A stretch of 64,000 nt of DNA from an uncultured Pseudomonadota bacterium (lineage in GTDB: Bacteria; Pseudomonadota; Alphaproteobacteria; RF32; CAG-239): NCBI GenBank assembly GCA_902785935.1, contig CADAAN010000006.1, forward strand, positions 4,309 to 68,308, in the 5' to 3' direction. Below, one piece after another: positions 1-64,000 of the stretch. The notes below the pieces were generated by a model. It made no database searches. It saw only the letters and a list, made by a program, of their open reading frames with translations, and was not told the DNA's origin. Position 1 is the first letter of the stretch; each line of letters starts with the position of its first letter. The position numbers and the translations under genes are program-made.

Positions 1-8394: not shown

Positions 8395-9552
8395 CTATTT
8401 TTTGCTGATTTGTATCATTTTGTTAATGGTATCGTTCAATTTATCGCGTAGGTGTTCAACACCCAAATTGACGTAAACTTGCGTGCTTTGCAGACTTTTG
8501 TGGGTTAAGGCTCGTTTTACCATAAAAGCATCAGCCCCGTTTGCTATCAGATATGTACCTAAGGTATGTCTAAGGTCGTGAATTCGGAAATTTGTTATAT
8601 TTGCCCTGCGCAATATAATTGCCCACGATTTTTTAATATCTACCACATGACCTGATTTTGAAGTCGGAGAATAGAATATCCAATCGCTTTGAGCCGATGA
8701 TTGTCTTTGATATAAAACCTTCATTGCTTCTTCAGCCAGAGCAATCGTTACATTCTCATCTGTTTTTGTTTGCGGAATTTTCCAAATCTTAGCAGACATA
8801 TCTATGTCTTCCCATTTCATTTCAAAAACATTTGATTTGCGAGCTCCGGTAAAGATAAGCATTAAAACAATGTCACGCACCAAATCATCTTCATAAGCGT
8901 AAACCGTTTCCATAAAGCGCTTGAGTTCATTATGCTCTAAATAACGCACACGGGCTTCAACTTTGTTTAATTTGACTGATAATGCAGGGTTCCGACCGTC
9001 AAAACGTTCTTCTTTGATTGCATAGTTGAACATTGTACTGATAAGCTTAATAAAATGATTTGCTATGTAATTGCCGTTTTTGACGGATATTTGCCGATGT
9101 AATTCGCGTAGCATATCGCCGGTTATTTCTTTTAGGTGTTTTCTGCCAAGTTTACACAGCTTTGAATTCCATATTCTTTTGTAATCTAATATTGTTTTTT
9201 GCGCAAGATATCTTTCTCTGTCTGTAATAAAATCATCGTATAACTGTTGCAATAGAGTATCTTGTTTATACTGACGCTTTGTAACGTTAGGGTTTTCTCC
9301 ATCATTCATTTTCTTGCGATTTGTAACGGCGGCAATTCTGGCTTCTTCTACAGTCATAGTCGGAGATTCGCCGAGTTTAACGCGAGTATCATGCCCGAGA
9401 ACTCTTTGTCGGATATAGAAACTTTTTGCCCCGTTCGGAGTTATTTGCAGCGACAGTTTAGGCTCTACCGTATCATAATAATAGGTTCTTTTCTTCGGTA
9501 TCGGTAAGTTTTTGATATTTGTGTTGGTAAACTTAAAATGATTAGCGTTCAT
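8395..9552 (-). CDS. int: Tyrosine recombinase, P4-type integrase
   Basis: N-terminal arm-type domain (KRTYYYDTVEPKLSLQITPNGAKSFYIRQRV). C-terminal catalytic residues are in HDLRHTLGTYL and QVYVN. It lies adjacent to the tRNA fragment. Confidence 0.9.
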   Translation of the reverse strand: MNANHFKFTNTNIKNLPIPKKRTYYYDTVEPKLSLQITPNGAKSFYIRQRVLGHDTRVKLGESPTMTVEEARIAAVTNRKKMNDGENPNVTKRQYKQDTLLQQLYDDFITDRERYLAQKTILDYKRIWNSKLCKLGRKHLKEITGDMLRELHRQISVKNGNYIANHFIKLISTMFNYAIKEERFDGRNPALSVKLNKVEARVRYLEHNELKRFMETVYAYEDDLVRDIVLMLIFTGARKSNVFEMKWEDIDMSAKIWKIPQTKTDENVTIALAEEAMKVLYQRQSSAQSDWIFYSPTSKSGHVVDIKKSWAIILRRANITNFRIHDLRHTLGTYLIANGADAFMVKRALTHKSLQSTQVYVNLGVEHLRDKLNDTINKMIQISKK

Positions 9553-9735
9553 AAGCCCCTCTGTCGTATAGTAATTGTTTTCCGGTGCCGCACTGGTGCC
9601 GCATATTTAAACAAATTTTATCCAATTTAATAAAACTTGTCAAGTAAAATTTTTAAAAATAATATAATAAAAACAAACACATAAATGCATTTTCATAAGA
9701 GATATGATTTTCTAAATAAAACATAATATCAATTA

Positions 9736-9780
9736 CTCTTAATCAGTGGGTCCGGGGTTCGAGCCCCCGTGCGCGTACCA
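9736..9780 (+). repeat. att site: 45-nt 3' fragment of tRNA-Lys(CUU), with no 5' half present
   Basis: CTCTTAATCAGTGGGTC-CGGGG-TTCGAGC-CCCCG-TGCGCGT-A-CCA covers the anticodon loop (CUU), variable loop, T arm, 3' acceptor strand and CCA. The upstream sequence is AT-rich and cannot form the D arm or 5' acceptor strand. Confidence 0.75.
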
Positions 9781-9786
9781 ATAGAA

Positions 9787-9810
9787 GGCCGCCTTTCAGG
9801 CGGTTTTTTT
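9787..9810 (+). terminator. Terminator directly after the tRNA fragment
   Basis: GGCCGCCT-ttc-AGGCGG hairpin followed by T7. Confidence 0.65.
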
Positions 9811-9928
9811 GATTCTGCCAAGCCAAAGGAGCGAAGCCCGAAAAGGGGTTTGACTACAAGCAAAATGCGAGCGTAAGCGCGCCGATCGGCCCCAGCCGAT
9901 GAGCGCAGTGAACATAGCGAAGCGAAGT

Positions 9929-9947
9929 AGCCCCCATGCGCGTACCA
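9929..9947 (+). repeat. Second, shorter copy of the att core (19 nt, 1 mismatch)
   Basis: AGCCCCCATGCGCGTACCA, compared with AGCCCCCGTGCGCGTACCA at 9762-9780. Both copies are followed by AAT. Confidence 0.6.
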
Positions 9948-9951
9948 ATTC

Positions 9952-9994
9952 TAAAAAAGCAACCCGCCGGCATAGCCTGCGGGTTGTTTTTTTT
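9952..9994. terminator. Bidirectional terminator (aas / att region)
   Basis: AACCCGC (9961-9967) pairs with GCGGGTT (9979-9985), flanked by an A-run and a T-run. Confidence 0.6.
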
Positions 9995-9997
9995 GAC

Positions 9998-12169
9998 TTA
10001 TGCAGCTTTGGAAAGCTCTGATAAAACATCCTTTTTCAAGGTGACGTTATCAACCTTTCCGGTTGCGGACATCGGGATTTTATCCCGATAAATTATCTGG
10101 CGCGGCAGATAAAGCTCAGGATAGCCGTTTTGCTTGATAAATTCACGCAACATTTCGGTATTAAGCGTTTTTTCGTTGGTTACAACAACAATTTGCTCAC
10201 CTTTCTGTTCATGCGGTACGGCTACGACACCACAGCAAAAATCATCTCTACCGGAAAAAGCGCTGTTAATCATATTTTCAACCGCTTTTAATGAAATCAT
10301 CTCACCGCCGACCTTGGCAAAACGTTTGATACGGTCTTTGATCGTGATAAATCCGATTTCATCAATCTCAACAACATCACCTGTGTGATACCAACCGTTG
10401 TGCGGCGGTACCAAAACCCCCGGATTGTCGGCAAAAATATAACCCTTCATCACATTCGGCCCCTTGACCACAAGCTCACCGCCGCGTTCAATACCGTCTA
10501 CTTTTTCAAGACGACATTCCATTCCCGGACAGAGTTTGCCGATGGTGCCGAATTTATTAAATACCATGTTGTTGCCTGCAACAGCCGGAGAACATTCCGT
10601 CGTGCCATAGGCTTCCATCAGACGTGTGCCCAATCGCTCATTTAATAAATTGCGTGTATCAAGCTTGACGCCTTCTGCTCCCGCATAAACAAGCCTTAAT
10701 GACCCGAAATCAAGCGGATGCGAAATTTTGGCATAGCTTCTGAAGAATGTATCCGTACCAATCATCACTGTTGCACTTAATTCATAAAGCAAATCCGAAA
10801 TGACGCGAAAATGGAGCGGAGAGGGGTACAAAAAGACTTTTGCACCTTGATAAAGAGCATAAAGTGTGCCTAATACAAGCCCGAAACTGTGGAAAATCGG
10901 CATTGAATTTAAGACAATATCACGCTTGTTTAAGGTTTCAAAAGTCGCAATTTGCCATACGTTTGAAATCACGTTTTGATTTGACAATACAACGGCTTTC
11001 GGTGCACCTTCCGAGCCTGAGGTAAACAAAATAACGGCTGCATCGTCAGGGGTTGCTTTATATGGCACATATTTGACTTTGTATTGCAATAAGGCCAAAA
11101 TTTTTGCAAAAATCGAAACAGACCGTCCGACTTCTTCTAAAAAAATCACCTCAAATCCGGCATTTGTAATCGCTTCAGCCAGCGGTTCTAATCCCGCTTT
11201 TTTGATAAACATTTTTGATGTAATCACTTTTTTTGCCTGAACGGTTTTAAGCCCGCTTATTACATTCTGTGCACCGGCAGAAAAGTTAATCATGACAGGC
11301 ACTTGTCCATAGGCATTTAAGCCGAAAAATGTGCATATAGCCGCAACGGAATTCGGAAGCATCACGGCAACCGGCTCTTTCTTGTCCGAAATGAGAGAAA
11401 AATGACGCCCCAAAACATACGATGCAAGCATAATATCCTTAAAAGTTTTGGGTTTGCGCGTAATATCTTCCAAAACGTATGGACGACGCAGGCCAAAGCA
11501 TCTCTTTGCATGAATTTTTGAGGCTTTAATCAATTGTGTAAAGACCGTCATTTTTTTATCATAAATCGATTCAAACATTTGCTCACGCATAATCATGTAA
11601 ATTTCATTTGAAATGTGATTACGTTGATGCCTGAGCTCTGCCTTAAGCTTTAAGGGACGGGGTGCGTCAACAACAATTTTGACATGCGGAAAATAACGAT
11701 GCGGTAATTTTCCGCCTGTTTTTGAAAAATGGCAATACTGCAAGCCGTTAATCCAAATCGGTATGACGGGCGAATCCGTTTTATCGGCAAGAAGCCCCGC
11801 TGATTCATAAATCTTCATAATATTACCGTTGGTTGTCATACGTCCTTCCGGAAAAATGACGCAAAGGCGGCCGGAATTAACCGTTGAAATCAAATGCTTT
11901 AAGTCCGGTACGTCAATATTGTCATGTTTGACAACATCAGCCGTTTTTAAAAACAAACGTACCCAATAGTTGCGATAGAGTTGCCCGTGCAATGCAAAAA
12001 CCGGATTGCCGGGTAAAAACGCAAAAAGCACAATCGGATCAACCCATGATACGTGGTTTGAAATATATACGCCCTTTTTGGGAAGTTTATCAACGTCAAA
12101 ACGCATTTCAAAACGAACCTTAAAGGTCTTAAAAAAACATCTTAAAAGAAAGCGAACAATATCGCGCAT
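9998..12169 (-). CDS. aas: Bifunctional 2-acylglycerophosphoethanolamine acyltransferase / acyl-ACP synthetase
   Basis: 723 aa. N-terminal PlsC-type H(X)4D motif (NHVSWVDP) plus an AMP-binding domain (FTSGSEGAPKAVVLS). Same length and architecture as Aas. Confidence 0.8.
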   Translation of the reverse strand: MRDIVRFLLRCFFKTFKVRFEMRFDVDKLPKKGVYISNHVSWVDPIVLFAFLPGNPVFALHGQLYRNYWVRLFLKTADVVKHDNIDVPDLKHLISTVNSGRLCVIFPEGRMTTNGNIMKIYESAGLLADKTDSPVIPIWINGLQYCHFSKTGGKLPHRYFPHVKIVVDAPRPLKLKAELRHQRNHISNEIYMIMREQMFESIYDKKMTVFTQLIKASKIHAKRCFGLRRPYVLEDITRKPKTFKDIMLASYVLGRHFSLISDKKEPVAVMLPNSVAAICTFFGLNAYGQVPVMINFSAGAQNVISGLKTVQAKKVITSKMFIKKAGLEPLAEAITNAGFEVIFLEEVGRSVSIFAKILALLQYKVKYVPYKATPDDAAVILFTSGSEGAPKAVVLSNQNVISNVWQIATFETLNKRDIVLNSMPIFHSFGLVLGTLYALYQGAKVFLYPSPLHFRVISDLLYELSATVMIGTDTFFRSYAKISHPLDFGSLRLVYAGAEGVKLDTRNLLNERLGTRLMEAYGTTECSPAVAGNNMVFNKFGTIGKLCPGMECRLEKVDGIERGGELVVKGPNVMKGYIFADNPGVLVPPHNGWYHTGDVVEIDEIGFITIKDRIKRFAKVGGEMISLKAVENMINSAFSGRDDFCCGVVAVPHEQKGEQIVVVTNEKTLNTEMLREFIKQNGYPELYLPRQIIYRDKIPMSATGKVDNVTLKKDVLSELSKAA

Positions 12170-12352
12170 TTTATTTGTCCTTATCTGTTTTATATTTTAT
12201 GATGTTAAAATACATATGATAGTGCAAAATGTAAAGTAGGCACTTTGGGGAAACTATTGAAAATCTGTGCATAAATTTATCATTTCGGTAAATTTGGCTT
12301 GAGCTTGATTTATGCATAAAATTATGCTATATTTAAGTAAAGGAGAAGAGTT

Positions 12353-12736
12353 TTGAAAAAAAAATTTTTGTTACTTGCAACCATATTGTTGCTTTTTGCC
12401 TGCAAACCCGATGTTTTAAGCCTCAATGATGACGGCAAAACGTTTCGTACCAATGTGGGAAAAAGCTTTCAGCTTTCACTGCCCGAAAATACTACAACCG
12501 GATATCGTTGGCATTTTAAAACAGAACCTGAAAGCCAAATGGTTATCACCTTTGTTTCAGACGAAACCGTAAGACCTCAGACAAAACGCTTGGGCGCCGG
12601 TTCTAACAGAATTTTTACCTATCAGGCAACAAACAGCGGTGTCGTCAAGCTTAAAGGTTTTCATTCCCGCCCGTGGGAAAGCAGCGAAAATCAACAAATT
12701 CCCGCTGTCGAATATACAATTATCGTCAGACCGTAA
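12353..12736 (+). CDS. Chagasin-family (I42) cysteine-peptidase inhibitor lipoprotein
   Basis: Lipobox LLLFAC and an NTTTGYRW motif (chagasin NPTTGYxW). TTG start with GGAG 7 nt upstream. Confidence 0.7.
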   Translation: MKKKFLLLATILLLFACKPDVLSLNDDGKTFRTNVGKSFQLSLPENTTTGYRWHFKTEPESQMVITFVSDETVRPQTKRLGAGSNRIFTYQATNSGVVKLKGFHSRPWESSENQQIPAVEYTIIVRP

Positions 12737-12742
12737 CAGTTA

Positions 12743-13306
12743 TCAGATTGCTTTTGATATCATTAAGGCTAAATCTGCCAAAAGACGGCTTTGTGCCTTG
12801 GCATAATCGGCATATTTGCGGCCGGCCGGTGTCTTGAATTCAAAATCAGATTGCTTTATCACTTTGTTTGACGGTGTCAAAATTTGATAAACGCCTCTCA
12901 AAACAGCGTCTTGTCCGAAATATCCGCTCATTTTTTCGATGTTGACTTTGATGATGTACTGTGCATTCGAGCCGTATAAAAGCGGCTTGATGGTTGACTG
13001 AGGCATAATAGTTTGCAAATCTTCAATCAATGTATTTTGAATCATAGCCTCTAAATCAGAAGCCCAACGATTAAACTCTGAAACCTTAAGCTCGGGCGAA
13101 TCGCTTTTTTGCAAGACAATCTGCGGCTTTTGCAAATAATCGGGCAGAGTGATGTCATAAACCGCAATGTTTATTTTTTTCTTTGAAATGCTGCTTGCGG
13201 TATTCGTGCTTTCAAGCAGATAAAATGTGCTGTTCGGAGTTGCAAAAAAACAACCTTCAAGCATTAAAATCATCAAAAAAAGTACAATTTTTTTCATGTT
13301 ATTCAC
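12743..13306 (-). CDS. PqiC/YmbA-like ABC-transport auxiliary lipoprotein
   Basis: Lipobox LEGC; FYLL, LPDYLQKPQIVL and FNRWASDLE motifs of the DUF330/PqiC family. Last gene of the Mla-like operon. Confidence 0.65.
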   Translation of the reverse strand: MNNMKKIVLFLMILMLEGCFFATPNSTFYLLESTNTASSISKKKINIAVYDITLPDYLQKPQIVLQKSDSPELKVSEFNRWASDLEAMIQNTLIEDLQTIMPQSTIKPLLYGSNAQYIIKVNIEKMSGYFGQDAVLRGVYQILTPSNKVIKQSDFEFKTPAGRKYADYAKAQSRLLADLALMISKAI

Positions 13307-14105
13307 CTTTTTTACCTTTAATGACAGAATCCGGATGACGTTCTAAATAATCCGCCAAATTTTTAATAGATTTAGATGCATTTGACACATCTTTCAAGGT
13401 TTGATTGAGCTGATTTAAGCTTTGGTTTGTTTGCGGTATGGACTTGTCAAGATATGACCCGAGCTTTGTCCCTGTCGTTTCATACGTTTTAATCAGGCCG
13501 GGCAAATCATTTTCAAGCTTTTCAAGCACATTATCAAAGCGCCTGATAATTTGCTTTAAGGGCAAATCCTGAATATCACGCGCAAAGTTGCCGAAGGCTG
13601 ACAATGTCGTCGGAATTTCAAGTATTTTATGACCATCGTCATCGGCATCATCTTCATTGACGTGATAAATGATTGGTGAAGTTTCATCCCAGAAAAGATC
13701 AATCATCAATTGACCCGTCAAAAAGTTTTGCGTATCAAGTCTTGCGCGCAAGCCTTTTTTAATCAAGAGCTCTAAAAACTCACGGCGCGTGACATGATTT
13801 GAAAAACTCATGTGGCTGAAATCGTTGTCTTGCGAAAAGCGAACATATACGGGAATTGAAAATTCAAGTGTTTTCGGGTCTGTTTTAATCTCTATTTTAA
13901 CAACCTTTCCGACCTGAACACCTTCATACACAACGTTTGAACCGATATTCAGTCCGGCAATCGATTCCGAAAAATACATCACAACAAGGTTGCGCTTGCT
14001 TGCCATGTAATTTTGCACAATGTTTTTGCCGATAAGAAAAATCAGCAAAACAAGTGATGCAAGCATAAAAAAGCCGATAAGTTTTTTGTTGGGTTCTTTT
14101 TTCAT
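13299..14105 (-). CDS. MlaD/MCE-domain substrate-binding protein
   Basis: N-terminal TM helix followed by an MCE domain (GLNIGSNVVYEGVQVGKVVKIEI). Confidence 0.75.
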   Translation of the reverse strand: MKKEPNKKLIGFFMLASLVLLIFLIGKNIVQNYMASKRNLVVMYFSESIAGLNIGSNVVYEGVQVGKVVKIEIKTDPKTLEFSIPVYVRFSQDNDFSHMSFSNHVTRREFLELLIKKGLRARLDTQNFLTGQLMIDLFWDETSPIIYHVNEDDADDDGHKILEIPTTLSAFGNFARDIQDLPLKQIIRRFDNVLEKLENDLPGLIKTYETTGTKLGSYLDKSIPQTNQSLNQLNQTLKDVSNASKSIKNLADYLERHPDSVIKGKKGE

Positions 14106-14854
14106 TAATCTTTTCCTCTCAATAAAAATTGTTTGACACGCTCATTCGGCGGATTTTTTAAGATATCATGCGGGTTGCCGGAGGCTGTGATGGTTTTTGT
14201 TGTTGCATCAAGATAAATTGAGTTGCTTGCAATGGCAAAAATTGATTGCAACTCGTGTGTGACAACAACAAGTGTTGTATTTAAGTTTTTGTTAATCTCA
14301 ATCATCAATTCATCAAGTCTTGCGGAACTGACAGGGTCAAGACCGGCGGAAGGCTCATCAAAATACACAATTTCAGGATCAAGCGCCAAGGCTCTGGCAA
14401 GGCCTGCACGCTTTTTCATGCCGCCGCTGATTTCGGAGGGATAATAATCTTCATAACCCGAAAGCCCGACAAGTGCCAGCTTTAAGGCCACAAGTTCATC
14501 AATCGTTTTTTGATTATAATCACTGTATTGATTGAGCGGTAGGGCAATGTTCTCTTTTAATGTCATGGATGAAAATAAAGCACCGCTTTGATATAAAATG
14601 CCTGTTTTTTGACGCAATGCCTCTTTTTGAACAGCATTTGAAGTGTTAAAATCAAGCCCCAATAAGTCAAATGACCCGTTAAGCGGCGGCATCAATCCCG
14701 TTAAAACTTTCAATAAACTGCTTTTGCCGCAACCAGATCCGCCCATAATGATAAAAATATCGCCTTTTTTAACCTCAAAATCAGCATTTTGAAGCAAAAC
14801 TTTTTTACCATAACCGATACTTAAATTTTTGGCTTTAATCACTGCGTTTGTCAT
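14105..14854 (-). CDS. MlaF-like ABC transporter ATPase
   Basis: Walker A GGSGCGKSS, signature ISGGMKKRAGLARAL, Walker B VYFDEP. I placed the start at ATG 14854, which overlaps the permease stop (ATGA). Confidence 0.85.
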   Translation of the reverse strand: MTNAVIKAKNLSIGYGKKVLLQNADFEVKKGDIFIIMGGSGCGKSSLLKVLTGLMPPLNGSFDLLGLDFNTSNAVQKEALRQKTGILYQSGALFSSMTLKENIALPLNQYSDYNQKTIDELVALKLALVGLSGYEDYYPSEISGGMKKRAGLARALALDPEIVYFDEPSAGLDPVSSARLDELMIEINKNLNTTLVVVTHELQSIFAIASNSIYLDATTKTITASGNPHDILKNPPNERVKQFLLRGKD

Positions 14855-15957
14855 ATGCCCATCCTTTGAAAACAAAAAGTGATTAAACCCGTTGCGATAA
14901 TCATCCAAACAATGCTGTACACCACGGCAGAAGTCGTTGATTTACCGACGCTGTCCGCATCTCTACCGCAATTGATACCGAAATAGCATCCTGACAATGC
15001 AATGATAAAACCGAACACAAACGCATGAAAAAGACCGACCAAAAAATGCTTCAAAAACCACGCGTTATAAGCATATTTGAAAAACTCACTGTAAGGAATG
15101 TTTAAGGCTAAAATACCGACGGCGGCACCACCTAAAATACCTGCAAAGTCAGCAAGCATTGTAAGTAGGGGCATTGTTACGACAAGTGCTTTGAGGCGCG
15201 GTAAAACCAAAAATTCAGATACGTTGATGCCCATCGTTTTTAAGGCATCAATTTCTTCATTGACCTGCATGGTACCGATTGTCGCGGCAAATGATGCACC
15301 CGTACGGCCGGCCATAATGATACCGACCATAATGGCACCCATGATGCGCGTCATACCGATTGTTACCAAACTTGCAACATAAACTTCGGCACCGAACATT
15401 TGCAACTGTACCGCACCGACAAAAGCCAAAATGAGCCCGACCATAAAGCTGATTAACAAAACAATCGGAAGCGCTTTCGGCCCGCAATCTTGCAAGGCAA
15501 ACAAAAAGTCAACATCGCGTGTGGTTGTCCTTCTCAAAAATGAGGAAAAAAATATCCTCAAATTATGCAAAGTAAATTTTGTTGTTTTACGAATCGTCTG
15601 ATAAACGCGAATGGTCAAATCACCCGCTTTTTCCAAAAAGCCGATGCGCGGGGCAGGGGCAAGTTCGGATGCTCTCGGTACGGAAAGCGCAAGCTTAATC
15701 AAAGCCTCAACGCCGTTCGGCAATTTTGATGCTTTGATAACAATATTTTTTTGACTTGCCTTTTGATACAGTTCATACAGCATCACTAAAAATGAGGAAT
15801 CCCATTTTTCAAGCAAAGAAGAATCAATTAAAATTTTGGTGATTTTTTGCGCGTTGATTTGTTCAAACAAAGCCTGCGGCAAATCTTGTTTTACAAAATC
15901 ACCGACAAGATAAATGTTGAGCGCATCGCCCTTTATGTCAAATTTCATCGTTTCCAT
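14851..15957 (-). CDS. MlaE-family ABC permease with N-terminal STAS domain
   Basis: 368 aa. The first ~100 aa are STAS-like and are followed by a polytopic MlaE permease domain. Confidence 0.75.
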   Translation of the reverse strand: METMKFDIKGDALNIYLVGDFVKQDLPQALFEQINAQKITKILIDSSLLEKWDSSFLVMLYELYQKASQKNIVIKASKLPNGVEALIKLALSVPRASELAPAPRIGFLEKAGDLTIRVYQTIRKTTKFTLHNLRIFFSSFLRRTTTRDVDFLFALQDCGPKALPIVLLISFMVGLILAFVGAVQLQMFGAEVYVASLVTIGMTRIMGAIMVGIIMAGRTGASFAATIGTMQVNEEIDALKTMGINVSEFLVLPRLKALVVTMPLLTMLADFAGILGGAAVGILALNIPYSEFFKYAYNAWFLKHFLVGLFHAFVFGFIIALSGCYFGINCGRDADSVGKSTTSAVVYSIVWMIIATGLITFCFQRMGI

Positions 15958-16038
15958 TTTCTTTTGATAAATAAACCCTCAAATTTTGAATGTCAAAGAA
16001 AAATCATCGTTTTTCAGATGTATTTTTAATTTTTTTGT

Positions 16039-16236
16039 TTGACTTTTATTTTAAAGTATGCCATAATCAAAAGCGTAACCAAAATGGTTATGGTGTTTAG
16101 ATAACACATTCGAGTTAAGGCTCCTTTGAAAGAGGAGTTGTTGATATAAGGCAATTTTTGCTCGAATAAGACAAACTGTAACTCGACAGTTATCTAGCTC
16201 CTCCATTTTGAGATTTTTCAAGATGGATTTTTTTTT
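16039..16236 (+). promoter_or_regulatory. Leader family A, copy A1: promoter + ~160-nt structured leader + terminator
   Basis: TTGACT (16039-16044), 17 nt, CATAAT (16062-16067). The conserved GTAACCAAAATGG starts at 16075. Covarying helices are described in the findings. The hairpin TCCATTTTGA/TCAAGATGGA plus T9 ends at 16236, 30 nt before the LRR gene. Confidence 0.7.
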
Positions 16237-16265
16237 CGATGGTTTAAAAAATAAGGAGAAAAAAT

Positions 16266-17324
16266 ATGAAGAAATATGTTTGGGTTTTTGGACTTATTTT
16301 AAGTTATAATGCACAAGCTTATGATTATAATGATTGTTTTGGTGCAAGCGGATGTCAGCCCTGTCCGAATAGTACGGACGGCAAATGTTTTTATGCTGTT
16401 GAAGGCAGCAAAATGACAATTTATGGCCCGACATCAACCGAACAAAATGCAGATGGCAGCTTAAAAGAAACAACATCGATTCCGCGTTATGCCTTTACCA
16501 ACAGCGATAATGCCAGCAATTTGCCGGAAAATATCACTTCTCTTGAAATAACAGGTAATATCACAACCGTTGAAGGTTATGCTTTTTGCTCTGCCCCTCT
16601 GACAAATGTACAATTTCCTGAGACACTTGAAACAATATCGGAATTGGCTTTTTGGAACAATAATTTATCACAAATCAATTTTCCTAATTCGCTTAAAAAT
16701 ATAGAAGAAGGTGCTTTTAATTGGAATCCATTTTCAGAAATTAATTTACCCGACGGATTAATGACGCTGGAGGGGTTAACAGGTGTTCCCCTGGGGCATG
16801 TTGTTATTCCGGATTCGATTGCAGAGGTTAAAGATGCGATTTTTTCTTCAAACTATCGTTTGCAATCATTGGTTGTCGGCGCAGACACAATGCTTGGCAA
16901 TATTTTTACCTACACAACAGGGGCTGTTAGTGTGCAATTTGATAAATTCAAGATGTTTTGCGCAGAAAATAACGGCTCATGCACAACAGCTTTGCAAAGT
17001 GCCGGTGCAACACAAGAACAAATTGCGCAAATACTGATAAGTTATACAAAAGATGACGCAACAGGCGTTTATCAAACAAGTGACGGAAAATATTATGCCG
17101 ATGTCAATTTGATGGCAAGACAAATGGCTTGCGAAAATAAGCAAAGCTGTGAAATTGCCAGTGCTGATATTCGGGCAGGTCGTCCTTTTGATATGAAAGG
17201 AAAATCTTACGCATCTGTCGATGATTTCATTCAAGGAAAATATATTCCAAAGCGTATCTATACCATCGATGAAGCCAATCATGTCGCGGGCAAGACAAAC
17301 ACTTTTACGATTCGGTATCGATAG
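16266..17324 (+). CDS. Secreted BspA-type leucine-rich-repeat protein with conserved C-terminal tag
   Basis: Signal peptide (...SYNAQA-YD), Cys-rich N-terminus, LRR_5-like repeats (ITSLEITGNITTVEGYAF...). C-terminus KRIYTIDEANHVAGKTNTFTIRYR. Confidence 0.85.
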   Translation: MKKYVWVFGLILSYNAQAYDYNDCFGASGCQPCPNSTDGKCFYAVEGSKMTIYGPTSTEQNADGSLKETTSIPRYAFTNSDNASNLPENITSLEITGNITTVEGYAFCSAPLTNVQFPETLETISELAFWNNNLSQINFPNSLKNIEEGAFNWNPFSEINLPDGLMTLEGLTGVPLGHVVIPDSIAEVKDAIFSSNYRLQSLVVGADTMLGNIFTYTTGAVSVQFDKFKMFCAENNGSCTTALQSAGATQEQIAQILISYTKDDATGVYQTSDGKYYADVNLMARQMACENKQSCEIASADIRAGRPFDMKGKSYASVDDFIQGKYIPKRIYTIDEANHVAGKTNTFTIRYR

Positions 17325-17353
17325 AAAAAAATACATTATGAGCTTAAAACTTT

Positions 17354-17827
17354 TTAAAAAAACGGATTATAAGCCCATTGAAGCAGAGCTTGTCTTTGTT
17401 TTTTTCGGCAATCCAAGTCATACATCTGACAGTTCAAAAAAACTTGAGCTTTATGTCTTTTGAAAGCCTTCCAACGCTTGATTTGCAATTTATCAATTTC
17501 ATCAATACGGCGTCCCATATAATAGCGACAATACCACTGAAACCAACCGCGCGGATCAGGACCGATAATCCAACCGCGTTTTTGCCATTCTTGCAGGCTC
17601 ATACGTGATTTAACCCTAAAATAATTACACTCAACACACGGTTTTTCTTTGCTCAAAGGAGCATTTGTAAACCAATTTAAAGGAAATTCTTTGATGCAAT
17701 CATTTAAATAATGTCCCTCAAACACGCCGAGTTTAAGCATTTCATACGGAGTGAGCTCCGGGACAAAATCAGGTGCAAAGTCTTGTCCTTGCGGGGCGGC
17801 ATATGTATAGTGATAGCCTTTTTGCAT
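17354..17827 (-). CDS. Conserved hypothetical protein (GWFQWYCRYYMGRR motif)
   Basis: The track ORF 17354-17938 reads through the gapR terminator, so I moved the start to an internal ATG. 17827 is the chosen start, but 17848 or 17869 are also possible. Confidence 0.55.
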   Translation of the reverse strand: MQKGYHYTYAAPQGQDFAPDFVPELTPYEMLKLGVFEGHYLNDCIKEFPLNWFTNAPLSKEKPCVECNYFRVKSRMSLQEWQKRGWIIGPDPRGWFQWYCRYYMGRRIDEIDKLQIKRWKAFKRHKAQVFLNCQMYDLDCRKKQRQALLQWAYNPFF

Positions 17828-17893
17828 TTTATCTGAAACAACAATCATCAAGCAAAGATAATGGCGCATATTCGTTTTTTCAATAAATGCGAT

Positions 17894-17922
17894 ATAAAAA
17901 AAAGCCCCGCAAAATGCGGAGC
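17894..17922 (-). terminator. Terminator of gapR
   Basis: On the minus strand: GCTCCGC-atttt-GCGGGGC followed by T9. Confidence 0.6.
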
Positions 17923-17944
17923 ATATCAATTTTATCAAATCAAA

Positions 17945-18187
17945 TTACATATCAAGTGCTTTTCGATATGTATCAATCAAAAATTCCTGCTCATCGCGAG
18001 AGGCAGCGTCCATCTTGCGCAATTTTAAGATGGCGCGCATAATTTTGACATCAAATCCGGCACTTTTTGCCTCAGCAAAAACCTCACGGATATCTGTTGA
18101 GATTTCTTTTTTATCTTCTTCCAATTTTTCAATTCTTTCGATAAGCGAACGCAATCTGTCGCTTGCAATACCACCGACTTCGGCCAT
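17945..18187 (-). CDS. gapR: GapR (DUF2312) nucleoid-associated DNA-binding protein
   Basis: 80 aa. SDRLRSLIERIEKLEEDKKEISTDIREVFAEAKSAGFDVKIMRAILKLRK is typical of the alphaproteobacterial DUF2312 family. Confidence 0.85.
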   Translation of the reverse strand: MAEVGGIASDRLRSLIERIEKLEEDKKEISTDIREVFAEAKSAGFDVKIMRAILKLRKMDAASRDEQEFLIDTYRKALDM

Positions 18188-18330
18188 TTTTTTCCTCCGT
18201 ATAAAATATGGTTAAACTTTTTTTCTGAGCTATGAGATAACAAAAAAAACAAAGTTTGACAAGAGATATTTTTGAATTTTTTTTTGTTTGATTGAGCTTT
18301 GAAGCATTTAAAACCAAAAATTATACCCCG

Positions 18331-18367
18331 CCCGTCAAATTTTGCTTGACGGGTTGTTTCTTTTTTT
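18331..18367 (+). terminator. Terminator-like hairpin in the 5' region of the second aas paralog
   Basis: CCCGTCAA (18331-18338) pairs with TTGACGGG (18346-18353), followed by TTGTTTCTTTTTTT. There is no plus-strand gene upstream of it. Confidence 0.35.
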
Positions 18368-18404
18368 ATACAAACCGATATATAGATAACAACGGAGAAA
18401 TATT

Positions 18405-20579
18405 TTGAAAAACTTTGTGAGATTTTGTCTGCGTACGTTCTTTTATATCTTCAAGGTCAGATGCAACATCAAGTTTGACTTGAAGAAATTGCCTAAAAAA
18501 GGTGTTTATGTTTCAAACCACGTGTCTTATTTAGACCCGATTTTGCTCTTTGCCTTTTTGCCGGGCAATCCGATTTTTGCCTTAAACGGGCATTTGTATC
18601 GTCGAAGATTTATCCGTTTTTTGATGAAAACGGCTGATATTGTGGAATTTAATCCGATTGAACCGTCTGATTTGAAGGATTTAATCAATAAGGTGAACGA
18701 TAATCGTCTTGTGGTGATTTTTGCCGAAGGACGTATCACCGAAAGCGGCGGCTTGATGAAGATTTATGAGGCGCCGGGGCTTTTGGCGGACAAAACCAAT
18801 GCACCGATTATCCCGATTTGGATTGAAGGTCCGCAATATGGTTATTTTTCAAAGACAAAAGATAAATTGCCCCACAGACCGCTTCCTAAAATGCTGATTA
18901 CGGTCGGCAATCCGAAACCCTTAAAGCTTAAAGATGAGCTTCGTCGTCAGCGTGACCACTTAAGCAATGAAGTGTATCATATTTTGACGGATATGCAGTT
19001 TTCAATTACCTACAATCCGAATATTTCGATTTTTGCACAGCTTGTCAAAACATCTAAAGTATATTCAAAAACGGGCTTTTTCTTTAAACGTCCGATGGTG
19101 ATTGAAGATATTAACCGCAAACCGATGAGCTATAAGGATTTGTTGCTCCGTGTTTATTTACTCGGTAAGTTTTTTAAGAAAAAAGCCGCGCATATGGAGC
19201 ATGTCGGCTTGATGTTGCCGAATACAATCGCGGCTGCGGCAACGTTTTTGGGGTTATCCGCGTATGAGCGAATCCCTGTCATGCTGAACTTTTCAGTAGG
19301 TGCCAAAAACCTGATTTCAATGTGCAAAACAGCGGAAGTAAAGCTTGTGATTACGTCAATCGCCTTTATTAAAACGGCAAAAATGGAGCCGGTGATTGAA
19401 GTCTTAAAATCAAATGGTATCGAGGTCTTTTATCTTGAAAGTTTGGCTAAAAAATTAGGGATTATCAGCAAATTGGGTGCCATGCTTCGTTATAAAACAA
19501 AGCGTATCCCGCACCGTCACGGCGGCAACAGAAAAGCGGCTATTTTATTTACGTCAGGCTCTGAAGGTGCTCCGAAGGCCGTTGTTTTAAGCCATGCCAA
19601 CATTATCTCTAACATCAAACAAGTTACAACGGTCGAAACAATCAATATGAAGGATTTGGTCTTTAATGCCATGCCGATGTTCCACAGCTTCGGACTGACA
19701 ATCGGTACATTGTTCCCGCTTTTAGAGGGGGGCAGGGTGTTTTTGTATCCTTCGCCGTTGCATTATCGCGTGATTGCTGAATTGATTTATGAGCTGGGTG
19801 CGACAATTTTGTTCGGGACAGATACCTTTTTCAGAGGTTATGGACGAATCGCGCATCCGTACGATTTTTATAACGTTCGGTTTATGTATGCCGGTGCTGA
19901 GGCTGTTAAACTTGATACGCGTAATTTGTTTATGGAGCGGATGGGCGTGCGCATTATGGAAGCATACGGTGTGACGGAATGTGCGCCGTTTGTGGCAGCC
20001 AACAATCACGTTTACAGTCGATTCGGCTCAATCGGCAAAATTGTGCCGGGGATTGAGTATAAGTTAGAGCCTGTGCCCGGGATTGAAAAAGGCGGAGAGC
20101 TTGTCGTTAAAGGTCCGAATATTATGATGGGCTATATCATGCCTGATAAACCCGGGGTTTTGGTACCCTTAAAAGACGGCTGGTATCATACGGGTGATGT
20201 GGTTGAAATTGATGAAATCGGCTATGTCTTTATCAAAGACCGCATCAAACGCTTTGCTAAAATCGGCGGTGAGATGGTGTCCTTAAATGCCGTACAGGAT
20301 ATGGTTATCAAGGCTTATGAATGGATGGGGCCTGACTTTAGTTATGGTATTGTTTCCGTACCGCATGAAAGCAAGGGTGAGCAAATCGTCTTGGTCACGA
20401 ACAACAATCAGGTCAAACAGGAAGTTTTGCATGACTATATCAAAAACAATGGTATGTCTGAGCTGTTTTTGCCTCGAACCATCCTGTATCATGAAAAAAT
20501 TCCGGCCTTTTTGACAGGTAAAACCGATAACGTTACCTTGAAAAAAGAAGTGATGGAAGAATTGGGCTTAAATAAATAA
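18405..20579 (+). CDS. Second Aas-like acyltransferase / acyl-ACP synthetase paralog
   Basis: 724 aa with NHVSYLDP and FTSGSEGAPKAVVLS. Collinear with the 9998-12169 protein and roughly 60% identical by eye. TTG start with GGAG 7 nt upstream. Confidence 0.8.
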   Translation: MKNFVRFCLRTFFYIFKVRCNIKFDLKKLPKKGVYVSNHVSYLDPILLFAFLPGNPIFALNGHLYRRRFIRFLMKTADIVEFNPIEPSDLKDLINKVNDNRLVVIFAEGRITESGGLMKIYEAPGLLADKTNAPIIPIWIEGPQYGYFSKTKDKLPHRPLPKMLITVGNPKPLKLKDELRRQRDHLSNEVYHILTDMQFSITYNPNISIFAQLVKTSKVYSKTGFFFKRPMVIEDINRKPMSYKDLLLRVYLLGKFFKKKAAHMEHVGLMLPNTIAAAATFLGLSAYERIPVMLNFSVGAKNLISMCKTAEVKLVITSIAFIKTAKMEPVIEVLKSNGIEVFYLESLAKKLGIISKLGAMLRYKTKRIPHRHGGNRKAAILFTSGSEGAPKAVVLSHANIISNIKQVTTVETINMKDLVFNAMPMFHSFGLTIGTLFPLLEGGRVFLYPSPLHYRVIAELIYELGATILFGTDTFFRGYGRIAHPYDFYNVRFMYAGAEAVKLDTRNLFMERMGVRIMEAYGVTECAPFVAANNHVYSRFGSIGKIVPGIEYKLEPVPGIEKGGELVVKGPNIMMGYIMPDKPGVLVPLKDGWYHTGDVVEIDEIGYVFIKDRIKRFAKIGGEMVSLNAVQDMVIKAYEWMGPDFSYGIVSVPHESKGEQIVLVTNNNQVKQEVLHDYIKNNGMSELFLPRTILYHEKIPAFLTGKTDNVTLKKEVMEELGLNK

Positions 20580-20593
20580 GCCCAACCTGCTTT

Positions 20594-21493
20594 TTATCTG
20601 TACCTGATTTTGACCGAATTGACTTTGCCTGCGATGGCATTTGCTTCATCGATGGTGTAGATACGCTTTGGGATATAATCTCCTTTTTGCATCGCGGAAA
20701 TTGAGGCATAAGTTTTCTCACCGATACGATATTTCCCGTCAGGTGTCTTAGAATAATGAATAATTTTCGGGTTTTTACCCGTTTGAAGCGCTATTCTTGA
20801 ACATACCTCTTCGGAAGCCGCACAATATAGTTTTTGAAGGTTTGTGTTTGTAAAAGCTTCATCATCAATATTTGTCACACTATTCGGAATAACAAGTGTT
20901 TCAAGTGTTGAAATATCAGCAAGAGACGTCCAACCGATTGAGGTTACACCTTCAGGGATTTCCAGATTTTTAAGTTTTGTTCCGACAAAAGCTCTATCAG
21001 GAATTTCTGTTTGAGCCTGCCCAAGCATCAAATAATCTATTTTTGTTGCCGCAAAACTCCAAGCACCGACATATTGAAGATTTAGAGGTGTATTAATTTC
21101 TTTTAATAAATCTGCACCCTGAAATGCAGCACCGCCAATTTGTTCAATAGAATCCGGCAAATCAATACTGCTGATTTTTGTATAAGCAAGTGTATAACTA
21201 CCGATATTGGTTAAAGAATCCGGCAATGAGACACTTCGAATAGTTTCAAGTTTTTCAACCCATGGTGTTCCCGGCCTTTGGTTTTTAGAATCCCATTCGT
21301 AATTTGTCATTTTTCCGACAGGTGCATTTTCATCTTTGGCTTCAATTGAAAAAAGACCTGTCTGCTCATTTAGTCTGGCAAGGCAATTAGCGCCGCAATC
21401 CCAACAATTGATGTTTAAATCATCACCGCAAGTATTGACTGCTTTAGCTTGAGAGCTCATTGTCAGTAAAAAAAATAAAATCCATTTTCTCAT
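20594..21493 (-). CDS. Secreted BspA-type LRR protein with conserved C-terminal tag
   Basis: Signal peptide (..SSQAKA-VN), Cys-rich N-terminus, LRR_5 repeats. C-terminus KRIYTIDEANAIAGKVNSVKIRYR. Confidence 0.85.
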   Translation of the reverse strand: MRKWILFFLLTMSSQAKAVNTCGDDLNINCWDCGANCLARLNEQTGLFSIEAKDENAPVGKMTNYEWDSKNQRPGTPWVEKLETIRSVSLPDSLTNIGSYTLAYTKISSIDLPDSIEQIGGAAFQGADLLKEINTPLNLQYVGAWSFAATKIDYLMLGQAQTEIPDRAFVGTKLKNLEIPEGVTSIGWTSLADISTLETLVIPNSVTNIDDEAFTNTNLQKLYCAASEEVCSRIALQTGKNPKIIHYSKTPDGKYRIGEKTYASISAMQKGDYIPKRIYTIDEANAIAGKVNSVKIRYR

Positions 21494-21511
21494 ATTTTTT
21501 CTCCATTATGC

Positions 21512-21711
21512 AAAATAAAAAACCGTTTAAGATAAACCAAAAACGGAGGAGCTAAACGAACTGCACTAAATCAGTTAAGCTTATTCGAGGTATTAACCCT
21601 TATATCACTTACTCCTCTCTAAAGGAGTATATTTTTAGTGCAAGTGTCGTTTAAACACCGCAACCATTTTGGTTACGCTTTCATTTAAGCATATATCAAA
21701 ATACTTGTCAA
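21512..21711 (-). promoter_or_regulatory. Leader family A, copy A2: promoter + structured leader + terminator
   Basis: Minus strand: TTGACA (21711-21706), 17 nt, TTAAAT (21688-21683). GTAACCAAAATGGTTGCGGTG starts at 21676. The terminator CCGTTT/AAACGG plus T-run ends near 21512. Confidence 0.7.
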
Positions 21712-21846
21712 GATGTTTTTAGCCTCTGTCACAATCGGCAACAAAATGTGCATTGATAATTGGGGCTAACGCGGCAATATCAGTTGATATATCTGAAAAT
21801 CATTTTATAATCAGCGTATGTTTTTGAACTTTGGAGAACTTTAAAT

Positions 21847-22812
21847 ATGTCTGAAAATAAAGATATTATCGTCGCAAAAGAGGCGATTGATCGCGAAGTT
21901 GAAGCTTTGGAAATGATGAAAGATGAACTTGATGATACGTTGAGCAAAGTCTTGGATGTCATCTTAAAATGCAAGGGTCGCGTGATTGTGACAGGCATGG
22001 GCAAATCCGGTCATATCGGTCGCAAAATTGCGGCAACGTTTGCCTCGACAGGTACGCCGTCTTTCTTTGTTCACCCCGGTGAGGCCAGTCATGGTGACCT
22101 TGGGATGCTTACCGATGAAGATGTTGTTTTGGCGATTTCAAATGGTGGTGAATCAAAGGAATTGTCTGATATTTTGATGTATTGCAAACGCTATAATATC
22201 CCGTTGATTGCTATGACGAAAAATCCAAACAGCACCCTTGGCAAAGCAGGTGATTATCTGTTAAAATTGCCTGATGATGGTGAAGCCTGTCCTTTGGGCT
22301 TGGCACCGACATCATCAACAACCGCAACGCTCGTGATGGGTGATGTGATTGCAATTGCTTTGATGGAGCGCAAAGGTTTTTCTGAAACGGATTACAAACG
22401 TCGTCATCCTGGTGGAAAATTGGGCGCCATGCTTTGCAAAGTTTCAGATTTAATGCATTCGGGCGATGAAATGCCGATTATCCACGATGACGCCATTATG
22501 CAAGAGGCTTTGATGGTCATGAGCGAAAAAATGCTTGGTTGCGTTGGTATTGTTGATAAAAAAGGCTTGCTTGTCGGGATGATTACCGATGGCGATTTAC
22601 GCCGCTGGATGTCACCGAATTTGATTGAAGAAAAAGTGTCAACAGTGATGACCAAAAATCCGAAAACCATTCGCCCCGATGTATTGGCAAGTGAGGCCGT
22701 CTATGTAATGAATAATACGGGCCGAGGTATCACAAACCTGTTTGCAGTTGAAGACGGTAAACCTGTCGGATTAATTCACATTCATGATTGTTTGCGTGCC
22801 GGAGTGATTTAA
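21847..22812 (+). CDS. kdsD: Arabinose-5-phosphate isomerase (KpsF/KdsD; SIS + 2 CBS domains)
   Basis: GMGKSGHIGRKIAATFASTGTPSFFVHPGEASHGDLGM plus C-terminal CBS pairs. Located upstream of the lpt genes. Confidence 0.9.
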   Translation: MSENKDIIVAKEAIDREVEALEMMKDELDDTLSKVLDVILKCKGRVIVTGMGKSGHIGRKIAATFASTGTPSFFVHPGEASHGDLGMLTDEDVVLAISNGGESKELSDILMYCKRYNIPLIAMTKNPNSTLGKAGDYLLKLPDDGEACPLGLAPTSSTTATLVMGDVIAIALMERKGFSETDYKRRHPGGKLGAMLCKVSDLMHSGDEMPIIHDDAIMQEALMVMSEKMLGCVGIVDKKGLLVGMITDGDLRRWMSPNLIEEKVSTVMTKNPKTIRPDVLASEAVYVMNNTGRGITNLFAVEDGKPVGLIHIHDCLRAGVI

Positions 22813-23748
22813 TTGGTTGATGTAAAAAAAATAGATGCTTTTTTTGAGCATGCGCAGCCTCTCAAAACACACCAGAAAGCTCATCAAAGCAAGCGTGAGC
22901 GTTATTATAAAATACTCAAACTTCTGATGCCGTCGGTTGCGGCCGTTTTGATTTCGCTGATTTTGATCTTCCCGCATTTAAAGAAAAATAATTTTGTGTC
23001 GCAGTACGATTTAACGGCGCCAAAAATGGGTGAATTAGAAAAATTGCATGTTGAAAAAACATCGTTTTCAATGACGGATATCGATGGCAAAATCAGCACA
23101 TTTACTGCAGAGTTGATGGAAGAAACGGCGCCTTCGTCGAAGGTTGTGCGTCTAACCCGTCCGAAAGGAAAAATCGCACTTGATCAAGATAAATATGCCG
23201 ACATCAGTGCTGATACGGGTTATTATGACCAGAATGGCAATATTGTCACGGCACAAAATAACGTTTTGGCCGTATACGATAATGATACAACGATTGAAAC
23301 ATCTGCCGCAGAATATGATTTTTCAAAAAATTACGGCAAAGGCGATGCGGCCGTTTATGCCTTCGGCAGTTGGGGAAAGTTGTGGGCAGATGCTTTTGCA
23401 TTTGACAAGACAAGCGAAATATTATACTTAAAAGGCAAATCAAAGGTAGAGCATTTGGAAAACACCTTAACTTCGACCGATGAAATGCGTTACAACAAGC
23501 CGCAAAACAAGCTGGAGGCATTCGGCAACGTTGTCTTAAGAAGACCCGATATGACGCTTTACGCCGATAAAGCCGTATTGTTTTTAGAGGATTTAAAAAA
23601 CAATACGATTAAGCAAATTGAAGCGTTCGGCAATGGCGATAAGGCTGTGTTTAATACAAAAACATCGGTTGCAAAAATGCTTTCATACTCAAAAAACAAC
23701 CGCGTTACAGGTGTTATTCGCGGGACACAAATCAAAGGAAAAAAATAA
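22813..23748 (+). CDS. LptC-like protein with extended OstA/LptA-like C-terminal region
   Basis: N-terminal TM anchor (LLMPSVAAVLISLILIF) and OstA-like beta-jellyroll repeats through to the C-terminus (LEAFGNVVLRRPDMTLYADKAVLF...IEAFGNGDKAVF). There is no separate lptA before lptB. The TTG start immediately after the kdsD stop is uncertain. Confidence 0.6.
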   Translation: MVDVKKIDAFFEHAQPLKTHQKAHQSKRERYYKILKLLMPSVAAVLISLILIFPHLKKNNFVSQYDLTAPKMGELEKLHVEKTSFSMTDIDGKISTFTAELMEETAPSSKVVRLTRPKGKIALDQDKYADISADTGYYDQNGNIVTAQNNVLAVYDNDTTIETSAAEYDFSKNYGKGDAAVYAFGSWGKLWADAFAFDKTSEILYLKGKSKVEHLENTLTSTDEMRYNKPQNKLEAFGNVVLRRPDMTLYADKAVLFLEDLKNNTIKQIEAFGNGDKAVFNTKTSVAKMLSYSKNNRVTGVIRGTQIKGKK

Positions 23749-24491
23749 TGAAAAAAAATAATCAGGACAATCGTGTTTTAGAAATTTTTAACATCGGTAA
23801 AAAATACAAAAACCGTTCTGTTTTAAAAAATGTTTCTTTACATGTCAAACAAGGCGAGGCTGTCGGCTTGCTCGGGCCGAACGGCGCCGGTAAAACCACG
23901 TGTTTTTATTGTGTCATCGGTTTGATTACACCTGATTACGGTGATGTGCATTTGGGCGGTGAAGATATTACAAATATGCCGATGTATCAGCGTGCGCGTA
24001 TGGGTATCGGATATTTGCCGCAAGAAGCATCTATTTTCAGAGCTTTAACGGTTGAAGACAACATTAAAGCGATTTTAGAAATTATCGAAAACGATGAAAA
24101 TAAACGCGAAGCAAAGCTTGAGGAATTGCTTGATGAGTTTTCAATTGCGCATTTGAGAAAATCACCGGCAGTCGCACTTTCCGGCGGCGAGCGCAGGCGT
24201 CTTGAAATTGCACGTGCGCTGGCTTCAAACCCTGATTTTATTTTGCTTGATGAGCCGCTTGCCGGTATTGACCCGATTGCTGTCGGCGAGATTAGATCTC
24301 TTGTATCGCAACTCAAAAACAGGGGTTTAGGTGTTTTGATTACGGATCATAACGTCAGAGAAACGCTTGACATTATTGATAGAGCATACATTCTCCACGG
24401 CGGAAGCGTTTTGATGGAGGGTACACCTGATGAAATTGTTAAGAATAAAGAAGTTCGTCAGGTCTATCTTGGCGAAGATTTCTCGATGTAG
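23748..24491 (+). CDS. lptB: LPS export ABC transporter ATPase
   Basis: GPNGAGKTT, LSGGERRRLEIARAL and ILLDEP motifs. Start overlaps the upstream stop (TAATG). Confidence 0.9.
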   Translation: MKKNNQDNRVLEIFNIGKKYKNRSVLKNVSLHVKQGEAVGLLGPNGAGKTTCFYCVIGLITPDYGDVHLGGEDITNMPMYQRARMGIGYLPQEASIFRALTVEDNIKAILEIIENDENKREAKLEELLDEFSIAHLRKSPAVALSGGERRRLEIARALASNPDFILLDEPLAGIDPIAVGEIRSLVSQLKNRGLGVLITDHNVRETLDIIDRAYILHGGSVLMEGTPDEIVKNKEVRQVYLGEDFSM

Positions 24492-24590
24492 TGCAATTTT
24501 TTCTTGACGCTCGGCAAAAGATGTTATATGGTGCAAAAAGTTTAGGAAAAAGAGATGCTTTATTTAAATATTCAAATACCATTCATCATT

Positions 24591-24616
24591 ATCCCCTAAG
24601 GGGATGCATCTTTTTA
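24591..24616 (+). terminator. Terminator after lptB
   Basis: ATCCCC-taa-GGGGAT hairpin followed by GCATCTTTTT. Confidence 0.5.
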
Positions 24617-24683
24617 TATAAAATCAAAAACTTAATCAATCAAATTCAATTAATAATTTAAATTTTAAATGTAGGTTAAAACA

Positions 24684-27600
24684 ATGAAACATTATGCCGA
24701 AATAGGAGCAAAACCTGATTTTGTGAAACTTGAAAAAGAAGTCTTGAAATTTTGGGATGAGGATAAAACTTTTGAAAAATCCGTTCACAATCGTGACGGT
24801 GCCGCTGAGTTTGTGTTTTACGACGGCCCTCCGTTTGCAAACGGAACGCCGCACTATGGTCATATTATGGTCAGCTATGTCAAAGATGTTGTCGCACGCT
24901 TTCAGACCATGATGGGCAAAAAGGTTGAGCGTCGCTTGGGCTGGGATTGTCACGGACTTCCGGCCGAAATGTCGGCTGAAAAACAGCTTGGTGTTTCGGG
25001 GCGCAAGCAGATTGAAGAATACGGCGTTGAAAAATTTAATGATTTTTGCAGAGCTGACGTTTTGAAATATTCTTCAATTTGGGTTGATATGTTCAAGCGT
25101 ATCGGGCGTTGGGTCGATTTCAGCCATGATTATAAAACGATGGATTTGAGCTTTATGGAAAGCGTGATTAAAAACTTTAAGACCCTTTATGACAAAGGCC
25201 TTGTATATGAAGATTATCGCGTTTTGCCGTATTCTTGGGCAGCTCAAACGCCGCTTTCAAATTTTGAGGTCAATCAAGGCTATCAGGAAAAAACGGATAA
25301 CGCCATTACCGTGATGTTTGAGCTGGAAACGGGTGATAAAATTCTTGTTTGGACGACAACGCCATGGACGCTTCCTTCAAACTTAATGCTTGCGGTGGGC
25401 AAAGATATTGATTATGCCGTGATGCAAGAAGAAGACGGACAAAAATATATCATTGCCGAAGCTCGTTTAGGCGCATACAAAAAACAGCTTGAACATGCGG
25501 TCAAGGTCGGCTCTGTGAAAGGTGCTGATTTGGTCGGGCTTTCATATAAGCCGATGTTTAAATATTTTGAAGGCTTAAAAGCAAAAGGTGCATTTAAGGT
25601 ACTTTCGGGTGAATTTGTTTCAACCGAAGACGGTACGGGTGTTGTGCATATTGCCCCGGGATTTGGACAGGATGACTTTGATGCCTGCCGTGCATACGAT
25701 GAAAATTTTCCGATTGTTTGCCCTGTTGATGAGGCAGGTAAGTTTACGTCTGAAGTGCCTGATTATGAAGGCAAACAGGTTTTTGAAACAAATGAGCCGA
25801 TTATGACCTGGCTTAAAACAAACGGACTTCTTGTGAAAAAAGAGCAATATACGCACTCTTATCCGTTTTGCTGGCGCACCGACACCCCGCTTATTTATAA
25901 AGCGATGTCATCTTGGTTTGTCAAAGTCACTGATTTTAAGGATGAGATGGTCAGGAACAATCAAGAAATTAACTGGGTGCCAGAGCATATCAAAGACGGC
26001 CGTTTCGGAAAATGGCTTGAGGGTGCAAGAGATTGGTCGATTTCGCGCAATCGTTTTTGGGGTACGCCGATTCCCGTTTGGAAATCTGACAATCCGAAAT
26101 TCCCCCGCATTGATGTTTTCGGCTCGATTAATGAAATTAAAGAAAAAACAGGCTTTGATGTCAAAAATTTGCACAAGCCGTATATTGATGAGGTTGTTTA
26201 CCCTAACCCCGACGATCCGTCTGGTCAGACCATGATGCGCAGAGTTTCGGATGTGTTTGACTGTTGGTTTGAATCGGGCTCAATGCCGTATGCGCAGGTG
26301 CATTATCCGTTTGACAACAAAGCGTGGTTTGAAAATCACTTTCCGGCAGATTTTATTGTTGAAGCGATGGATCAGACAAGAGGTTGGTTTTACACATTGA
26401 CCGTTTTATCAACGGCTTTGATGGGCAAACCGGCATTTAAGAATTGCATTTGCACGGGGCTTTTGATGGCCGAAGGCGGACAAAAGCTTTCTAAAAGGCT
26501 TAAAAACTATCCTGACCCGAACGAGGTTTTAGAAAACATCGGTTCTGAGGCTTTGAGATGGTTTTTGGTTTCATCACCTGTCTTGAAGGGCGGCAATTTA
26601 GCTGTTGATAAAGAAGGCAAAGAGATATCAAAAGCGTTGCGCTCGGCATTAATTCCGCTGTGGAATGCGTTTTATTTCTTCGTTTTGTATGCCAATGCGG
26701 AAGAATATCAAGCCAAAGAAATCACTTCTTCAAGCGAGGCGATTGATAATTACATTTTATCAAAACTCAAAGTTTTGCGCGACCATGTAGAACACGGTCT
26801 TTCGACCTATGATGTATCTGAGGCCACGACAGAAGCAACAAACTTTATGGAAGTTTTGAACAACTGGTATATTCGCCGCACGCGCGATCGTTTTTGGTCA
26901 GGCGACAAGCAAGCTTTTGATACGCTTTATACCGTGCTTGTGGTTTTAAGCAAAATTCTGGCACCGTTGATGCCGTTTTTGAGTGAGTATGTTTATAAAA
27001 ATCTGACCAAGGGCGAATCAGTGCATTTGATTGATTTTCCAAAACTTGAAGATATCAAGGTTGATGAAGAATTGGTCAAAGATATGGATTTTGTGCAGTC
27101 ACTTTGTTCGGCCGGTAAATTTATCCGTGAAGAGAAAAATTTAAGAGGCCGTCTGCCGCTTGCATCATTGACGCTTGTCGGGGCTGAATTAACACCGGCT
27201 TATCAGGATATTGTCAAAGACGAGCTTAATGTCAAAGAGGTCAGGTTTGATAACAATTTGAGCCTTTATGCCGACAAAAAGCTATACCTTTATACGCCGC
27301 TTTTGGGCAAAACGCTCGGCAAAGATATGGGCAAAGTCATGGCCGCATACAAGCAAAATGAGTGGAGCTTGAACGATGACGGCACTTTAAATATTGCAGG
27401 GCTAAATTTGGCAAAAGACTTGTTTGAAGTTCGCCTTGATATGAAAGAGGGTATCGCGGGGCTTTCTTTTGCAGACAACAAGGCTGTTGTGATGCTTGAT
27501 ACCAATTTAACGCCTGAACTTAAGCGTGAGGGTATGGCGCGTGACTTTGTGCGTATGGTACAAACGATGCGTAAAGAAAAAGACTTTAACATTTCAGACC

Positions 27601-27776
27601 GCATCAAGCTTTGCTGGCATACGGACGATGCGGAGCTTGCACAAGCCTTAAATGACAATAAGGCCTATATTGCTCAGCAGGTTTTGGCGCTTGAGACGTC
27701 TGATGTTTGCACATCCGGCACGACCGATACCATTGAAGGGCAAAACATCACCTTTGATGCTGTCGTTGCAAAATAA
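24684..27776 (+). CDS. ileS: Isoleucyl-tRNA synthetase (long, type-2-like form)
   Basis: 1030 aa. HIGH-type motif PHYGHI, KMSKS-type motif KLSKRLKN, and a CP1 editing domain. Confidence 0.95.
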   Translation: MKHYAEIGAKPDFVKLEKEVLKFWDEDKTFEKSVHNRDGAAEFVFYDGPPFANGTPHYGHIMVSYVKDVVARFQTMMGKKVERRLGWDCHGLPAEMSAEKQLGVSGRKQIEEYGVEKFNDFCRADVLKYSSIWVDMFKRIGRWVDFSHDYKTMDLSFMESVIKNFKTLYDKGLVYEDYRVLPYSWAAQTPLSNFEVNQGYQEKTDNAITVMFELETGDKILVWTTTPWTLPSNLMLAVGKDIDYAVMQEEDGQKYIIAEARLGAYKKQLEHAVKVGSVKGADLVGLSYKPMFKYFEGLKAKGAFKVLSGEFVSTEDGTGVVHIAPGFGQDDFDACRAYDENFPIVCPVDEAGKFTSEVPDYEGKQVFETNEPIMTWLKTNGLLVKKEQYTHSYPFCWRTDTPLIYKAMSSWFVKVTDFKDEMVRNNQEINWVPEHIKDGRFGKWLEGARDWSISRNRFWGTPIPVWKSDNPKFPRIDVFGSINEIKEKTGFDVKNLHKPYIDEVVYPNPDDPSGQTMMRRVSDVFDCWFESGSMPYAQVHYPFDNKAWFENHFPADFIVEAMDQTRGWFYTLTVLSTALMGKPAFKNCICTGLLMAEGGQKLSKRLKNYPDPNEVLENIGSEALRWFLVSSPVLKGGNLAVDKEGKEISKALRSALIPLWNAFYFFVLYANAEEYQAKEITSSSEAIDNYILSKLKVLRDHVEHGLSTYDVSEATTEATNFMEVLNNWYIRRTRDRFWSGDKQAFDTLYTVLVVLSKILAPLMPFLSEYVYKNLTKGESVHLIDFPKLEDIKVDEELVKDMDFVQSLCSAGKFIREEKNLRGRLPLASLTLVGAELTPAYQDIVKDELNVKEVRFDNNLSLYADKKLYLYTPLLGKTLGKDMGKVMAAYKQNEWSLNDDGTLNIAGLNLAKDLFEVRLDMKEGIAGLSFADNKAVVMLDTNLTPELKREGMARDFVRMVQTMRKEKDFNISDRIKLCWHTDDAELAQALNDNKAYIAQQVLALETSDVCTSGTTDTIEGQNITFDAVVAK

Positions 27777-27794
27777 ATGAAGTGTAACATATAA

Positions 27795-27840
27795 AAACAG
27801 GCGCCTTGATGATATTTAAGGTGCCTGTTTAAATATTTTG
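27795..27840 (+). terminator. Terminator after ileS
   Basis: AAACAGGCGCCTT (27795-27807) pairs with AAGGTGCCTGTTT (27818-27830). Confidence 0.7.
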
Positions 27841-28090
27841 TTGATAAGAAAAGTACTAAAAAATAAGGAAAAAATGCATTTTTATACAAAAAATAAACAA
27901 AAAAATAAAATTTTTTGCATTTTTTGCTTGTTTTTCGATTCAAAATGTGATACATTGACAACATAAAAGTACCATAAGTTATGTTTATAAGAATTAATAA
28001 CTATTGTGAACGGGTTGAAGATTTTTTTGAAGTCTTGCCTGCGTTGTACTTTTGAAATTTGAAAAATTAATCATCAAATATTTTACAATT

Positions 28091-29188
28091 ATGGCAGACA
28101 TTAAAAAGATCGCGGTATGTGTCCTTATGACCATGGCCGCAACAACCATGAAAATTAACGCGCAAAATTTAAGCCAGCAGGTGGCATCAGACGGAGCACG
28201 CTCCATCGCCGCTCAGACCTTCAAAAAGGCTCAGGTATGGCGGACTGAAGAATTTCAGGTCTACGCCGACTGTAGCCTTACCGAACGGGAAGCCACGCTT
28301 CCGACCGGAGAGATTGTCAAAGTGAAAATCGACAAGTCGGAACGGGTTTACGGGCCGATGCAGTCGGTCGCCAAAGACGGATTTTCCGTCGCCGTGGGCG
28401 GAGGTTTGAACTACATGGCGCAAAGAGGTGCGCCTGAGTTCTTCAATAACTTCCAGCCGCAGGCCGGCATCAGCCTCCGTGCAGACGGAATTGGCTGGTG
28501 TAAAACGGAAACGCAGACCCGCGTTTATCGTGAGGTCTACGCTTATGCCGTTGGTGGAACCATCCTCATGGCAGTGATGCCGTGGGAATGGAAAGGCGAG
28601 ATGCCTGGCATCGTTTGGTTCGAAAGAACCAATGAGGGCTATTTCGTCTGGCTCACTCGCCCGAGCGGCCGTGAGGTGGTGGAAGGACAGATCCTTTACC
28701 GTGAGGTGGAGGAAGAGGTCCCCGTTATCACATCCCAGCATCGCCCCTTTGCGGCTGAGCTGGCTGTGAGTGGAAGCTTCCGCCGCTATGAGCCGGGTGC
28801 CGAGTCCGCTTCGAAAAACTATATCAGCTACAGCACCACGCTGTACCTGAAATATCGTTTGTTCGAGGACAAATGGCTCCGCCACCGCCTGAATCTTGTT
28901 GGTTCCGCGGGTTATCAATTCTGCAAGGATGACACCAATGTCGTCCTTGACAAGGAATATCCCATGTACTACATGGGAAGTGGAATAACCTTCGGGGGCG
29001 GGCTGGAATATCGTTTCCAGTTCCCCGCCACCATCAACAAGGCGGGCAAAATTAATAAATTCATGGCAGGTTCTGCCTTGAATTTATACGTAGGAGCCCA
29101 GTCGGTGCCTATCGTGACCCCCGGCTACACAAGGCGGGAAGTCATGGTCATGACGACCCTTTCGTGGTCGTTCGGAATGTTCCGTTAA
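28091..29188 (+). CDS. Secreted/outer-membrane-like hypothetical protein on a high-GC insert
   Basis: Signal peptide MADIKKIAVCVLMTMAATTMKINA-QN, with a beta-rich, aromatic-rich C-terminal part. A sample 60-mer (28261-28320) is 58% GC, against about 38% for the neighbours. I took the start at ATG 28091 rather than the track's TTG at 28052. Confidence 0.7.
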   Translation: MADIKKIAVCVLMTMAATTMKINAQNLSQQVASDGARSIAAQTFKKAQVWRTEEFQVYADCSLTEREATLPTGEIVKVKIDKSERVYGPMQSVAKDGFSVAVGGGLNYMAQRGAPEFFNNFQPQAGISLRADGIGWCKTETQTRVYREVYAYAVGGTILMAVMPWEWKGEMPGIVWFERTNEGYFVWLTRPSGREVVEGQILYREVEEEVPVITSQHRPFAAELAVSGSFRRYEPGAESASKNYISYSTTLYLKYRLFEDKWLRHRLNLVGSAGYQFCKDDTNVVLDKEYPMYYMGSGITFGGGLEYRFQFPATINKAGKINKFMAGSALNLYVGAQSVPIVTPGYTRREVMVMTTLSWSFGMFR

Positions 29189-29203
29189 TTTGCGCAAAAG
29201 TTA

Positions 29204-29234
29204 AAGCACTCCCCTTAAAAGGAGTGCTTTTTCT
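29204..29234 (+). terminator. Terminator of the high-GC gene
   Basis: AGCACTCC (29205-29212) pairs with GGAGTGCT (29221-29228), followed by a T-run. Confidence 0.7.
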
Positions 29235-29406
29235 GTTTTAAAACTTAAAAAAGCAACCTGCCTGCTAAACCGGAGCATTGCTTTTTTTATATTATTTTTT
29301 ATAAAGGGGATAAATTATGAGAAAACGGATTTTGGTTTTAGGATTGATACGTATTAATAACGACCTTGCTTCTTAACTTTATCCGCACACAAAAAGAAAT
29401 TTTTGC

Positions 29407-30540
29407 CTAACGATATCGAATCGAGAAGGTGTTTGTTTTGCCCGCCACCTGATTCGCCTCATCGACGGTATAAATGCGCTTGCCCTCATAGCCGATAATC
29501 TTGCCATCTTCATAAATGGCCGTACTTCCATCGGCTAATTTTTTAGAGTATTTAACTGCCATAATGTCAGCAAAGTCATTCGGGTCAAGCCCTGCCGCCT
29601 CAATATTTCTTTGGCACTTAGCGACAGATCCGGCACACTGTATTTCTATGTTGCTTATATCAAGGTTATCGAAAGGAGAATAAATTCTGTCATAACTAAA
29701 AAATACTTCACAGCTATCCATTTCATATGTACAGCCGGCTTCTAAAGCTTTACTATAAAGTTGTGTATAATCTTCTTCGCTCATATGGCTACGGTTATTT
29801 TCTACATTTTCTAAGCTGTAAAAATCATCTTCTATCACATATCTGCTGAATGCAAAATTAAAATCATCTGATACTGTGATTCTTTCAAGATTTTTAATAC
29901 CCTTAAAAGCACCTTCATCAATATACTCAACCGAATCTGGCAATGTAAGGCTTATCAAACCTGACATACCCATAAAAGCATCTCTCTCTATATTTGTAAC
30001 CGAATCCGGAATAGTAAGATTAGTAACGTTTCTCATATACGCAAATGCAGTATCTTCAATATTTTTCAGTGAATTTGGTAAAGTTAAATTTGTAACAGCA
30101 GTAACATCATAAAATGCACCGCTACCGATATCTTCCACCGCATTACCGATTGTTAAATTTGTTACGTTAATCATATTACTAAAAGCACGATCACCAATAG
30201 AAACCACAGAATCTGAAATTTCAATGGATGTAGCATTTGTAGCTTCTCTAAAAGCATTATTTCCAATTGTCGTTATACCTTTTTCTACAACAACAGAGGT
30301 GATATCTTCGCGAATAGCATGCCATGGCATACTGTAATGATACCAACCAGAATAATTCTTATTTTCAAAATCATCCATAGCACCAGTGCCGGAAATAGTC
30401 AAAATACCGCTATCCGTATCCAAGCTCCAATAGCAATTCTCGCCGCATTTTTTGTAGCCGCTGTTTGTACCAATAATATCTGCTTTGACGCCTGAGGATA
30501 ACAAAATAAATCCCATCATCAGAATACATTTATTTTTCAT
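29407..30540 (-). CDS. Secreted BspA-type LRR protein with conserved C-terminal tag
   Basis: Signal peptide (..SSGVKA-DI) and about 7 LRR_5 repeats (TNLTIPDSVTNIERDAFMGM...). C-terminus KRIYTVDEANQVAGKTNTFSIRYR. Confidence 0.9.
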   Translation of the reverse strand: MKNKCILMMGFILLSSGVKADIIGTNSGYKKCGENCYWSLDTDSGILTISGTGAMDDFENKNYSGWYHYSMPWHAIREDITSVVVEKGITTIGNNAFREATNATSIEISDSVVSIGDRAFSNMINVTNLTIGNAVEDIGSGAFYDVTAVTNLTLPNSLKNIEDTAFAYMRNVTNLTIPDSVTNIERDAFMGMSGLISLTLPDSVEYIDEGAFKGIKNLERITVSDDFNFAFSRYVIEDDFYSLENVENNRSHMSEEDYTQLYSKALEAGCTYEMDSCEVFFSYDRIYSPFDNLDISNIEIQCAGSVAKCQRNIEAAGLDPNDFADIMAVKYSKKLADGSTAIYEDGKIIGYEGKRIYTVDEANQVAGKTNTFSIRYR

Positions 30541-30564
30541 AATTTTTTCCCTTTTAAAGATGTT

Positions 30565-30864
30565 AATATAAAAAAGTTTAACCGCGCCTTTTTAAGTGCG
30601 GCGGGGAGTGAAGAAATCATGTAAACCTAAATGACTCTTGCAACCTTTAGAATAACTCTTGTACATCCTTTGCAAGCTCCCCAACCAAAACTTTGGGGAT
30701 AATCGGCATTTTATACAAAAACACCTTCAAAACAAACAGTGTTATCCGTCACTGAGGTTTACAAAAGCTTCTTCAAAGCTCCGCACCCAATACATAGGCA
30801 CTAAATGATAAGATTTCTCCCATCACTTAAGATTTATTAGAACACGTTTTGATTTAATTGTCAA
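30565..30864 (-). promoter_or_regulatory. Leader family B, copy B1: promoter + ~255-nt structured leader + terminator
   Basis: Minus strand: TTGACA (30864-30859), 17 nt, TCTAAT (30841-30836). Conserved blocks and covarying helices are shared with 41695-41952 and 61258-61513. A hairpin plus T-run lies near 30571-30606. Confidence 0.7.
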
Positions 30865-30946
30865 ATAAAAAAGCAAAATTTTATGTACTTTTACTTTTTT
30901 TTGAAGTATAGTAATGCCAGTTGAGGAAATATTTGGAAAAAAATAA

Positions 30947-32410
30947 ATGAATTTTATCAAAAAATATCCGTTTCAAATTTTTTTAAGCCTGCATTTTTTG
31001 CTTTGGAGCTTTTTACCCCTTTTGCGCAAAAGCCTGCCGATGGACAGTATTGAAGCTGTCGTGTGGGGGATGTATTGCGATTTCGGTACAAACAAACATC
31101 CGCCTTTATCGGGTTGGCTTGCCGATTTTGTTTATAACATCATCGGTTTTGAACAGCCCCTTGCCATTTATATGTTAAGTCAGCTTTGTGTGCTTTTGGG
31201 ATTTATTTATATTTATCGTTTGGCACGTGAATTTATCTCTAAAGAGCGTGCAACATTTGCCGTAATGGTGCTTGCCGGCGTGATTTATTATGGTTTCAGC
31301 GCGATTGAATATAATGTCAACGTGGTATCCTTGGCTTTGTGGCCGATGACGGCCTTTTACTTTTACAAGGCCTTAGATGAAGACAAGCTTACGGATTGGG
31401 TTTTAACGGGGCTTTTTGCGGGGCTTAATCTGTTCAATAAATACACAAGCGGTATTTTGCTTTTTTCTATGGGCGTGATGATGCTTTTTGATAAAAAAGC
31501 ACGCAAACATCTGACAAGCTATAAGCCTTATGTCTGTGCACTTGTATGTACAATAACGATTTTGCCGCATCTTTTGTGGCTTATTGATCATCAGTTTTTT
31601 TCGCTCGGCTATTTTATAGGCCGTGGCTCAAAGGGCGGATTTGACAACTTTCCGCTCTTAAAGCATATTGTTTATCCCATAAAATTTATCGGGGCGCAGT
31701 TGCTTTTCGGTCTTGGCGCATTTTTGGTTTATTTTACGGCATATTACAAGCAAAAACGCTTTGATGTGAAGGCAAACCGTTTTCAAAAAAACTTTTTATT
31801 TTTTCTGGGGTTGATGCCTGTTTTATTAATGACGCTGATAAGCTTTGTTTTCGGCTTAAAGCTCAAAAGCATGTGGGGATTTCCGTGTTATTATCTTGCG
31901 GGCGTAATGCTTTTTGTGTTTTTTCCATGCAAATTAACAAGCGTGTTTAAAAAAAGGATGTATATCGGCGTCTATGCGATGCTCTTTTTGCTCTTTTTTG
32001 CGCAGGGGTGTGTCATTTTGTTTAACAAAAGCGATAAATTTCACTTAAATCAGCAGGCCTACGGGCAAATGCTTGAAGATTTGTGGCACAAAAAATACGG
32101 CCGTTTTGATTTTGCTTATGTCGCAGGCGATGTTTGGTGGGCAGACAATGCCGCACTTTTTGCTCCATCAAGGCCAAAGCCGCTGATTTGGGGTGATATC
32201 AAACAAAATCCGTGGCTTGATGAACATGATATCAATGATAAAGGCGCCTTGGTTGTGACAAGTGACAAGTTTGAATATGATGATATCAAAAATAAGCTCA
32301 AATTTGTTTCAAAGCCTGAGATTTTGGAAATTGTGGTCACAAACAGACTTGGCAAAATCAAGAAAAAAACACTTTATTATGGTTTTTATAACGTTTACGG
32401 AGAAAGATAA
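30947..32410 (+). CDS. ArnT/LgmB-like GT39-family lipid A glycosyltransferase
   Basis: 487-aa polytopic membrane protein with the architecture of undecaprenyl-phosphate-sugar-dependent glycosyltransferases. Precedes the ArnC-like GT2 gene. Confidence 0.6.
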   Translation: MNFIKKYPFQIFLSLHFLLWSFLPLLRKSLPMDSIEAVVWGMYCDFGTNKHPPLSGWLADFVYNIIGFEQPLAIYMLSQLCVLLGFIYIYRLAREFISKERATFAVMVLAGVIYYGFSAIEYNVNVVSLALWPMTAFYFYKALDEDKLTDWVLTGLFAGLNLFNKYTSGILLFSMGVMMLFDKKARKHLTSYKPYVCALVCTITILPHLLWLIDHQFFSLGYFIGRGSKGGFDNFPLLKHIVYPIKFIGAQLLFGLGAFLVYFTAYYKQKRFDVKANRFQKNFLFFLGLMPVLLMTLISFVFGLKLKSMWGFPCYYLAGVMLFVFFPCKLTSVFKKRMYIGVYAMLFLLFFAQGCVILFNKSDKFHLNQQAYGQMLEDLWHKKYGRFDFAYVAGDVWWADNAALFAPSRPKPLIWGDIKQNPWLDEHDINDKGALVVTSDKFEYDDIKNKLKFVSKPEILEIVVTNRLGKIKKKTLYYGFYNVYGER

Positions 32411-33364
32411 ATGAAAAAAGTCAGTATTGTAATTTCGGCTTATAACGAAGAAGGCAATATCGAAAAATTGTATCAGGAACTTGATAAAGAACTCAAAAAA
32501 ATCGAAAAGGTTGGCTTTGAGATTTTGTTTGTCAATGATGGTAGCAAAGACACTACATTTTTTAAAATACAAAATTTGGTCGATAAAGACAACCGCGTTA
32601 AAATGGTCAACTTAAAACGCAATTTCGGCCATGAAATTGCCATGACGGCCGGTATGGACTATGCCAAAGGCGATGCCGTGATTTTTATGGATGCCGATTT
32701 GCAACATCCTCCGCTTTATATCCCCGAGATGGTCAAAGCGTGGCAGGAAGGTTATGAAATTGTTTTGACAAAGCGGGTAGACAATGTTGCCACCTCACGA
32801 TTTTATAAATTCTGCGCCAAGACATTTTATTTTATCTTAAACCTGCTTTCTGAAACAAAAATTGGCGAAAGTATGCCCGATTTCAGATTAATTGATCGTA
32901 AATATGTCGATTTTTTAAAGGGTTTTAATGAGCAAGACAGGCTTTTCAGAGGATTGCTCAGTTGGATTATGCCCAATGACAAGGTCAAAATTATTGATTT
33001 TGTCGCACCCGAAAGATTTAGCGGTACAACAAAATATAATTTTTTCAAAAGCTTAAAACTTGCGATTGACAGCATTACACAATTTTCGGTCAGGCCGCTT
33101 CATTTAGCGACATACTTCGGTTTTTTAGGCGCAGCATGTTCTGTTTTGCTCGGACTGTATGTGATTTTTGAGCATTTTATCGAGCATAATCCGACCCCCG
33201 GATACGCTACGATTGTTTGCGTCGTCGGATTTGTCGGCGCGGTACAGCTCATCACACTCGGGATTATCGGTGAGTATATCGGCAAAATCCATATTGAAGT
33301 CAAAAAGCGCCCGCTCTATTTGGCTGATTTAATTGAACAAAAAGACAAGAACGATGACAAATAA
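32411..33364 (+). CDS. ArnC/LgmA-like GT2 polyprenyl-phosphate glycosyltransferase
   Basis: VSIVISAYNEEGNI, DGSKD and FMDADLQHPP motifs, plus two C-terminal TM helices. Confidence 0.8.
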   Translation: MKKVSIVISAYNEEGNIEKLYQELDKELKKIEKVGFEILFVNDGSKDTTFFKIQNLVDKDNRVKMVNLKRNFGHEIAMTAGMDYAKGDAVIFMDADLQHPPLYIPEMVKAWQEGYEIVLTKRVDNVATSRFYKFCAKTFYFILNLLSETKIGESMPDFRLIDRKYVDFLKGFNEQDRLFRGLLSWIMPNDKVKIIDFVAPERFSGTTKYNFFKSLKLAIDSITQFSVRPLHLATYFGFLGAACSVLLGLYVIFEHFIEHNPTPGYATIVCVVGFVGAVQLITLGIIGEYIGKIHIEVKKRPLYLADLIEQKDKNDDK

Positions 33365-34628
33365 AGTGATTTTCAATGCCGATGATTTCGGTATTTCAAA
33401 AGGCGTCAATGCCGCGATTAAAAAAGCATATGATGAAGGCATATTAAATGCCGCAAGCTTGATGGTTGGCCAAAAATATGCAAAAGAGGCTGTTGAACTT
33501 TCCAAAGAGATGAAAGATTTAGACTTAGGCTTGCACGTCAATTTAACAAACGAATATCCTGTTTCAAAGGCTCAAAATTTATCTTTACTGACGGGCGAAG
33601 ACGGTAAATTTAAGAACGGATTTGTTAAGCTTTTATGGCTCTCGATTTTCAAGCCGAAAGCCTTGCGAGATGAAGTTTATGCTGAAACAGAGGCTCAAAT
33701 ATTAAAAGCTCAAGAAATGGGGGTTCGGCTCACGCACATTGACAGCCACCGCCATGTGCATATGATACCTCTAATTTTTAAGGTTATGCTTGAATTAAAA
33801 GAAAAATACCACATCAAGCGCATACGTGTTATCAATGAATGTGCCTTTTTGACAATGAAGACAAATGCCTCAAAGTCTTATCTTTTTGACGGCGGTTTGA
33901 TTAAGTATTGTCTTTTGCGTTTTTTTGCCGTACTGAACGGATATGCTTCAAAAACCTATTTTTATACCATGCTCTACACCTGCAAGCTTTCTCAAGAACA
34001 TTTCAAAAAAGTTTTGGTCCCCGCTTGTTTTGATGATGTTGAAGTTATGATTCATCCCTCCATCACGGATATTGACAAGCCTTGCAAAGAGGATATTTTT
34101 GATGAAAGTGTGATTTCGCCGTGGCGTGAGGCAGAATTGGCAACTTTGCTTGATAAATCACTTGTCAAAAATTTTGAATTTAATGCAAAATATCCCTATC
34201 TTTACAGGCTTTATTTCAAAGTCGAGCACTTGTGGTTTAAATTTGTTCCCGAAAAATTGCGTTATTTGCTTGTGGGCGGATTTAACACGGTATTTGCATA
34301 TTTGGTTTTTGTGCTTTTGCTTCAAATCCTAAAGATGCCGTATCTTTTGGCTTTAACCGTTCAATATTTTATCACGGTTAATGTTTCAATCGCAACGATG
34401 CGTTATTACGTCTTTCAAAGCAAGGGTGATATCATCAAAGAATTTATCAAAGCGTGGGGCGTATACATTGGTGTGTTTTTGCTCAATTCCGTCGGTCTGT
34501 CGTTTTTGGTTGAAGTATGCAAAATCGAACCTGTTTGGGCTCAGGCAATTTATCTGATTTTTTCAACGATTTTGACATATATTTTGCACAAATATTTTTC
34601 TTTTCACAAAAAAATTAAGCAAAAATAA
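33354..34628 (+). CDS. YdjC/ChbG-type carbohydrate deacetylase fused to a GtrA-like membrane domain
   Basis: The N-terminus FNADDFGISKGVN...HIDSHRHVHM is YdjC family. The C-terminal 4-TM region RYLLVGGFNTVFAYLVF is GtrA-like. ATG 33354 overlaps the upstream stop by 11 nt. Confidence 0.7.
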   Translation: MTNKVIFNADDFGISKGVNAAIKKAYDEGILNAASLMVGQKYAKEAVELSKEMKDLDLGLHVNLTNEYPVSKAQNLSLLTGEDGKFKNGFVKLLWLSIFKPKALRDEVYAETEAQILKAQEMGVRLTHIDSHRHVHMIPLIFKVMLELKEKYHIKRIRVINECAFLTMKTNASKSYLFDGGLIKYCLLRFFAVLNGYASKTYFYTMLYTCKLSQEHFKKVLVPACFDDVEVMIHPSITDIDKPCKEDIFDESVISPWREAELATLLDKSLVKNFEFNAKYPYLYRLYFKVEHLWFKFVPEKLRYLLVGGFNTVFAYLVFVLLLQILKMPYLLALTVQYFITVNVSIATMRYYVFQSKGDIIKEFIKAWGVYIGVFLLNSVGLSFLVEVCKIEPVWAQAIYLIFSTILTYILHKYFSFHKKIKQK

Positions 34629-34676
34629 AGAGTCATGTGCTTCAATAAAAGCCATAAAATTTGAGGATAAATTAAA

Positions 34677-35528
34677 ATGAAACCTATTGTGCCGATCGTC
34701 GGGATATCTAAAATCATAGCCCCTTATGATGTTGTGATAACGGGGTTCGACGGCGTTCTGACAAAAGGTGGTGATTTTTTTGAAGAATCTTTGGATGCCT
34801 TAAAAAAAATCAAGGCACTCGGCAAAGACATTGTTTTGCTTTCAAATACACCTTTAAGAATTTATGAGATTGTGGCGCGTTTTGAAGCGGCAGGTTTTGA
34901 TGTACGCAATTTTAAGGCCGTGATGACAGCCGGAGAAATGGCGCACTTCATGCTTAAATCTCAAAAAAGATTGAAGAATAACTATTACAATATCGGCGGA
35001 GCAGATGCTTCAGGGATATTTAAGGGGTTGAATTATCAAAAAGTATCTGATATCAATAAGGCGGATTTTGTTTTTATTGCTTATGCCGATCCGTCAAAAG
35101 AAGTTATTGAAGATTATGTGCCTCAATTGCAAGAAGCACTTGCGCTTAATCTTGAAATGTTTTGTGTCGGGACGGATGTCGCAAGGCATATCTCAGGACA
35201 AGTGGCCATCGGAGTCGGACACATTGCAGAACAATATGCAGCCATGGGCGGCAAAATCATAACTATCGGCAAAGCAGATCCAAAAGTCTTAAATTATATC
35301 CAGGAAACACTGTCACCCTCGCTAAAAAATATTTTATTCATCGGAGACAGCTTTACAAGTGATATGAAATGTGCTAGCATGATGAAAACGGATATGCTTT
35401 TTGTTTCAAAAGGTGTGCATATGTCGGCACTTGGTGAGGGATATATTCCTGATGTACAAAAAACACGCCTTCTTGCCATGAATCACGGAGTATATCCTGA
35501 TTATGTCATTTCATCACTGAGGTTTTAA
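34677..35528 (+). CDS. HAD-superfamily subfamily IIA hydrolase-like protein
   Basis: 283 aa, with SNTP and GDSFTSD motifs. Motif I reads GFDGVL, so the usual first Asp is not obvious. Confidence 0.6.
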   Translation: MKPIVPIVGISKIIAPYDVVITGFDGVLTKGGDFFEESLDALKKIKALGKDIVLLSNTPLRIYEIVARFEAAGFDVRNFKAVMTAGEMAHFMLKSQKRLKNNYYNIGGADASGIFKGLNYQKVSDINKADFVFIAYADPSKEVIEDYVPQLQEALALNLEMFCVGTDVARHISGQVAIGVGHIAEQYAAMGGKIITIGKADPKVLNYIQETLSPSLKNILFIGDSFTSDMKCASMMKTDMLFVSKGVHMSALGEGYIPDVQKTRLLAMNHGVYPDYVISSLRF

Positions 35529-35538
35529 GGGATAAAAA

Positions 35539-36069
35539 ATGAAAAAATCCGTCATTTTATTTTTGAGTTTTTTATTTTTATTTCATATCCTTTCCATACG
35601 CTTAATTGATATCAAATTAAGGCGGGTATGTCCTATTGTTCCGACAAGTATTGAAGTGTCTCAAAATGAGGCTGACGTATTTTTGCAAAACTTTCAGGAA
35701 TATGTTGCACGTGGCTATGATAAAAAGATTCCTGAAGATTTTTCCTACGATGCGACGGATGTCACGGCAAGGCTTCCTTGGATTGTCAAAAAATGGTTTG
35801 AAAAAGGATGCATTAATCCCGAGCGTTTTTATTACATCGAACAGCGTCTTCGTACCGGCCTGAAAGCTTATGAGCTTAAAAAGCATGCGGATCATGTTGC
35901 CTCTGTTTTATCACAAAAAATAACAAAAAAGATGGACGCGGAACAAAAAAAGTGGTACAATGACATGATTGAAAACCAAAAGAAAATGTCAAAAATTGAG
36001 GGTATTTCAGATCAGGAATTTGATTATATCGCATCAAAAGAAGAAAAAATCAGAGCAATTTTGAGGTAA
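35539..36069 (+). CDS. Hypothetical membrane-anchored protein
   Basis: N-terminal hydrophobic segment and a good ORF; no motif recognised. Confidence 0.5.
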   Translation: MKKSVILFLSFLFLFHILSIRLIDIKLRRVCPIVPTSIEVSQNEADVFLQNFQEYVARGYDKKIPEDFSYDATDVTARLPWIVKKWFEKGCINPERFYYIEQRLRTGLKAYELKKHADHVASVLSQKITKKMDAEQKKWYNDMIENQKKMSKIEGISDQEFDYIASKEEKIRAILR

Positions 36070-36072
36070 AAA

Positions 36073-36960
36073 ATGGATATCGTTCATCATATTTTGCACC
36101 ATGCCGTTCAAAACCGCCAAATTTCTCAAAAAGATGAGCTGGAAAGCTATTTTGAAAATATTTCTGCCGACGTTGAGGATTGGCCTTTTTTTGATGAAGA
36201 AAATCAAACAAATATCAATTATTTACAGGCCAAAGTCGGAACGGATCGATTTGGTTTTTCTTCAGAGCTTAACCTTGATGTGCAGGTCGATGGCAAAAAT
36301 GCGCAATACATCATATCTGAAAGAATTGCTTTAGACAGCAAAATTGAAGTAGAAATCGATTCCGTTTTCAAGAATAATCAAAAAGCTCAACTCAAAGATA
36401 ATTATGTTTATCAGCTTATTCAAAAGCATAAGCAATTTTTGAAGAATATTCTTGAAAAGAATAAAGATAGCATTACTGATGCTTTGATTAAGATTCATGC
36501 ACATTCCGGCGAAGTCAACGGCATTAAAACCCGCGGCGGATACGTTTGGGCAACTTATGGCTTTGATTTTCAAGATCCTTACCAGCTTTCTTTAGCAAAA
36601 AATGAATTTCAAAAATTTGCAAATGAGCATGGCGTTGAAATTGCGCCTAAAGATTTAAAATATTTTTGCCATCCCTGCCATTTTGCAGCGTTTCGAACCG
36701 CAAAGAAGGTCGGCGGAGAAGAGCTTGGTAAAGCATTTTTATTGCAACACGAATGGTTTGGAAAACTATCGGCTCCAAGCAAGAAGAAAAAAGATGAAAT
36801 GCGCGATTATGCACGCCTTTATCATACAAAAGGCAAAGAAGCCGCCGAAAAAGTACTTTCAAAATCTTTTTTGGCCGTACTCAACAAGTATAATCATCAA
36901 AAGTCTTCATTTGGCTTATTTCAAAAACTGTTTCAGGCAAAAAAAGCCATCAAGCGTTAA
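36073..36960 (+). CDS. Hypothetical protein
   Basis: 295-aa ORF tightly following 35539-36069; no motif recognised. Confidence 0.5.
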   Translation: MDIVHHILHHAVQNRQISQKDELESYFENISADVEDWPFFDEENQTNINYLQAKVGTDRFGFSSELNLDVQVDGKNAQYIISERIALDSKIEVEIDSVFKNNQKAQLKDNYVYQLIQKHKQFLKNILEKNKDSITDALIKIHAHSGEVNGIKTRGGYVWATYGFDFQDPYQLSLAKNEFQKFANEHGVEIAPKDLKYFCHPCHFAAFRTAKKVGGEELGKAFLLQHEWFGKLSAPSKKKKDEMRDYARLYHTKGKEAAEKVLSKSFLAVLNKYNHQKSSFGLFQKLFQAKKAIKR

Positions 36961-37012
36961 TAAAATCATAACAAATATTTGTTAAAATTGCGCCATGTTT
37001 TATGACAATTAA

Positions 37013-38119
<1,107 letters not shown>

Positions 38120-38122
38120 TCA

Positions 38123-39226
38123 ATGGCCGGATTTTTTAAAAAACATCTCAAAAATTCTTCGGCGATGAAAAAAAACGCTCCGGCGCCGCATTATGCCGCC
38201 ATCGATTTGGGAACAAACTCTTGTCGTTTGGTGATTGCAACCCCGACCCCGACGTCTTTTCATGTCGTTGAAACTTTTTCGAAAATTACACGCTTGGGTG
38301 AAGGAATTATTAAGGACAATCAACTTTCAAAAGCGGCCATGCGTCGCACGGTCAATACATTAAAAGTCTGTCACAGCGTCATGAGTGAATATGCCCCGAT
38401 TGAAAGCTCGCGTTTTGTTGCAACGGCAGCCTGCAGACGCGCCAAAAATATTGATGAATTTTTAAATATGGTACATAAAGAAGCCGGCATCAATCTGGAA
38501 ATTATTTCACCTAAAGAAGAATCGCGGCTGGCAGTTGTCGGTTGTGTGCCGCTTTTAAACAGGAACATTAAACGCGCATTGATTTTTGATATCGGCGGCG
38601 GTTCGACGGAAATTTCGCTTGCACGCATTACCGAAGACGGCAAAACCTTTATTGAAGGGTATGTGTCTTTGCCTTATGGTGTCGTAACAATTTCAGAAGC
38701 TTTTCCAAATCAGGAAATGACAAGCCTTGCCTATAATACGATTATTGAGCGTACGCAAAATATCTTATCTGAATTTGATGCCAAACACCATATTTTTGAT
38801 GCGATTGAAAATCAAGAAATTCAGGTCATCGGCACATCAGGGACAGTCACGGTTTTGGGTGCGGTGCATTTGGGACTTTCAAGATATAACCGTTCTGCGG
38901 TTGACGGCCTGTCAATTTCAAGGGTGGATATCGAAAATGTCATCAACAAAATCAAAAATATGGGAGATGCCGGCCGGCGCAAGCATCGGTGCATCGGCCC
39001 GTCAAAAGCTGATTTGACAATTTCGGGTTGTGCAATCATTGAAGCTTTGATGACAAGCTTTCCGATATCAGAAATTACGATTGCCGACAGAGGCATCCGT
39101 GAAGGTATTTTGCTTGATATGATTCATAACAAAAAACATCACCAAAAGCCGTTTAAGAAACACTTTAGAAAATATCCGTATTTTAAGAGAAAGAAAAATA
39201 ATGAAAAAAAATATAGCGAGCATTGA
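38123..39226 (+). CDS. Ppx/GppA-family phosphatase
   Basis: AAIDLGTNSCRLVIA and FDIGGGSTEISL motifs (ASKHA fold). Confidence 0.8.
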   Translation: MAGFFKKHLKNSSAMKKNAPAPHYAAIDLGTNSCRLVIATPTPTSFHVVETFSKITRLGEGIIKDNQLSKAAMRRTVNTLKVCHSVMSEYAPIESSRFVATAACRRAKNIDEFLNMVHKEAGINLEIISPKEESRLAVVGCVPLLNRNIKRALIFDIGGGSTEISLARITEDGKTFIEGYVSLPYGVVTISEAFPNQEMTSLAYNTIIERTQNILSEFDAKHHIFDAIENQEIQVIGTSGTVTVLGAVHLGLSRYNRSAVDGLSISRVDIENVINKIKNMGDAGRRKHRCIGPSKADLTISGCAIIEALMTSFPISEITIADRGIREGILLDMIHNKKHHQKPFKKHFRKYPYFKRKKNNEKKYSEH

Positions 39227-40130
39227 TTTAGGATCCAATTCTTGTCGTTTGCGCATTGCAAATGAAAAAGGTGAAGTGCTTTATATGGATTCAAAACCCA
39301 CAATGCTCGGTCAGGGACTTCACAAAACGGGAATACTGAGCGAAGAATCATTCATGCGCGGGCAGAAAGCTTTGAGCGAATTTGCCTGTTTGATGAAAAA
39401 ATATGATGTCAAATCATATCGCGCCATCACGACAGAAGCCTGCAGATCAGCTTTAAACGGCTCTGATTTTATCCGTATGATTGAAAAAGAAACGGGTATT
39501 GTGCTTGAAATAATTGATGCCAAAGAAGAGGCGCGTCTGAATTTAAAAGGAGCAAGCCTCAATGCCCCGAAAGACAAAGAATATATCGCCCTTTATGATT
39601 TGGGCGGTGCTTCGACGGAAATTTCCCTGAGTAAAAATGACGGCAAGTGTCAAATTTTGCACACCGTTTCTATCCCTTGGGGCGCACGCAACGCAGCAGA
39701 AGCATATTGCTTGCGTGAATTTTCGCAGAAACAAGCTCACCGTTTAAGCACGGACATCAAAAAATATGTCGATGATTTTATGAAAAAATGTGATTTTGAA
39801 AAATATCGCGATAAATGCTGTTTGCTTGCAACCTCAAGCACACCTCTTCGCCTTTGCGCCATGGTCAAAAACGACGGAGAATATTCAAGAGACAAAAATG
39901 ACGGTGCATGCGTTATGTGCTTTGATTTTGATAAAGCAATTGATGCGGTGTGCCACATGGATTTACATCAAAGACAGCAATCCGCCTATATCGGCGAGGA
40001 TCGAGCGCCGATTTTTATTGCCGCCGGAATTATTTTTCAGACAATATACAAACAGCTTGGTTTTAATCAGATGATTGTATCATTTAAAGGTGCTCAAGAT
40101 GCGATTATAGAGGAGTTATGCCATGGCTAA
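39201..40130 (+). CDS. Second Ppx/GppA-family phosphatase paralog
   Basis: ASIDLGSNSCRLRIA and YDLGGASTEISL motifs. Overlaps the previous gene by 26 nt. Confidence 0.75.
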   Translation: MKKNIASIDLGSNSCRLRIANEKGEVLYMDSKPTMLGQGLHKTGILSEESFMRGQKALSEFACLMKKYDVKSYRAITTEACRSALNGSDFIRMIEKETGIVLEIIDAKEEARLNLKGASLNAPKDKEYIALYDLGGASTEISLSKNDGKCQILHTVSIPWGARNAAEAYCLREFSQKQAHRLSTDIKKYVDDFMKKCDFEKYRDKCCLLATSSTPLRLCAMVKNDGEYSRDKNDGACVMCFDFDKAIDAVCHMDLHQRQQSAYIGEDRAPIFIAAGIIFQTIYKQLGFNQMIVSFKGAQDAIIEELCHG

Positions 40131-40812
40131 AATGACAAAGTCGGCAAAACTGATTCGCGGGCAAAAAACCCTGACGGTCAGAGTTAAAACGTCAAAATAT
40201 CGCAAAACATCATCAAACAGATGGCTTGAGCGGCAATTAAACGATCCTTATGTGCTTCAATCAAAACGCCTCGGTTATCGCTCAAGAGCGGCATTTAAGC
40301 TTATACAGCTTGATGAAAAATACCATTTTTTAGGCAAGGGCAAAACCATTGTCGATTTAGGGTGCGCCCCGGGCGGTTGGACGCAAATTGCGGTTGAAAA
40401 AAACAAGGGCACGGGGCAGGTTGTCGGTATTGATATCTTAGAAACACAGCCTGTTGAAGGGGCAACGCTGATTTGTCAGGATTTTACCTCTGCTGATGCA
40501 CCGGAAAAGCTCAAAGCACTTTTAAAAGGTCCTGCCGATATTGTGATGAGCGATATGGCTGCCAATACAACGGGACACCAACAAACCGACCACTTGCGCA
40601 CAATCGCACTTGTTGAGGCCGCATATGCTTTTGCCAAAGAAGTTTTGGCTCCAAACGGTATATTTATCGCCAAGGTCTTTCAGGGCGGCGCAGAAGGTGA
40701 ACTTTTGGCAGATATGAAAAAAAATTTTGCGAAAGTATCACATTTCAAACCTGATGCCAGCCGCCAAACGTCGCCCGAAATATATGTCGTCGCCCAGGGA
40801 TTTAGGAAATAA
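40123..40812 (+). CDS. rlmE: 23S rRNA (U2552-2'-O)-methyltransferase RlmE/FtsJ
   Basis: SRAAFKLIQLDEKY and DLGCAPGGWTQ motifs, with a C-terminal KPDASRQTSPEIYVVA. Confidence 0.9.
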   Translation: MAKMTKSAKLIRGQKTLTVRVKTSKYRKTSSNRWLERQLNDPYVLQSKRLGYRSRAAFKLIQLDEKYHFLGKGKTIVDLGCAPGGWTQIAVEKNKGTGQVVGIDILETQPVEGATLICQDFTSADAPEKLKALLKGPADIVMSDMAANTTGHQQTDHLRTIALVEAAYAFAKEVLAPNGIFIAKVFQGGAEGELLADMKKNFAKVSHFKPDASRQTSPEIYVVAQGFRK

Positions 40813-40815
40813 AAC

Positions 40816-41673
40816 TTAGCGATACCGAATCGAAAAAGTGTTTGTCTTGCCTGCAACTTGATTGGCCTCATCGATGGTGTAAATGCGCTTTGGTGCGTAA
40901 TGTTGATTGTAAATATCATTTGGGGAACTGTAAAACCTTCCGTTATAATAATAACCTGTTGAGTATTTTTGATAAAATTTAATTTTATCGCCAATTTCTT
41001 CATCGTCTAAAAGAGCCTGACAACTGGCATTTGTGTCTTCGCAATAAATAGCCAAAGATTCTGACAATGCTTTATTTATGGAATTAGTAAGCATTTTTTT
41101 TGTAATCATGGTCGAACCGGATATGGTTAAAGATTTCAATTCCGTGCCGCCTAATGTCCAATCTTCATCTTCAAGAATAACATCTTTGGGTAATACAATA
41201 TCTTCAACTTTTGTACGATTAAAATTAGCCCCTCCGATAAAAGTCAGACTATTTGGTAAATTAATTTTTTCAAGTGATTGAGTATCATTAAAAGCACCAC
41301 CCGAAATCTTTTGAAGTCCTTCGGGTAAAACAGCCTCTCGCAAATCAAACAAATATTCAAAAGCAGAAGAACCAATTGATTTAAATATTTTATCACTTGA
41401 TTCGTTTTCGATAACGACTTTATAAATTTGTGAAGAATAGGCTCCCCAATCGGCTGTATTATGGCACCATGGGTCACAGCTGTGACTATAATTTTTCATA
41501 TCACCATAACCTTTAATGGTTAATGTATTCGTGTTTTTATCAAGTGTTGCTGTACAACTATCATTTGAGGTTGCCGCACAGTCAAATGTACAAATATCAC
41601 TGTTATCACAAAGTGTATCAGCATATGTATTAAAAGCCGTAAATATACAAAAAATATAAATTACTTTTCTCAT
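40816..41673 (-). CDS. Secreted BspA-type LRR protein with conserved C-terminal tag
   Basis: I placed the true start at ATG 41673 (MRKVIYIFCIFTAFNTYA-DT, with GGAGAA 7 nt upstream). The 67-codon N-terminal extension in the track ORF runs through the conserved leader RNA. C-terminus KRIYTIDEANQVAGKTNTFSIRYR. Confidence 0.85.
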   Translation of the reverse strand: MRKVIYIFCIFTAFNTYADTLCDNSDICTFDCAATSNDSCTATLDKNTNTLTIKGYGDMKNYSHSCDPWCHNTADWGAYSSQIYKVVIENESSDKIFKSIGSSAFEYLFDLREAVLPEGLQKISGGAFNDTQSLEKINLPNSLTFIGGANFNRTKVEDIVLPKDVILEDEDWTLGGTELKSLTISGSTMITKKMLTNSINKALSESLAIYCEDTNASCQALLDDEEIGDKIKFYQKYSTGYYYNGRFYSSPNDIYNQHYAPKRIYTIDEANQVAGKTNTFSIRYR

Positions 41674-41694
41674 ATCTTTTCTCCAAAATTTATT

Positions 41695-41987
41695 AAACGA
41701 AAAAACCACTCTAAAATGAGCGGCGGGGAGTAAAAGAATCATGTAATGGAAAATGACTTCCGTAACCTTTAGGTCAAAACCTTGAACATACGCCACGGAC
41801 TCCCCAACCAAAATATCGGGGATAAGCATTGTTTTAAAATAAAAAAACAACACTAAAACAGCGTTATCTCTCACTGTCCATTACAAAAGCTCTTTTAAAG
41901 CCCCGCACCCTTTTCGGGTACTTGATAGAAAAAGCCAAAACCTTCCTATCTGATTTATATTATTACATATCAAAAACATCTTGTCAA
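41695..41987 (-). promoter_or_regulatory. Leader family B, copy B2: promoter + structured leader + terminator
   Basis: Minus strand: TTGACA (41987-41982), 17 nt, AATAAT (41964-41959). Conserved blocks as in B1 and B3. The terminator CCGCTC/GAGTGG plus T5 lies near 41697-41726. Confidence 0.7.
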
Positions 41988-42025
41988 GAAATTTTAAAAT
42001 ATTTTAATACGTGATTTGGCTGTGA

Positions 42026-42213
42026 ACGTAAATAAAAGCTTAGAATGAGCTAGATGCGACGGAAGCTCTTTTACGAAGTGTACAAAAGAGGTTGTATACG
42101 TAAATAAAAGCTTAGAATGAGTCAAGTACGACGTACGGCCGCTTGCGCAGTGTACAAAAAGGGTACATAAGCAAGCGGCCGCACAAGTAATTGGCCATTA
42201 TAAGCTTTTATTT
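42026..42213. repeat. Nested repeat element: 72-bp tandem duplication plus an inverted terminal copy overlapping the nusG stop
   Basis: ACGTAAATAAAAGCTTAGAATGAG occurs at 42026-42049 and 42098-42121. GTGTACAAAA lies 52 nt after each. The inverted copy TAAGCTTTTATTT is at 42201-42213. There is an internal GC-rich hairpin GGCCGCTTGC/GCAAGCGGCC (42137-42180). Confidence 0.6.
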
Positions 42214-42741
42214 TACTTTTTCTACTTGAGAAAATTCTAATTCCACCGGCGTGTAACGCCCGAAAATGGAAACTGAAACTTTAAGACGCGTCTTTTCTGT
42301 GTCTACTTCTTCGACAACACCGACGAAGGAGGCAAACGGACCATCTGTCACACGAACATTTTCACCGATTTCAAAGGTGGCCACAACTTCAGGACGCTCA
42401 ACACCTTCCTGCATTTGCTTTAAGATGTGATCAACCTCTTTATCGCTGATCGGCTGAGGTTTGTTGCGGCTACCCAAAAATCCGCTGACACGAGGCGTAT
42501 TTTTCACGACATGCCAAACATCATCGGACATTTCCATTTTCACTAAGATATAGCCGGGGAAAAACTTGCGCTCTGAAGCAACTTTTTTGCCTTTTTTGAC
42601 CTCAACGACATCTTCGGTCGGTACCAAGACGTCTAAAATGCGATCTTCCATCTTTTTAATGACAGCCTGTTCTTTTAAAGAATCGGCAACTTTTTTTTCA
42701 GAACCGGAATAAACATTTATCACATACCAACGAGCACTCAT
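42208..42741 (-). CDS. nusG: Transcription termination/antitermination factor NusG
   Basis: NGN domain (RWYVINVYSGSEKKV) and KOW domain (GENVRVTDGPFASFVGVVEEV). Follows secE. Confidence 0.95.
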   Translation of the reverse strand: MSARWYVINVYSGSEKKVADSLKEQAVIKKMEDRILDVLVPTEDVVEVKKGKKVASERKFFPGYILVKMEMSDDVWHVVKNTPRVSGFLGSRNKPQPISDKEVDHILKQMQEGVERPEVVATFEIGENVRVTDGPFASFVGVVEEVDTEKTRLKVSVSIFGRYTPVELEFSQVEKVK

Positions 42742-42743
42742 CG

Positions 42744-42938
42744 TTACACCCCTAAACCTAAAATAAGTTTAACAACCCAAGCCAAGACAACATCAACCGC
42801 AAAGAAAAAAATCGCCGCAAGCGTCACAATAAACAGAACAACAGTCGTGACCTGCGTAACCTCTTTCTTTGAAGGCCAAGTGATTTTTTTCACCTCTTGG
42901 CGAACTTGTCTGAAAAACTGTATCGGACTGACTTTCAA
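42744..42938 (-). CDS. secE: Preprotein translocase subunit SecE
   Basis: 64 aa with a single C-terminal TM helix. Shows the conserved tRNA-Trp-secE-nusG synteny. TTG start. Confidence 0.85.
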   Translation of the reverse strand: MKVSPIQFFRQVRQEVKKITWPSKKEVTQVTTVVLFIVTLAAIFFFAVDVVLAWVVKLILGLGV

Positions 42939-42981
42939 GTTATAATCCTTTTTGTTAAATCATGAAACACAATGGAAAAAG

Positions 42982-43057
42982 TGGCAGGGGCGGCAGGACT
43001 TGAACCCACGACACTCGGTTTTGGAGACCGATGTTCTACCAACTGAACTACGCCCCT
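42982..43057 (-). tRNA. tRNA-Trp (CCA)
   Basis: The 76-nt reverse complement folds as a cloverleaf: AGGGGCG acceptor stem, anticodon loop CTCCAAA, T loop TTCAAGT, encoded CCA. Confidence 0.9.
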
Positions 43058-43151
43058 AATAATTCTCCATCAAACAATTTTTCTTATTGATACACACATC
43101 TTCTTATAAAATCAAGCATTTTTTTTATCTGTGTGCACGTTTTTTATTTTT

Positions 43152-44969
43152 TTAACCTTCCACTTCGGGCTTAAAGCGTTTTCTTGCGAGCGGATCTAAT
43201 ATTTTTTTACGCAATCTCAGTGATTTAGGCGTCACTTCCAACAGCTCGTCCGACTGAATATAAGAAAGCGCTTGTTCTAAGCTGAGTTTTCTCGGAGGAA
43301 TAAGGTCAATCGCCTCATCTTTACCGGCGGCACGAATGTTTGTGAGCTGTTTTGTTTTGGTCGGGTTGACTTCAATATCGTTTGATTTTGTGTGTTCACC
43401 GATAATCATGCCGACATAAACGGGCGAGTTATGTTCAACAAACATCGGACCTCTGTCTTGCAATTTCCAAAGAGCATACGCAACAGCGGTTCCGTTTTCG
43501 GAAGAAATCAAAACACCTGTTCTGCGGCCTTCAATATCCCCCTTAAAGGGCTCATAAGCATAAAAAATTCTGTTCATCACACCCGTGCCGCGTGTGTCGG
43601 TTAAAAATTCGCTATGATAACCGATTAAACCGCGTGACGGCGCATGAAAGATTAAGCGCACTTTATTGCCGAGCTCGGAAGGAATCATATCCGTCATTTC
43701 AGCACGGCGAAGTCCCATTTTTTCAACCACCGTGCCTGAAAATTCTTCATCAACGTCAACAACAACTTCTTCCACAGGCTCCAAAAGATTGCCGTTTTCG
43801 TCTTTTTTGAACAAAACGCGCGGTCTTGAAATCGAAAGTTCAAACCCTTCGCGACGCATTGTTTCAATCAAAACACCAAGCTGGAGTTCTCCCCTGCCCG
43901 CAACTTCAAACGAATCGGTTTTATCCGTCTTTGAAATTTTAAGGGCAATATTGCTTTCCGCCTCTTTCTCTAACCTGTCCCAAATCATACGCGATGTGAC
44001 TTTGTCACCCTCACGACCGGCAAGCGGCGAATCGTTGACGCTAAAGGTCATTGCAAGCGTTGGCGGATCAATCGGCTGAGCTTTTATCGGCATATCCACC
44101 TCATAAGCGCAAATCGTATCAGCCACCGTGCCTTTGACAACACCTGCCACAGCCACAATATCGCCGGCATGTGCCTCATTAAGCGCCACACGCTCAAGCC
44201 CTTTATAAGCCAAAATCTTAGAAATACGTGTCTTTTCGACCTCACCGTCTTTGTTGATGACTTTGACGGCATCATTTAATTTTAACGTACCGGACCAAAT
44301 TTTACCCGTTAAGATACGCCCTAAAAACTTATCACCTTCCAATGTGGTCACAAGCATCGAAAACGGCTTGTCTTTTTCACATTTCGGTTCGCTGACATAT
44401 GATAAAATCAGTTCAAAAAGAGGCGTCAAATCCTTTCTTTCATCATTTAAGTCTTTAACGGCCCAACCATTGCGCCCTGAAGCATAAAGCACCGGAAAAT
44501 CAAGCTGCTCATCAGTGGCATTTAAGCTGACAAAAAGGTCAAAAACCTCATTTAAAACTTCATCGGGACGTGCGTCTGCTTTGTCCGCCTTATTGATGAC
44601 AACAATCGGTTTTAAGCCGATTTTCAAGGCTTTGCCCAACACAAATTTTGTCTGCGGCATCGGCCCTTCGGACGAATCCACAAGCAAAACAACACCGTCA
44701 ACCATGGATAAAATGCGTTCGACCTCACCGCCGAAATCCGCGTGACCCGGGGTGTCAACGATATTGATATGATTGCCGTTCCATTCAACCGATGTACATT
44801 TTGATAAAATCGTAATACCGCGTTCACGTTCCAAATCATTGCTGTCAAGCACACAATCAACAACTTTTTGATTGTCGCGAAATGTGCCGCTTTGTTTGAG
44901 TAAACCATCGACAAGCGTCGTTTTGCCGTGGTCAACGTGGGCGATAATTGCAATATTTCTCATAGACAT
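43152..44969 (-). CDS. typA: Translational GTPase TypA/BipA
   Basis: AIIAHVDHGKTTLVD and DTPGHADFGGEVER motifs, about 605 aa. I took the start at ATG 44969 (AAGGA upstream) rather than the track start at 45026. Confidence 0.9.
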   Translation of the reverse strand: MSMRNIAIIAHVDHGKTTLVDGLLKQSGTFRDNQKVVDCVLDSNDLERERGITILSKCTSVEWNGNHINIVDTPGHADFGGEVERILSMVDGVVLLVDSSEGPMPQTKFVLGKALKIGLKPIVVINKADKADARPDEVLNEVFDLFVSLNATDEQLDFPVLYASGRNGWAVKDLNDERKDLTPLFELILSYVSEPKCEKDKPFSMLVTTLEGDKFLGRILTGKIWSGTLKLNDAVKVINKDGEVEKTRISKILAYKGLERVALNEAHAGDIVAVAGVVKGTVADTICAYEVDMPIKAQPIDPPTLAMTFSVNDSPLAGREGDKVTSRMIWDRLEKEAESNIALKISKTDKTDSFEVAGRGELQLGVLIETMRREGFELSISRPRVLFKKDENGNLLEPVEEVVVDVDEEFSGTVVEKMGLRRAEMTDMIPSELGNKVRLIFHAPSRGLIGYHSEFLTDTRGTGVMNRIFYAYEPFKGDIEGRRTGVLISSENGTAVAYALWKLQDRGPMFVEHNSPVYVGMIIGEHTKSNDIEVNPTKTKQLTNIRAAGKDEAIDLIPPRKLSLEQALSYIQSDELLEVTPKSLRLRKKILDPLARKRFKPEVEG

Positions 44970-45039
44970 CGTTTTATCCTTTTTAAAAATTTCGACGTAC
45001 AATACCGCATTTTTTTTTAAATTCAAGTTTTTTTTACAA

Positions 45040-45072
45040 AAAAAAGAGGCTTTTTGTGATAAAAGCCTCTTC
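45040..45072. terminator. Bidirectional terminator between the LRR gene 3' end and the typA upstream region
   Basis: AAAAGAGGCTTTT-tgtgat-AAAAGCCTCTT. Confidence 0.6.
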
Positions 45073-45086
45073 TGTCCGAAATATCT

Positions 45087-45986
45087 TTATCGATACCTTA
45101 TTTTGAAAGAATTAACCTTGCCCGCGACGGCATTCGCCTCGTCGATGGTATAAATGCGGATATCGGCACGAGCAGGAACAGATGGCAAGACAGATGGAGA
45201 AACAGTTCCTGATGCTGAAGCAATTTTTGCTCTGCAAGAAGTCTCCGTTTCGCAACCCTCTTCCGTTCCTCCCAACATCATTTTTGCTGCTGAAGAGTAA
45301 TAATTATCACCAACTTTATATACCCCATCTTCTTTAGTATATTGTTCAATTTTTGACGTCCCATGGCCTTTACAAATATTAACATCTTCGCAAAAAAGTT
45401 TTGTGTTGCTGGCAAACGGAAAGTTAACAATTGTTGTTCCTCTGCTAATAATGACATTGTTCAAGGATTCATTTTGAAAGCTACTTCCAAAAGCATCCTG
45501 ATTAATTTTCGTTACACCGCTTAAATCAATATCATGCAGGTTGGTTGTATATGTAAAAGCGCCACTTCCAATTTCTTTAACTCCTGTAAAATCCACACTC
45601 GACAAAGCAGATCGCGAAAAAGCGGTTCCGCCGATTGATGTAACACCGCTTGCAAAAGCAAGTGAGGTTACACCTTGAGGAAGCATTGATGTCCCATAAG
45701 TGTCATCTGCAAAAGCTGATCTCGGTACTTTGTATGTGAGATTGCCGTTTGAATCTGTTGAAGTAATTGATGACCCCTGAATGGTCATTTTTCCGTTATC
45801 AATAGTGTAGTATGTGAGCATATGAGAGGCATAGCTACTGGCTTGCGACAAACATCCTTCGCCATAAGTTGAAACACAAGCCTGACAAAATGTGTTCCCT
45901 TCAGGGCACTCAATTAAAGCAATGGAAATTTTTGAAAATGAAACTGTTGCTACTAATGCCGAGGTTAAAAAAATATTTCTAGTCAT
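45087..45986 (-). CDS. Secreted BspA-type LRR protein with conserved C-terminal tag
   Basis: N-terminal signal-like segment, Cys-rich region, LRR_5 repeats (VTSLAFASGVTSIGGTAFSRS...). C-terminus IRIYTIDEANAVAGKVNSFKIRYR. Confidence 0.85.
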   Translation of the reverse strand: MTRNIFLTSALVATVSFSKISIALIECPEGNTFCQACVSTYGEGCLSQASSYASHMLTYYTIDNGKMTIQGSSITSTDSNGNLTYKVPRSAFADDTYGTSMLPQGVTSLAFASGVTSIGGTAFSRSALSSVDFTGVKEIGSGAFTYTTNLHDIDLSGVTKINQDAFGSSFQNESLNNVIISRGTTIVNFPFASNTKLFCEDVNICKGHGTSKIEQYTKEDGVYKVGDNYYSSAAKMMLGGTEEGCETETSCRAKIASASGTVSPSVLPSVPARADIRIYTIDEANAVAGKVNSFKIRYR

Positions 45987-46020
45987 AACTTTTCTCCTAT
46001 TTTTCTTATTTACACTGTTG

Positions 46021-46212
46021 AAAAAATCACTTCAGAAGATATCCGAAGTGGGAGCTAGAAAACTGTATACATTCAGTCAGACTTATTCGACATTTCAAAA
46101 CGCTTATATCATCTACTCCCGGTAAAAGGAGCGATATGTATAAGGTGTTTTCTAGACACCGCAACCATTTTGGTTACTTTTTTATTTTCACATAAAAAAC
46201 GTAGCTTGTCAA
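46021..46212 (-). promoter_or_regulatory. Leader family A, copy A3: promoter + structured leader + terminator
   Basis: Minus strand: TTGACA (46212-46207), 17 nt, GAAAAT (46189-46184). GTAACCAAAATGGTTGCGGTG starts at 46177. The terminator CACTTCGGA/TTCTGAAGTG plus T6 ends at 46021. Confidence 0.7.
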
Positions 46213-46353
46213 ATAAATTTTGTAAAAAATATCTTTTTTTGCTTGAAAAATAAAACTTTAATGATAAATTGTGCTTGAAATTTAAATTAACCCCCGTGCG
46301 GGGAATCCGCACAGCTCTTTTCTTAAGAGTTTACTTTTTTATAAGGATACTAA

Positions 46354-47364
<1,011 letters not shown>

Positions 47365-47383
47365 AAACAAAATCCAATCAAGA

Positions 47384-47412
47384 ATTTCCCCGCCTTTTGA
47401 CGGGGAAATTTC
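47384..47412 (+). terminator. Terminator after gap
   Basis: ATTTCCCCG-ccttttga-CGGGGAAAT. Confidence 0.6.
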
Positions 47413-47433
47413 TAAAATCAAAAGGAAAAATAA

Positions 47434-48639
47434 ATGGAATATAAAACAATTGATGATTTAGGTGATTTGAACGGCAAAGTCGTGATGTTAAGAGCCGATT
47501 TGAATGTACCGATGAATGACAAATTTGAAGTTACAAATACCGCGCGTATCGACCGCACCGTGCCGACGATCAGGCTTTTGATGCAAAAAGGCGCTAAGGT
47601 TGTGGTGATTTCGCATTTCGGACGTCCTGAAGGTAAAGGCGATATGAAAAATTCGCTCAGCCATGTCGCACCTGAACTGCAAAAAGCTTTGGGTTGCAAG
47701 GTCGTTTTTGTCAGCGACTGCCTTGGACAAGAAGTCAAAGACGCCGTTTGCAACATGAAGGGTGATGAGGTTTTGCTTCTTGAAAATCTTCGCTTTTATG
47801 ATGAAGAAAAGAAAGGCAATGAAGCTTTTGCAAAAGAGCTTGTCAGCGTCGCCGATGCTTATGTTTCAGATGCATTTTCAACCGCACACCGTGCGCATGC
47901 CTCTATGGTTGCGGCCGCAAAAGAATTGCCTTCTGCCATGGGTCTTTTGATGAGCGAAGAGGTTGAGGCCTTGACAAAGGGGTTGAACAACCCTGCTCGC
48001 CCGTTGATAGCAATTGTCGGCGGGTCAAAAGTATCGACAAAGCTTGATTTGTTAAATAACCTTGTCAAAAAAGTTGATAAACTTGTCATTTCAGGCGGTA
48101 TGGCTCATACATTTTTAAAAGCCAAAGGCGTTGAGGGTATCAACGAAACAAATTCTTTGTTGCAACCTGATATGCTTGATACCGCACGTGAGATTATGAA
48201 GACGGCCGAGGGTGCGGATTGTGAAATTTTGTTGCCGCTTGACTTGGTTTGGGCAAAAGAATTTGCCGCAAATGCCGAGCACAAAACAGTTGACTTGGAT
48301 CATATTCCCGAAGGCGGTACACTTCTTGATGTCGGCAATCAGACGGTTGAGCTGATTAAGGCAAAGATGCAGTCATGTCAAACGCTTGTTTGGAACGGGC
48401 CTTTGGGTGCGTTTGAATTAAAGCCGTTTGATGCGGCGACAAATGCCGTTGCTCTTGAGGCGGCCAAGTTGACGAAAGCCGGCAGATTGACAACGGTGGC
48501 CGGTGGCGGTGATACGGTTTCCGCTCTTGAATGTGCCGGAGTTGCAAAAGATTTCACATACATTTCAACGGCCGGCGGTGCCTTTTTGGAATGGATGGAA
48601 GGCAAAGAACTTCCGGGTGTTGCTGTCTTGAAAAAATAA
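47434..48639 (+). CDS. pgk: Phosphoglycerate kinase
   Basis: RADLNVP, SHFGRP and GGGDT motifs; 401 aa. Confidence 0.95.
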   Translation: MEYKTIDDLGDLNGKVVMLRADLNVPMNDKFEVTNTARIDRTVPTIRLLMQKGAKVVVISHFGRPEGKGDMKNSLSHVAPELQKALGCKVVFVSDCLGQEVKDAVCNMKGDEVLLLENLRFYDEEKKGNEAFAKELVSVADAYVSDAFSTAHRAHASMVAAAKELPSAMGLLMSEEVEALTKGLNNPARPLIAIVGGSKVSTKLDLLNNLVKKVDKLVISGGMAHTFLKAKGVEGINETNSLLQPDMLDTAREIMKTAEGADCEILLPLDLVWAKEFAANAEHKTVDLDHIPEGGTLLDVGNQTVELIKAKMQSCQTLVWNGPLGAFELKPFDAATNAVALEAAKLTKAGRLTTVAGGGDTVSALECAGVAKDFTYISTAGGAFLEWMEGKELPGVAVLKK

Positions 48640-48661
48640 TATTTTCATATTTTATCTTAAG

Positions 48662-48701
48662 AAAAAAACTTGTATTGATAAAAAACAATGCAAGTTTTTT
48701 T
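48662..48701. terminator. Bidirectional terminator (pgk / amidase)
   Basis: AAAAAACTTGTATTG (48663-48677) pairs with CAATGCAAGTTTTTT (48686-48700). Confidence 0.65.
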
Positions 48702-48717
48702 GGATTTTTTACATAAT

Positions 48718-49971
48718 CTAATAAACCGCGGCAATTTCGGGATCTTTAAAGTATTTATCAATTGCGTTTGCCGCAGATGTTGCCAATTTTTTGCGATAAG
48801 AGGCCTGTTTTAAGAGATTTTCTTCTTCTTTGTTTGAAAGATATCCCATTTCCAAAAGAGCCGACGGAATATCCGGCGCTTTTAAGACGGCAAAACCCGC
48901 AAAACGATGCGTATCATCAACAAGCTTAACCGACTTTTTCATTTCACCGACAACATAAGCCGCAAATTTTGAAGATTTATTACGGCAATCCGTTTGTGAT
49001 AAAGAAATCAAAATATCATTAATTTCTTTTGAATTTTCAGAAAAATCCATTCCGCCGATGATATCCACTTTGTTTTCACGTTCAGCCAAAGCTGCCGCCT
49101 CTTTGTCCGATGCTTTTTCCGAAAGCGTATAAACCGACAGACCTTTGGCTTTTCTATTAACAGCAGAATCGGCATGCAATGACATAAATAAATCCGCCTT
49201 GTACTTTTGCGCAATCTTAACACGTTGTCTTAAAGGAATAAAAACATCGGTTGAGCGCGTTAAATAGACTTTATAACCTTTTTTTTCAAGCTGAGATTTA
49301 AGTTCTTTACCCATGGCAAGCGTCACATTTTTTTCATACGTTTTACCATATGCCCCGATTGCGCCGGGATCTTTGCCGCCATGACCGGGATCCAAAACGA
49401 CGATACGTTGACGCGCCTTAGATTTGACCGGTTTATCCGATGAAAACAGCCAACTGCTTTTTGAAGAATCTTTGGTCGCCGTTTTTGTTTGCTTTGGGGC
49501 GCTTTTATTTGAAATCGCATATTTTGCACCGACTTTGCCTTCAAAATCACGTTCGGAAGCCACAGCCAAATCAACGACAAACCGCCAATTTGTATTTTTA
49601 CTCGGCTCTAACATAAACGCCTGCTTTATCAAAACAGGTTTTTTAAGGTCAAAAACAACGCGCTTGTCTTTGTCGTTTAATTTACCGATTCTGGTCGAAT
49701 CGATTAAATTATTTTTATCCGCGGTCAATGTCTTTTTGATTTCGCAATGATGCGCGTCAACAACAAGCCTTTTAGGCGAAGAAAGCAAAAATACTTCATA
49801 ATCAAATTTTTCATCAGCGTCAAACACAATCCGAACACTGCCGATTTGTTGTCCGATGCGCATATTTGTAATGTTTGCGGCTCTTGCAAAAAGAGGCAAA
49901 ATCAAGCACATCATAAAAGCAAACAAAAAGATATATGCTTTTTTGACCAATGTATTCATCAAATTTTTCAT
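48718..49971 (-). CDS. N-acetylmuramoyl-L-alanine amidase with AMIN domain (AmiC-like)
   Basis: Signal peptide, AMIN domain (VRIVFDADEKFDYEVF), and Amidase_3 domain (VVLDPGHGGKDPGA...HADS). Confidence 0.85.
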   Translation of the reverse strand: MKNLMNTLVKKAYIFLFAFMMCLILPLFARAANITNMRIGQQIGSVRIVFDADEKFDYEVFLLSSPKRLVVDAHHCEIKKTLTADKNNLIDSTRIGKLNDKDKRVVFDLKKPVLIKQAFMLEPSKNTNWRFVVDLAVASERDFEGKVGAKYAISNKSAPKQTKTATKDSSKSSWLFSSDKPVKSKARQRIVVLDPGHGGKDPGAIGAYGKTYEKNVTLAMGKELKSQLEKKGYKVYLTRSTDVFIPLRQRVKIAQKYKADLFMSLHADSAVNRKAKGLSVYTLSEKASDKEAAALAERENKVDIIGGMDFSENSKEINDILISLSQTDCRNKSSKFAAYVVGEMKKSVKLVDDTHRFAGFAVLKAPDIPSALLEMGYLSNKEEENLLKQASYRKKLATSAANAIDKYFKDPEIAAVY

Positions 49972-50126
49972 TGCCCATATTTTAACAATGAGATATTACC
50001 AATTTATTAAAAAGCACAAAAATCAACCCATAAAAGTTGAGCATTAAAAAAATGCATAATGTGATTATTTTGCTTGATTTTGGTATTTTTTTTGAATAAT
50101 ATCCCTAAAAGTTATAACATTTAACC

Positions 50127-50211
50127 GCGGACGTGGCGAAATTGGCAGACGCGCCAGACTTAGGATCTGGTGCCGAAAGGCGTGCGGGTTCAAGTCCCTC
50201 CGTCCGCACCA
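50127..50211 (+). tRNA. tRNA-Leu (UAG), long variable arm
   Basis: 85 nt. Acceptor GCGGACG/CGTCCGC, anticodon loop CTTAGGA, variable stem GCC-gaaa-GGC, T loop TTCAAGT, encoded CCA. One apparent T-stem mismatch. Confidence 0.85.
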
Positions 50212-50228
50212 TTTGTAAAGAGAAAAAA

Positions 50229-51551
50229 ATGAAAGTTACTGAAGAAAAATCAAAAGGTTTGATTAAAAAATTTAAGGCTGTTGTTGATGCCGCCGATTTT
50301 GAAAAAGAAGTTCAAGCACGTATCCAAAAGCTTGCCAAAGAAACAAAACTTCCCGGTTTCAGACCCGGCAAGGCACCGGCCTCAATCATCAATCAAAAAT
50401 TCCGCGGTACGGCTTTGGGCGAGGCTTTGGATAGAGTTGTTCAAAAAGGTGTTGCCGAGATTATCGACTCAAACAAGTTGCGTGTTGCTCGTGAACCTGA
50501 CGTTAAGCTTGAAAAGTTTGAAGACGGCAAAGATGTTGCCTTTAATATAGAAATTGAAACATTGCCTGAAGTCAAATTAAATGATTTTTCTAAAATTAAG
50601 TTAGAAAAACAGATGGCCGACGTCCCTGAAGAAGAAATCAACAAATCTTTGGAATATGTTGCCGCTTCACGTCGCGATAGTGAAGTTGCTCCTGATGATA
50701 AAAAGGCCGCAAAAGGTGATATTACGGTGATTGATTTCAACGGATCGATTGACGGTGTTGAATTTGACGGCGGCAAAGGCAAAGATTATCCTTTAGAGCT
50801 TGGCTCAAATGCATTTATCCCCGGTTTTGAAGATCAGCTTGTCGGCCTTAAAAAAGGTGATAAAAAAGATGTAAAAGTCGCTTTTCCGAAAGATTATCAT
50901 GCTCAAAACTTAGCCGGTAAAGACGCCGTTTTTGCAGTTGAGGTCAAAGAAGTCCGTATCTTAAAAAAGACTGAAATCAATGATGAATTTGCGAAATCAC
51001 TCGGTGCAAAAGATTTGGCCGATTTGAAAGAAAAGGTCGCCGAGCGTATCAAACAAGACTATGAAAGCGCCTCAAAAATGAAGGTTAAACGTGCTTTGTT
51101 GGATGTTTTGGATAAAGAATATAAGATTGAGTTGCCCGAAAGCTTGGTTAAGGCTGAATATGACGGCATTATCAAACAGTATGAGCATGCCAAGGCGCAC
51201 AATGAACTCGACGAATACGAAAAATCCAAAAAAGAAAAGGATCTTTTGAAAGAATATCAGGAGATTGCCGAGCGTCGCGTTAAATTGGGCTTGATTTTGT
51301 CAGAAGTCGGTGCTTTGGAAAAAATCCAAATCACCTCAGATGACTTAAACAAGGCCATTATGAATGAGGCTCGCAGATATCCCGGACAGGAAAAAGCCGT
51401 TTTTGACTTTTATCTCAAAAACAAAAATGCCGTTGAAGCATTAAAGGCGCCTGTGATGGAAGAAAAAATCGTTGATGCCATCCTTGCAAAAGTTCAGTTA
51501 ACCGAGAAAAAAGTTTCGGTCAAAGAACTTTATACTTTTGACGAGAAATAA
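50229..51551 (+). CDS. tig: Trigger factor
   Basis: 440 aa with ribosome-binding, FKBP-type PPIase (FPGFRPGKAP ... GGKGKDYPLELGSNAFIPGFEDQLVG) and C-terminal domains. The start was moved from the track's 50133, which overlaps the tRNA-Leu. Confidence 0.9.
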   Translation: MKVTEEKSKGLIKKFKAVVDAADFEKEVQARIQKLAKETKLPGFRPGKAPASIINQKFRGTALGEALDRVVQKGVAEIIDSNKLRVAREPDVKLEKFEDGKDVAFNIEIETLPEVKLNDFSKIKLEKQMADVPEEEINKSLEYVAASRRDSEVAPDDKKAAKGDITVIDFNGSIDGVEFDGGKGKDYPLELGSNAFIPGFEDQLVGLKKGDKKDVKVAFPKDYHAQNLAGKDAVFAVEVKEVRILKKTEINDEFAKSLGAKDLADLKEKVAERIKQDYESASKMKVKRALLDVLDKEYKIELPESLVKAEYDGIIKQYEHAKAHNELDEYEKSKKEKDLLKEYQEIAERRVKLGLILSEVGALEKIQITSDDLNKAIMNEARRYPGQEKAVFDFYLKNKNAVEALKAPVMEEKIVDAILAKVQLTEKKVSVKELYTFDEK

Positions 51552-51570
51552 TTTTTTCTTAAACTCAACA

Positions 51571-51601
51571 AAACCGTATGTGTGATACATGCGGTTTTTT
51601 T
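51571..51601 (+). terminator. Terminator after tig
   Basis: AAACCGTATGT-gtgat-ACATGCGGTTT followed by T7. Confidence 0.7.
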
Positions 51602-51602
51602 A

Positions 51603-51631
51603 TTGACAAAAGTCAAATAATACCTTATAAT
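51603..51631 (+). promoter_or_regulatory. Consensus sigma-70-type promoter
   Basis: TTGACA (51603-51608), 17 nt, TATAAT (51626-51631). Lies 25 nt upstream of ATG 51656. Confidence 0.6.
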
Positions 51632-51655
51632 GAAGGTGCTTAAAAATTATTATAT

Positions 51656-52186
51656 ATGAAAAATTTAAAAATTAAAAAGGGAGCCCTGCGCATTCGCCAG
51701 GCCTCTTTGGTGCTCGACACCAGAAAAACATTGCTAGCCATCAAGCTCACTGAGGCAGAAGCGTTTTCGCCTGAGGTGTTCTCCAAAAAATTCAAGGATT
51801 ATCCTTTAGGAAAACGCCTTGAATTTGGAGAAAAATACGAGGGATACATTGCCATCTGGCACCTCGGAAGACCGGAGATTAATTTTCTCCGCGGCACGCT
51901 TGAGCTTCAAACGGAGCGTGCCATCTGGAATACCCGGATCAATGAGCTCCTACAGGAAGAAAGGTACCTCCGCGTCGACGGCTCGCTGGAGTATGTTTGG
52001 GCCTTTGCCGATTGTTCATCAGAGATGATGGACACGGTAAAAGAAAAGCTCACAACAGCCCTGAGAATGTCCGCCCTCACCGGTGATGATCCTATTGCCC
52101 GGCTGACGGATGAAGAAGACAGGAACCTCAGGAAATACCTGGGGAGCTCGTACTATAAGACCTTCTTCACTGAACTGGAAGACTAG
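51656..52186 (+). CDS. Hypothetical protein on a high-GC single-gene insert
   Basis: 176-aa ORF with GC-rich codon usage (CTC/CTG/GAG) unlike its neighbours. It has its own promoter and terminator. No motif recognised. Confidence 0.6.
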   Translation: MKNLKIKKGALRIRQASLVLDTRKTLLAIKLTEAEAFSPEVFSKKFKDYPLGKRLEFGEKYEGYIAIWHLGRPEINFLRGTLELQTERAIWNTRINELLQEERYLRVDGSLEYVWAFADCSSEMMDTVKEKLTTALRMSALTGDDPIARLTDEEDRNLRKYLGSSYYKTFFTELED

Positions 52187-52203
52187 CGCGAGCACAAGAC
52201 GAT

Positions 52204-52236
52204 AACCGGCAACCTTTAAAAGTTGCCGGTTTTTTC
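52204..52236 (+). terminator. Terminator of the 51656 gene
   Basis: AACCGGCAAC-ctttaaaa-GTTGCCGGTT followed by T5. Confidence 0.7.
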
Positions 52237-52252
52237 TTCATTTAAAAAGTAT

Positions 52253-52843
52253 TTAGTAGTCCCCTCTGATTACATGATAAAACCGACAGCTATCTAAACT
52301 TGTTTCACATGCCTGACAGCCCTCAATGATATCAGACATTTTGACCTCCGTAATACCTCCTGTAGGCCAATATATATCCTTACCGCCCACCTCTATCAAT
52401 CCGCCTGTCCACCATTCAACCGGGACGGCATTTTCCCATCCTGCAGAGGCAAAAGCAATACACGATTTTGAATCGGTGAAATGGATAACAAATTCACCCT
52501 GAACATATGAACCACCGCTATCATAAAAATCCATATTCAGCGTTCCTATCGGAAGTTTGCAAGCCTCGTCTCCATTAAGATCCGTTGTTACTTGACAATC
52601 CGGTAAAAGCCCGTATTGAATTAAATCTTCGGCATCACGAATCTCAATACCTTCTCCCCAGCCTTTTTGCTCCAACTCCATAAAGCGTTGAAGAATTTGA
52701 TTATATGTGTCAATTGTTTGATTCATTTTGTATTTAAACATTGCGGCAGAATAACCTTTGAGTGCGCCCGCCGACAACACACCGACAATAGCCAACACGC
52801 CCAGCATTTCAACCATACTTCTACCTATTTCATTAATTTTCAT
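52253..52843 (-). CDS. Type IV pilin / pseudopilin-like protein
   Basis: The N-terminus MKINEIG-RSMVEMLGVLAIVGVLSAG has a prepilin-type signal with Glu at +5, followed by a hydrophobic helix. Confidence 0.75.
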   Translation of the reverse strand: MKINEIGRSMVEMLGVLAIVGVLSAGALKGYSAAMFKYKMNQTIDTYNQILQRFMELEQKGWGEGIEIRDAEDLIQYGLLPDCQVTTDLNGDEACKLPIGTLNMDFYDSGGSYVQGEFVIHFTDSKSCIAFASAGWENAVPVEWWTGGLIEVGGKDIYWPTGGITEVKMSDIIEGCQACETSLDSCRFYHVIRGDY

Positions 52844-52863
52844 TGGTTATACCTTTCTTTCAT

Positions 52864-53061
52864 AAAAAAAATTCCGTTTTATATAACCAAAAACGGAGGA
52901 GCTAACTAACTGCCATTGTACAGCTTGCTTTATTCGCGCATCACTAAAATACCTTATATCAGCAACTCCTCATCAAGGAGCTATACAATGGATGTGTTAG
53001 TTAAACACCGCAACCATTTTGGTTACATCCTGATTATTTCATACAAAAGCATAAAAGTCAA
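52864..53061 (-). promoter_or_regulatory. Leader family A, copy A4: promoter + structured leader + terminator (pilin-like gene)
   Basis: Minus strand: TTGACT (53061-53056), 17 nt, AATAAT (53038-53033). GTAACCAAAATGGTTGCGGTG starts at 53026. The terminator CCGTTTT/AAAACGG plus T8 ends at 52864. Confidence 0.7.
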
Positions 53062-53253
53062 ATACTTTTTTGTACATACAAAAAAAATAAATTTTTTTTG
53101 TAACAAAGTACTTGCAAAATTAAAAAAAATGTATATCATATAAAAAAGTGATGCAGATGTTTTTGATTTTGTCTGCACTTTGTTTCTCATTTTAACGAAG
53201 ATTTTTTTAGTATTAACAAAAGCTGCAAGGCTTTGCTTTTAGGTGTTTAAGGT

Positions 53254-53811
53254 ATGAAAAAAAACAACAACAACAAATTTCGGAACAATAACAACAATAA
53301 TATGTACAATTTAAACTATCGTTTTGACAGTTTAAGCCCTGCGGGTAAATGTTGCGGAACGGCACTTGATTTGATTAAACGCTACAACGACCTTGCAAAA
53401 GAAGCAGGCCTTGGAGGAAATTATGTTGAGATGGAAGTTTTTCGTCAATATGCCGAACATTATCGTAAAATTGTGACTGAAATCAATGAGCGCAAAAACT
53501 TTAATCAAAATCAACAGCGTCTTAAAAATCAATCTCAAGAGCAAGATTTGCCTGAACAAGAAGCTCAAGAAGATCAAGTTCAATCAGAAGCACAAGAGAC
53601 ATCTGCTGATAATGAACCCTCTCAGGCACCTATTGCCGAGCCCAAAATTTTGGTTGCAAAACCTTTGTCGCTTAAAAAGAAAAAATTTGAAATTGTTGAA
53701 GTCAGCTCTTCTGATTTAGAACAAAAGCAAGAAGAAGCATCGAAGCCGAAGCGCACTGTCAAGCGCAAAGCAAAAAGTACCGAGCAGGCACAGGAAGTTG
53801 CCGCGGTATAA
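53254..53811 (+). CDS. DUF4167-like protein (Asn/Gln-rich N-terminus)
   Basis: YRFDSLSPAGKCCGTALDLIKRYNDLAKEA...EVFRQYAEHYRKI resembles the alphaproteobacterial DUF4167 family. Confidence 0.6.
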   Translation: MKKNNNNKFRNNNNNNMYNLNYRFDSLSPAGKCCGTALDLIKRYNDLAKEAGLGGNYVEMEVFRQYAEHYRKIVTEINERKNFNQNQQRLKNQSQEQDLPEQEAQEDQVQSEAQETSADNEPSQAPIAEPKILVAKPLSLKKKKFEIVEVSSSDLEQKQEEASKPKRTVKRKAKSTEQAQEVAAV

Positions 53812-53817
53812 TTTGAT

Positions 53818-54954
53818 ATGAAGGAGAAAATGATGATTTTTTTTATCGGTATGACGATTCTCGTCTTGGCGGCAATTGCGGTTGTTTATAAAACACTGAC
53901 CGGATATATTGATTTTGCATGGTACACAAAGCTTTGTATTTTAGCATTTTTGTTTGTGTCGTGGTTTGCACCGATGTGGCTCAGATGGTTGCGCCACGGA
54001 CCTGATTTTTTGGGCGGGACTTTTTATGATGTTGCCTATAAAGCAGGCTATTTTTTGATGGGTTTTGTGCTGATTTTATCGATGCTTTTAATTGCACGTG
54101 ATATTATTTGGCAAATACTTTACCTGATTGTCAGAAAATCAGCGCTTAATCCGGACAACGCACATCATATCAATATTTTGAACTTTGTTACGATAGCTTT
54201 GGCTCTTGTTATTTCAGGATATGGTGTTTATGAGGCACACAAAACGCCTGTTGTGCAAAATTTGACCATCAAAGACGCACGTATCAGAGAAAAATTAAAA
54301 TTTGTAGCGGCATCTGATTTTCACATCAATCAGTCAACACCCGATTTTCATATCAAAAAAATGGTAGATGTTATCAACGCGCAAAATCCGGATTATATTT
54401 TGCTTGTTGGTGATATTGTTGACGATGACCCTGAATTTACGATCAAAAAATTTGAACAACTCAAAGATTTAAAAGCTCAAAAGATTTATATTTCACTAGG
54501 CAATCATGAGTATTATCACAGACCGTACGCTTGGATTATTGAGTTTGCAAAACTCGGCTTTGAAGTCTTGCAAAATTCGGGCGAAAAAATCAATGGCAGC
54601 GGTATTTATGTTGCTGGTGTGCCGGATGTCGGTTCAACAAATGTCAATTATGAGCGTGCATTTGCCGCATCTGATGAAGATAACTACAAAATTTTGCTGT
54701 CACACGCACCGACCGATTTTAAGGATTTGGATAAGTCAAAGTTAGATATTCAGCTTTCTGGACATACGCACGGCGGGCAAATTTTTCCGTTTCAATACAT
54801 CACCAAAAAAGCAAATGACGGTTATCTTGCCGGTCTTTATGATGAAAAAGATGCCAAAATTTATGTTATGAAGGGTACAGGTTATTGGGGACCTCCGATT
54901 CGTTTGATGTCCGAGCCTGACATTTTGGTCTTAAACTTAGAGCCTGAAGAATAA
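53818..54954 (+). CDS. Membrane-anchored metallophosphoesterase (YkuE-like)
   Basis: 4-5 N-terminal TM helices, then DFH, GDIVDD, GNHEY and GHTHGGQ motifs. Confidence 0.8.
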   Translation: MKEKMMIFFIGMTILVLAAIAVVYKTLTGYIDFAWYTKLCILAFLFVSWFAPMWLRWLRHGPDFLGGTFYDVAYKAGYFLMGFVLILSMLLIARDIIWQILYLIVRKSALNPDNAHHINILNFVTIALALVISGYGVYEAHKTPVVQNLTIKDARIREKLKFVAASDFHINQSTPDFHIKKMVDVINAQNPDYILLVGDIVDDDPEFTIKKFEQLKDLKAQKIYISLGNHEYYHRPYAWIIEFAKLGFEVLQNSGEKINGSGIYVAGVPDVGSTNVNYERAFAASDEDNYKILLSHAPTDFKDLDKSKLDIQLSGHTHGGQIFPFQYITKKANDGYLAGLYDEKDAKIYVMKGTGYWGPPIRLMSEPDILVLNLEPEE

Positions 54955-55373
54955 TGTCATTTGATATCAAACAGGCCATGGATATTGCCTTAAATGAAGA
55001 TGTATCAACATCGCCTGACGGGGCTGTTTTGTATTCTGTCAGTTATCTTAAAACAACAAAAAACAGAGATGATGCGTACGCTTTTGTTCAAAAAAACAAA
55101 GATTGCAAAACACTTGATCATACGCCTTGCGGCAAAGCATTATGTGAAATGGATACTCGGAGAACAAACGACGTTTTACCAGAGGCCGTAAAAGAAGTTT
55201 GGAAAAAAGCATCTCAAAGATTTATTGCCTCCGCATCCGGCAACGTAACAGCTTTTGTTGATGGTGCCGATAAGAGAAGTACGTTTTGCAGCGTTGAAGT
55301 CCCTGCTATCCTAAAAAACAATAAAATCAAAACAATCAACGGTATTGATAAGTTTGAATTTTTGAATAAGTGA
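54954..55373 (+). CDS. Hypothetical protein, translationally coupled to the phosphoesterase (TAATG)
   Basis: 139-aa ORF whose start overlaps the upstream stop. Confidence 0.5.
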   Translation: MSFDIKQAMDIALNEDVSTSPDGAVLYSVSYLKTTKNRDDAYAFVQKNKDCKTLDHTPCGKALCEMDTRRTNDVLPEAVKEVWKKASQRFIASASGNVTAFVDGADKRSTFCSVEVPAILKNNKIKTINGIDKFEFLNK

Positions 55374-55490
55374 CAATATATTCATATTTTTTTAAGGCAA
55401 AACAATATTTTTTCTTGACAAACGGACAAAAGTGAAGTATAAGCTATTTTAATACAGTATACATATGTTTCACTTAAATTTATAATAATT

Positions 55491-56090
55491 ATGGAAAAGA
55501 TTAAATCTGCTGTCAATGAAGCAGCGTTTATTCAAAGCGCTGACAGAGAAACTGTCAAGGAGTACATCTCCAGACACCCCCTCCACATAGAAGCTGATAT
55601 CCAGCTCCTTGAACGTGGAGATAAGGAACTTATTAAGCTTTACATCTCGCAGTTTTGCTTTTTGAGCAAGGCTGAAATCAAGCTCATCGAGCTTAAAGAT
55701 AAGGAACTTATTAAGCTTTATATCTCTCGCTGCGGCTTTGAGGATGAGGCCAAAATCAAGTTCCTGGAGATGAAGGATGTGGAGCTGATTAAGTTTTATA
55801 TCTCGAAACGGCCGTTTTTCAAAGCGGACATTAAGTTCCTTGAGCTCGGAAACAAAGAACTTATCGAGCTTTACATCTCGAAGTACAGATTTGAGGCTGA
55901 AGCGGAAATCAAGCTCATCGAGCTTAAAGATAAGGAACTTATCAAGCTTTACATCAAAAATCATCGCCTGAGAGATGATGCTGAGATGAAGCTCCTCGAT
56001 CTGAAGGATATGGAGCTGATTAAGATGTATGCCTTATATCAAGGCTTTTCTGTAAGCACGCAGATAAACATCTGTGAACTTATTGTTTAG
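55491..56090 (+). CDS. Tandem-repeat protein (six ~26-aa helical repeats, consensus AEIKLIELKDKELIKLYISxxxFxxE)
   Basis: 199 aa. There are near-identical 45-50-nt DNA blocks at about 55673-55722 and 55905-55953. GC-rich codon usage. Has its own TTGACA promoter (55420-55425) and terminator. Confidence 0.65.
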   Translation: MEKIKSAVNEAAFIQSADRETVKEYISRHPLHIEADIQLLERGDKELIKLYISQFCFLSKAEIKLIELKDKELIKLYISRCGFEDEAKIKFLEMKDVELIKFYISKRPFFKADIKFLELGNKELIELYISKYRFEAEAEIKLIELKDKELIKLYIKNHRLRDDAEMKLLDLKDMELIKMYALYQGFSVSTQINICELIV

Positions 56091-56109
56091 AATTTTCTCA
56101 TTTACAATG

Positions 56110-56144
56110 TCCCCGCTGCAGTAAAAAGCCGCGGGGATTTTTTT
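56110..56144 (+). terminator. Terminator of the repeat-protein gene
   Basis: TCCCCGC (56110-56116) pairs with GCGGGGA (56131-56137), followed by T7. Confidence 0.7.
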
Positions 56145-56206
56145 AACTGAAATTTATTCTTTTTATGCTTAAACTTGATGTATCTGAACTTTAAGGAGTC
56201 ATCATT

Positions 56207-56614
56207 ATGTATTTAGAACGATTTGTAAACAAAAAAGAATTTGATCAATATGTCAATATTGTGAAATTGGCAGATGATATTGATGAAGACCAAAATCCGC
56301 CTCTTCGACTTAGAAATGAGATGGAAAAGGCTTTTGATTATACCTCTTCTTTGCCGCAGGATTACAGTTTAAGCATCGGGCCTTGGGTTTTGTATGCGTT
56401 GCGAACGGATGAAGGCAAGCTTATCGGAACGATTTGTATCACCGAAGACGGGCATTTCGGCAAGTGGGCGCAAATTGAATATGTCTCAATCTTAAAAAGT
56501 TATCAGCATCAAGGTTGCGGGCGTTTTATGATGCAGGAAATATTCAAAAAAATCAAGCAACATTCCGACTTTGATTGCGCTGTTTTGACAACCGTGCAAA
56601 GCGGAAAAAATTAA
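56207..56614 (+). CDS. GNAT-family acetyltransferase, possibly truncated by an in-frame TAA
   Basis: Motif A region ILKSYQHQGCGRFMMQEIF. The frame continues for 25 more codons after TAA 56612-56614 (EKCAMNYAGT...). Confidence 0.6.
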   Translation: MYLERFVNKKEFDQYVNIVKLADDIDEDQNPPLRLRNEMEKAFDYTSSLPQDYSLSIGPWVLYALRTDEGKLIGTICITEDGHFGKWAQIEYVSILKSYQHQGCGRFMMQEIFKKIKQHSDFDCAVLTTVQSGKN

Positions 56615-56733
56615 GAAAAATGCGCCATGAATTATGCCGGAACAATCTCGTTTAACAATCGGTTGCGCCAATTTTATATTTGCAAAATATAAAAAAATAA
56701 CAAAAAATCTCTATTGTTTCAGATCCGCGCTGA

Positions 56734-57753
56734 TTATAAAAACACCTCATAGTCGTAATGATTTAAAATCGCATTTTTGAAAAACAGCACGTCATCTTCG
56801 CTGACAGGGGCAAAATGGTTGGCATCAACGCCGACATTAAGCCCGTTTTGGCTTACTTTTCTAAGGCCGTGAATATGCCCGAACAAGTTGAACATATCCT
56901 TTTTGCATTCGCTCGGCTTATGGGTTAAATAAACCGTATCGCCGTTTTTTAACGTCAGCGTGGTGTGCTCTAAAACGCTTTCAAAGCATTTTTCAAGCTC
57001 ATTATGCAATGCCGGATTTTCGCTTAAAGCATCGGTTTCGTAATTGCCCAAAATAAAATGAATCTTGCCGTGCAGATAAGGGCGCACACTCAAATTTCCG
57101 AAATCGCCCAAGTGATAAACCACGTCATCGGAAGCCACCTCATTGTTCCAATTTAAGATAAGCGCGGCGTCCATCTCTTTTGTGGTCGCAAACGGGCGGC
57201 GCGATAAATTCATCGCACGCTCGCTGCCAAAATGCGTGTCGGACGTAAAGAAAACGCGGCCGCCGGTTTTTAAGAGCGAGCGCACTTTTTCTAATGTTTC
57301 TTGATAGGTGTGATAAACATTGACATTTTCCGCTTGTAACCGCTTGATGATATAGCTTTTGCCGAAAAAAGCATCATCAATGCCGACAACAACCTGTTTT
57401 CTTGTGTGGTTATAATGGGTTTTTGCCATCCACTCTGCCAATTCAAAACGCGAGGTTTGCGCATAGTCGCGACCGGCGACATCGCTTTCCTTTGCAGGAA
57501 TCCAAAACATAATGACATCGGCAAGCGCCAAAAACTTACTTTCCCAATCAACCTGCATATCAAGGTTAAAATTCATCACATTTTCACGGCGCGGGTTGGC
57601 GACATAAACATCTAAATCCGCAAAATCTTTAACGGCTTGAGATTGCCAATCGGGCGCACCTTTAATGGGACCTGCCAAAAAGACGATTTTTTTATTAAAA
57701 TAATTTTGAACGGGCGATGTCGGCGTGATGAGTTCCATAATATTGTCCTTCAT
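56734..57753 (-). CDS. Nucleoside 2-deoxyribosyltransferase-like domain fused to a metallophosphoesterase domain
   Basis: The N-terminus KIVFLAGPIKGAPDW...ADVIMFWIP...SRFELAEW is NDT-like. The C-terminus FFTSDTHFG, HLGDFGN, GNYE and FGHIHG is the calcineurin-like fold. Confidence 0.65.
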   Translation of the reverse strand: MKDNIMELITPTSPVQNYFNKKIVFLAGPIKGAPDWQSQAVKDFADLDVYVANPRRENVMNFNLDMQVDWESKFLALADVIMFWIPAKESDVAGRDYAQTSRFELAEWMAKTHYNHTRKQVVVGIDDAFFGKSYIIKRLQAENVNVYHTYQETLEKVRSLLKTGGRVFFTSDTHFGSERAMNLSRRPFATTKEMDAALILNWNNEVASDDVVYHLGDFGNLSVRPYLHGKIHFILGNYETDALSENPALHNELEKCFESVLEHTTLTLKNGDTVYLTHKPSECKKDMFNLFGHIHGLRKVSQNGLNVGVDANHFAPVSEDDVLFFKNAILNHYDYEVFL

Positions 57754-57920
57754 ATCTTAAAATCTCGCTTTATGAAAACAAAACAAGCCTTGCCTGTCAA
57801 CATAATTATTGACAGTTTGTGCAAAATTTCATATCATCTGAAAAAAAGGAAAACCTCATGAATTTGTAGAAATCACGAAAGACACCATTATTTATCCGAA
57901 AATTTTGGAGAAGATATAAA

Positions 57921-58523
57921 ATGAAAATGGAATATATCATTTTTGGAACAACTTACGGATTTGCCAGCACCGAAACAACTGATGAAGAACAACGCTATAT
58001 TGAGCAGTTTTATCATGATGATGAGGGAAAGAGAACGTACGTGCACAAAAGGCGCAACAACAAAGTTTATTACACACGCACAATTTACGGCGATAAACAA
58101 AACCGGTTTTGCGACTCGAAGGGACGTCCGGGTGGCTTTTTTGGCATGACCATCGGTTTTGACGGACAATATTGCCGCGATTTTAACAAAATCAATGCGC
58201 TGATGGACAGAGTTTATGAAAACTTTATAAAAAAAGGATTCATCACAGAAAAAAACGGCACACACCAATATCATATTGCTGATTTTCAAACATATAATGC
58301 GCAAATACACGAGATTATGGCAGATGCCGTACAGTATGCAAACTTAAGCTCTGCCGATTTGGAAAAATTTACCTTTCACGAGCTTAAAGGCACATATCGC
58401 TGTCACCCAAATGATATGCCTTCGCTCAACAAGGCGCTGATGGATATGCCATATCATATTGATATTTCAGAAAAATATCCGACTCAGGCTATGCTGCGTG
58501 AAAAATTATCAAAAGTTAAATAA
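57921..58523 (+). CDS. Hypothetical protein
   Basis: 200-aa ORF with GGAG 8 nt upstream and a TTGACA-17 nt-TATCAT promoter at 57817-57845. Confidence 0.55.
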   Translation: MKMEYIIFGTTYGFASTETTDEEQRYIEQFYHDDEGKRTYVHKRRNNKVYYTRTIYGDKQNRFCDSKGRPGGFFGMTIGFDGQYCRDFNKINALMDRVYENFIKKGFITEKNGTHQYHIADFQTYNAQIHEIMADAVQYANLSSADLEKFTFHELKGTYRCHPNDMPSLNKALMDMPYHIDISEKYPTQAMLREKLSKVK

Positions 58524-58637
58524 TCGTCCAAATTCAGCCAAAGCAAAAAAAGTTGAAAAAAAACTAAAAAAAATATTGACAAAATAAAAAAAACGTGATA
58601 ACTTGAGGACAATAGAGTTCAATTTAGGAGAAAAAAA

Positions 58638-59234
58638 ATGAGTAAAATGAAAACAGCCGTTGTAACAGCACTAGTCACAGCTGCTGCTTTATTAGCCGCC
58701 AAAGGAGCTCAGGCTCAGACAAAAAGTGACGGCCCGCAAAGAGTGAATAAAGAAGCCACGGTCAATCAAAATAAAGCAAACGCTCAAGAGCTACTTAATG
58801 TAATGAATACGTTTTTGGGTAATCTTCCTGACATACATCACGATAATGGTGAAGTTTTAAAGCAAAGCGAATATGAGCTTACCGATTCCGGACTTTGGAG
58901 AACAGCAATGATTAATGTCGGTTCGTCTTATATATGCTTTTCAGATACTAGGGATGTTGATTATTCGAACCAGGAGGTGAGTATAACCATAGGTAATGAA
59001 GGTAGCAAGGACTACGTAGCCTATAGTGTCACGGATAATGGAATCAATAAGGTAGGATCTGAAGTACCTCTTTCAAACAAAAGCTATAATGAATTGGCAA
59101 GTATTATGGCAGGCTTTTTCAAGAGAGACGGACAAGATAAAACCCCTGAAGTTAAAGACTTCTGCTCAAATCACCAATCGACTTTGGATTTATCTCCTCT
59201 TCTCATAGCTAAGGCTTCGCAGAGAGGTAAGTAA
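58638..59234 (+). CDS. Secreted hypothetical protein
   Basis: Signal peptide (..AAKGAQA-QT) and a strong RBS (AGGAGAAAAAAAATG). Confidence 0.6.
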   Translation: MSKMKTAVVTALVTAAALLAAKGAQAQTKSDGPQRVNKEATVNQNKANAQELLNVMNTFLGNLPDIHHDNGEVLKQSEYELTDSGLWRTAMINVGSSYICFSDTRDVDYSNQEVSITIGNEGSKDYVAYSVTDNGINKVGSEVPLSNKSYNELASIMAGFFKRDGQDKTPEVKDFCSNHQSTLDLSPLLIAKASQRGK

Positions 59235-59265
59235 TTTCCCGCGCATAACGCAGAGATTTTTATCA

Positions 59266-59296
59266 AAAGCAACCCGCCGGCTATGCCGGCGGTTCT
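59266..59296 (+). terminator. Terminator after the 58638 gene
   Basis: CCGCCGGC-tat-GCCGGCGG hairpin. Confidence 0.55.
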
Positions 59297-59299
59297 GCA

Positions 59300-59880
59300 T
59301 TAACGGCTAAAAGCCTTTACCACTTGCAGCCCCTAAACGGGGCTGTTTTGCGTCTGACAGACGCAATCTGTTACTTCCTACCCCTCTGAAAGCTGGTCTT
59401 CCCTTAGTTGTTGTGATATATAGTTTTGTATCTTTTGGCTATCTTTACCTACCATATCCACATAGTACCCTCGACACCAAAATTCTCGATTTCGATATTT
59501 GTACCGCATTTGACACCACTGCTCGTATATCATTACCTTTTAAGAATCCCATAAAACTGGTGGTATCTCTACTAAATGATGTATATGATCCGGATAAGCT
59601 TCTCCTTCTATAATATTTACTCCTTTCCAGCTACATAACTCTTTTAATATTTTTACTATCTCCAGTCTTTTACTTCCGTAAAATACTTTTCTTCTGTATT
59701 TCGGCGCAAATACGATATGGTATTTACAATTCCAGCTCGTATGTGCTATACTTTTTACGTCATTTTTCATGATTAAATTCCTTATGTTTCTTGTTGCGTC
59801 TGCCAGACACTTCTTTCTAACTTAAGGAATTTATTTTTTCCACCCCTCGCTATAAGCTCTTTCGAACTACCAGCCTTGCC
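59300..59880 (-). mobile_element. Decayed IS200/IS605-family element
   Basis: Contains a frameshifted Y1-transposase gene. Subterminal hairpins: TTGCGTCTG-A-CAGACGCAA (59348-59366), CAGCCCC/GGGGCTG (59327-59345) and the related GCGTCTGCCAGAC (59796-59808). A 5'-UTR hairpin AAATTCCTTA/TAAGGAATTT (59775-59832) sits next to the start codon, as in IS200. Confidence 0.7.
59388..59770 (-). pseudogene. tnpA: IS200-type tnpA (Y1 transposase) with frameshifts
   Basis: The N-terminal 76 aa are intact (HTSWNCKYHIVFAPKYRRKVFYG...PDHIHHLVEIPP). The frame then breaks: SFMGFLKG is in the +1 frame, and VMIYEQ...YKYRNREFWCRGYYVDMVGKD is back in the original frame. Confidence 0.8.
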
Positions 59881-59994
59881 GGTGCTTTTCACAATATAAA
59901 GAACCGCGGGTGAGGAAACCCGCGGCGGATTACAATGTAATGAATTTTTTTAAAGATCATAATAATTTTTGGCAAATCCCACTAAGCTTTGCGC

Positions 59995-60609
59995 TTAGTA
60001 GAATTTCCAAGAAACCGTTGCTTGTTCGGTGCATGTAGCTACAGCACCTGTACCCGAAGCTCCGCCCATCGGATAAGGTTTACCCTCATCAGCACCTAGT
60101 ACTTTACCTTTGGCATAATTTGTACCGGTAGAAGCTTCAATTTCTACACCGATAAAACCCGAACCGGCACCCGAACCAAAATCAGCCGTTGCAAGTGCAA
60201 TGCAAGCCTCCTTAGGTAATCCTTTGTAACTGATTACAAAGGCTGTTGGTTTTGCATCACCAGTAATTGCTGTATTGACAGCAGAAATTGTATTTGAAGT
60301 AGCCATAGCTTCTAAAATTTGAACACTTCCTTTAAATGGGTTTGTTAAAGCGGCAGGAGATGTACCCATTACAGGCGGAACAATTCCTAAACTGACAGCT
60401 TGTGTCGCCAAGCCGGCGTAGTTACCCTGCTGTCCATACATTGTTCGGATGTTTGTCACAAGCATTGTGATTTGTTCCATTGTCGTGTTGAGTTTGTGTT
60501 TGAACATCGCTTTTGAATAGCCTGCCAAACCGCCGGCTGACAAAACACCGATAATCGCCAAAACACCAAGCATTTCAACCATTGAACGACCATTTTGATT
60601 ATTCTTCAT
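59995..60609 (-). CDS. Type IV pilin / pseudopilin-like protein (distal gene of pair)
   Basis: MKNNQNG-RSMVEMLGVLAIIGVLSAGG. The first ~65 aa are nearly identical to the upstream paralog. C-terminus ..VSWKFY. Confidence 0.8.
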   Translation of the reverse strand: MKNNQNGRSMVEMLGVLAIIGVLSAGGLAGYSKAMFKHKLNTTMEQITMLVTNIRTMYGQQGNYAGLATQAVSLGIVPPVMGTSPAALTNPFKGSVQILEAMATSNTISAVNTAITGDAKPTAFVISYKGLPKEACIALATADFGSGAGSGFIGVEIEASTGTNYAKGKVLGADEGKPYPMGGASGTGAVATCTEQATVSWKFY

Positions 60610-60648
60610 TTTTTTATTCCTTTATTAAACTGTTAAAAACTTATATGA

Positions 60649-61230
60649 TTAATAGAACTTCCAAATGATTGTGTTTTTTGCACCTGCACAATCACTAACT
60701 GCATCAGCCATTTCATACGCTTTTCCCTCAGCACGTTTGTTTGCAATGCCTGTACCAATGACTATAGAAGATCCATCTGCTGAGGCTGCTGCAGTACCTG
60801 TTTTATCGGCTATAACACCTACAAAACCTGAACCTGCGCCTGAACCAAAGTCAGACGTTGCCAAAGCAATACAAGCTTCTGTTGGTAAACCATCAAAAGC
60901 GACTGTAAATGATTCATTGTTTGTACCTGTAGCAACAATATTAACATTACCCTTAAATGGGTTTGTAAGTGTGGCTCCACTACCCATAACAGCCGGAACA
61001 ACACCAAGACTTGATGCTTCTGTATTTGTTAATCCCGCATAATTTCCCTGTGTGCCGTACATTGTACGGATATTCGTCACAAGCATTGTGATTTGATCCA
61101 TGGTGGTATTGAGTTTGTGCTTGAACATGGCCTTTGAATAACCTGCCAAACCGCCGGCTGACAAAACACCGATGATGGCAAGTACGCCAAGCATTTCGAC
61201 CATACTACGGCCGTTTTCGTTATTTTTCAT
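60649..61230 (-). CDS. Type IV pilin / pseudopilin-like protein (proximal gene of pair)
   Basis: MKNNENG-RSMVEMLGVLAIIGVLSAGG, Glu at +5. C-terminus ..IIWKFY. Confidence 0.8.
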   Translation of the reverse strand: MKNNENGRSMVEMLGVLAIIGVLSAGGLAGYSKAMFKHKLNTTMDQITMLVTNIRTMYGTQGNYAGLTNTEASSLGVVPAVMGSGATLTNPFKGNVNIVATGTNNESFTVAFDGLPTEACIALATSDFGSGAGSGFVGVIADKTGTAAASADGSSIVIGTGIANKRAEGKAYEMADAVSDCAGAKNTIIWKFY

Positions 61231-61257
61231 TTTTCAATTCCTTTTAAAAATTATTAC

Positions 61258-61548
61258 GTAAAACCGCCCCTAAAAGAGCGGTCGGAGAGTTAAACAATCA
61301 TGGATTAGAAAATGACTCCGACAACCTTTAGATTAAAAATCCTGAACATTCGCTACCGGCTCCCCGACACTTTTCGGGGATAATGTGCTATATTTAAAAT
61401 AAAAAATAACACCACATCAATACAGTGTTATCCTCACTGTCTAATCCAAGAGTTGTTTAAAACTCCGCGCCCGTCTCAGGCACTTGATAGAAAAAGTCAC
61501 CTCTTTCTATCCGACCATTATTTAACAACACAAATGCTTAATTGTCAA
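61258..61548 (-). promoter_or_regulatory. Leader family B, copy B3: promoter + structured leader + terminator (pilin-like operon)
   Basis: Minus strand: TTGACA (61548-61543), 17 nt, TTAAAT (61525-61520). Conserved blocks and covarying helices as in B1 and B2. The hairpin CCGC/GCGG plus T-rich tract lies near 61258-61285. Confidence 0.7.
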
Positions 61549-61613
61549 TTAAAAAAAACTATAACTTTAGTCATAGTTTTGCATTTGAACAATGTCTTCA
61601 TCAAATGCAGGCT

Positions 61614-63437
61614 TTATAAAAAATATTTCAAAAACAGGCCTACTTCGTGATGATGACGAGGCCCGTTTGAACGATATTTCAAATGTGCTTGAAGATCAAT
61701 GTTGCGCTTGATGTGATAACTTGACGTTACACGGCTTTCAAAGGCCGTACCGACTTTTTCGCTTGCAAGTGTTTGCTTAATTTCTGCTTGAAGGCCAAGC
61801 TTTTGTGTTGAAAACAAAATACCACCGATGGCTGAAATGCCGGCATAAGCATTATGTCTTAAAAATCCGCCGTATGCACCGTCGAGGCTTGAAAGAGCGT
61901 ATACAAAAAAGTTGTCTGAAAAAGCATAAGCTCCGCCCAAAGCCAATTCAGTCCGACCGATATGTCCGTATTTTTTTGTATAAAGGTTTTGTATGCGAGG
62001 CACATCAACATTTATTCTGTATGAAGGTGCGTGAAAAGTTTTATCTATCGGGGAAAGTGATACAAGCTCAAGCACCTTTAAGTTTTGCAATACATATCTG
62101 TCTTTGTTATCCAAATGCCTGATATGTGTTTCTAAAAAATTGATGGCCGCACCTTTTAAATAACCTTTCGGATTATCGCTCAAGCTATGATAAGCCGGCC
62201 GGATTTGAAACTCTTGAAAAGCTTCGCCGTTTTCAAAACCGAGACCGAAAGCAATTTTTCCGCTTTCGTGCGAAAGAACGGGATTTTGCCCCTCATGCAA
62301 TTCATCAAATGTTTGTCCGGCATTCATTTGATTGCGTTTTCTTAAGATAAAAAAACTTTTTTTGCGATATTCTTTAAGGTCTAAATCTTTTTTGATGTAT
62401 TGATATTGCACATATTGATATGCTGTTTCCAAAACATCGGCTTGTTTTTCTTTTTCCAAAGCCTCAAGAGGGGCAGAATCGTCTTTAATCAAGCTTAAAA
62501 ATGCGTGATATTGCGATTTATTCATCTGTTTGAGGCGATGTTTGATTTTGTTCATACGTGATGGGCGATAAGTTGTGTCTTTGACAATACCTCGTTGATT
62601 GACAGCCTTAATTGTATCAAGCGGTATAACGTATGTCTTAAAATCTTGCGCAAGTCTTAAATCCGGCTTAACGGCATCTAAAATTTCAAGCAACATATAA
62701 GAACAGTTTTGCGAGAAAAAATAATACGGCGTTGTTATATGCCCGATTTCCCAAATATGCGCCACAAATAAATCAAGCTCATCTTGACTCAAATCAAGGT
62801 GATATTCCCAAATATCACGATTTTCGATGTTGTTATAGGTGTTGATGATGTCATAATAAGGTTTTGTCGTGAGACCGCCTTGAAAAAAGCCCAATAACCC
62901 ATAGATGGCATAAAACGGACTGTCTTCAAAGCCTCTTGTGTATGCACCGTAATTGACCCCGTGAGCTAAAAGTTGCGTGCCTTTGCGCGATGTGTCAATG
63001 CGTATCAGCGTATGACCGAAAAGCGATGAAGAATTGTTCATATACGCATCGGTAAAAAGCAAAGTCACTCCGCTTGGTGATAAATCTTTTTGAAATTGAG
63101 CAAATTCTTCGCATTTTGGAAAAGGTTTTTTGATAATCCCTTTTTCTTTTAAAAGAAGATAGCGTGCCGGAAAAAGGCATTTTTTTTCATTTTGTTCATC
63201 GTTTTCAAAAAGGCTGATTGTTGCCTCAAGCTCTGCTTTCGGATCAGTTTGCCCGTTTTTTGAAAGATAAAAATCGGGGCTTTTGATTGTTCCTTGATAG
63301 GCGCCGAATATCCTCGGCTGATAATGAATGAGGGCAAGCCATTGCCTTGAAAAGGCTAAATCATCGCTTGATTGAAAACCGCATAAAAACAAGCAAAATA
63401 TTAAAACGAATCGACGCATTTGATAAACAAAAAGCAC
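61614..63437 (-). CDS. DUF4105-like outer-membrane-associated protein
   Basis: 607 aa with a signal-like N-terminus, a SSSLFGHTLIRID motif typical of DUF4105, and a beta-rich C-terminus ending in ..LFLKYFL. Confidence 0.6.
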   Translation of the reverse strand: MLFVYQMRRFVLIFCLFLCGFQSSDDLAFSRQWLALIHYQPRIFGAYQGTIKSPDFYLSKNGQTDPKAELEATISLFENDEQNEKKCLFPARYLLLKEKGIIKKPFPKCEEFAQFQKDLSPSGVTLLFTDAYMNNSSSLFGHTLIRIDTSRKGTQLLAHGVNYGAYTRGFEDSPFYAIYGLLGFFQGGLTTKPYYDIINTYNNIENRDIWEYHLDLSQDELDLFVAHIWEIGHITTPYYFFSQNCSYMLLEILDAVKPDLRLAQDFKTYVIPLDTIKAVNQRGIVKDTTYRPSRMNKIKHRLKQMNKSQYHAFLSLIKDDSAPLEALEKEKQADVLETAYQYVQYQYIKKDLDLKEYRKKSFFILRKRNQMNAGQTFDELHEGQNPVLSHESGKIAFGLGFENGEAFQEFQIRPAYHSLSDNPKGYLKGAAINFLETHIRHLDNKDRYVLQNLKVLELVSLSPIDKTFHAPSYRINVDVPRIQNLYTKKYGHIGRTELALGGAYAFSDNFFVYALSSLDGAYGGFLRHNAYAGISAIGGILFSTQKLGLQAEIKQTLASEKVGTAFESRVTSSYHIKRNIDLQAHLKYRSNGPRHHHEVGLFLKYFL

Positions 63438-63477
63438 GGTTTAATCAAATCCCGTGCTTTTATCCTTTTATAAAAAA

Positions 63478-63936
63478 CTATGCTTTCATAATTTCGCAGA
63501 ATTTTAATGTGACATCAGCAACATCAACATTTTCATTCGGGAATAAAACTGCAAAGTTTTGATAAGCCCTTTGTGCAACAACTTTTTCATCCATATCAAG
63601 GATGCCCGCAAGTGTTGTCAAAGTTTCACCTTCACCGGCAGCAACGTCAATAGCGAACTGTTCCATATTATTTTCCAAAAATGAAAAGACCATTTTTTGT
63701 GTGCCGCCCGAAATGCGTCCGTTCGGATCGCAACCCGATGTACCGAAAGTAATACCGAATGTTTGGTTGCCGAAAGTTTCATTTGTCGTTACGGCCAAAA
63801 TTTGCGGCAAAATACCGCTTTGTCCGCGCCAAGCCATTGAGCCCAAACCGCAACCCGTGCTGTCATAAGCATTTGCAGCGTTTGACAAAGCCAAAGCCAC
63901 GCAAAAACCGGCAGATGCCAAAAGTAAATTTTTCAT
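63478..63936 (-). CDS. DUF3015-like secreted protein
   Basis: Signal peptide MKNLLLASAGFCVALALSNAANA. GCGLGSMAWRG...TFGITFGTSGCD motifs. I took the start at ATG 63936 (GGAG upstream) rather than the track's 63993. Confidence 0.6.
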   Translation of the reverse strand: MKNLLLASAGFCVALALSNAANAYDSTGCGLGSMAWRGQSGILPQILAVTTNETFGNQTFGITFGTSGCDPNGRISGGTQKMVFSFLENNMEQFAIDVAAGEGETLTTLAGILDMDEKVVAQRAYQNFAVLFPNENVDVADVTLKFCEIMKA

Positions 63937-64000
63937 TATATTTCTCCAATCTGAATATAAAATATCACACCTCTTTAATTTACCAAAATACATAAAATTG

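What the first reader, a model, noticed from the sequence alone, without database searches (positions are those of the whole stretch)
61258..61548. Leader family B (copy 1 of 3): ~255-nt structured 5' leader with a terminator, upstream of the tandem pilin-like genes
Three minus-strand non-coding regions (61258-61513, 41695-41952, 30565-30830) align over their whole length, although their downstream genes differ. Each starts about 10 nt after a TTGACA-17 nt promoter and ends in a hairpin plus T-run 20-50 nt before the RBS. The helices are supported by fully compensatory changes. Sense strand, in the order 61k / 41k / 30k: (1) a long-range 8-bp helix GGATTAGA:TCTAATCC / GTAATGGA:TCCATTAC / GTAAACCT:AGGTTTAC; (2) a hairpin GAGTT:AACTC / GCTTT:AGAGC / AGCTT:AAGCT; (3) a helix CCGGTA:TTGTCGG (with wobbles) / CCGT:ACGG / CTTGCA:TGCAAG. 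There is also an invariant hairpin CAGTG-nnGATAAC-RCTG. Its GATAA is complementary to an invariant TTATC that abuts a CCCCRA:TYGGGG hairpin, which suggests a tertiary or pseudoknot contact. The strings AAAGGTT, AGTCATTT and CATGATT are invariant and appear unpaired. The 3' strand of the closing helix (CTCYCCG(A)CCGC, pairing with GCGGAG/CGGGG near the 5' end) overlaps the 5' arm of the terminator, so the two folds are mutually exclusive, like a riboswitch expression platform. I do not recognise this as any known riboswitch or leader class.
Basis: partly seen in the sequence, partly recalled or inferred. Interest (0 to 1): 0.85.

Follow-up and report, generated by a model that had tools for sequence, protein, structure and literature searches.

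The report
Novel structured leader RNA before adhesin genes
Uncultured rumen and gut Alphaproteobacteria put a previously undescribed, about 250-nt folded RNA ending in a transcription terminator in front of many surface-protein genes (adhesin-like LRR proteins, pilins, an autotransporter); it looks like a riboswitch-type on/off switch whose signal is unknown.

Summary
Three minus-strand copies (61.5k, 41.9k, 30.8k) share about 77% identity. Each has a TTGACA promoter, a multi-helix fold (MFE z -5.8 to -7.2) and a terminator directly upstream of a pilin or secreted LRR-protein gene. No Rfam 15 family matches the window or 11 homologous loci. I collected 23 distinct full-length members from rumen/gut alphaproteobacterial MAGs and metagenomes. 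On a structure-blind MAFFT alignment of 21 of them, 95% of cells pair (79% in shuffles, 40-49% when slid) and 43 of 60 pairs show changes on both sides. The proposed GGAUAA:UUAUCC pseudoknot gets one compensatory switch (A-U to U-A in 3 sequences). Two competing folds are also conserved. A local hairpin (Px) excludes P1/P2, and both Px and P2 covary. A 5' hairpin (P0b) holds GGGYG, which can otherwise pair with the terminator's 5' arm. The best reading is a cis-acting conditional-termination leader of a new class that controls a multi-copy surface-protein regulon. The effector is unknown. A second, unrelated leader family sits before paralogous genes in the same genomes.

The parts
61543..61548 (-). 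-35 hexamer TTGACA of the 61k copy. After a 17-nt spacer, the -10-like TTAAAT lies at 61520-61525. The inferred TSS is about 61513.
   Evidence: A TTGAC(A/T) at the same distance is present upstream of the homologs. The strict promoter scanner rejects this one because position 2 of the -10 is T.
61486..61511 (-). P0: 5' hairpin of 11 bp with loop GUGA.
   Evidence: MFE fold. All 9 tested pairs show changes on both sides, and 99.4% of cells pair.
61467..61483 (-). P0b hairpin (GUGCCUG/CGGGCGC). Its 3' strand GGGCG can alternatively pair with the terminator 5' arm, which would make P0b an anti-antiterminator.
   Evidence: 4 of 6 pairs covary. Alternative pairing.
61449..61466 (-). Px local hairpin GGAGUU..AACUCU. 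It contains the P1 5' strand (GGAG, 61463-61466). Its loop and 3' arm form the P2 5' strand (61453-61458).
   Evidence: A hairpin is predicted here in 21 of 21 members. Pair types vary. Cognate versus non-cognate test: 0 of 5000 permutations as low.
61288..61448 (-). Sensor core, made of these elements:
- P3: 61440-61448 with 61301-61309
- P4 hairpin: 61423-61439, with loop GGAUAA
- AU-rich hairpin P4b: 61384-61422
- UUAUCC: 61378-61383
- P5: 61362-61379
- P6: 61352-61359 with 61318-61325, with conserved internal loop GAAUGUUCA (61343-61351) and stem P6a (61330-61342)
- Junction AGUCAUUU: 61310-61317
- AUGAUU: 61296-61301
- P2 3' strand: 61292-61297
   Evidence: Coordinates. Covariation: P3 has 9 of 9 pairs with changes on both sides, P6 has 8 of 8, P6a has 2 of 3.
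61284..61287 (-). P1 3' strand CUCC, which pairs with GGAG at 61463-61466.
   Evidence: One covarying pair (G-C 10, A-U 7, A.C 4). The helix is otherwise invariant, and the cognate test is not significant (1487 of 5000).
61259..61283 (-). Intrinsic terminator: ACCGCUCU-UUUA-GGGGCGGU followed by UUUU. The 5' arm CGCUC is complementary to GGGCG of P0b.
   Evidence: -11.5 kcal/mol. It has one U too few for the strict scanner.
60649..61230 (-). Downstream gene 1: type IVb pilin (Bundlin/PilS, N-terminal methylation motif). A tandem paralog lies at 59995-60609.
41700..41987 (-). Copy 2, made of these elements:
- Promoter TTGACA at 41982-41987, then 17 nt, then AATAAT
- Leader at about 41700-41952
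- Terminator at 41705-41724
- Downstream gene at 40816-41673, a secreted BspA-type LRR_5 protein
30570..30864 (-). Copy 3, made of these elements:
- Promoter TTGACA at 30859-30864
- Leader at about 30570-30830
- Terminator hairpin at 30581-30602, with the U-run 6 nt further on
- Downstream gene at 29407-30540, a secreted LRR_5 protein

Best explanation
This is a new family of cis-acting 5' leader RNA that sets expression of the downstream gene by conditional intrinsic termination, in the manner of a riboswitch or attenuator.

Shown:
- A sigma-70-type promoter drives an RNA of about 250 nt.
- The RNA folds into two 5' hairpins (P0, P0b) and a core of about 190 nt. The core is closed by the stacked helices P1-P2-P3 around a multi-way junction (P4, P4b, P5, P6/P6a). 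The junction and loop nucleotides are near-invariant, and a loop-to-junction pseudoknot (GGAUAA:UUAUCC) is probable.
- A terminator follows P1 with no spacer.
- Two alternative pairings are conserved. Hairpin Px sequesters the P1 5' strand and is incompatible with P2. The P0b 3' strand (GGGYG) can leave its hairpin and pair with the terminator 5' arm, which lengthens P1.

Inferred:
- When the core is stabilised by its effector, P1/P2 form and give the terminator 5' arm a toehold to invade P0b. The extended P1 then acts as an antiterminator and RNA polymerase reads through (ON).
- Without the effector, Px and P0b persist, the terminator forms, and a short RNA of about 250 nt is released (OFF). 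The opposite polarity is not excluded.
- The effector is unknown. I favour a small molecule or second messenger. The reasons are that dozens of copies per genome appear to share one sensor, and that the regulated genes are pili, adhesin-like LRR proteins and an autotransporter. That gene context resembles the c-di-GMP riboswitch regulon of Clostridioides difficile.
For: Family and distribution:
- 23 distinct full-length members (21 in alignments A5/A7, 23 in A8) come from alphaproteobacterial MAGs, rumen/gut metagenomes and IMG/VR contigs.
- All lie in the same orientation as, and 1-154 nt upstream of, a gene. No gene is called over them.

Structure:
- MAFFT alignment A5: 95.2% of cells paired, against 79.0% in shuffles and 40-49% when slid. 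43 pairs have changes on both sides, against 25 and 11-20. 214 cells have changes on both sides, against 61.
- CM-fitted alignments give 96% paired.
- MFE z-scores are -5.8 to -7.2.

Terminator:
- A hairpin plus U-run is present in all 21 members of A5.

Switch elements:
- Px is predicted in 21 of 21 members. Its arms match their own partner better than other members' partners (0 of 5000 permutations). P2 covaries independently (0 of 5000) although it uses the Px loop.
- In transcripts cut before the terminator 3' arm, the 5' arm pairs with the P0b region in 14 of 21 MFE folds, and with at least 4 bp to the P0b 3' strand in 11 of 21.
- Cognate P0b-3'/terminator-5' duplexes are better than non-cognate ones (46 of 5000 permutations).

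Regulon:
- LRR_5 secreted proteins with a shared C-terminus, type IVb pilins and an autotransporter. A divergent subgroup sits before SNase/HTH and YspA-SLOG genes.
Against: - No expression, termination or binding data exist.
- P1 itself is almost invariant, so covariation does not prove it (1487 of 5000).
- The antiterminator is only 4-5 bp. It has A.C or U.C at its inner end in 8 of 21 members. It lies 5-13 kcal/mol above the terminator state. Its cognate-pair signal is modest and could be inflated by relatedness; a control pairing also gave 95 of 5000.
- The MFE of every full-length copy contains core, P0b and terminator together, so the direction of the switch is a guess.
- A core of about 190 nt and a second, unrelated leader family before paralogous genes fit a protein effector equally well.
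Confidence: 0.55

Rival explanations
1. It is a protein-dependent attenuator. A dedicated RNA-binding antiterminator or terminator-promoting protein recognises the invariant loops (GGAUAAC, GAAUGUUCA, AGUCAUUU, CAUGAUU) or the P0/P0b hairpins and decides between the P0b/terminator fold and the extended-P1 fold. Known parallels are LicT/SacY-RAT, PyrR, TRAP, and the NusG-paralog (UpxY, LoaP) leaders of surface-polysaccharide loci.
For: The structural evidence is the same as for the best explanation. There are also many copies per genome. A second, unrelated leader family (A) precedes paralogous LRR and pilin genes in the same genomes, which suggests two cognate regulators. The size and complexity exceed most small-molecule aptamers.
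Against: No candidate regulator gene is linked to any of the 23 loci; the neighbours are unrelated housekeeping genes. The only NusG in the window is the canonical one next to tRNA-Trp. The junction-centred conservation with freely varying helices is the classic aptamer pattern.
Confidence: 0.25
2. The terminated RNA of about 250 nt is itself the product. It would be a trans-acting or protein-sequestering small RNA made from many loci, and read-through into the downstream gene would be incidental or secondary (a dual-function leader).
For: Each copy has its own strong promoter and its own terminator. The terminator state is the thermodynamic ground state in all copies. Nearly identical conserved single-stranded blocks in dozens of copies would give a high cellular dose.
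Against: Every copy is co-oriented with, and immediately upstream of, a gene that has no separate promoter-sized gap. The gap is 1-40 nt in more than half the cases. The conserved alternative pairings around the terminator make sense only if termination is regulated.
Confidence: 0.1
3. It is a constitutive structured 5' UTR that senses nothing. It would act as a stabilising or processing element, or as a fixed leaky terminator that sets a low expression level. It would have spread with the promoter as a cassette when the surface-protein genes duplicated.
For: The promoter, leader and RBS spacing are copied together. Most downstream genes are paralogs sharing a C-terminal domain.
Against: Leaders diverge to about 60-77% identity while keeping the pairings through 214 double-sided changes. 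The same leader precedes unrelated genes: pilin, autotransporter, SNase, SLOG. Two mutually exclusive folds are both conserved. A passive element has no need for the last two features.
Confidence: 0.08

Closest known systems
c-di-GMP-I (GEMM-I, RF01051) and c-di-GMP-II (RF01786) riboswitches, which control pilin, adhesin and flagellar genes in Clostridioides difficile
   Same: All are cis 5' leaders with terminator-based expression platforms. All occur in many copies per genome. The regulated genes are type IV pilins and surface adhesins. Two unrelated RNA classes serve one gene set, which is comparable to leader families B and A here.
   Different: No match to either covariance model even at E <= 10, and none at gathering score in the window or 11 homologous loci. 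The core is about twice as large and has a different helix topology. The ligand is untested. The host is alphaproteobacterial, not clostridial. The gene-context analogy comes from my own knowledge, plus the C. difficile riboswitch review that came up; I did not read that review.
T-box leaders (RF00230)
   Same: Both are leaders of about 250 nt with several helices and a conserved terminator/antiterminator competition. Both have tens of copies per genome sharing one sensor architecture with variable helices.
   Different: No CM match. There is no specifier-loop or T-box sequence. Downstream genes are surface proteins, not aminoacyl-tRNA or amino-acid genes. T-box leaders are essentially absent from Alphaproteobacteria (my own knowledge).
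Protein-dependent antitermination leaders: RAT/LicT-SacY, and the UpxY and LoaP/EAR leaders of capsule and exopolysaccharide loci
   Same: All are leaders with a terminator that gate surface-structure genes. Locus-specific leader families coexist in one genome.
   Different: Those leaders are short (RAT about 30 nt) or act processively over long operons. Here the units are monocistronic or bicistronic, the RNA is a large junction fold, and no cognate protein gene is linked.
Leader family A of the same genomes (window 16038-16236 +, 21513-21712 -, 46019-46214 -, 52861-53064 -)
   Same: It has the same promoter type and its own terminator. It has the same downstream gene families (LRR proteins with the shared C-terminus, and a pilin) in the same MAGs. 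It is also absent from Rfam.
   Different: It is about 190 nt and has no detectable sequence similarity to family B. The nhmmer and CM searches built from B do not hit it.

Membership tests
Any Rfam 15 family (4227 covariance models) | Bit score at or above the family's gathering threshold | tested here: not met
   The whole window gives only 2 tRNAs. Eleven homologous loci give only tRNAs. With permissive filters on 61200-61600, the best hit is 17.6 bits against a threshold of 41.2, with E = 1.2.
T-box leader | Match to RF00230; control of aminoacyl-tRNA synthetase or amino-acid genes | tested here: not met
   No hit at E <= 10. Downstream genes are pilins, LRR_5 proteins and an autotransporter.
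c-di-GMP-I / c-di-GMP-II riboswitch | Match to RF01051 or RF01786 | tested here: not met
   No hit.
c-di-GMP-I / c-di-GMP-II riboswitch | Specific binding of c-di-GMP | not testable with these tools
   Needs in-line probing, ITC or equilibrium dialysis.
Riboswitch (generic kind) | Conserved, covariation-supported sensor fold with invariant junction nucleotides, upstream of the regulated gene | tested here: met
Riboswitch (generic kind) | Expression platform whose terminator competes with an alternative pairing coupled to the sensor | tested here: inconclusive
   The terminator is present in 21 of 21. Px against P1/P2 is supported by independent covariation. The antiterminator (P0b 3' strand with the terminator 5' arm) is seen in 11-14 of 21 truncated-transcript folds and has a modest cognate signal.
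Riboswitch (generic kind) | Direct, protein-free binding of a ligand that changes termination | not testable with these tools
   Experimental.
Intrinsic (Rho-independent) terminator | GC-rich hairpin immediately followed by a U-run | tested here: met
   (21 of 21; -4 to -14.6 kcal/mol). (the 41k copy passes the strict scan). The 61k copy has a 4-U tail, and the 30k U-run is 6 nt away.

The most novel reading that the evidence does not exclude
Families B and A are two new riboswitch classes for a global signal, such as a cyclic-dinucleotide or another second messenger. Together they would run a large, RNA-only regulon of adhesins, pilins and autotransporters in uncultured, possibly reduced-genome, partner-dependent gut Alphaproteobacteria. 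In this reading the B sensor works through a three-tier anti-antiterminator/antiterminator/terminator relay together with a second switch (Px against P1/P2).
Probability: 0.3. Interest if true: 0.8.

Novelty: new variant of a known kind. Interest (0 to 1): 0.62.

Why it matters
If correct, this is a new class of regulatory RNA with strong comparative support. It is large, has a probable pseudoknot, and carries two conserved conformational switches. It governs how an uncultured lineage of rumen and gut Alphaproteobacteria displays its surface adhesins and pili. It would add an orphan riboswitch candidate whose gene context points to attachment or host and partner contact, and possibly to a new second-messenger sensor. 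It also shows that these bacteria rely on multi-copy leader RNAs (at least two families, 7 copies in 64 kb) rather than linked protein regulators. The covariance model built here can annotate the regulon in metagenomes.

Tried and rejected
- Known RNA family: rejected by Rfam scans.
- More copies in the window: the CM finds only the three.
- Relation between leader A and leader B: neither nhmmer nor the CM links them.
- Coding or leader-peptide reading: the AUG inside CAUGAUU is not conserved (UUG, CUG or GUG in L026b, L028a, L023b, L032). It is followed by a stop after 3 codons at 61k, and no gene is called there in any assembly.
- RNAalifold's alternative pairing of GGAUAACA with the 5' strand of P4b: rejected as the main fold, because P4 and P4b hairpins form in nearly all single-sequence folds and P4 is compensated in divergent members.
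- AGUCAU:AUGAUU hairpin: it pairs in 98% of cells but is almost invariant, with one double change. I keep it only as a possible alternative or tertiary contact.
- Column-based test of P4b and of the outer antiterminator pairs: the alignment register is unreliable there. I used per-sequence folds and cognate versus non-cognate duplex tests instead.
- Literature searches for a described motif upstream of LRR, BspA or pilin genes in Alphaproteobacteria found nothing relevant.
- The genome-wide and metagenome-wide pattern scans were strict and yielded few hits. A looser pattern could only be run on IMG/VR, so the true breadth of the family is underestimated.

Full report
OBSERVATION

The three minus-strand regions exist as described. 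They align end to end at 77% mean column identity. They share several invariant blocks. The combined block CTAAAGGTT-N5-AGTCATTT-N7-CATGATT occurs three times in the window, against zero in 100 dinucleotide-preserving shuffles. Each copy folds much better than shuffled controls:

| Copy | MFE (kcal/mol) | z-score |
|---|---|---|
| 61k | -98.5 | -7.2 |
| 41k | -93.1 | -6.9 |
| 30k | -89.5 | -5.8 |

Each copy is preceded by a perfect TTGACA and a 17-nt spacer. The -10-like hexamers are TTAAAT, AATAAT and TCTAAT. Only the 41k promoter passes the strict scanner. Each copy ends in a GC-rich hairpin with a U-run.

The downstream genes differ:
- 61k: two tandem type IVb pilins (Bundlin/PilS).
- 41k and 30k: secreted BspA-type LRR_5 proteins.

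NOT A KNOWN FAMILY

Rfam 15 at gathering thresholds finds only two tRNAs in the window and only tRNAs in 11 homologous loci. A permissive scan of 61200-61600 gives nothing better than 17.6 bits (E = 1.2) to an unrelated model. Four full-text literature searches found no description of such a motif.

HOMOLOGS

- An exact-pattern scan of GTDB species representatives gave four true hits. All are in uncultured Alphaproteobacteria: the roe-deer rumen MAG RGIG5118, RUG11221 and UBA3773.
- The metagenome scan added four more.
- Nearly all downstream proteins share a C-terminal signature of about 25 residues, KRIYT[IV][DE]EA..NTFx[IL]RY[RK]. I searched a profile of that domain and found 115 proteins, all labelled Alphaproteobacteria. 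I then fetched eight of their contigs.
- nhmmer found 21 distinct full-length leaders.
- A covariance model built from them (R1) recovers these 21 at 149-271 bits. The next hit scores 29 bits. The window has exactly three copies.
- A looser pattern run on IMG/VR added two more divergent members, L047 and L064.
- The window's own contig comes from a cattle-rumen assembly.
- In every assembly that has gene calls, the leader lies in an intergenic gap, co-oriented with the next gene.

STRUCTURE

The test alignment (A5) was made with MAFFT without structural information. On it, the structure P0, P0b, P1, P2, P3, P4, pseudoknot, P5, P6, P6a gives these figures:

| Measure | Observed | Column shuffles | 3' partners slid 1-3 columns |
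|---|---|---|---|
| Cells forming standard pairs | 95.2% | 79.0% | 40-49% |
| Pairs (of 60) changed on both sides | 43 | 25 | 11-20 |
| Cells changed on both sides | 214 | 61 | 19-41 |

P0, P3 and P6 have every pair compensated. P0b has 4 of 6, P2 has 4 of 6 and P6a has 2 of 3. CM-fitted alignments give the same picture. They also show P4 compensated in the divergent members and a covarying terminator stem.

The proposed GGAUAA:UUAUCC contact pairs in about 90% of cells. In L032, L047 and L064 it becomes GGAUAU:AUAUCC, an A-U to U-A switch at one position. In L015 it becomes GGGAU:AUCCC. That amounts to a single clade-level compensatory event, so the pseudoknot is plausible but not proven. A three-member subgroup (L026a, L028b, L035) replaces P4/P4b with one long hairpin and lacks an obvious equivalent contact.

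ALTERNATIVE FOLDS: Px AGAINST P1/P2

It is predicted in 21 of 21 members with varying pair types. Its arms fit their own partner better than those of other members (0 of 5000 permutations).

Px uses the P1 5' strand (GGRG), and its loop is the 5' strand of the long-range helix P2. P2 covaries strongly and independently. Examples are C-G 9 with A-U 8 at one pair and A-U 13 with G-C 5 at another, with 0 of 5000 permutations as low. A 6-nt hairpin loop cannot also be a 5-6-bp helix, so Px and P1/P2 are mutually exclusive. Both are conserved. That is the signature of a conformational switch.

ALTERNATIVE FOLDS: P0b, THE ANTITERMINATOR AND THE TERMINATOR

P1 (GGRG:CYCC) ends exactly where the terminator stem begins, so P1 and the terminator can coexist. 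Every full-length MFE fold shows them together with P0b.

The five nucleotides 5' of P1 (GGGYG, the 3' strand of P0b) are complementary to the terminator 5' arm (CGCUC). Variants match as well: AAGC:GCUU, AGGC:GCCU and GGGU:ACCU. The evidence for this pairing is as follows:
- In transcripts truncated before the terminator 3' arm, the MFE pairs the 5' arm with the P0b region in 14 of 21 members. It pairs at least 4 bp with the P0b 3' strand in 11 of 21.
- Cognate duplexes are better than non-cognate ones (-4.63 against -4.15 kcal/mol; 46 of 5000 permutations).
- That effect is weaker than for the real helices, and a control pairing also gave 95 of 5000.
- The terminator state is 5-13 kcal/mol more stable than the antiterminator state, as expected for a kinetically controlled switch.

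I therefore treat the relay of P0b (anti-antiterminator), extended P1 (antiterminator) and terminator as inferred, with moderate support.

MECHANISM

I commit to a cis-acting conditional-termination leader. When the effector stabilises the core, P1/P2 form. The terminator 5' arm then invades P0b and the polymerase reads through. Otherwise Px, P0b and the terminator form and the transcript ends. The polarity could be the reverse.

The effector is unknown. Two things make a global small-molecule signal my preferred guess. First, conservation is concentrated in junctions and loops while helices vary freely. Second, the copy density is high: 3 copies in this 64-kb window, 3 in 20 kb of L023, and at least 4 in the sampled parts of MAG RGIG5118. 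The gene context (pilins, LRR adhesin-like proteins, an 826-aa autotransporter) recalls c-di-GMP riboswitch regulons.

A protein effector is the main rival. It is favoured by the RNA's size and by the existence of a second leader family before paralogous genes. It is disfavoured by the absence of any linked regulator gene.

A divergent subgroup sits before SNase/HTH and YspA-SLOG genes, so the regulon is not purely surface proteins.

COMPARISON AND NOVELTY

The leader works like a riboswitch or T-box-type attenuator. However, it fails the membership test (a covariance-model match) for every curated family, including T-box and both c-di-GMP classes. It is therefore a new class within a known kind of system.

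Interest is moderate to high for RNA biologists. The comparative support is unusually clean and the architecture is rich. Orphan riboswitch candidates are common, though, and nothing here is yet experimentally anchored.

CAVEATS

- The sequences are related, with several paralogs per genome, so the shuffle controls overstate significance. The slid-partner control and the number of distinct pair types are the more reliable measures.
- The first homologs were found with a pattern containing the AAAGGTT/AGTCATTT/CATGAT blocks, so their invariance is partly ascertained. Members found through the protein route nevertheless keep these blocks with only minor changes.

Noticed in passing
window 16038-16236 (+), 21513-21712 (-), 46019-46214 (-), 52861-53064 (-); also L024 9775-9972, L028 348-542 and 16786-16957, L005 107-267: A second, unrelated structured leader family ('A', about 190 nt). 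It has its own TTGACA promoter and terminator and a repeated CUCC/GGAG competitor motif. It lies upstream of three more LRR proteins with the shared C-terminus and a third pilin-like gene (52253-52843). It has no Rfam hit and occurs in the same MAGs as family B.
   Followed up: partly
window 29407-29480, 40816-40890, 20594-20665, 45087-45158, 17250-17324; also L003, L005, L008 and L028 proteins: All the LRR proteins end in a conserved motif of about 25 residues, KRIYT[IV][DE]EA..NTFx[IL]RY[RK]. It has no Pfam model and may be a secretion or anchoring signal. A profile search found 115 proteins, all from Alphaproteobacteria MAGs.
   Followed up: partly
L032 9756-9992 (+): A weak hit of the family-B model (29.4 bits) lies upstream of another LRR gene. 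The sequence looks different, carries CGAAUAAG as in family A, and ends in a terminator. It may be a third leader type.
   Followed up: no
L064 11322-11603 (-): A very divergent B-like leader (23.9 bits) that keeps GGAUCAUUU..GUGAUU and a terminator. It lies upstream of two small HTH genes on an IMG/VR contig, so the family may extend into mobile or prophage-like regions.
   Followed up: no
window 41990-42210 (-), including the tandem 72-nt direct repeat at 42018-42161: Between nusG and the 41k leader promoter lies a hairpin of about 100 nt (MFE -64.9 kcal/mol for the whole 221-nt region, z -7.0) next to a 72-nt tandem duplication. Its function is unknown; it may be a terminator or a REP-like element.
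   Followed up: partly
window 55591-56033: Four copies of a 134-nt direct repeat (69-79% identity; spacings 78, 153, 78) lie inside overlapping ORFs on both strands. This may be a repeat-containing protein gene.
   Followed up: no
window 59540-59770 (-): An IS200-type Y1 transposase fragment (76 aa) lies just downstream of the tandem pilin genes. It is present in both assemblies that carry this locus.
   Followed up: no
window 37022-38119, 38123-40130, 54954-55373: Housekeeping context: a CcrM-like N6 DNA methylase with a RAMA domain, two adjacent Ppx/GppA paralogs, and a small ORF with weak similarity to ADP-ribosyl cyclase. The leader-bearing genes are scattered singly among such genes rather than clustered in an island.
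   Followed up: no
L024 18737-20582: In one locus the family-B leader and its LRR gene lie directly downstream of a large serine recombinase gene (Resolvase/Recombinase). This is probably coincidental, but it could hint at mobility or phase variation of some copies.
   Followed up: no
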